DNA from: an uncultured virus (IMG/VR IMGVR_UViG_3300026257_000004) | Taxonomy: Duplodnaviria; Heunggongvirae; Uroviricota; Caudoviricetes | Length of the DNA: 22,870 nt | Reading direction: 5' to 3' (one strand) | IMG/VR virus record: IMGVR_UViG_3300026257_000004 | Shown here: piece by piece, positions 1-22,870 of the stretch | Layout: each line of letters opens with the position of its first letter | Numbering within the stretch: position 1 is the stretch's first letter | Made by a program: the position numbers and the translations under genes | The notes under the pieces: generated by a model | What the model was told of the DNA's origin: nothing | What the model saw: the letters and a program-made list of their open reading frames with translations, nothing else | The model's database searches: none

Positions 1-551
1 GCAGCTAGCTGTAGTCCGCATTTATTGAGCTTGCTCCATCCAGTGAAATTCTGTCTGTTGTTCTCCTTTGGGAAGTAGCGACAGTAAGGTGAAGAGCTTG
101 TCTTGAAATCCGCGAGGATTACAACATTATTTCTGACACCTACTAAATCAGGACAGCCGCAGAATCCATACTTGTGAGACCAGACGCGACTAATGCCATC
201 GCTACCAACGCAGTGATCCCATTCATTCTTTAGTGGTTTTTCTGACCAGAGAAAATAATCGAACTTATCGAGATGCTTGGATAACCCGTTCCAATAAGGC
301 AGGTATTCATCTGGCAGGTCAACAGGTAAGCCTCTGATGTAGTTCTCGCAGGCACCGTGGACAGCTGTCCCCCTGGCTGCTGCTTTCTCGAGTCCTCCTG
401 GATTATTTTTTTGCCAATTGCTTAAAACCTTTTTGGAGTGTGCCGAGCTGGTTTTACCGAGGATGGAGGTCACGCTTGGATACGCCTTGTCTGGCATGTC
501 TGTTCGGTAGAACCGCTCGCCATTCACCTCAAACCGCGTTGGCAGTGACAT
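1..551 (-). CDS. PD-(D/E)XK exonuclease (phage Cas4/MGME1-like), runs off the left edge
   Basis: Manual translation from ATG at 551: MSLPTRFEVNGERFY...YPSVTSILG...RGTAVH...SEKPL...GCPDLVG...LADFKTS...QLAA. These are the typical YPSVT, RGTxxH, D, DxKT and QL motifs. Absent from the ORF track because it is truncated. Confidence 0.9.
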   Translation of the reverse strand, partial: MSLPTRFEVNGERFYRTDMPDKAYPSVTSILGKTSSAHSKKVLSNWQKNNPGGLEKAAARGTAVHGACENYIRGLPVDLPDEYLPYWNGLSKHLDKFDYFLWSEKPLKNEWDHCVGSDGISRVWSHKYGFCGCPDLVGVRNNVVILADFKTSSSPYCRYFPKENNRQNFTGWSKLNKCGLQLA

Positions 552-622
552 GAACGCCGTAGCTTTCAACTGAATGTAACCAGTTGAAATAGTGCAAGTG
601 CTCAGAAATGCACGGCTAGCCA

Positions 623-647
623 ATAAAAAACCACCCGATAAGGGTGG
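623..647 (-). terminator. intrinsic terminator
   Basis: Minus strand ACCACCC-TTATC-GGGTGGT followed by TTTTT, just after the stop at 656. Confidence 0.8.
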
Positions 648-655
648 TATTCGTA

Positions 656-1018
656 TTAATAGCAGTAGTTAGTCTTCTTTTCTCGCGGTTTCCTGGGAAC
701 TTTGGCCCTTTGATCGGCTTTGAATCGCCTGCGTTCGGAGACGTAAGTAATTGCCGTGGCTTTAAAAGCTTGGAATTCGTTGTCGGTGGGATTACTAAAG
801 AGAGCAGTTCTTAACTCCAACTGGGAGTCAGAGAGAAGAACTTGTGCCGCTGCTTTGATTTCCTCTCGTGATAAAGCCCAGTACAGGAGGCGGGAGCCAC
901 CTTCCTCTTGGATTACTTTTGTGAGGCTGTACGAGATACTGCCATTAGTAGGACGACAGCTATCAAGAGTAAGAACCTTGTAGCCGTAGTCATTTAGTAT
1001 TCGTTTCGCCTGTCCCAT
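656..1018 (-). CDS. hypothetical protein, basic C-terminus (start uncertain, 1018 or 1054)
   Basis: ORF track; co-oriented with neighbours and followed by a terminator. Confidence 0.7.
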   Translation of the reverse strand: MGQAKRILNDYGYKVLTLDSCRPTNGSISYSLTKVIQEEGGSRLLYWALSREEIKAAAQVLLSDSQLELRTALFSNPTDNEFQAFKATAITYVSERRRFKADQRAKVPRKPREKKTNYCY

Positions 1019-1107
1019 GGGTACATCTTTTCGGGGTGGCGCGGAACAGACCATAGCCGTGCAAGAAGTGGTAAGCAAGATTAGCTTTGTCTTGCAAGGC
1101 CTGGCAG

Positions 1108-1254
1108 TTATTTGCTGATCTTGTTCATAAATCTAGAAAAGAAGTCTTGACCACCTTCTTGGTTCTCCTGTTTATTGGAGGAATCAGATCCTTTGCTACT
1201 AAGCCAATTCATAAATCTCGAAAAGAAATCCCTTGGATGAGGATCAGCTGACAT
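1108..1254 (-). CDS. 48-aa protein with duplicated DFFSRFMN motif
   Basis: Manual translation MSADPHPRDFFSRFMNWLSSKGSDSSNKQENQEGGQDFFSRFMNKISK. It fills the gap between two minus-strand genes, and the repeat is conserved at protein level with synonymous changes. Confidence 0.75.
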   Translation of the reverse strand: MSADPHPRDFFSRFMNWLSSKGSDSSNKQENQEGGQDFFSRFMNKISK

Positions 1255-1275
1255 CAATTTGTTGCAATTACTTGC

Positions 1276-1695
1276 CTATTCTGCCGATTTCTCCCAGGGA
1301 TCTTTCATGAATGCGAGGCTTTCGGCGATTAGATCCTTGCCGCTTTGTTCGCTCCTGTAGGCAGACAGTTCCTCTAGTACCGTCTTGGTTAGAAGGGTGC
1401 CGCCTTTCATCATCTCTTCCATTCCAATATTATCTTTTTTAAGTCTGTCGGCTAGGACCGGTGCCAGCATTGCGACGTAGGAACTGGTGAATGTGTCCGG
1501 CAAGTAACCGTTGAAGGATGCGCCGCCTGAGGTGAATCCATTCACTAGATAGGTGAGATCGCCCAGTTGAGCGCTTGTCTTTTGGGCTTGTTCGTTTAAG
1601 TCTTGAAGCAGCTTTGAGATTTTGACTAGCTCGGCAAGGACGAGTTGGTTGGACTCAAAGAGGGTTAGGTTTTCCTTTGGTGTCGTAGGGCTCAT
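1276..1695 (-). CDS. hypothetical helical/coiled-coil protein
   Basis: 139-aa ORF overlapping the upstream ORF in an operon-like arrangement. Confidence 0.75.
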   Translation of the reverse strand: MSPTTPKENLTLFESNQLVLAELVKISKLLQDLNEQAQKTSAQLGDLTYLVNGFTSGGASFNGYLPDTFTSSYVAMLAPVLADRLKKDNIGMEEMMKGGTLLTKTVLEELSAYRSEQSGKDLIAESLAFMKDPWEKSAE

Positions 1696-1909
1696 GGATA
1701 ATGGTTGATCCAGAAAAGAAGCGGATTAGAGACAGTGCTGCCCTTTGTGCTGGAGATATCTTTTTCCATAGAGGAGCAATGTTCTCATATCCATATCGCT
1801 CGATAAGCGATTGAACATCTTGCTTTGTTTTAGCTGATTCGAGAGCCCGTAAGGCGGGGTCATTATCAGAGTTCAACGAGGAAGATTGAGATGGGGCTGG
1901 AGTCAACAT
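1655..1909 (-). CDS. hypothetical protein
   Basis: 84-aa ORF in a minus-strand run. Confidence 0.65.
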   Translation of the reverse strand: MLTPAPSQSSSLNSDNDPALRALESAKTKQDVQSLIERYGYENIAPLWKKISPAQRAALSLIRFFSGSTIIHEPYDTKGKPNPL

Positions 1910-2231
1910 ACCTAGAGCTCTTGATTACGTTTGCTTCTTTGAGTTTTTCGATTGCATTGAAGTCGTGCTCTTCTGCTGGCCCTTCTCTGGTTTCGAGCGT
2001 TTCCTTGTTAACTGGGAACAGGTATTTGTAGGCGCGCCAACCAGGGAAGTATTGAGTGGGGTTATTCTTTAATTGTGCTATGTATTGGCGCAGCACAGAA
2101 TCTGTGCTGTCGTCTATATCAATATTGTCTAATTCCTTATGGTCCACCCTGAAGTAACTGGAGATTTGTGGCTCGAGCCGACTGTCGGTGAGCATCTCAG
2201 GCTTGCCCAGCTGGTGAAGATCCTTGACCAT
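1866..2231 (-). CDS. hypothetical protein (true start may be nearer 2147-2195)
   Basis: ORF track; its 5' end overlaps the plus-strand ORF 2139..2432. Confidence 0.6.
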   Translation of the reverse strand: MVKDLHQLGKPEMLTDSRLEPQISSYFRVDHKELDNIDIDDSTDSVLRQYIAQLKNNPTQYFPGWRAYKYLFPVNKETLETREGPAEEHDFNAIEKLKEANVIKSSRYVDSSPISIFLVEL

Positions 2232-2432
2232 GCGACGGAGGACGACCTGCGAAAGACCTGTAAGATGCTCGCCGAGATTGCGTTACTGAAACAGCCTTGC
2301 GTGATTCGCTACCTGACGAGAGAGGCTGCCAAATGTTCTGTTGACTTTGTTCTGTCTGAGGAGGTTCAGTCGCAAATTTGGCACGCAATGTCATTTCAGG
2401 ATAGTGATGGAGAAGAAGGTAGTGCATTGTGA
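2139..2432 (+). CDS. small helical protein, possibly NblA-like
   Basis: LEPTVGEHLRLAQLVKILDHATEDDLRKTCKMLAEIALLKQ..VIRYL fits the two-helix heptad pattern of NblA-type proteins; the resemblance was judged by eye. Confidence 0.5.
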   Translation: MVHPEVTGDLWLEPTVGEHLRLAQLVKILDHATEDDLRKTCKMLAEIALLKQPCVIRYLTREAAKCSVDFVLSEEVQSQIWHAMSFQDSDGEEGSAL

Positions 2433-2459
2433 GAGAGACTTGTGTAACGTTTGATACAC
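2416..2459 (-). promoter_or_regulatory. putative NtcA-activated promoter
   Basis: GTGTA-acgtttga-TACAC at 2442-2459 (TGTA-N8-TACA) in an intergenic gap. On the minus strand a TAN3T box (TACCTT, 2421-2416) lies exactly 22 nt after TAC. Confidence 0.5.
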
Positions 2460-2488
2460 CCTGTAAGAGAGGGTATAGAGAGAAGTAC

Positions 2489-3199
2489 CTATCCCCACCC
2501 ATCGTCAGGCATCTCATCGCTGAGCTCCTTATCGGCGCCCAGCTCATCTCTTGCTGTTGGTGGCAGGCCTTCAACCTTGGCGTCAGCTGGTTTTCCGGCG
2601 AATGGATCCGAACCACTAAACAGGGCTTGTGTCCAGATGCCGTCCTTTGCTTTCTTCCAGTTAGCGATCTCTCCTTGGGTTGGTTTGGCTTGCACGGTGT
2701 GTGCTGAGTAATACCTTGCAGGCTTGATCTCCGGGCGCCCAAAGATAATCTTGATATTGAGCAAGCCGTCTGGTGTTAGCGCGGTGTCTTCCCTGGCAAG
2801 CGCTTGCTCGAGGTCCTTTAGAACCCCTGGCTTGTCGATTGTTACAATTACGATATTTTTCCGTTCTTTGCAGATAGCCGGGAACGATACGAATTTGTCG
2901 GGAGATTTTTTGTCCTCGGCGGGGACTTCCTTCTTGGCCTTCTCGTCGTAGCGTGTTTTGCCTGGGCCATGGCCAAACTTGTAGTCGATCTCATCGATGT
3001 AATCCTTGAGTAAAGGCTTGACTGGAGATCGTTTCGGTTGCCCGTCAACCCAGTAGACGAAGCCATGAATCCAGTGGCCATCTTCAAACGTTCCACATGG
3101 ACGCAATGTGATCTCTTCGTCTTTGGATAGGCTGCTGAGATTGAAGTACCGGTTGTCGCCAGTCTTGTCGTGGTATTCAGCAGGGAAATTAAAAGGCAT
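2489..3199 (-). CDS. phage ssDNA-binding/replication protein (gp32/gp2.5-like)
   Basis: 236 aa with YFNLSSL..ITLR, YW...PKR, beta-rich core, LFSGSDPF and an acidic tail ending in an aromatic residue (DEMPDDGWG). It lies in the replication block. Confidence 0.6.
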   Translation of the reverse strand: MPFNFPAEYHDKTGDNRYFNLSSLSKDEEITLRPCGTFEDGHWIHGFVYWVDGQPKRSPVKPLLKDYIDEIDYKFGHGPGKTRYDEKAKKEVPAEDKKSPDKFVSFPAICKERKNIVIVTIDKPGVLKDLEQALAREDTALTPDGLLNIKIIFGRPEIKPARYYSAHTVQAKPTQGEIANWKKAKDGIWTQALFSGSDPFAGKPADAKVEGLPPTARDELGADKELSDEMPDDGWG

Positions 3200-3205
3200 T
3201 GTTAG

Positions 3206-3907
3206 TTAGCTCCATTGTTCTTGTGAACCGAAATCGTCGAAGTCAGCGCTTGCATCCGGTGGCTGGCTGAAGTCCTCGGTCGAGTACCCAGAAGCGCTAG
3301 TTTGCTTCGCCGGATCTTGCCTTGAGCCTGATCTTTTGTGAACTCGGATCGTCCTACATCTGACTTCGACGTAAGGAAGACCCTCGCTCGTTTTCATCGG
3401 CCAAAGCATCCCGGTGATTTCACAAAGCGAACCCTTGGGAATCTTTTCAAGCTTTGGCATCATCCATGGTTGAAAGCCTCTGAGTTGATACCAGTCGGCT
3501 ATTTGTTTTACCTCTGTGTTCGGGGAAGGTTTGACATAACGATCAACCACTAATGCGCGCCTGATAGATGTCCCTTTACCGCTCACTTTGCCTTCTTTCC
3601 CAAGGTTGCCCACGATTACGACATCGTTGATGTATTGGTCTTGGGATGCAGGGCAAAGAGTCTTAGCGAAGATGATCGGAAGATTAGTCTTCTCTTCCAG
3701 AATCATCTCTCCAGTGATCAGTAATCGGTCCCCTGCTTTGCACTTAGAGAAGGGATCTGCTGTGGGCGAGTTGGTCCTGACCCTTAACTGGATGTCAATT
3801 GGGTCTTCTGACGGGGTTTGTGCGAAGGCGTTGAGGACTTCGACATTGTCAAAAGCACCCTGACTCGGAGGGGATTTGAGGACCAGCGTAATGGCTGCGG
3901 TAGACAA
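3206..3907 (-). CDS. ssb: single-stranded DNA-binding protein with two OB folds
   Basis: SSB-like motifs GDRLLITGEM, VVIVGNLGKE, DWYQLRGF and KGSLCEITGML, plus an acidic tail ADFDDFGSQEQWS. Confidence 0.75.
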   Translation of the reverse strand: MSTAAITLVLKSPPSQGAFDNVEVLNAFAQTPSEDPIDIQLRVRTNSPTADPFSKCKAGDRLLITGEMILEEKTNLPIIFAKTLCPASQDQYINDVVIVGNLGKEGKVSGKGTSIRRALVVDRYVKPSPNTEVKQIADWYQLRGFQPWMMPKLEKIPKGSLCEITGMLWPMKTSEGLPYVEVRCRTIRVHKRSGSRQDPAKQTSASGYSTEDFSQPPDASADFDDFGSQEQWS

Positions 3908-3963
3908 GCACCTCCTTCATATGCAAGGAAAGGTAACCGGCATTGAGGTGAGGTCAACCCTAC

Positions 3964-4641
3964 TCAGACAGAAACCACAGTTTCTTGCCCGCGAGAGTAA
4001 ACAGTAAGCCACTCCGGGATGGGAGGAATAGGTTCCGCTGTTTGAGGCATGACCAGGATGACGACCGAATCGTTATCACCTTGGATCCTCATGGGGCCAC
4101 CATCGAACGCAGAGAGGACCACAGAACTGTTCTGAGCAGTTAACCCCTTAATGGCTTTCTGTAAGTAATTAGCGTCGTACCGACCGGCTGTGGCGCTGGT
4201 TGACGGCAACCCTGACCAACGCTCGAGGATGGCCCTCAAGGTTTGGGCCAGTGGTGGAAACTCAATCGAGCTATAGAGAAGTGGAACCTCTACTCGATCA
4301 TTGGTTGATTTGCGGTGGGTGGTGACGATCGCTGTGTTAGCAGGGGAAGGTGGCTGAGCAGGACATGATTCTGTGATCCGGTTTGATCCGATTGTGATCG
4401 TCCGCTCCGCCGTTTTAATTCCTCTGCATGCCTTAATGAGATCGTTGTTTGGCAGGAGTTGAACCGTCTCGTCACCGCTGCCAACTGGATCAAATGCCAG
4501 GCATGCGATCTTGCCATGATCAGTCGAGGCTACGTAGACGCCACCTCTTGGATCAGGGGAGATTTCTATTGATTGGTACGGGCTGTAGCGCCCAGCAAAT
4601 TCAGCGGCAATCGCAATCAGTGCCGAATTAAGCTGCAACAT
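3964..4641 (-). CDS. DNA sliding clamp (DnaN beta)-like protein, short two-domain form
   Basis: VYVASTDHGKIA resembles the beta-clamp vATDgh motif, and YDANYLQKAIKGL...VVLS...PMRI...VILVMP resembles the clamp C-terminal pattern. It is adjacent to the SSB genes. Confidence 0.6.
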   Translation of the reverse strand: MLQLNSALIAIAAEFAGRYSPYQSIEISPDPRGGVYVASTDHGKIACLAFDPVGSGDETVQLLPNNDLIKACRGIKTAERTITIGSNRITESCPAQPPSPANTAIVTTHRKSTNDRVEVPLLYSSIEFPPLAQTLRAILERWSGLPSTSATAGRYDANYLQKAIKGLTAQNSSVVLSAFDGGPMRIQGDNDSVVILVMPQTAEPIPPIPEWLTVYSRGQETVVSV

Positions 4642-4849
4642 TGATCGCCTCAGCGTGCAGACAGACTGCACCAGTGAGGTTAACTACATCTTCTTCCAGG
4701 TCAACCCAGCGCCATCTATACAGGTTTAGGTCATTCTCAAGGTTTTCGTTTGCTTCTTCTAGTTCTTCTCTTGAGATAGTTGGAGTCCAGTCTGGCGACA
4801 GGGCTCGAGAGTTGAAGATGTGGACGAGGATGGCCTTTCTTTTCTCCAT
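4628..4849 (-). CDS. hypothetical protein
   Basis: 73-aa ORF leading the replication operon. Confidence 0.6.
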   Translation of the reverse strand: MEKRKAILVHIFNSRALSPDWTPTISREELEEANENLENDLNLYRWRWVDLEEDVVNLTGAVCLHAEAINVAA

Positions 4850-4964
4850 ATTTCACAGGTGAGGAGACTAAAGCTAGCTTGATTTGAATGTCAGAGAACT
4901 CATAAATATTTTTAGATCAATAGAATGAGGCGAGACGTTTTCCTTCCACGGAGAAACTAGACTA

Positions 4965-5045
4965 ATGCTCCTCTACTGTGGTGCAGTAATGATATTCGTT
5001 ACGTTATTTATAAGCGATGTATTAGTAGCTGCGACTAGTGAGTGA
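4965..5045 (+). CDS. possible 26-aa hydrophobic peptide
   Basis: MLLYCGAVMIFVTLFISDVLVAATSE, with GGAG upstream at 4950-4953. Confidence 0.3.
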   Translation: MLLYCGAVMIFVTLFISDVLVAATSE

Positions 5046-5151
5046 GCAATCGATAGATGCGTTAGTTATCGCATTGCTAGTGTTTTTAAATTTGTGGATT
5101 ACTGGGAACCTAATCGGCCAGCTCTCCTTTTTGTTCCGGGGGAGATTTTAA
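5038..5151 (+). CDS. possible 37-aa single-TM peptide
   Basis: GTG start overlapping the previous stop; MSEQSIDALVIALLVFLNLWITGNLIGQLSFLFRGRF. Confidence 0.35.
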   Translation: MSEQSIDALVIALLVFLNLWITGNLIGQLSFLFRGRF

Positions 5152-5277
5152 AACGTCCACGCATTCGGTTTGGCACGTCGTGTCTTCCAAAGAGCAGTCC
5201 GAAACGCAGTCAAAGTAGGTGTCGATTGAATCGCCTGCCTCATTTGGCTTTCCTTTCTTACGTGGTTTTGATCCCAT
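5110..5277 (-). CDS. small four-Cys protein (YFDCxxxC..CxxxC), picocyanobacterial/cyanophage type
   Basis: MGSKPRKKGKPNEAGDSIDTYFDCVSDCSLEDTTCQTECVDVLK; GGAG and AGG lie upstream of ATG 5277. Confidence 0.7.
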   Translation of the reverse strand: MGSKPRKKGKPNEAGDSIDTYFDCVSDCSLEDTTCQTECVDVLKSPPEQKGELAD

Positions 5278-5297
5278 TTGCCTAACTCCAAACAGAG

Positions 5298-5329
5298 AAA
5301 AGGCTCGCGGGAGTCCACCCCGCAAGCCC
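5298..5329 (-). terminator. intrinsic terminator closing the structured RNA
   Basis: GGCTTGCGGG-GTGGACT-CCCGCGAGCC-TTTTCTCT on the minus strand. Confidence 0.75.
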
Positions 5330-5575
5330 TAGCCTTCCAACGAAATATTAGCGTCTTGGCCCCGCTAATACTCCGTTCTCGTGATCTGGGGCTTACAGGA
5401 GTGGTAGTTCGCTAATCCACGAAACGACGTTAATGAATCCTCACCCCCTTTAAGGAAGTATTCATTAATGGGCCATACCCTAAGCCCCGTAGTTTCATGG
5501 AAAGCGGAAAGCAACGATTGGGATCGACCATTAATGCATGACATTAACCAATCGCCCTTTCCTCCAAGCCCAGGT
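5298..5575 (-). ncRNA. unclassified highly structured ncRNA (~280 nt)
   Basis: No credible ORF. Stems pair 5557-62/5506-11, 5548-56/5513-21, 5542-47/5531-36, 5481-88/5388-95, 5460-68/5430-38 and 5363-77/5339-53 (15 bp). The G-U wobbles in these stems form only on the minus strand. Possible pseudoknot 5357-62/5470-75. Confidence 0.65.
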
Positions 5576-5578
5576 TGA

Positions 5579-5746
5579 TTAATATCGATAGCGCTGGACG
5601 TCTAAGCGCTTACCATTGACCTTGCAGTAGAAGATTCCTCTGTAGCAGTATTCCTTTACCTTCTTTGATTCATTCTTAACCAGAGTGATTGATTCTGAAC
5701 GGGAGTTAGTTCCTGTGTAGCGGAGTTGAGTAGTGCTTTCAATCAT
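5579..5746 (-). CDS. DUF4278-like YRG peptide (55 aa)
   Basis: MIESTTQLRYTGTNSRSESITLVKNESKKVKEYCYRGIFYCKVNGKRLDVQRYRY contains one degenerate (LRYTG) and one canonical (CYRGIFY) YRG motif. Confidence 0.65.
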   Translation of the reverse strand: MIESTTQLRYTGTNSRSESITLVKNESKKVKEYCYRGIFYCKVNGKRLDVQRYRY

Positions 5747-5748
5747 TG

Positions 5749-5765
5749 GTAGTGGTTGTTACAAT
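5749..5765 (+). promoter_or_regulatory. NtcA box overlapping a -10 element (repression geometry)
   Basis: GTA-gtggttgt-TAC (5749-5762) overlaps TACAAT (5760-5765), which lies about 8 nt upstream of the riboswitch. Confidence 0.65.
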
Positions 5766-5773
5766 AAGGTCAA

Positions 5774-5826
5774 ATCGTCGAGCCTAAACAGGCCGCAACC
5801 TCAGCACCAGACGACGGGGGTGCTGC
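5774..5826 (+). ncRNA. glutamine-II (Downstream-peptide) riboswitch
   Basis: P1 CGTCG(5776-80)/CGACG(5812-16); hairpin GCCT-aaac-AGGC; CGCAA linker; pseudoknot CAGCACC(5802-08)/GGTGCTG(5819-25). It is followed by GGAGG and a YRG peptide, the typical context for this motif. Confidence 0.8.
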
Positions 5827-5842
5827 GTTTGGAGGACGTTCC

Positions 5843-5950
5843 ATGACGACCTTGCGTTCCGTGTTCAACCGTTTCCGAAAGAAGGAGGCAGTTGATCCGC
5901 TTGCCATCTGTACGTACAGAGGCATTCGCTACCGCCCTGGCTCTCGCTAG
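5843..5950 (+). CDS. DUF4278-like YRG 'downstream peptide' (35 aa)
   Basis: MTTLRSVFNRFRKKEAVDPLAICTYRGIRYRPGSR; SD GGAGG at 5831-5835. Confidence 0.8.
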   Translation: MTTLRSVFNRFRKKEAVDPLAICTYRGIRYRPGSR

Positions 5951-5962
5951 TTGAAAGAAGGG

Positions 5963-6056
5963 GTGAACGGCGGCTGACACTTGGCCTGGTTCGACTTGCT
6001 CGCTGAGAGTAGGCCTCGAGCTGGGCCTTGTCTAGGTCTGATGCAAGAGAGTTCAC
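5963..6056 (+). other. long imperfect RNA hairpin
   Basis: GTGAAC/GTTCAC, GACA/TGTC, GGCCTGGTTCGA/TCGAGCTGGGCC and CTTGCTC/GAGTAGG; the G-U pairs favour the plus strand. Confidence 0.4.
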
Positions 6057-6138
6057 GCGCAGTCACAATCCTTTGCGTGCTGTAGCTATTAGTTAATAAT
6101 ATTTAGCGACTACGATAAGAGAAAAGATTAATAGATAA

Positions 6139-6966
6139 GTGCACCATAGGTTTGCAACGCAAAGACTTTTAGCGGAGTTACCTACTATCCCTTTCTCTGC
6201 ACAAGAGATCAGGGCTCTCGCTGAGGCTATACCTAAATCGGTCGCATGGCCCCCAAGAGATCGCCAGTTGTCGGTTGGGCAATACGTTGGGGATCCGTAT
6301 AACGAGAGGCAGATGTTGATGCAGCTTGTGTCAAATACGGAGCCATATCCATTTGAATTATTTCGGCATCCTTCTAGAGCCGTTAATGAAATGGATAGGA
6401 AGAATATTCGAGCTGTGCCCGCCGAACTAGAAGCGCTCGCCAATTTAAGTCCGAGTCGAGTGCAAGAGATTGTATTTGGCTGGGCACACCCTGGATTAGA
6501 TCCCAACGTCCCAGCATCGGTATCAATGGAGAAGATGACTGGAGCTCCTCCGATGGCAGGAGGACTGGCTGAGGCCTTCCCCAATCTCGTAGATCGTGCT
6601 GGTCTTCAGGCTGGTGATCTTCTAGTGAATAGTCCGGTAGGGCTAAACGCTGGTCAGTATGGTCGAGCCAACCTCTATATGGGGGCAGGATTTGGACCCC
6701 CAAGCCGCTTTGGCACGCAGGTGGCTCGAGTGAATACTGCCGGTGGAATAGATCCTGTCTTACTGGCAAATGTTCACGAGGAATTTGCTAGAAGGCAGAA
6801 GATGAAGCATGACACCCCTCATAGGCGTATCAAGACACCAGCTCAAGTAGAAATAGAACGAGCTTTGGCAGAACGTGAATGGCAGTCTATAGAAGATGCG
6901 TTGGGACCTACTGAAGAAGATATGCTGGCGATTATGGCTGAACAGGCTCTGATGGGACCGGGATGA
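6139..6966 (+). CDS. hypothetical protein (plus-strand island, possibly late/virion)
   Basis: 275-aa ORF, Ala/Gly/Pro-rich, with an AT-rich upstream region. Confidence 0.8.
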   Translation: MHHRFATQRLLAELPTIPFSAQEIRALAEAIPKSVAWPPRDRQLSVGQYVGDPYNERQMLMQLVSNTEPYPFELFRHPSRAVNEMDRKNIRAVPAELEALANLSPSRVQEIVFGWAHPGLDPNVPASVSMEKMTGAPPMAGGLAEAFPNLVDRAGLQAGDLLVNSPVGLNAGQYGRANLYMGAGFGPPSRFGTQVARVNTAGGIDPVLLANVHEEFARRQKMKHDTPHRRIKTPAQVEIERALAEREWQSIEDALGPTEEDMLAIMAEQALMGPG

Positions 6967-7420
6967 TCTGGCAGTAGATATTGTCTGGCGCGTCAGCAAA
7001 ATAATCCAGAAGTACTGGGCATAGCCAGCAGGTAGGACCCCCTGTGAAATCTAATTCGTCTACATATTTTTCCTCTGCACCCTCAGGGTATAAGCATTCA
7101 GCTTCGTACTGATGCCCTCCATCGATCGCCTTCTCAAGGCCAAGGGCAATGATCGGGAACTTCTGCGCTCTTAGCTTGTCCAAGTGATTGAATAAAGTGA
7201 AAGCTTGTTGGGCTGACTCGAAGTCATTCGTAAAGCGAAGCTGAACCTTCTCACTAGGCGGAAAACTGGCCCAAGCCAGTGCTTTCTGTATCACCTCAGT
7301 GGTTGATTCCACGAAGGGCTCGGCGACTAATCCCAGCTCTTCATTGTCGAAGCAATAGCAATCTTTATAGGATTCGTGAGCCTTGGGGTGATTGAGGCGG
7401 GCGGTGATGGTCTGGATCAT
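6932..7420 (-). CDS. DUF6717-like protein
   Basis: FDNEELGLVAEPFV ... GG..Y ... CWLCPVLLDYF..APDNIY matches the family pattern as recalled. Confidence 0.7.
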   Translation of the reverse strand: MIQTITARLNHPKAHESYKDCYCFDNEELGLVAEPFVESTTEVIQKALAWASFPPSEKVQLRFTNDFESAQQAFTLFNHLDKLRAQKFPIIALGLEKAIDGGHQYEAECLYPEGAEEKYVDELDFTGGPTCWLCPVLLDYFADAPDNIYCQIIPVPSEPVQP

Positions 7421-7451
7421 GAGTCGAGAGTAGTTGATAGAGATAGAGAAT

Positions 7452-7486
7452 AAAAAATCCTCACTCAGCTCCTTGGCTGGCGAGGA
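7452..7486 (-). terminator. intrinsic terminator
   Basis: TCCTCGCCAGC-caagga-GCTGAGTGAGGA-TTTTTT. Confidence 0.75.
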
Positions 7487-7508
7487 ATGCGATCGTTGAG
7501 CTTAGGGT

Positions 7509-7805
7509 TCAGACTTCTATGTAGTCCTCCTGGTGGCTGGGGCTATACAGTTTCCCTGGCCTACGGAAGTAGGGACCTGGTTGTGGTAGATGAGGATGGT
7601 CGTCAGGTACGTGCATTGAGACACTGATGGTTCTGTAGCCTGAAGCACGAGTTATCCAGATGTCTGCCGCTGGATCAACTTCCATGGAACAGCCATGATT
7701 GAGTTCAACTCCTTTCAGTTCATGCTTGGCGACTTCAACGTAATGTTCGTCGGTTGGTGTGTTTAGTTCATAGTCATTGCTGTCGATAGGGATGAATGGG
7801 TTCAT
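7509..7805 (-). CDS. hypothetical protein
   Basis: 98-aa ORF in a tightly packed minus-strand run. Confidence 0.7.
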   Translation of the reverse strand: MNPFIPIDSNDYELNTPTDEHYVEVAKHELKGVELNHGCSMEVDPAADIWITRASGYRTISVSMHVPDDHPHLPQPGPYFRRPGKLYSPSHQEDYIEV

Positions 7806-7809
7806 GGGT

Positions 7810-8043
7810 TTAAGTTCGGTGATTGGATTTGTATTCAGTGGTTAGAAGTTCATGCAGTTCAAACAGCTTCTGCCTGACATCTGCGCTGAAGTTACCAATG
7901 GGTTCATTTGAAAGATCAGATCCCATGTAGTCTTTCCACATTGCGATGTTCTGCCAGGGAATGTTTGCCTGGGTGCTTTTAATCCCTGCAGCCTCTTCTA
8001 TTAGCTGATCAAGTTGCCATTTGTTTTGGGAAATCGCACTCAT
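7810..8043 (-). CDS. hypothetical protein
   Basis: 77-aa ORF, 4 nt from the next gene. Confidence 0.7.
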   Translation of the reverse strand: MSAISQNKWQLDQLIEEAAGIKSTQANIPWQNIAMWKDYMGSDLSNEPIGNFSADVRQKLFELHELLTTEYKSNHRT

Positions 8044-8100
8044 GGATTCATTGGATAGATTTGGGTACTGATTTACAGGTTAGGCAGGATTATGTTGCAG

Positions 8101-8391
8101 TTAATTAGAGGAGGAATCAGAACTCATCTCGTCAGGAGTTAGAGCTCTTATACGAGATTGAGTGATAACTATTTCCCTGTCGGAGTTATCGAACTTGACC
8201 CGGTAGGACCAGTGGGTTCGACCGTTCTTGTACTGTTTCCGAATTAGTTCCAAGACCGTACCAACACTGGTGTCATAGAGGGCACTTACACCGGTTGTCC
8301 TTCTAGTGACTCGATCGTTTTGCTTGAATCTCGCTCCAACTATTGCGCTGGTCCGAGTGGTGCTGAGTCGATTCTGTGGGAGGACTTGCAT
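8101..8391 (-). CDS. small SH3/Tudor/KOW-like beta-barrel protein
   Basis: FKQNDRV...VGTVLEL...YRVKFDN...ITQSRIRAL pattern. Confidence 0.6.
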   Translation of the reverse strand: MQVLPQNRLSTTRTSAIVGARFKQNDRVTRRTTGVSALYDTSVGTVLELIRKQYKNGRTHWSYRVKFDNSDREIVITQSRIRALTPDEMSSDSSSN

Positions 8392-8500
8392 TGGCGGAGA
8401 AGAGTTCGTCGGTTGATGGCCAGGGAGTGACGATCACTATGGCCAGGTTGAGAGCGAGTACTGAAAGACAGATCAGACGATCAGGGTTCGGATTGATCAT
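8303..8500 (-). CDS. small membrane protein
   Basis: Hydrophobic stretch LICLSVLALNLAIVIVTPW. Confidence 0.45.
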   Translation of the reverse strand: MINPNPDRLICLSVLALNLAIVIVTPWPSTDELFSANASPPTESTQHHSDQRNSWSEIQAKRSSH

Positions 8501-8687
8501 CGATGAATTCTTCCGGCGGTGGTTCGCTGTCGTAGGTAAAGAGGTTCCATTGGAGGAAGCTCATGGGCTCTGTGGTTCGCCCGCCGATCCAGCTGCGACA
8601 CTGGATGTAGGCTAAGTAGCCTTTGAATCGTTCGTCCTCGGATGGTTCTTCCGACCATTGAATTGGTTCGGTCATGATCATGGACAT
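8481..8687 (-). CDS. hypothetical protein
   Basis: 68-aa ORF overlapping the downstream ORF. Confidence 0.6.
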   Translation of the reverse strand: MSMIMTEPIQWSEEPSEDERFKGYLAYIQCRSWIGGRTTEPMSFLQWNLFTYDSEPPPEEFIDDQSEP

Positions 8688-8780
8688 AAGCGCTTAAGCG
8701 AATGAGATAGGTAGCGCCAGGACCCTATTGTGCAAGCCCTGGCATTCAAATCAAGGAATAGTTACAGACTGTTCACACAG

Positions 8781-9383
8781 TTAGGTATAGATCTCGACTG
8801 GGTCTGTCTCCCAGTTCATTGGCATGTCCTCTTCATCGGACGTGATGTTGATTGGATGGGACGCTCTGGTTCCCGGTTCTAGGGCTTTCTGGATGCGAGC
8901 AAAGGCAGCCTGGTTCTGGTGTACGTCTCGAACGCCCCAGAAATCTGGATTGGTGACTTTGATGTACCCCCCTTCGACCTCGCAGAAGAGATAGAGGTTG
9001 AGGAAATTAATCTTGTATTTATTACCAAGCTCTACCTTCATATAGCCACTGTTGTATTTCAGTGGTGTGTCTTGATTATCAATAGCCGCATCTAGCCCTG
9101 CTAGCAGAGTGTGCGGCGTCCACTGATAAAGGCCTTCGTATCCGTTGGCTTTGACCCTGAAGTCTGAGGTCAGTCGTCCCTCTTGGAAGTCGAGGCGAAG
9201 ATAGTCCCCTTGCATGCTAAGCCTGTGTAGCTCCTGAAAATGCAATTCATTGCTTTCGGTACAGACTTTTTCTGCGAATGTCCTCCCATACTTATAGAAT
9301 TTCCCGTCGCTAACTCCATAAGTTTCTGGCTCGATTGTTCGGATGATTCCCGACTCTGGTCTGGTGGCAAGTGAGGTGGTCAT
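8781..9383 (-). CDS. hypothetical protein
   Basis: ATG at 9383 (MTTSLATRPE), preceded by the conserved intergenic motif. Confidence 0.8.
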   Translation of the reverse strand: MTTSLATRPESGIIRTIEPETYGVSDGKFYKYGRTFAEKVCTESNELHFQELHRLSMQGDYLRLDFQEGRLTSDFRVKANGYEGLYQWTPHTLLAGLDAAIDNQDTPLKYNSGYMKVELGNKYKINFLNLYLFCEVEGGYIKVTNPDFWGVRDVHQNQAAFARIQKALEPGTRASHPINITSDEEDMPMNWETDPVEIYT

Positions 9384-9401
9384 AAGCGAAGCAGTGAGCG
9401 T

Positions 9402-9450
9402 ATGCACTGCTGAAATTGGGCAACAAAAAAGCCCCACTAAATAGCGGGGC
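9402..9450 (-). promoter_or_regulatory. outlying copy of the hairpin + TCAGCnGTGCAT unit
   Basis: GCCCCGCT-attt-AGTGGGGC-TTTTTTGTTGCCCAATTTCAGCAGTGCAT. Confidence 0.75.
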
Positions 9451-9466
9451 AGATCTAACTAAAGTG

Positions 9467-10009
9467 ATGGAAGGCTACTCTTTACTGATGCAACTTTCCG
9501 CGCCAATCAGAGATGATGAGCATTCAGAGAATCTGCTTGTAATCCCTCACGAGGAGCAGGTGATTCCTTGTGGTGGTCTAATCAAGAAGCTCATCACACT
9601 GGCTGCATTCCTTAAGGAGTTGGAGAATCAGTCACATCTCATCCATTTGAACTACGAAGGCTCTAACTTCTTGGAGGTTCATGCCTTCCTGAAGGATCAG
9701 TATGAGGCGCATGTAGAACAGTTTGATGTCATCGGTGAGTTCGTTCGGAGCCTAGATTTCTGGATGCCAATGTGCACCAATGGTTTACGAGAGGCGCTCC
9801 CTTGCTTTCAGCATGTTGATTCTCACGATGGTAGGAAGATGCTGACTATGTACTATCAAAACCTTGAGGACCTGTTGGTTCTTGTTGAAAACATTGAGCC
9901 CACTGCCACTGAACTCAAGGTGCTTGATGTGGCGAATTACATGGCTGAGCTCATGGCTGCAACGAACAAAGCTGCTTGGTTCATCAAGGCAACATTGAGA
10001 GGTTGCTAG
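9467..10009 (+). CDS. dps: Dps/ferritin-like protein
   Basis: HLIHLNYEGSNFLEVHAFLKDQYE..EQFD..GEFVR corresponds to the Dps HWNxxG..F..lH..y......D..AER ferroxidase signature; C-terminal KAAWFIKA. Confidence 0.85.
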   Translation: MEGYSLLMQLSAPIRDDEHSENLLVIPHEEQVIPCGGLIKKLITLAAFLKELENQSHLIHLNYEGSNFLEVHAFLKDQYEAHVEQFDVIGEFVRSLDFWMPMCTNGLREALPCFQHVDSHDGRKMLTMYYQNLEDLLVLVENIEPTATELKVLDVANYMAELMAATNKAAWFIKATLRGC

Positions 10010-10047
10010 ATGTAAATTAGAAGTGTGTTAAAAATAGCCAGGATAGA

Positions 10048-10509
10048 TTGATGCGGTTGGCATTAGATAAAGTTATTGAACTGTATAAGACGAATCCAAT
10101 ATTCCAAGATCTAATTGAAACGACGGCAGCGACAGGTGCTTTAACTGCTGGTCAAGCAGTGATGTCTGACATGACGCCAGAAGAGCTCGCCCTGGCAGCA
10201 GGTGCTACCTTCGGTGCTGGAATGATTGGGAGACCTATTGCAGGGAGAGCGGGTCAGTACTTAGGGAAATATGTAGATAAGAGATACCCAGAATTCGGAA
10301 TGCTGACCGAAGAAGTGATGAACGAATTGAAGGAAAGTGCTGGACCTCTTAGACCATTGATAGAAGCAAAGCTTGAACCATACAAGCACTTAGGAGGAGC
10401 TGCTCAGTATTTCAATTTAATGGGCAGAGGTTATGGCGATAACATCGCCCAACTTGCAGTGGCATTGGCAGCTCCTGGAGTTTTAGGCAATAAGGAGGAA
10501 GTGGGGTAA
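10048..10509 (+). CDS. Ala/Gly-rich hypothetical protein (possible virion/membrane protein)
   Basis: 153-aa ORF with glycine-zipper-like segments. Confidence 0.75.
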   Translation: MMRLALDKVIELYKTNPIFQDLIETTAATGALTAGQAVMSDMTPEELALAAGATFGAGMIGRPIAGRAGQYLGKYVDKRYPEFGMLTEEVMNELKESAGPLRPLIEAKLEPYKHLGGAAQYFNLMGRGYGDNIAQLAVALAAPGVLGNKEEVG

Positions 10510-10935
10510 TCAGGTGACAACTGATTCTGGTTCTTTTAATTGCTTCTCCGCGGCAAACCAGGTATCTGAGGATTTGGGATGAATCACAAACTCAGGGATT
10601 GGGCCAATGCCTTTCGCATAGCAATCATCTAGCTTAGCTAAGCGAGCTGGGTCGTTTTCGTAATCAGTCATATTCATAAACCACCGAAGAATGTTTGTAC
10701 AGGCGTCGTGAATTCTGTAGTAATCGGTATCATTACCGATGATTAAACTCATCTCTAGATCTGTTGGATAATGCCCGTAAACACGACAGCTTCCTCCTTC
10801 TGGATTACGTTTGATCCACAGTTTGTAGCGAGAGACACCACCATCATTGTTGGTGTACTCGCCAGGCGTGTAGAGCCAGAGCCCATCAGTGAGCTTCTCA
10901 AGCGATTTGATGAATTTGATAGGTGAATAAGTCAT
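10510..10935 (-). CDS. hypothetical protein
   Basis: 141-aa ORF whose stop abuts the stop of the convergent gene. Confidence 0.75.
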   Translation of the reverse strand: MTYSPIKFIKSLEKLTDGLWLYTPGEYTNNDGGVSRYKLWIKRNPEGGSCRVYGHYPTDLEMSLIIGNDTDYYRIHDACTNILRWFMNMTDYENDPARLAKLDDCYAKGIGPIPEFVIHPKSSDTWFAAEKQLKEPESVVT

Positions 10936-10938
10936 GGG

Positions 10939-11163
10939 TCAATCAGGTGCGTTGGTTTCGATGAACTTAATAGCGTCACTGACATCGTCGAAGATGTGAT
11001 CTTTGTCTCCGTGAGACACAGTCACTTTCAGTTCGTCATCACAGCTTGTGTAGTGGAACCTATCGTCATCGTCAGCTCTGCTTTCAAACTCATAGAGCCC
11101 TTCGAGGTCATCAATTTCGCAATAACCTTTACTGTTTTGGCGGATGTCAATTCGGATGTTCAT
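10939..11163 (-). CDS. acidic hypothetical protein
   Basis: Start at MNIRIDIRQ (11163) avoids overlap with the upstream gene. Confidence 0.7.
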   Translation of the reverse strand: MNIRIDIRQNSKGYCEIDDLEGLYEFESRADDDDRFHYTSCDDELKVTVSHGDKDHIFDDVSDAIKFIETNAPD

Positions 11164-11176
11164 GGGGCAATGGTGA

Positions 11177-11857
11177 TTAATTAGAACAGGCTTCAATTGC
11201 TTGACTCTTGCGGTTTCCATGAGCAGGGAAAGTGATGACGAATTTTCGATCAGCCCTGCTGCATAACGGATTGCCGTTGCCGCAGGTGGCGCATTGGGTG
11301 GCGCCATTGTCCACGCTGTGAGGGCATTCCACAAAGCGAACGCCGTCGTGAGTGTATGAAGTGGGGAGGTTTTCCTCTGTCACGCAGCAGACTGGCCAGC
11401 CTTCCTTGAAGAGGTTGGCAGCTTGAGTCTTGCTCTCTGTTGAGAGGTTGATCGTGAAGCCCTTGCTATTACTCCATCGAAGAAGCTTTTGGTTGTGTGG
11501 AGTTAGCAAGTGGTGGGTGTAGGTCCACTTCTTCGCGAGGTGTTTTAATGCGTGAACGAATTTCTTGAACAGGGATTCAATGATTTCCCCGTTCACATGC
11601 CATTGATCTCCGACGATGCTGCCCCTGAACCAGTGAAATGGTTCAAGCTTTGCAACGTCCTCGATAAAGGCTTCGAGTGGTTTCCCCCACTCTTCTGCTG
11701 TGACATTGTCCCAGTGGAATCTTGTGCGCCCACCATCTCCGTAACACCCTTTCTCCTTGAGAGGGCATGTTGGAGGGCACGATTCTCGAGAGGAATAGCT
11801 GACCGCAATGGGGCCGGTTTTGCTGTTGCTAGCAGTCTTGACCAGGGCAGAGTACAT
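11177..11857 (-). CDS. Cys-rich phage protein (DUF7227/Gp88-like, possible Fe-S)
   Basis: SNSKTGPI..SCPPTCP...GCYG, FR...VGD, WTYTH, FTINLS, CP......CATC....LC, FPAHG. Confidence 0.7.
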   Translation of the reverse strand: MYSALVKTASNSKTGPIAVSYSSRESCPPTCPLKEKGCYGDGGRTRFHWDNVTAEEWGKPLEAFIEDVAKLEPFHWFRGSIVGDQWHVNGEIIESLFKKFVHALKHLAKKWTYTHHLLTPHNQKLLRWSNSKGFTINLSTESKTQAANLFKEGWPVCCVTEENLPTSYTHDGVRFVECPHSVDNGATQCATCGNGNPLCSRADRKFVITFPAHGNRKSQAIEACSN

Positions 11858-11858
11858 G

Positions 11859-11914
11859 GTGCACCGCTGAAAAGGGGCACGCACGAAACCCCTCCACTGG
11901 TGAGCGAAGGGGTT
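11859..11914 (-). promoter_or_regulatory. outlying copy of the hairpin + TCAGCnGTGCA unit
   Basis: AACCCCT...AGGGGTT hairpin then GTGCCCCTTTTCAGCGGTGCAC, 1 nt before ATG 11857. Confidence 0.65.
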
Positions 11915-11920
11915 CTCTGT

Positions 11921-12118
11921 TTATTCCAGGCTGATTTTGTCGTTCAGCTCTGCGTATTTCTTGGAGTGTTCGATCCACTCCCAGTACCCAAGGCGAGTGC
12001 CTCCATTGAAGACTTGGATTTGCCAGGCTTCGACTGGATAGGAAAGGTCATTACTCCAGTGACTAATGGGTTTTGGGTCGGATCTATTCTGTTGTTTTGA
12101 AGTCGGACTCGTTCCCAT
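11921..12118 (-). CDS. small phage protein (YPVExW...TRLGYWEW)
   Basis: Motif recalled from small phage proteins; start uncertain. Confidence 0.65.
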   Translation of the reverse strand: MGTSPTSKQQNRSDPKPISHWSNDLSYPVEAWQIQVFNGGTRLGYWEWIEHSKKYAELNDKISLE

Positions 12119-12311
12119 GGAGTGTGATTCCGTCTGACCATGTGAGGTCGAGGCGTACTCCATATGGGTCGCTAATAAAGTATTCAACAGAAGGATACCT
12201 GCTTTCGGTTACATTTTGGTCTGACGGGTATCGACCAACTCGATACTCTTCTGTCATCCAGTAGACAGACTGATTGTTATCTACTGCAGTTTTGATTTCA
12301 TCAAGGGTCAT
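12084..12311 (-). CDS. small phage protein (MTLDEIKTAVD...VYW)
   Basis: N-terminal pattern recalled from small phage proteins. Confidence 0.7.
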   Translation of the reverse strand: MTLDEIKTAVDNNQSVYWMTEEYRVGRYPSDQNVTESRYPSVEYFISDPYGVRLDLTWSDGITLHGNESDFKTTE

Positions 12312-12332
12312 AGCAACTACTCCGTGCACGTA

Positions 12333-12515
12333 ATGAAACGACACCAGATCAAGTCTTCCTGGTATTACATCTTCTGGGGTATTACTGCGGTGGCCGTACT
12401 AACTGGGCAGATCTATGTCGGTGCTGGCTATAGGATTATGGCCGAGACGATTAGTGGTCTTAAGAAGTCTTGCGCGCCAACAGATATGCCCGGATGGATG
12501 ATGTATTCACGATAG
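12333..12515 (+). CDS. small membrane protein (HQIKSxWYYIFWG...GQxYVGxGY), picocyanobacterial/cyanophage type
   Basis: One TM segment; the motif is recalled from marine cyanobacterial and cyanophage small proteins. Confidence 0.7.
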   Translation: MKRHQIKSSWYYIFWGITAVAVLTGQIYVGAGYRIMAETISGLKKSCAPTDMPGWMMYSR

Positions 12516-12740
12516 GATAATCTTCTCCTTAGTCCTCCATCCTTTGCGATCTACCCAGTCATTGAACTCGGCCTTCGCCTCTGGCGTCATATAACCAAAC
12601 AATTTATTCATTGCGTGGTTCAAGGCATAGTTCTTGTCGGCAAATTTATCCAGCTCCTGACCACCATGCAGTGCACAGACAGCATCCAGTAGGTCATACA
12701 TGGGAATGTGCGCGCGGATGTTCTGCTGCTCTGAATTCAT
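12507..12740 (-). CDS. hypothetical protein
   Basis: 77-aa ORF with ATGA coupling to the upstream ORF. Confidence 0.7.
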   Translation of the reverse strand: MNSEQQNIRAHIPMYDLLDAVCALHGGQELDKFADKNYALNHAMNKLFGYMTPEAKAEFNDWVDRKGWRTKEKIILS

Positions 12741-12898
12741 GGTTGAAGTCTGGATTGAAATCGTTGTTGTATTAGCTGTTGTATTTCTCGTTCGGTATAC
12801 ATCGGGAGATCGCCTGTGTCTTGTAGCTCGGCAATGACCTCTTCTCGGATGTCGTTATATGTCGACTCGAGAAGGATCTCATTTGCAAGTGTGCTCAT
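12737..12898 (-). CDS. 53-aa acidic protein (MSTLANEILLE...)
   Basis: Manual translation MSTLANEILLESTYNDIREEVIAELQDTGDLPMYTEREIQQLIQQRFQSRLQP; fills the gap between neighbours. Confidence 0.7.
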   Translation of the reverse strand: MSTLANEILLESTYNDIREEVIAELQDTGDLPMYTEREIQQLIQQRFQSRLQP

Positions 12899-12912
12899 TA
12901 GATGAATGCAAG

Positions 12913-13200
12913 TTAGACATAACCAGCCTCTGGGTTGTACTCCGGCTGATAGGGAGTATCTGGTTCATTAGCCTCTGCCTGAACTGGCCTGACATATTTC
13001 TCGTAGAAATGATCTATCGCGTAACTCAACAGAGCTCCCGCTGCAGTGGTGGGTGCTACTTCTTGCGCTGAGACTGGAACAGATACATCGTTGCCGATGA
13101 TGATTACTGTCCCAGCCTTGGAGCATTCAGTGAGAGCAACCAGTTTCCCACTGTGTTCGGGCGAGAGTCGGACGTTGATTTGGAGTCGATCCTGTGTCAT
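12913..13200 (-). CDS. possible ribbon-helix-helix-like DNA-binding protein
   Basis: N-terminal QINVRLSPEH..KL..L pattern. Confidence 0.55.
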   Translation of the reverse strand: MTQDRLQINVRLSPEHSGKLVALTECSKAGTVIIIGNDVSVPVSAQEVAPTTAAGALLSYAIDHFYEKYVRPVQAEANEPDTPYQPEYNPEAGYV

Positions 13201-13351
13201 GACATTGAGCCTGTTCTTGCAAGGTAGCTTCCTTTGGTGAATGCATAGCCTTGTCGATGTAGCGAAGGGCGACTTTTATAGTCTCCATGCTCACGCCATC
13301 AGGATTAAGAGCCAGTTCCTTAAAAGCTTCCTCTTCAGTCACGAAAATCAT
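13127..13351 (-). CDS. hypothetical protein
   Basis: Likely start at MIFVTEEE (13351). Confidence 0.55.
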   Translation of the reverse strand: MIFVTEEEAFKELALNPDGVSMETIKVALRYIDKAMHSPKEATLQEQAQCHDTGSTPNQRPTLARTQWETGCSH

Positions 13352-13724
13352 CCTCCATAGGATCGAGTTCGGAGTCAGATTTGTAGCGCTCAGAGAGGAA
13401 GCGGGCATAGACTTCCCTGAATTGTTGCATTCCTCCTGCGTCATTTTGGATGCGCTTAACCATTCCCGAACCGCCTGGTTTGATTTTGAGGATGTCTTGC
13501 TGCGGTGGAAAATAAAAGACGTTTACCCCGTTCTTCTGTAGGAAGCCGTGGAATTCTTCAGGGGTGATGCGGTTATCCTTGCGAAGCTTTTCGATCAGTC
13601 GTTCGTAGTCTGGAATATCATCGTCAGGTGGTTGCGGGATTGAGCACTTGTTTTGCGAAGCAAGCACCATTACATCCAGAAGTTCCAGAACTATTTCGCG
13701 ATCGTCAGTGTTGAGTTGAGTCAT
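13335..13724 (-). CDS. hypothetical protein
   Basis: 129-aa ORF with ATGA coupling. Confidence 0.75.
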   Translation of the reverse strand: MTQLNTDDREIVLELLDVMVLASQNKCSIPQPPDDDIPDYERLIEKLRKDNRITPEEFHGFLQKNGVNVFYFPPQQDILKIKPGGSGMVKRIQNDAGGMQQFREVYARFLSERYKSDSELDPMEDDFRD

Positions 13725-13966
13725 TGAGTTTTGGCTTGTAGAGGTGGAGTGGTGTCGCTGATCCAGGGTTCAATGGTCATGTCCTTAATATTGAACTTCT
13801 TGTTTTGCCAGTTGACAAATACATCGTCAAAGCCCATGTCTTCCAATTCTTTGTGGAGCTGACGTTTGACGTCATCGCGACTGGTTCCAACGAAGTCCAT
13901 GATGTAAGTGCCATCACAGAAAACCCTGTAGTAATTAGGAGCCGAGTTCATTCCCTTCTCAACCAA
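13721..13966 (-). CDS. hypothetical protein
   Basis: 81-aa ORF overlapping its neighbours. Confidence 0.65.
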   Translation of the reverse strand: MVEKGMNSAPNYYRVFCDGTYIMDFVGTSRDDVKRQLHKELEDMGFDDVFVNWQNKKFNIKDMTIEPWISDTTPPLQAKTQ

Positions 13967-14304
13967 GGAGCTGGTTCGCCTTTGTCTAGTTCCTCGAGCT
14001 CCCGCCCTGCCGCCTCAAGGTCCGTCTCACAAAGTTTTACGAAGCGGGCTATTTCTTCGTTGGACTCTTTGACTAATTGCTTGGCCATTTTCTGACAATA
14101 ATCGACCATGTCGGGAGCTAAACGAGAACTAAAATGACGAGCGAATTCCAAGGCCTTGATACAGTTTTTCATGTCGCCAGCCCTGTGAAAATTTTCAGCG
14201 TCAACTAAAGTCATCATCAGGCAGCCTTCATCGGTTTCCCAGACAAGATCAGTTCCCTCTGGATAATCTTTAAATTTCGGCTCTGGGGATTGTGTGTTGG
14301 TCAT
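13948..14304 (-). CDS. hypothetical protein
   Basis: 118-aa ORF. Confidence 0.75.
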   Translation of the reverse strand: MTNTQSPEPKFKDYPEGTDLVWETDEGCLMMTLVDAENFHRAGDMKNCIKALEFARHFSSRLAPDMVDYCQKMAKQLVKESNEEIARFVKLCETDLEAAGRELEELDKGEPAPWLRRE

Positions 14305-14342
14305 GGGTTAGAAGAGGTGGATTAGTTGAGAGTCAGCAGGCG

Positions 14343-14936
14343 TTACCGTTGCTTCCTTTCAAACGCGATTTCATTGTGGATAACGACTTTTTCAATCGTG
14401 TCCTCGCTTAGCTCTGGATAGTTTTCCTTGAACCATAAGATTTGATCCAGAAGTGTAATTACCCTGGATGTTTTCTGGATTTCCAGGTTGCTCTTACTCA
14501 TTGGCGCTTCTGTAGCGTCAGGCTTGGAGAGACCTTCGTCTTCACCGAAATAAGCGCCGTATGTTTCGTTGTGCAGATCAGTGGAAGGATGGTTAATGAG
14601 CTCTTGATTCAAGATCTCATCCTGTCGCTCCTTGAGTCTCGCCACGTGAATCTTGCTTCCAGTACCTGGCTTTAGAAAAGTTGCACTTTTATTGGGATCA
14701 AAGAAATAGTCAACGCCTTCTTCTAGTACATACCCTTTCTCTTTAGCCATGCGAGCGAACGGCGCTTGCTTGTTGATGAAATTGATCACTCTCTTTTTGC
14801 CGTCGTCTTCTCTATTTGCTAATTGAACGAAGACATAGCTATAGCCTCCGAGATTTTCTTTGCCGGGTTTGCTTGTATCAGTCGGTGCAGGGTCAGAACT
14901 GACAAAAACCTTTTCGACCACTCTTTGTTTTGGCAT
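14343..14936 (-). CDS. hypothetical protein
   Basis: 197-aa ORF. Confidence 0.8.
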   Translation of the reverse strand: MPKQRVVEKVFVSSDPAPTDTSKPGKENLGGYSYVFVQLANREDDGKKRVINFINKQAPFARMAKEKGYVLEEGVDYFFDPNKSATFLKPGTGSKIHVARLKERQDEILNQELINHPSTDLHNETYGAYFGEDEGLSKPDATEAPMSKSNLEIQKTSRVITLLDQILWFKENYPELSEDTIEKVVIHNEIAFERKQR

Positions 14937-15163
14937 GGTTTGATAGAGATAGAGGGATAGTGTTGCTGGAGGTAATTAAGAAAGAAGCCACATTCTTCTG
15001 GAGAAAGAAGCAGGTAGTTACCAATGCTTCGGAAGATTGTTGGTGGATAGCAGAGATCATTGATCACCTGCCATAGCTTCTTACTTGCGGTTGCTCCAGC
15101 TGGTGTGACGCACAATCTCTTGCCGTCACTTGTTGGTGAAACGAAGAGAAGCAGTTTGTTCAT
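14819..15163 (-). CDS. hypothetical protein
   Basis: 114-aa ORF; 3' part overlaps the next gene. Confidence 0.55.
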   Translation of the reverse strand: MNKLLLFVSPTSDGKRLCVTPAGATASKKLWQVINDLCYPPTIFRSIGNYLLLSPEECGFFLNYLQQHYPSISIKPCQNKEWSKRFLSVLTLHRLIQANPAKKISEAIAMSSFN

Positions 15164-15178
15164 CTTCGCTTCGGTAGG

Positions 15179-15460
15179 TCAGGAAGTACGACCCTTCGGC
15201 TTCGTCCTCCCCCTCCCAAATTGCGAGTTGGTTCGCCCGTAATTTCTATTTGAATGACCAGCCGCGATGAATAGATCGGGTGGCTGATCGAGGGTGGTAA
15301 CTCCGTCGAGGGTTCCAAGGACTGCGTCTGTACATTCCTCCTGGGTACTAAATTCATAGACCCAGGTATGTTGCGTACTTGTGTCATGGAATTGCAGTGA
15401 CTTAGGGTTGTTTCTGTAGTTGTCGATGATGTAAGGGCCGCTGCATACGGCAGAGTCCAT
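15179..15460 (-). CDS. hypothetical protein
   Basis: Likely start at MDSAVCSG (15460). Confidence 0.55.
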   Translation of the reverse strand: MDSAVCSGPYIIDNYRNNPKSLQFHDTSTQHTWVYEFSTQEECTDAVLGTLDGVTTLDQPPDLFIAAGHSNRNYGRTNSQFGRGRTKPKGRTS

Positions 15461-15629
15461 CGTCAACGAGCCGCCTTGCTGACCGGACCACATCACATAC
15501 ATGCTGCGTTTGTTGGCATGGATGGAGTGCGGCGTCCAACTCGGCGGACCTGAGAAGGGCGTCAGTTTCAGCACGCAGTGCAGCCATGAGATCAAGACGC
15601 CGAACATGCTGAGAACGGGAATCATCCAT
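15402..15629 (-). CDS. hypothetical protein
   Basis: Likely start at MDDSRSQH. Confidence 0.5.
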   Translation of the reverse strand: MDDSRSQHVRRLDLMAALRAETDALLRSAELDAALHPCQQTQHVCDVVRSARRLVDDGLCRMQRPLHHRQLQKQP

Positions 15630-15715
15630 AGTGACTGAGATGGCATGCACATAATGGCCCAATCACGGCAGAATTGGAAGCCCTGGCTTACAAAAGTGCA
15701 AACCAGGGCACGAGA

Positions 15716-16222
15716 TCAGACTGCCACTGGCATCTCAGTAGGCGGTTGACGCTTGGCTGCCTCGAAATATCTTTCGGCCTTCTCCTCTTCTATGGCTTGT
15801 TCGGCCATGATCGCCTTACGTTCTTCCTCCTCATAGTCGTCTAACGGGCAAGGTTCGATTAGTTTCTTCGCCGCTTGGATGTCTGCTTCCATTTGAGCAG
15901 CGATCGTTGCGGCGTGAACGTAATTCACGACCTTCCCTCCGAGGATCCACTGTCGTCCCTGAATTCGCTTCCCTGTGGATAGAGTTGCGAAATCTCCGGG
16001 GATGTCTTGGCCGATCCATTGTGTGATGTGATCGGATTTACCAAAGACTCCAACAGTTGTATAGAGGGCGCCCCTCCCTTCGCCCGTGATGGCATCAAAT
16101 TGAATGTGGCTAAAGCTGTTGCCAAGCGACTCCTTGTCACTACCTGCGTAGGCCCTGAGAACGAGTGTTGGTAAGATCTTCTTTACGGCTTTCGGTAGCC
16201 ATCCTGTCAAAGTGAGATTCAT
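15716..16222 (-). CDS. hypothetical protein
   Basis: 168-aa ORF preceded by a motif copy at 16269 and followed by a hairpin at 15680-15709. Confidence 0.8.
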   Translation of the reverse strand: MNLTLTGWLPKAVKKILPTLVLRAYAGSDKESLGNSFSHIQFDAITGEGRGALYTTVGVFGKSDHITQWIGQDIPGDFATLSTGKRIQGRQWILGGKVVNYVHAATIAAQMEADIQAAKKLIEPCPLDDYEEEERKAIMAEQAIEEEKAERYFEAAKRQPPTEMPVAV

Positions 16223-16268
16223 TTGTTAGATGAGATAGAGAAATAAAGGATCAAATAGACAACGCAAT

Positions 16269-16292
16269 ATGCACTGCTGAATTGATCCACTA
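16269..16292 (-). promoter_or_regulatory. copy of the TCAGCnGTGCAT motif without a hairpin
   Basis: TAGTGGATCAATTCAGCAGTGCAT in the divergent gap. Confidence 0.7.
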
Positions 16293-16304
16293 ACAACACA
16301 TAGA

Positions 16305-16841
16305 ATGTCTTTATCGATAGCAAGTAGGGCAAGCATGCTCAATAGAATTAAAGGCCTCGATGAAGCATTGAGGCGTAAGATGGCTGAGCGAGCCTATGAA
16401 GCACGCGCCCGGCAGGTTGCAAACATTGAGGCAGATCTAACTAACCGCATGGGTGCAGTTAGGAATGATGCTGGCTTTGATGAGAATATTCTTCAGAGTG
16501 TTGCCGCCAATATCGGACAGAATATAAAGCGAGATCCTGTAATGGTGGCAAGGGATCTGAGGGATTCATATGGTAAGCCAGGCCTGAGTGATGACAGCCC
16601 GTCCTACAGAGAGGATCTCATTAGGCAGGCTGCAATTCAGGCTGGTGCTGGCCCGATGACAGCATTGCAATCACGGCTATCAGGCACTGGTGGTGGTGAT
16701 CGTGCTGTGCAAGCTGGGGTTTACGGCAGTGGTGTTGCCATGGGTATGACTGCCGCTGGCCAGGCACTGGATGCCTTGCGTGACTACATGCAGGACGGCC
16801 TTGCTCAGATGGAGGAGAGGCAGTCTCCTCTGAGTTCGTAA
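16305..16841 (+). CDS. Ala/Gly-rich hypothetical protein (possible virion protein)
   Basis: 178-aa ORF, first gene of a plus-strand island. Confidence 0.8.
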   Translation: MSLSIASRASMLNRIKGLDEALRRKMAERAYEARARQVANIEADLTNRMGAVRNDAGFDENILQSVAANIGQNIKRDPVMVARDLRDSYGKPGLSDDSPSYREDLIRQAAIQAGAGPMTALQSRLSGTGGGDRAVQAGVYGSGVAMGMTAAGQALDALRDYMQDGLAQMEERQSPLSS

Positions 16842-16984
16842 TGACTAAGCCGGAAGAATGGGAGTGTCCGCTCTGGCATCAGGTATTAGATACCCTGAAC
16901 GAGAGCGGTCGCACTGAGAGCTCGTATTACGTCATGGCCGAGGAGGCCGTCAAACTATGCGACAGGGAAAACGATCATGAATGA
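16841..16984 (+). CDS. 47-aa protein (W.QV...L.ESG.T.S.YY..A), cyanophage type
   Basis: TAATG coupling; MTKPEEWECPLWHQVLDTLNESGRTESSYYVMAEEAVKLCDRENDHE. Confidence 0.7.
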   Translation: MTKPEEWECPLWHQVLDTLNESGRTESSYYVMAEEAVKLCDRENDHE

Positions 16985-17195
16985 CAACGATTTCCCGACG
17001 CGGTTTGCTGGCGAACGTCTTGGCATTGATCTGAGAGAAGGGCTGACAGATCATTCCATTAAGAGCTTGCGCCAGAGCATGCGCCTCGGAGGAGGCATTC
17101 CGAGTTCTCTGATGAATTCATTCAATGAAATGGCACCAGAGAATTCGTTTGGTGTTTACGACGGCACGCAGCCCGAATACACGTTTGGAGTTTAA
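16977..17195 (+). CDS. hypothetical protein
   Basis: 72-aa ORF overlapping the previous stop. Confidence 0.7.
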   Translation: MNDNDFPTRFAGERLGIDLREGLTDHSIKSLRQSMRLGGGIPSSLMNSFNEMAPENSFGVYDGTQPEYTFGV

Positions 17196-17197
17196 TT

Positions 17198-17371
17198 ATG
17201 AGCAATCTTGTAGCTAACAAAGAAGATGATGATTATGCGAAGAGAAGGGAGGATACGATTCGGGCACTGACAACAGTATTCGCTGGGAATTATCCAGGCC
17301 CTCTTTACGCACCTCATCCTGATAAAGAGAACAAGGAAGTGGATGGTCCTTGCTCTATGGACGAAGGTTGA
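17198..17371 (+). CDS. 57-aa hypothetical protein
   Basis: Manual translation MSNLVANKEDDDYAKRREDTIRALTTVFAGNYPGPLYAPHPDKENKEVDGPCSMDEG. Confidence 0.6.
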   Translation: MSNLVANKEDDDYAKRREDTIRALTTVFAGNYPGPLYAPHPDKENKEVDGPCSMDEG

Positions 17372-17376
17372 ATTGA

Positions 17377-17709
17377 TTAGTGCAGCAAGTCTCCCAGGCC
17401 GAGGTCTTGCCAAGGGAATTTACTCTTCTCTTCGAGTCCGGGATCAATCCCTTTGAAGGCGTCATTCTTTTGATGCCAATCAGCGAACTCACGAATGAGT
17501 CCAGCAAATTCCTCATCTGTTGAGCATTGCTTTGTCGTGCAGTCCCCTTCGACATAAGAGAAGAAGATACGGCTTTCGGGATTAGCCCAAGCGCCGTAGT
17601 ACGAAGCATCTGACGCTGTATCTAGCTGAGCAAAGCCTCTTGAGCAGAGGAGTCTGTCGTAGTGGTGGCGATTGGATTCGTTGAATTCCTCAGTGGTGGT
17701 AATAGTCAT
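17377..17709 (-). CDS. conserved phage/plasmid hypothetical protein
   Basis: RHHYD...GFAQLDTxxDASYYGxWANP...SYVEGD pattern. Confidence 0.8.
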   Translation of the reverse strand: MTITTTEEFNESNRHHYDRLLCSRGFAQLDTASDASYYGAWANPESRIFFSYVEGDCTTKQCSTDEEFAGLIREFADWHQKNDAFKGIDPGLEEKSKFPWQDLGLGDLLH

Positions 17710-17933
17710 GAGTGGGTCCAGAGTTCTAGTTCGTTGTCTCCCTGCGAAATTAAATCCGCCCCGCTATTTAGAAGTGCCTCTGCTTGTTCCTTACATCGTT
17801 CGATTGTTTCAGGGCTCAAGCGAGCGGCAATAGAATCTGCCATTTCAGTGCACTCACGAGACTTCTTATCAGTGGTAGCGGTAATAGCGAGGTAAAGGGC
17901 CAAAACTAAAGCCCCTTCTGGTGTTTTGATCAT
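17706..17933 (-). CDS. small phage protein (ALVLALYLAITA...CK)
   Basis: Start at MIKTPEG (17933), which lies within the direct repeat. Confidence 0.75.
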   Translation of the reverse strand: MIKTPEGALVLALYLAITATTDKKSRECTEMADSIAARLSPETIERCKEQAEALLNSGADLISQGDNELELWTHS

Positions 17934-17998
17934 GAGTTGGTGTAGAGATTGTTGACAAAGAAATCCCGACCAGCAGATGCCAGCCGGGGTGATGGTTA
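17930..17998. repeat. ~69-bp direct repeat, copy 1 (hairpin + leader + ATG)
   Basis: tcatgagttggtgtagagattgttgacaaagaaatcccgaccagcagatgccagccggggtgatggtta is nearly identical to 18402-18470. Confidence 0.9.
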
Positions 17999-18012
17999 TC
18001 AAGCTCCGGGGT

Positions 18013-18405
18013 TCATGGGTATTCTTCGGTGGGGTTATCTGTGATGGCTAGATCCAATATGGACTCAGAGAGTGTCTGAATGTAATCTTCTTCTCCACCA
18101 CAGCCGCAGTTATTGAGGGAACGGTGGACGTATATCCAGCCCTTCTCCTCTCGCTCCTTGTGATTCAGGGACTCCCAGCCCTCCGTCTTTTCAAGTACTT
18201 TATTATTTGCGAATGCTTCCTTCTCCTCTTCGGTGAATTCCGAATCTGTTTTTGGGATGCTAACTCCGTGATCGCAGAATTGGTATGAAAGCCCTTCTCC
18301 GAGAAGCACGTACAAGAAGTCTGAGAACTTGCGACGTTCGGCTTTCGCTGTTCGAGCTAGCAGTTCGTACTGCTTGTCTTTGAGTTGAATTGAAAGTGTT
18401 TTCAT
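18013..18405 (-). CDS. protein with an N-terminal ribbon-helix-helix (CopG/Arc-like) domain
   Basis: MKTLSIQLKDKQYELLARTAKAERRKFSDFLYVLL. Confidence 0.65.
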   Translation of the reverse strand: MKTLSIQLKDKQYELLARTAKAERRKFSDFLYVLLGEGLSYQFCDHGVSIPKTDSEFTEEEKEAFANNKVLEKTEGWESLNHKEREEKGWIYVHRSLNNCGCGGEEDYIQTLSESILDLAITDNPTEEYP

Positions 18406-18470
18406 GAGTTGGTGTAGAGATTGTTAATAAAGAAATCCCGACCAGCAGGTGCTAGCCGGGATAGTGATTA
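18402..18470. repeat. ~69-bp direct repeat, copy 2
   Basis: tcatgagttggtgtagagattgttaataaagaaatcccgaccagcaggtgctagccgggatagtgatta. Confidence 0.9.
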
Positions 18471-18635
18471 AGCGCTTGGAGAGCATGCCTCAATCATCTC
18501 CTTGTCGGAGTCATCGGCTATCTGGTGCAGAAGGCCGACCTGATCTCGGTCATAGATTTCACCGGGCTGATCCCGGTAAGAATCAAGACGCTTTTCGATT
18601 TTCCTCAATGGTTTTCTTAAGTGTTCGAGAGACAT
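18468..18635 (-). CDS. cassette hypothetical protein
   Basis: MSLEHLRKPL..., downstream of the motif at 18654. Confidence 0.65.
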   Translation of the reverse strand: MSLEHLRKPLRKIEKRLDSYRDQPGEIYDRDQVGLLHQIADDSDKEMIEACSPSA

Positions 18636-18708
18636 AAGAGCTATGCAAACAGCATGCACCGCGAAATCGGCGCACTGACAAAGCCCCACCTTGTGGCGGG
18701 GCGATGGG

Positions 18709-18930
18709 TTAGCTGTTGGTCATGGACCTGAGCCGCTTGAGTTCGAGCTCTGTCTTGGAGGCTGCAAGGCAAATACCTGTTTCCAGGTCTTTGATTACTT
18801 GTCGCATAGCAGCCTCTTCTTCTGGCTCCATTATTCCGCGCTCGGTGTAGTCGTTAACATTGCCGAGCAGTTCGTGATAGAGCCAATCGCATTGCATATA
18901 AGACAGGCGGAGTGTTATCGGACGCGCCAT
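18709..18930 (-). CDS. cassette hypothetical protein
   Basis: 73-aa ORF between two near-identical hairpins. Confidence 0.75.
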   Translation of the reverse strand: MARPITLRLSYMQCDWLYHELLGNVNDYTERGIMEPEEEAAMRQVIKDLETGICLAASKTELELKRLRSMTNS

Positions 18931-18983
18931 ACATGGCTATGAGAGGACACTAAAAAAGCCCCACCTTGCGGCGGGGCAATGGG

Positions 18984-19169
18984 TTATTTACGGAGTTCCT
19001 CTTCGGGGATCCAACCTTTACGGGCTAGTCGTCGAGACCATTTCTGGCTCTCCAACTTTTTGCCATACAGGTAGGACCGAACAGATTGCCCGTCCTTAGG
19101 TCCAGCCGACTTCAGTTTTGTGGTCCTGAAGGTTTGAGCAGGAGTCCAGGAACGATTAGTCCGTGGCAT
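18984..19169 (-). CDS. basic small protein
   Basis: TAATG-coupled to 19169..19420. Confidence 0.7.
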   Translation of the reverse strand: MPRTNRSWTPAQTFRTTKLKSAGPKDGQSVRSYLYGKKLESQKWSRRLARKGWIPEEELRK

Positions 19170-19420
19170 TAGGAGACAACTGCGAGGTGAGGGGTCGAGG
19201 TCTCGAGAGCCTTTTCGGCCTCGGATTTCTCTTGTCTCACTGCATATCCTTGCGCGGTTTTAACGTCGTTGAGAAGTTCGCACAGGAAGTCGATCGTCTC
19301 AGGTGTCGCGTTAGAACCATCGAGGATGTCTCCGTTTGCGTTGACACTTCGTTGGATGAGGTTGAGAACAATTGCTCGGTACTGAGCAAGTTGTTCAACA
19401 CTCTTGTCATAGAAGGTCAT
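19169..19420 (-). CDS. cassette hypothetical protein
   Basis: ATG 1 nt after the motif. Confidence 0.75.
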   Translation of the reverse strand: MTFYDKSVEQLAQYRAIVLNLIQRSVNANGDILDGSNATPETIDFLCELLNDVKTAQGYAVRQEKSEAEKALETSTPHLAVVS

Positions 19421-19483
19421 GATGAATTGCTGATAGAGGACAGTGAAATTGCCCCACCAGCCGAAGCTAGTGAGGCAGAGATA

Positions 19484-20065
19484 TCAAGCAGTAACAAGCT
19501 CTGCCACTGGTTCAGCGGCAGGTTGTACTACTTGCTCAACTTCGGAGGGCTCAGTAACAACCGGTGGCTTGGGCAACGGGTTGATTACTTGGCCGTAGTA
19601 GGAACTTTTGTAAGTTCTACCATCACGGTCCCGGTATGGGAACTCGTAATACTCCACAGCGCAGAGTCGATTATCAGAGGCAAGGATGTCTTCCACTTTC
19701 TGGATGTTTTCATCGAAGAAAGTGATCTTCCTGGAGGGACCGTAAGCACGCTTACCGTTTTCCAGCTTCCTACCCTTAGTCATCGAAACCCGAATAGCTT
19801 TCCGGTTCTTGATGACTGGGTAGTCGACATCTCCCTCTCGATCGCTCATCCAAAGAGCGGTCACGGTCTCATTACGTTGCCCAGCCCCTTCGAGCTGTTC
19901 CGTAAGATCCGCATTCTCCTTAGCAAGCTCCTCGATTCGGGCCTCGAGTTCCGCTTTCTCTGAGGTGAGCTGTGCGATGGTGGGTTTTGCCACGTGAGTA
20001 TCCGGCCTTTCGACCGGGATAGAGATTGGACGACCAAGTGCGACAACTTGGCCAAGCTCAGGCAA
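19484..20065 (-). CDS. coiled-coil + putative OB-fold protein
   Basis: Heptads IAQLTSEKAELEARIEELAKENADLTEQLE, then an SSB-like beta region ending YRDRDGRTYKS; TTG start inferred. Confidence 0.7.
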   Translation of the reverse strand: MPELGQVVALGRPISIPVERPDTHVAKPTIAQLTSEKAELEARIEELAKENADLTEQLEGAGQRNETVTALWMSDREGDVDYPVIKNRKAIRVSMTKGRKLENGKRAYGPSRKITFFDENIQKVEDILASDNRLCAVEYYEFPYRDRDGRTYKSSYYGQVINPLPKPPVVTEPSEVEQVVQPAAEPVAELVTA

Positions 20066-20152
20066 TACACATTGCGAACAATATGCACAGCTGATTGAGC
20101 TCACTAAAAATGCCCCACCCGGTTAAACCGAGCAGGGCAAGTGGTGATGGCG

Positions 20153-20431
20153 CTAGTTAGCTGCCGTCCTTAGTACAGCTGTCATCTTCCGCGCATCCTC
20201 TATATGGGGCTCTACCATCTCACGAATGGTGATCCCGAGGTTGCGCGTCTGCTTGACGAGAAGCCCGAACTCATAGTTATGGACATCCATCCGATTACGA
20301 AAGTCTGTCCAATAGGCCATGGGTGAGATGAAGGTCTTTGAACCATTTACAGGTTCGTATTTGGCCTTCATCTGAGCAAGCTCTGCATTCGCCGCAGCCA
20401 GCTGTTCTTTGAGGGGTAGTTGCTTAGCCAT
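20153..20431 (-). CDS. cassette hypothetical protein
   Basis: 92-aa ORF with GGAGG upstream of ATG. Confidence 0.8.
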   Translation of the reverse strand: MAKQLPLKEQLAAANAELAQMKAKYEPVNGSKTFISPMAYWTDFRNRMDVHNYEFGLLVKQTRNLGITIREMVEPHIEDARKMTAVLRTAAN

Positions 20432-20506
20432 TAGCCTCCGGCTGTTGGTTTTCTATGCACTGCTGATTGAGTGCACTCAACAATCCCCAGAGTGTGGGGC
20501 GAGAGA

Positions 20507-20800
20507 CTAGGTAGCGTTGGCATCAGGAGTTTCCGTAGATGCATCCGCTGGCGGTTCAATAAATGCATCCTTCCTGGTCAGTTTGTCCAGTCCGTCCGCA
20601 ATTGCCCGCAAAGTCTTGGTGATACCAGGTTTGACGAAGAAAAAGGCCTCAACGACAACGGCGTAGGCAACGTATAGATATACGGCGACCTGACCGGCTA
20701 CGTCTTTAATCTGCTGCCATAGGCCGTCGTAGTCGTAGTCCTTTACAGCCTGGAGAAGGTCTTTACCAGGCTCAGTTTCAGGTGGTGTGGGCTCAGTCAT
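20507..20800 (-). CDS. cassette membrane protein
   Basis: Start at MTEPTPPE; TM segment VAVYLYVAYAVVVEAFFFV. Confidence 0.75.
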   Translation of the reverse strand: MTEPTPPETEPGKDLLQAVKDYDYDGLWQQIKDVAGQVAVYLYVAYAVVVEAFFFVKPGITKTLRAIADGLDKLTRKDAFIEPPADASTETPDANAT

Positions 20801-20902
20801 GTGATCAAGGTAACTAGTTCTGAAACGGGAGCATGCACGGCTGAGTTGGTTCAGCAAAAACCCCCACTTAGCAGAGCCGAGTAGGGGTTTGGTTAGTTGT
20901 AG

Positions 20903-21058
20903 TTAGTAGGAATGGGCAAGCAACCAGCGCCAGGTCTTCTGATCTTTGTCATTGTCTGGATGTTTGCCTGCCCGTATCCCCGCCTCTAGGAGGACCTGTT
21001 GAAAGTCACGATGTGAATCATGAGTTTTACAGTCGGTCCATCTGGAAGGATTAACCAT
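20903..21058 (-). CDS. 51-aa cassette protein
   Basis: Manual translation MVNPSRWTDCKTHDSHRDFQQVLLEAGIRAGKHPDNDKDQKTWRWLLAHSY; fills one unit. Confidence 0.7.
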   Translation of the reverse strand: MVNPSRWTDCKTHDSHRDFQQVLLEAGIRAGKHPDNDKDQKTWRWLLAHSY

Positions 21059-21141
21059 TTAATAGCACTACTTATGTACTGCTGATAAGGAACAATTAGA
21101 AACCCCCGAATACATCCAGGGTAGGACGATCGGGGGTGCAA

Positions 21142-21351
21142 TTAGCAGGGGTAGGGCAATCCTGAAGCGTGAAACCATGCGAAGCCTGTGGGCCAGACAA
21201 GTCTCTCGAATATAGAGACTTCTGCGGATGGAAACATCTTCTGGAGTTGTTGAGCGCAGGCCGAGGCCTCCTCAAGGGTGACAAAGTTGATGCGTATAGT
21301 GTCCACATCGCCTTCGGGAACGTACACAGTCCATGCGGGTTCCATTTCCAT
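21142..21351 (-). CDS. cassette hypothetical protein
   Basis: MEMEPAWTVY..., ATG 2 nt after the motif. Confidence 0.75.
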   Translation of the reverse strand: MEMEPAWTVYVPEGDVDTIRINFVTLEEASACAQQLQKMFPSAEVSIFERLVWPTGFAWFHASGLPYPC

Positions 21352-21415
21352 AAATGCATAGCTGATAGAGGACACTAAATAAGCCCCACTCCGTATAACG
21401 AAGTAGGGCAAGAGT

Positions 21416-21592
21416 TCAGGGAAAGTAAATGCTTTGAGCTTCAAACTCGCGTTCGCGCTCAAGCATCTCAGCCTCAAGTCTGGCTTGCCAGGCCTTGAAT
21501 AGCGGAGAATTACGCCGCGCTCTCCAGGGGGACAACCTGACGCCAGTGATGCGGACGTCACGCTTGGCCGGAAGAGCTAGTGAAGAGTTCAC
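21416..21592 (-). CDS. cassette hypothetical protein
   Basis: GTG start 1 nt after the motif. Confidence 0.65.
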   Translation of the reverse strand: MNSSLALPAKRDVRITGVRLSPWRARRNSPLFKAWQARLEAEMLEREREFEAQSIYFP

Positions 21593-21657
21593 TATGCACA
21601 GCTGATAGAGGTCACTAAAAACCCTCACCAGCATGGGGAGCTGATGAGGGGTAGGTG

Positions 21658-21840
21658 TTATTTGGCAGGTGAGGCAGGCGTCTTTTCATGGGAGAACGCA
21701 TGCTTAAAAGCCGCCTTTAAATGGTCGAACCTGGTGCCGACTCGGAAGCCGTCTTCCTTGTAGACGCCATCCTTATCAGTGACGTAGACGAGCTCGAGGT
21801 TCATCCAGCCGTCGCCTGAGTAGTTGCGCAATTTAATCAT
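21658..21840 (-). CDS. cassette hypothetical protein
   Basis: MIKLRNYSG..., ATG 3 nt after the motif. Confidence 0.75.
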   Translation of the reverse strand: MIKLRNYSGDGWMNLELVYVTDKDGVYKEDGFRVGTRFDHLKAAFKHAFSHEKTPASPAK

Positions 21841-21909
21841 GGAATGCACAGCTGAATTAGGTCACTGAAATAGCCCCACCTCGTCGAAACGAAGCAGGGC
21901 TGTTGATTA

Positions 21910-22098
21910 CTAGGCGGCGAAGAGAGAGCTCTTCTTATGGTCCGTCCAGTGCTTACGGGCCTCGGAGATGGTGGCCATCTCACTGCAAGGGATAGCCCGT
22001 CCGCCCTTCAGGGGTTGGGTGGTGATGTGGGCCATCCCCGCCTTCTTGTTGATGCTGTAGATGTAGACGCGATCCTTGAGTTGGAGAACGTATGTCAT
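21910..22098 (-). CDS. cassette hypothetical protein
   Basis: MTYVLQLKD..., ATG 4 nt after the motif. Confidence 0.75.
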   Translation of the reverse strand: MTYVLQLKDRVYIYSINKKAGMAHITTQPLKGGRAIPCSEMATISEARKHWTDHKKSSLFAA

Positions 22099-22166
22099 CT
22101 GTATGCACAGCTGATTGAGGACAGTGAATGAGCCCCACTCCGGTGAACGAAGCAGGGCATGATTTA

Positions 22167-22322
22167 TCAGCGGAGTGTGTAGTTCCACAGATAGTTGGGA
22201 TCGAAGAAAAGCTGCACATCCCCGCCGACATTGAGGTATCGGAGGACGAGTCCGGCTACCAGGATGTGGGCTATGAATAGATTTGGCTGCTTTTCAGCGA
22301 AAGAGGCAAAGGTGCGAATCAT
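22167..22322 (-). CDS. 51-aa hydrophobic cassette protein
   Basis: Manual translation MIRTFASFAEKQPNLFIAHILVAGLVLRYLNVGGDVQLFFDPNYLWNYTLR. Confidence 0.7.
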   Translation of the reverse strand: MIRTFASFAEKQPNLFIAHILVAGLVLRYLNVGGDVQLFFDPNYLWNYTLR

Positions 22323-22383
22323 ACGAATGCACAGCTGAGTTAGGTCACTGAAATAGCCCCGACTTACGTCGAGGCCAGGGTTG

Positions 22384-22605
22384 TTATTGAGGCAGTCTTG
22401 AGTAGCAGGCTTTCGGGTGGCCGAGCCTGGCTTTCAGCTGCCTGTAGTACTCTCGTCCGCGTTGAAGGCCACAAATTTGAGTGGTCACGCTGTCCATGTC
22501 TTTGTATTCATCGACTTGGGTGTACTTGACGGTGTTTCCATTGATCTTGAGAGAGTGGCTGATGGGACCCCATGAGCCATCTTCGGTCCAACGGATGAAA
22601 GTCAT
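22384..22605 (-). CDS. cassette hypothetical protein
   Basis: 73 aa, ATG 4 nt after the motif. Confidence 0.75.
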   Translation of the reverse strand: MTFIRWTEDGSWGPISHSLKINGNTVKYTQVDEYKDMDSVTTQICGLQRGREYYRQLKARLGHPKACYSRLPQ

Positions 22606-22822
22606 ACGAATGCACTGCTGATTTTGGACATTGACTACTAATTAGTAGACGTTGCCACCTCCCCTGTTGGGGTCCACTTACAGCGGCTAGTACTGGTGTT
22701 CTTATGAACAAGGGGCAGTGAATGGCTGTTGGGGTGGGCGAGGTAGGCGCGTTAAGTGTTAGGAATGAAAGGTAAATATGAGCACCTAATGTGAACTTTG
22801 TGAGCAAAGGTGCGAAGCTCAA

Positions 22823-22851
22823 ATTGAGCGATTGAGCGTAGCGATTGAGCG
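22823..22851. repeat. three copies of ATTGAGCG
   Basis: 22823-30, 22831-38 and 22844-51. Confidence 0.7.
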
Positions 22852-22870
22852 AATCATTGTTACATATAAG

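What the first reader, a model, noticed from the sequence alone, without database searches (positions are those of the whole stretch)
5298..5575. Unclassified ~280-nt multi-stem ncRNA with a possible pseudoknot
Seen (minus strand), domain 1: GGAAAG/CUUUCC, GGCGAUUGG/CCAAUCGUU and UUAAUG/CAUUAA. Domain 2 is closed by GGGGCUUA/UAAGCCCC and encloses UUAAUGAAU/AUUCAUUAA and GUGG/CCAC. Domain 3 is a 15-bp stem, AACGGAGUAUUAGCG/CGCUAAUAUUUCGUU, whose loop GGGCCA complements UGGCCC in domain 2. The ends CCUGGGCUU/AAGGCUAGG may pair, and an intrinsic terminator follows. There is no credible ORF, and I cannot match it to tmRNA, RNase P, 6S, SRP, manA or wcaG. It lies directly downstream of a YRG peptide gene in the nitrogen-regulated locus. 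Inference: a new phage structured RNA (sRNA, protein sponge, ribozyme or large cis element).
Basis: partly seen in the sequence, partly recalled or inferred. Interest (0 to 1): 0.8.

Follow-up and report, generated by a model that had tools for sequence, protein, structure and literature searches.

The report
Structured RNA leader ending in terminator
A very strongly folding, non-coding 280-base stretch sits between a tiny peptide gene and a transcription stop signal in an uncultured marine phage, but only one narrow phage lineage has it, so it looks like a local regulatory or stabilising RNA tail, not a new widespread RNA class.

Summary
The listed complementary segments are all present on the minus strand of 5298-5575. 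The stretch folds far better than shuffles (z -6.7, 0 of 200). It is the most structured 280-nt window of 1130 scanned, on both strands. It matches none of 4227 Rfam families and is not coding: a natural 97%-identical variant frameshifts the only ORF.

His domain-2 closing stem, GUGG/CCAC and the end helix have ensemble probability 0.00. A three-way junction (idx 75-160), a 5' hairpin, the 15-bp hairpin and a terminator/antiterminator pair are favoured. The pseudoknot is within chance and is weakened in the variant.

Conservation is very narrow. Apart from one identical contig, only one relative of 73 loci (L016) has any of it. L016 keeps the 19-nt leader, the 5' hairpin region and a 27-nt strand, but lacks the junction and has an unrelated hairpin plus terminator. 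L016 folds no better than shuffles (z -1.8).

Best reading (about 0.45): a lineage-specific cis-acting structured 3' UTR/leader with a leaky or switchable intrinsic terminator, at the head of the leftward early operon. A new trans-acting RNA is not excluded (about 0.15). There is no expression evidence.

The parts
5579..5746 (-). Short ORF 'peptide 2' (55 aa, ...KEYCYRGIFYCKVNGKRLDVQRYRY); its stop codon is 5581-5579, 3 nt before the finding's start
   Evidence: The C-terminal half is conserved in L016 (49% over 43 aa; ORF 914-1078). Only one other relative turned up among 1.84 billion representatives (P0003, 48%). No Pfam family at E up to 10.
5561..5579 (-). 19-nt leader (ATCAACCTGGGCTTGGAGG), identical in L016; strand 1 of the alternative helices (P0 with idx 176-190, or with the 3' arm of the terminator)
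   Evidence: Alignment. Duplex with idx 175-191 is -20.8 kcal/mol, reached by 11 of 500 shuffles.
5506..5562 (-). 5' hairpin (domain 1, idx 14-70): GGAAAG/CUUUCC, GGCGAUUGG/CCAAUCGUU, UUAAUG/CAUUAA
   Evidence: P1b p 0.90. On window plus L016, 92.9% of 42 cells pair, with 2 pairs changed on both sides and 5 on one side. But L016's own MFE and RNAalifold prefer a different inner pairing, and z is only -2.6 in the window and 0.4 to -0.7 in L016.
5416..5501 (-). Three-way junction (idx 75-160): closing stem UCCAUGAAAC/GUUUCGUGGA, hairpin 89-93/102-106, 16-bp bulged hairpin 108-146. This module is absent from L016
   Evidence: Ensemble p 1.00, 0.99 and 0.91. z -5.75 for idx 71-165, 0 of 200 shuffles. 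L016 has about 14 nt in place of idx 75-162.
5386..5413 (-). Conserved 27-28-nt strand (idx 163-190, AGCGAACUACCACUCCUGUAAGCCCCAG): strand 2.
   Evidence: 89% identical over 28 nt in L016. Antiterminator duplex with idx 247-261 is -27.6 kcal/mol, 0 of 500 shuffles, p 0.97 in the full-length ensemble.
5339..5377 (-).
   Evidence: (I3); p 0.99; z -5.4. No sequence counterpart in L016, which has a 7-10-bp hairpin there.
5298..5330 (-). Intrinsic terminator (13-bp G+C-rich stem, loop 5, then UUUUCUCUGUUU)
   Evidence: z -5.0. At equilibrium it is outcompeted: p 0.03. The best terminator-containing fold is -118.4 against the MFE of -121.5.
5110..5277 (-). Next gene: a 55-aa Cys-rich protein (phrog_665-like). 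Its GGAG and ATG follow about 10-20 nt after the terminator's U-tract, so as far as the sequence shows it is reached by read-through
   Evidence: Homologue in L016 at 1412-1585.
5773..5825 (+). Context: Glutamine-II (Downstream-peptide) riboswitch-like element on the opposite strand, upstream of a 35-aa YRG peptide ORF (5843-5950, +); GTA-N8-TAC box at 5749-5762
   Evidence: RF01704 at 27.2 bits (gathering score 33), E 1.2e-4. 28.3 bits in L016. 34.1 bits in L003. GTAN8TAC.

Best explanation
The stretch is the structured, non-coding 3' part of a short promoter-proximal transcript (peptide 2 plus about 280 nt). That transcript heads the leftward (minus-strand) early/replication gene block of an uncultured marine phage. 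It is a cis-acting module of stable hairpins ending in an intrinsic terminator, placed directly in front of the next gene's ribosome-binding site. One 17-nt strand (idx 172-188) can pair with the leader that begins 6 nt after the peptide's stop codon; the terminator hairpin is then free to form. Or it can pair with the 5' arm of the terminator, giving an antiterminator and read-through. The module therefore most likely sets how much transcription continues into the downstream genes, and may modulate it. A ribosome finishing peptide 2 would cover the leader and so favour read-through. The module also gives the short transcript a nuclease-resistant 3' end. Shown: the sequence, the predicted stability, the non-coding status, the terminator motif, the mutually exclusive helices and the gene layout. 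Inferred: transcription, termination, switching and coupling to translation.
For: Stability: z -6.74, 0 of 200 shuffles, and the top of 1130 windows scanned. Non-coding: the 59-aa ORF is frameshifted in a 97%-identical natural variant and is read in a different frame in L016. Terminator motif at 5330-5300; the next gene's GGAG/ATG follows within about 20 nt, and no sigma-70-like promoter was found in 4800-6200. The 5' arm of the terminator has an upstream partner at idx 172-188 of -27.6 kcal/mol, against a shuffle mean of -17.2, sd 2.2, 0 of 500 as good. The terminator state (-118.4) and the antiterminator state (-121.5) lie within 3.1 kcal/mol. At transcript length 244 the leader helix forms (p 0.44-1.00); at length 262 the antiterminator replaces it (p 1.00). 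The leader (19 nt, 100%) and the strand idx 163-190 (89%) are the best-conserved parts in L016. All 7 substitutions and the 1 insertion of the X5 variant fall in unpaired positions or keep the MFE pair: U62C turns G-U into G-C, G102A turns U-G into U-A, and C155U and C185U turn G-C into G-U. L016 has the same order of parts: peptide, leader, hairpin, conserved strand, hairpin, terminator.
Against: There is no transcript evidence. The one RNA run laid (X20) covers only 5790-5839, and its flanking letters do not match the window. The antiterminator complementarity is not conserved in L016 (best duplex -11.5 to -13.3, no better than 483-498 of 500 shuffles). L016's leader helix is no better than chance (230 of 500). 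I formulated the switch after seeing the MFE, so it is post hoc. Blocking the leader barely shifts the equilibrium (-111.9 against -109.4), so any effect would have to be kinetic. The X5 variant rests on one contig at depth 3.4. With DNA parameters both strands fold well. Another promoter may lie in the 260-nt gap 4850-5110, which would limit what the terminator controls.
Confidence: 0.45

Rival explanations
1. It is an independent, trans-acting structured RNA: a 3'-UTR-derived or separately transcribed sRNA, a protein-binding RNA or a ribozyme. It would be released at the terminator and act on host or phage targets.
For: It is exceptionally stable and multi-branched, and in the MFE the 5' and 3' ends pair with each other (idx 5-14 with 263-275), as in many stable ncRNAs. 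There is no Rfam match. In 5 of 60 related loci scanned, a tRNA gene sits in the same slot and on the same strand, 67 nt past the conserved riboswitch block (L005, L025, L030, L032, L034). This position therefore hosts RNA genes in this phage group. The variant's changes are structure-compatible.
Against: The most structured modules (idx 75-160 and 199-237) are missing or replaced in the only diverged relative, so they are not a conserved core. L016's region folds at z -1.82. A covariance model of the conserved 5' part finds nothing else in 73 loci, 444 kb (best other hit E 0.62). Exact-pattern scans of viral contigs and genome contigs, and blastn against 50,697 phage records, found nothing. 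There is no known ribozyme signature and no expression data.
Confidence: 0.15
2. It is largely non-adaptive or DNA-level. One version: one or two palindromic insertions in an intergenic spacer (the 88-nt module has 10-bp terminal inverted repeats, and there is the 15-bp hairpin). The other version: a DNA hairpin or cruciform element such as an origin or recombination site next to the replication genes. Only the terminator would work as RNA.
For: The segments that give the extreme z-score are exactly those absent from L016. The 88-nt difference is bounded by the 10-bp inverted repeat UCCAUGAAAC/GUUUCGUGGA. With DNA parameters both strands fold about equally well (z -6.71 and -5.93). The neighbours are SSB-like and exonuclease genes. 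Distribution is very narrow.
Against: No second copy of any part occurs in the 22.9-kb window or in IMG/VR by an exact 27-mer taken from the module, so it is not an obvious multi-copy element. There are no iterons or direct repeats beyond chance. L016 has 14 unrelated nt at the site, not a clean empty site. With RNA parameters the minus strand is much the better (z -6.7 against -2.9), with 14 G-U pairs against 3. The variant's substitutions avoid breaking pairs.
Confidence: 0.2
3. It is a set of RNA processing or stability sites, such as RNase III or RNase E targets like the irregular hairpins between early genes of T7 (recalled from established knowledge). They would separate the peptide-2 message from downstream messages and protect the 3' ends.
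For: Domain 1 is a hairpin of about 21 bp, interrupted by a bulge and a conserved asymmetric internal loop (UGGUCGAUC). The 16-bp bulged hairpin and the 15-bp hairpin have lengths suited to a double-strand-specific nuclease. The position is between cistrons of an early operon.
Against: There is no sequence or structure model of such sites to test against, and no 5'/3' end data. This reading overlaps with the best explanation and is not a true alternative to it.
Confidence: 0.1

Closest known systems
Leader-peptide transcription attenuators (trpL and pyrBI type; named from established knowledge, no model tested)
   Same: A short ORF is followed by four segments able to form mutually exclusive helices 1:2, 2:3 (antiterminator) and 3:4 (intrinsic terminator), directly upstream of the next gene. 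Segment 1 lies within a ribosome footprint of the ORF's stop codon.
   Different: Segments 1 and 2 are about 165 nt apart and enclose a hairpin and a three-way junction. Segments 2 and 3 are separated by a 15-bp hairpin. There are no runs of regulatory codons. The 55-aa ORF is long for a leader peptide. The antiterminator is not conserved in the one relative. Nothing has been shown experimentally.
Yfr6 of Prochlorococcus (244-nt transcript: Downstream-peptide aptamer plus a 33-codon ORF)
   Same: A short, structured transcript built around a tiny ORF in a glutamine-riboswitch/NtcA context in the marine picocyanobacterial world. It was first taken for a non-coding RNA (passages read in PMC1242208; PMC2864571; PMC6212724).
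   Different: In Yfr6 the structured part is the 5' aptamer. Here the aptamer-like element (RF01704, 27.2 bits) lies on the other strand in front of a different peptide, and the structured stretch is a 280-nt 3' region with no Rfam match.
Cyanophage and marine cis-regulatory RNA motifs in Rfam (manA RF01745, wcaG RF01761, PhotoRC-II RF01717, Glutamine-II RF01704)
   Same: Structured RNAs carried by marine phages next to small or metabolic genes (table and passages of PMC2864571).
   Different: None of them matches 5298-5575, even at E up to 10. Those motifs are 5' UTR elements with hundreds of homologues; this one has two distinct sequences.
Large phage-associated ncRNAs often found near tRNA genes (GOLLD, ROOL; recalled, both are in Rfam)
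   Same: A structured RNA in a phage at a slot that holds tRNA genes in relatives.
   Different: No match to any Rfam model. It is 280 nt against roughly 600-800 nt (recalled), with no conserved core across relatives.

Membership tests
Any Rfam 15 family (4227 models, including tmRNA, RNase P, 6S, SRP, manA, wcaG, known ribozymes, GOLLD, ROOL) | Covariance-model score at or above the family's gathering threshold | tested here: not met
   0 matches in the whole window at gathering score. At E up to 10 there is no match inside 5298-5575 on either strand, and none in the homologous stretch of L016.
tRNA / tmRNA (including permuted two-piece tmRNA) | tRNA-like domain and tag reading frame recognised by ARAGORN | tested here: not met
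   ARAGORN finds 0 genes in the window. It does find tRNA genes in related loci, so the tool works on this group.
Glutamine-II riboswitch (RF01704) | Aptamer consensus and pseudoknot scored by the Rfam model | tested here: not met
   The only match is at 5773-5825 on the plus strand, outside the finding and below the gathering score (27.2 against 33). Nothing matches in 5298-5575.
Leader-peptide attenuator (mechanistic class, not a sequence family) | Intrinsic terminator immediately upstream of the regulated gene | tested here: met
   Terminator-like site at 5330-5300 followed by TTTTCTCTGTTT. The next ORF's ATG is at 5277.
Leader-peptide attenuator (mechanistic class, not a sequence family) | Antiterminator helix mutually exclusive with the terminator, and an anti-antiterminator involving sequence at the end of the leader ORF | tested here: met
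   Idx 172-188 with 247-261: -27.6 kcal/mol, 0 of 500 shuffles. Leader idx 2-16 with 175-191: -20.8 kcal/mol, 11 of 500. State energies are -118.4 and -121.5. These are predictions only.
Leader-peptide attenuator (mechanistic class, not a sequence family) | Conservation of the alternative helices in relatives | tested here: not met
   L016's terminator 5' arm has no upstream partner better than shuffles (483-498 of 500 as good).
Leader-peptide attenuator (mechanistic class, not a sequence family) | Termination that responds to translation of the leader ORF | not testable with these tools
   Needs in-vitro or in-vivo transcription assays.
Conserved structured ncRNA class (the Weinberg/Breaker-type criterion) | Multiple diverged homologues with covarying base pairs | tested here: not met
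   Two distinct sequences only. 2 pairs changed on both sides in the 5' hairpin, not distinguishable from shuffles (254 of 500). The RNAalifold consensus is -25.95 kcal/mol on an alignment that is unreliable beyond column 100. The covariance-model search of 74 sources (the window plus 73 loci) finds only the window, L015 and L016.

The most novel reading that the evidence does not exclude
The stretch is a genuine new phage riboregulator. It would be a bistable RNA of about 280 nt whose terminator and antiterminator conformers are set by translation of the YRG peptide (or by a nitrogen-status ligand or protein binding the three-way junction). That would couple the host's nitrogen state, sensed next door by a glutamine-II riboswitch and an NtcA-type box, to the onset of the phage's replication genes. 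Once released, it would persist as a stable end-paired RNA, in a slot where related phages carry tRNA genes.
Probability: 0.12. Interest if true: 0.65.

Novelty: new variant of a known kind. Interest (0 to 1): 0.33.

Why it matters
If the switch reading holds, it would be a phage-encoded attenuator built from a short-peptide ORF and long inserted hairpins. It sits back to back with a glutamine riboswitch-like element, which hints that some marine phages time early or replication gene expression by the host's nitrogen and translation status. As it stands, the value is mainly negative. The most striking 'new ncRNA' of this window is lineage-specific, lacks comparative support and should not be entered as a new RNA class without transcript data. 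The layout (divergent riboswitch/peptide unit, then peptide 2, structured RNA, terminator, with tRNA genes at the same slot in relatives) marks a variable, RNA-rich hot spot in an uncultured phage group. No relative of this group was found among 50,697 deposited phage records.

Tried and rejected
Known families: Rfam at gathering score and at E up to 10 and ARAGORN found nothing in the stretch.

Coding: the 59-aa ORF 5365-5544 is rejected. It is frameshifted by a 1-nt insertion in the X5 variant. The homologous bases are read in another frame in L016. The three differences in the shared ANYxxCKxQ stretch are all non-synonymous.

Searches for homologues that led nowhere:
- blastn (distant mode) of 5250-5620 and megablast of the whole window against phage records, and tblastn of the 235-aa neighbour.
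- Exact or degenerate patterns in viral contigs and genome contigs.
- Neighbouring small proteins as queries in viral contigs.
- The peptide-2 protein searches gave only itself, a 48%-identical 54-aa protein and one 382-aa hit to its first 27 residues that I took to be spurious.
- blastn and nhmmer of the RNA against 14 IMG/VR loci, and covariance model R1 against 73 loci.
- Earlier findings of this scan: nothing.

Mobile repeat: no second copy in the window.

Pseudoknot GGGCCA/UGGCCC: not supported (chance level; altered in the variant; both partners absent in L016).

Sequencing runs: the RNA run X20 held only a 50-nt piece of the riboswitch region, with flanks unlike the window. It says nothing about expression of this RNA, and parts without cover in the DNA runs say nothing either.

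Pfam: no family for either YRG peptide at E up to 10, so I do not file them under DUF4278.

No whole genome is held for this window.

Full report
WHAT IS THERE

The window looks like the early/replication region of an uncultured marine phage.
- Most ORFs lie on the minus strand. They include an exonuclease (phrog_298, E 1e-25), an SSB-like protein and a ferritin/Dps-like protein.
- No whole genome is held for the window.
- No deposited phage resembles it, either by megablast of the whole window or by tblastn of a neighbouring protein.

On the minus strand the order of parts is as follows.
- A 55-aa ORF, 'peptide 2' (5746-5579), containing CYRGIFY.
- The 278-nt stretch of the finding (5575-5298).
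- An intrinsic terminator at the end of that stretch (stem 5330-5300, then UUUUCUCUGUUU).
- About 10-20 nt later, the GGAG and ATG (5277) of a 55-aa Cys-rich protein (phrog_665-like).

On the plus strand, diverging from peptide 2, there are three features.
- A Glutamine-II riboswitch-like element (5773-5825; RF01704 at 27.2 bits against a gathering score of 33, E 1.2e-4).
- A 35-aa ORF with CTYRGIRY (5843-5950).
- A GTA-N8-TAC box at 5749-5762.

CHECK OF THE OBSERVATION

The end helix has one G-G mismatch. Below, idx means position in the minus-strand RNA, equal to 5576 minus the window coordinate.

The stretch folds far better than chance.
- The minus-strand RNA folds at -121.5 kcal/mol, z -6.74, with 0 of 200 dinucleotide shuffles as good. 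The plus strand reaches z -2.88.
- In a scan of 1130 windows of 280 nt on both strands, the three windows over this stretch rank 1, 2 and 5 after correction for G+C.
- By parts: 5' hairpin z -2.6; idx 71-165 z -5.75; 15-bp hairpin z -5.4; terminator z -5.0.

- His fold scores -88.3 kcal/mol as written and -108.2 after refinement.
- In the ensemble his domain-2 closing stem (88-95:181-188), GUGG/CCAC and the end helix have probability 0.00.
- The helices that are well determined:
  - GGCGAUUGG/CCAAUCGUU, p 0.90
  - a 10-bp stem 75-84:151-160 closing a three-way junction, p 1.00
  - hairpin 89-93:102-106, p 0.99
  - hairpin 108-146, p 0.91
  - the 15-bp hairpin, p 0.99
- The proposed 6-bp pseudoknot is about what chance gives (my estimate, not a tool result). 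Its UGGCCC partner is altered in a natural variant.

With DNA parameters both strands fold well (z -6.7 and -5.9). The case for an RNA on the minus strand therefore rests on three things: G-U pairs (14 in the minus-strand MFE against 3 in the plus-strand MFE), gene orientation, and the terminator.

NOT CODING, NOT A KNOWN RNA

- Rfam 15 gives no hit at gathering score in the window, and none at E up to 10 inside the stretch or in the relative's stretch.
- ARAGORN finds no tRNA or tmRNA.
- The only sizeable ORF (59 aa, 5544-5365) is broken by a 1-nt insertion in a 97%-identical natural variant. In L016 the homologous bases are read in another frame.

RELATIVES

The 235-aa neighbour (3964-4671) brought in 14 IMG/VR loci and 59 metagenome loci. 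They share the downstream block of SSB-like, exonuclease and other genes.

Only two of the 73 loci carry peptide 2 or any part of the stretch.
- L015 is identical over 1051 nt.
- L016 has a neighbour protein at 74% identity.

What L016 keeps and lacks:
- It keeps the 19-nt leader after the stop codon (100%), the 5' hairpin region (about 78-85%) and a 28-nt strand (idx 163-190, 89%).
- In place of idx 75-162 it has about 14 nt. The difference is therefore the whole three-way junction, bounded by its closing stem.
- After idx 190 it has an unrelated short hairpin and an unrelated terminator of similar total length.
- Its region folds no better than shuffles (z -1.82, 11 of 200). Its 5' hairpin region has z 0.4 to -0.7.

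The comparative signal is weak.
- In the 5' hairpin, 92.9% of 42 cells pair on the two sequences, against 36-69% when the partners are slid. There are 2 double and 5 single compatible changes. With two sequences this cannot be told from shuffles (254 of 500).
- L016's own MFE and RNAalifold prefer a different inner pairing.
- A covariance model of leader plus hairpin finds only the window, L015 and L016 in 444 kb (next best E 0.62).
- Pattern scans of IMG/VR and of the species genomes, and blastn against phage records, found nothing.
- Peptide 2 has one credible relative (48% identical, 54 aa) among 1.84 billion representatives; the only other hit covers its first 27 residues in a 382-aa protein.

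NATURAL VARIATION

Of 24 public runs listed, 20 hold part of the stretch. I laid four of them.
- One contig of run X5 (depth 3.4, so a single weak witness) differs by 7 substitutions and 1 insertion inside the stretch.
- None breaks a pair of the MFE. Four fall in loops. The other four are U62C (G-U to G-C), G102A (U-G to U-A), C155U and C185U (G-C to G-U).
- This is suggestive of selection on structure but statistically thin.
- The one RNA run (X20) covered only 50 nt of the riboswitch region, with foreign flanks. There is no expression evidence.

MECHANISM

The 5' arm of the terminator (idx 247-261) has a strong upstream partner, idx 172-188, inside the conserved strand: -27.6 kcal/mol against a shuffle mean of -17.2, sd 2.2, 0 of 500 as good. 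The same strand can instead pair with the conserved leader (-20.8 kcal/mol, 11 of 500).

Two global conformers follow.
- The terminator state (leader helix, junction, hairpins, terminator) is at -118.4 kcal/mol.
- The antiterminator state is the MFE at -121.5 kcal/mol. In it the 3' arm pairs with the leader, so the ends of the RNA are paired.
- At transcript length 244 the leader helix is predicted. At length 262 the antiterminator replaces it at equilibrium.

The leader starts 6 nt after the stop codon of peptide 2. A terminating ribosome would therefore cover it (inference from the known ribosome footprint). That is the logic of a leader-peptide attenuator: translation of peptide 2 favours read-through into the next gene, which has no room for a promoter of its own.

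Points against:
- The antiterminator is absent in L016.
- The energy difference is small and hardly changes when the leader is blocked.
- I framed the idea after seeing the fold.

I therefore commit to the broader statement. The stretch is a cis-acting structured 3' UTR/leader with a leaky or switchable terminator that also stabilises the short transcript (0.45). I treat the translation-coupled switch as its most specific, unproven form.

RIVALS

- A trans-acting stable RNA (0.15). In its favour: the ends pair, and 5 of 60 related loci scanned carry a tRNA gene in the same slot. Against: there is no conserved core.
- Palindromic insertions or a DNA-level element (0.20). In its favour: the modules that give the extreme z-score are exactly those absent from L016, the 88-nt module has 10-bp inverted ends, and both DNA strands fold well. 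Against: no other copies, no clean empty site, and the G-U asymmetry.
- RNase III or RNase E processing sites (0.10). This overlaps with the best explanation.

LITERATURE CONTEXT (passages read, not whole papers)

- The Downstream-peptide (glutamine-II) motif precedes short cyanobacterial ORFs, and Yfr6 is such a transcript of about 250 nt with a short ORF (PMC2864571; PMC1242208).
- In the genome survey of PMC6212724 the motif was restricted to marine picocyanobacteria and mostly linked to IF17-like DUF4278 genes. One such gene carries an NtcA site over its start site.
- This matches the plus-strand unit here and suggests a picocyanobacterial host (inference).
- Neither YRG peptide hits Pfam at E up to 10, so I do not claim family membership.
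- My two literature searches did not turn up a description of an RNA like this one. They were keyword searches and cannot show absence.

VERDICT

The feature is real: non-coding and exceptionally structured. The most structured modules are dispensable in the only relative.

It is best seen as a lineage-specific variant of a known kind, a structured leader/3' UTR with a terminator/antiterminator. Interest is modest until a transcript is shown.

Noticed in passing
window 5749-5950 (+): A plus-strand unit diverges from peptide 2. It has a GTA-N8-TAC box (5749-5762), a Glutamine-II riboswitch-like element (5773-5825; 27.2 bits, below the gathering score of 33) and a 35-aa ORF MTTLRSVFNRFRKKEAVDPLAICTYRGIRYRPGSR (5843-5950). 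The element is also in L016 (28.3 bits) and L003 (34.1 bits, above the gathering score). blastn finds the block in about 17 related loci. The box occurs 3 times in the window, which is no enrichment.
   Followed up: partly
L005 2894-2967, L025 171-244, L032 and L034 1894-1967 (tRNA-Pro GGG); L030 1895-1964 (tRNA-Lys CUU): In 5 of 60 related loci scanned, a tRNA gene lies 67 nt past the conserved riboswitch block, on the same strand as the candidate RNA. That is the slot that peptide 2 plus the structured stretch occupy in the window.
   Followed up: partly
window 5560-5573 and 5823-5836: There is an inverted repeat here (86% complementary). As RNA, the leader CUGGGCUUGGAGGA on the minus strand is nearly the same as the Shine-Dalgarno region CUGCGUUUGGAGGA of the plus-strand YRG peptide. 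A minus-strand transcript starting upstream of 5836 could pair with the leader.
   Followed up: no
window 19361-19640 (-), 20041-20320 (-), 16441-16720 (+): These are the next most structured 280-nt windows in the sliding scan (G+C-adjusted z -3.0, -2.9 and -2.8). They overlap ORFs. I did not examine them.
   Followed up: no
window 6139-6966 (+) and 3964-4671 (-) compared with L016: Strong mosaicism between the window and L016. The 275-aa plus-strand protein is 97.7% identical over 173 aa. The 235-aa protein is 74% identical, peptide 2 is 49%, and the 3' part of the RNA stretch is unalignable.
   Followed up: no
L016 1317-1397 (+): L016 has an extra 26-aa hydrophobic ORF (MEIFFVLAILGASFYAATRMTDTDKN) and an A+T-rich spacer between its terminator and the phrog_665-like gene. 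The window has nothing there.
   Followed up: no
window 4850-5110: A gap of about 260 nt, free of ORFs and A+T-rich, lies between the phrog_665-like gene and the next minus-strand gene (4849-4628). It may hold another promoter. The sigma-70 consensus scan found none, and found a plus-strand terminator-like site at 5056-5075.
   Followed up: no
window 9416-10009 (+): A ferritin/Dps-like protein (Pfam Ferritin E 5.8e-9; phrog_3636 'DNA binding protein' E 1.3e-21) on the minority strand of a phage early region.
   Followed up: no
window 5790-5839, runs X4, X5, X7, X20: Contig depth rises several-fold over the riboswitch block only. Several contigs there have flanks unlike the window, so the same block of about 50 nt sits in other genomes of these samples, including one RNA-library contig.
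   Followed up: no
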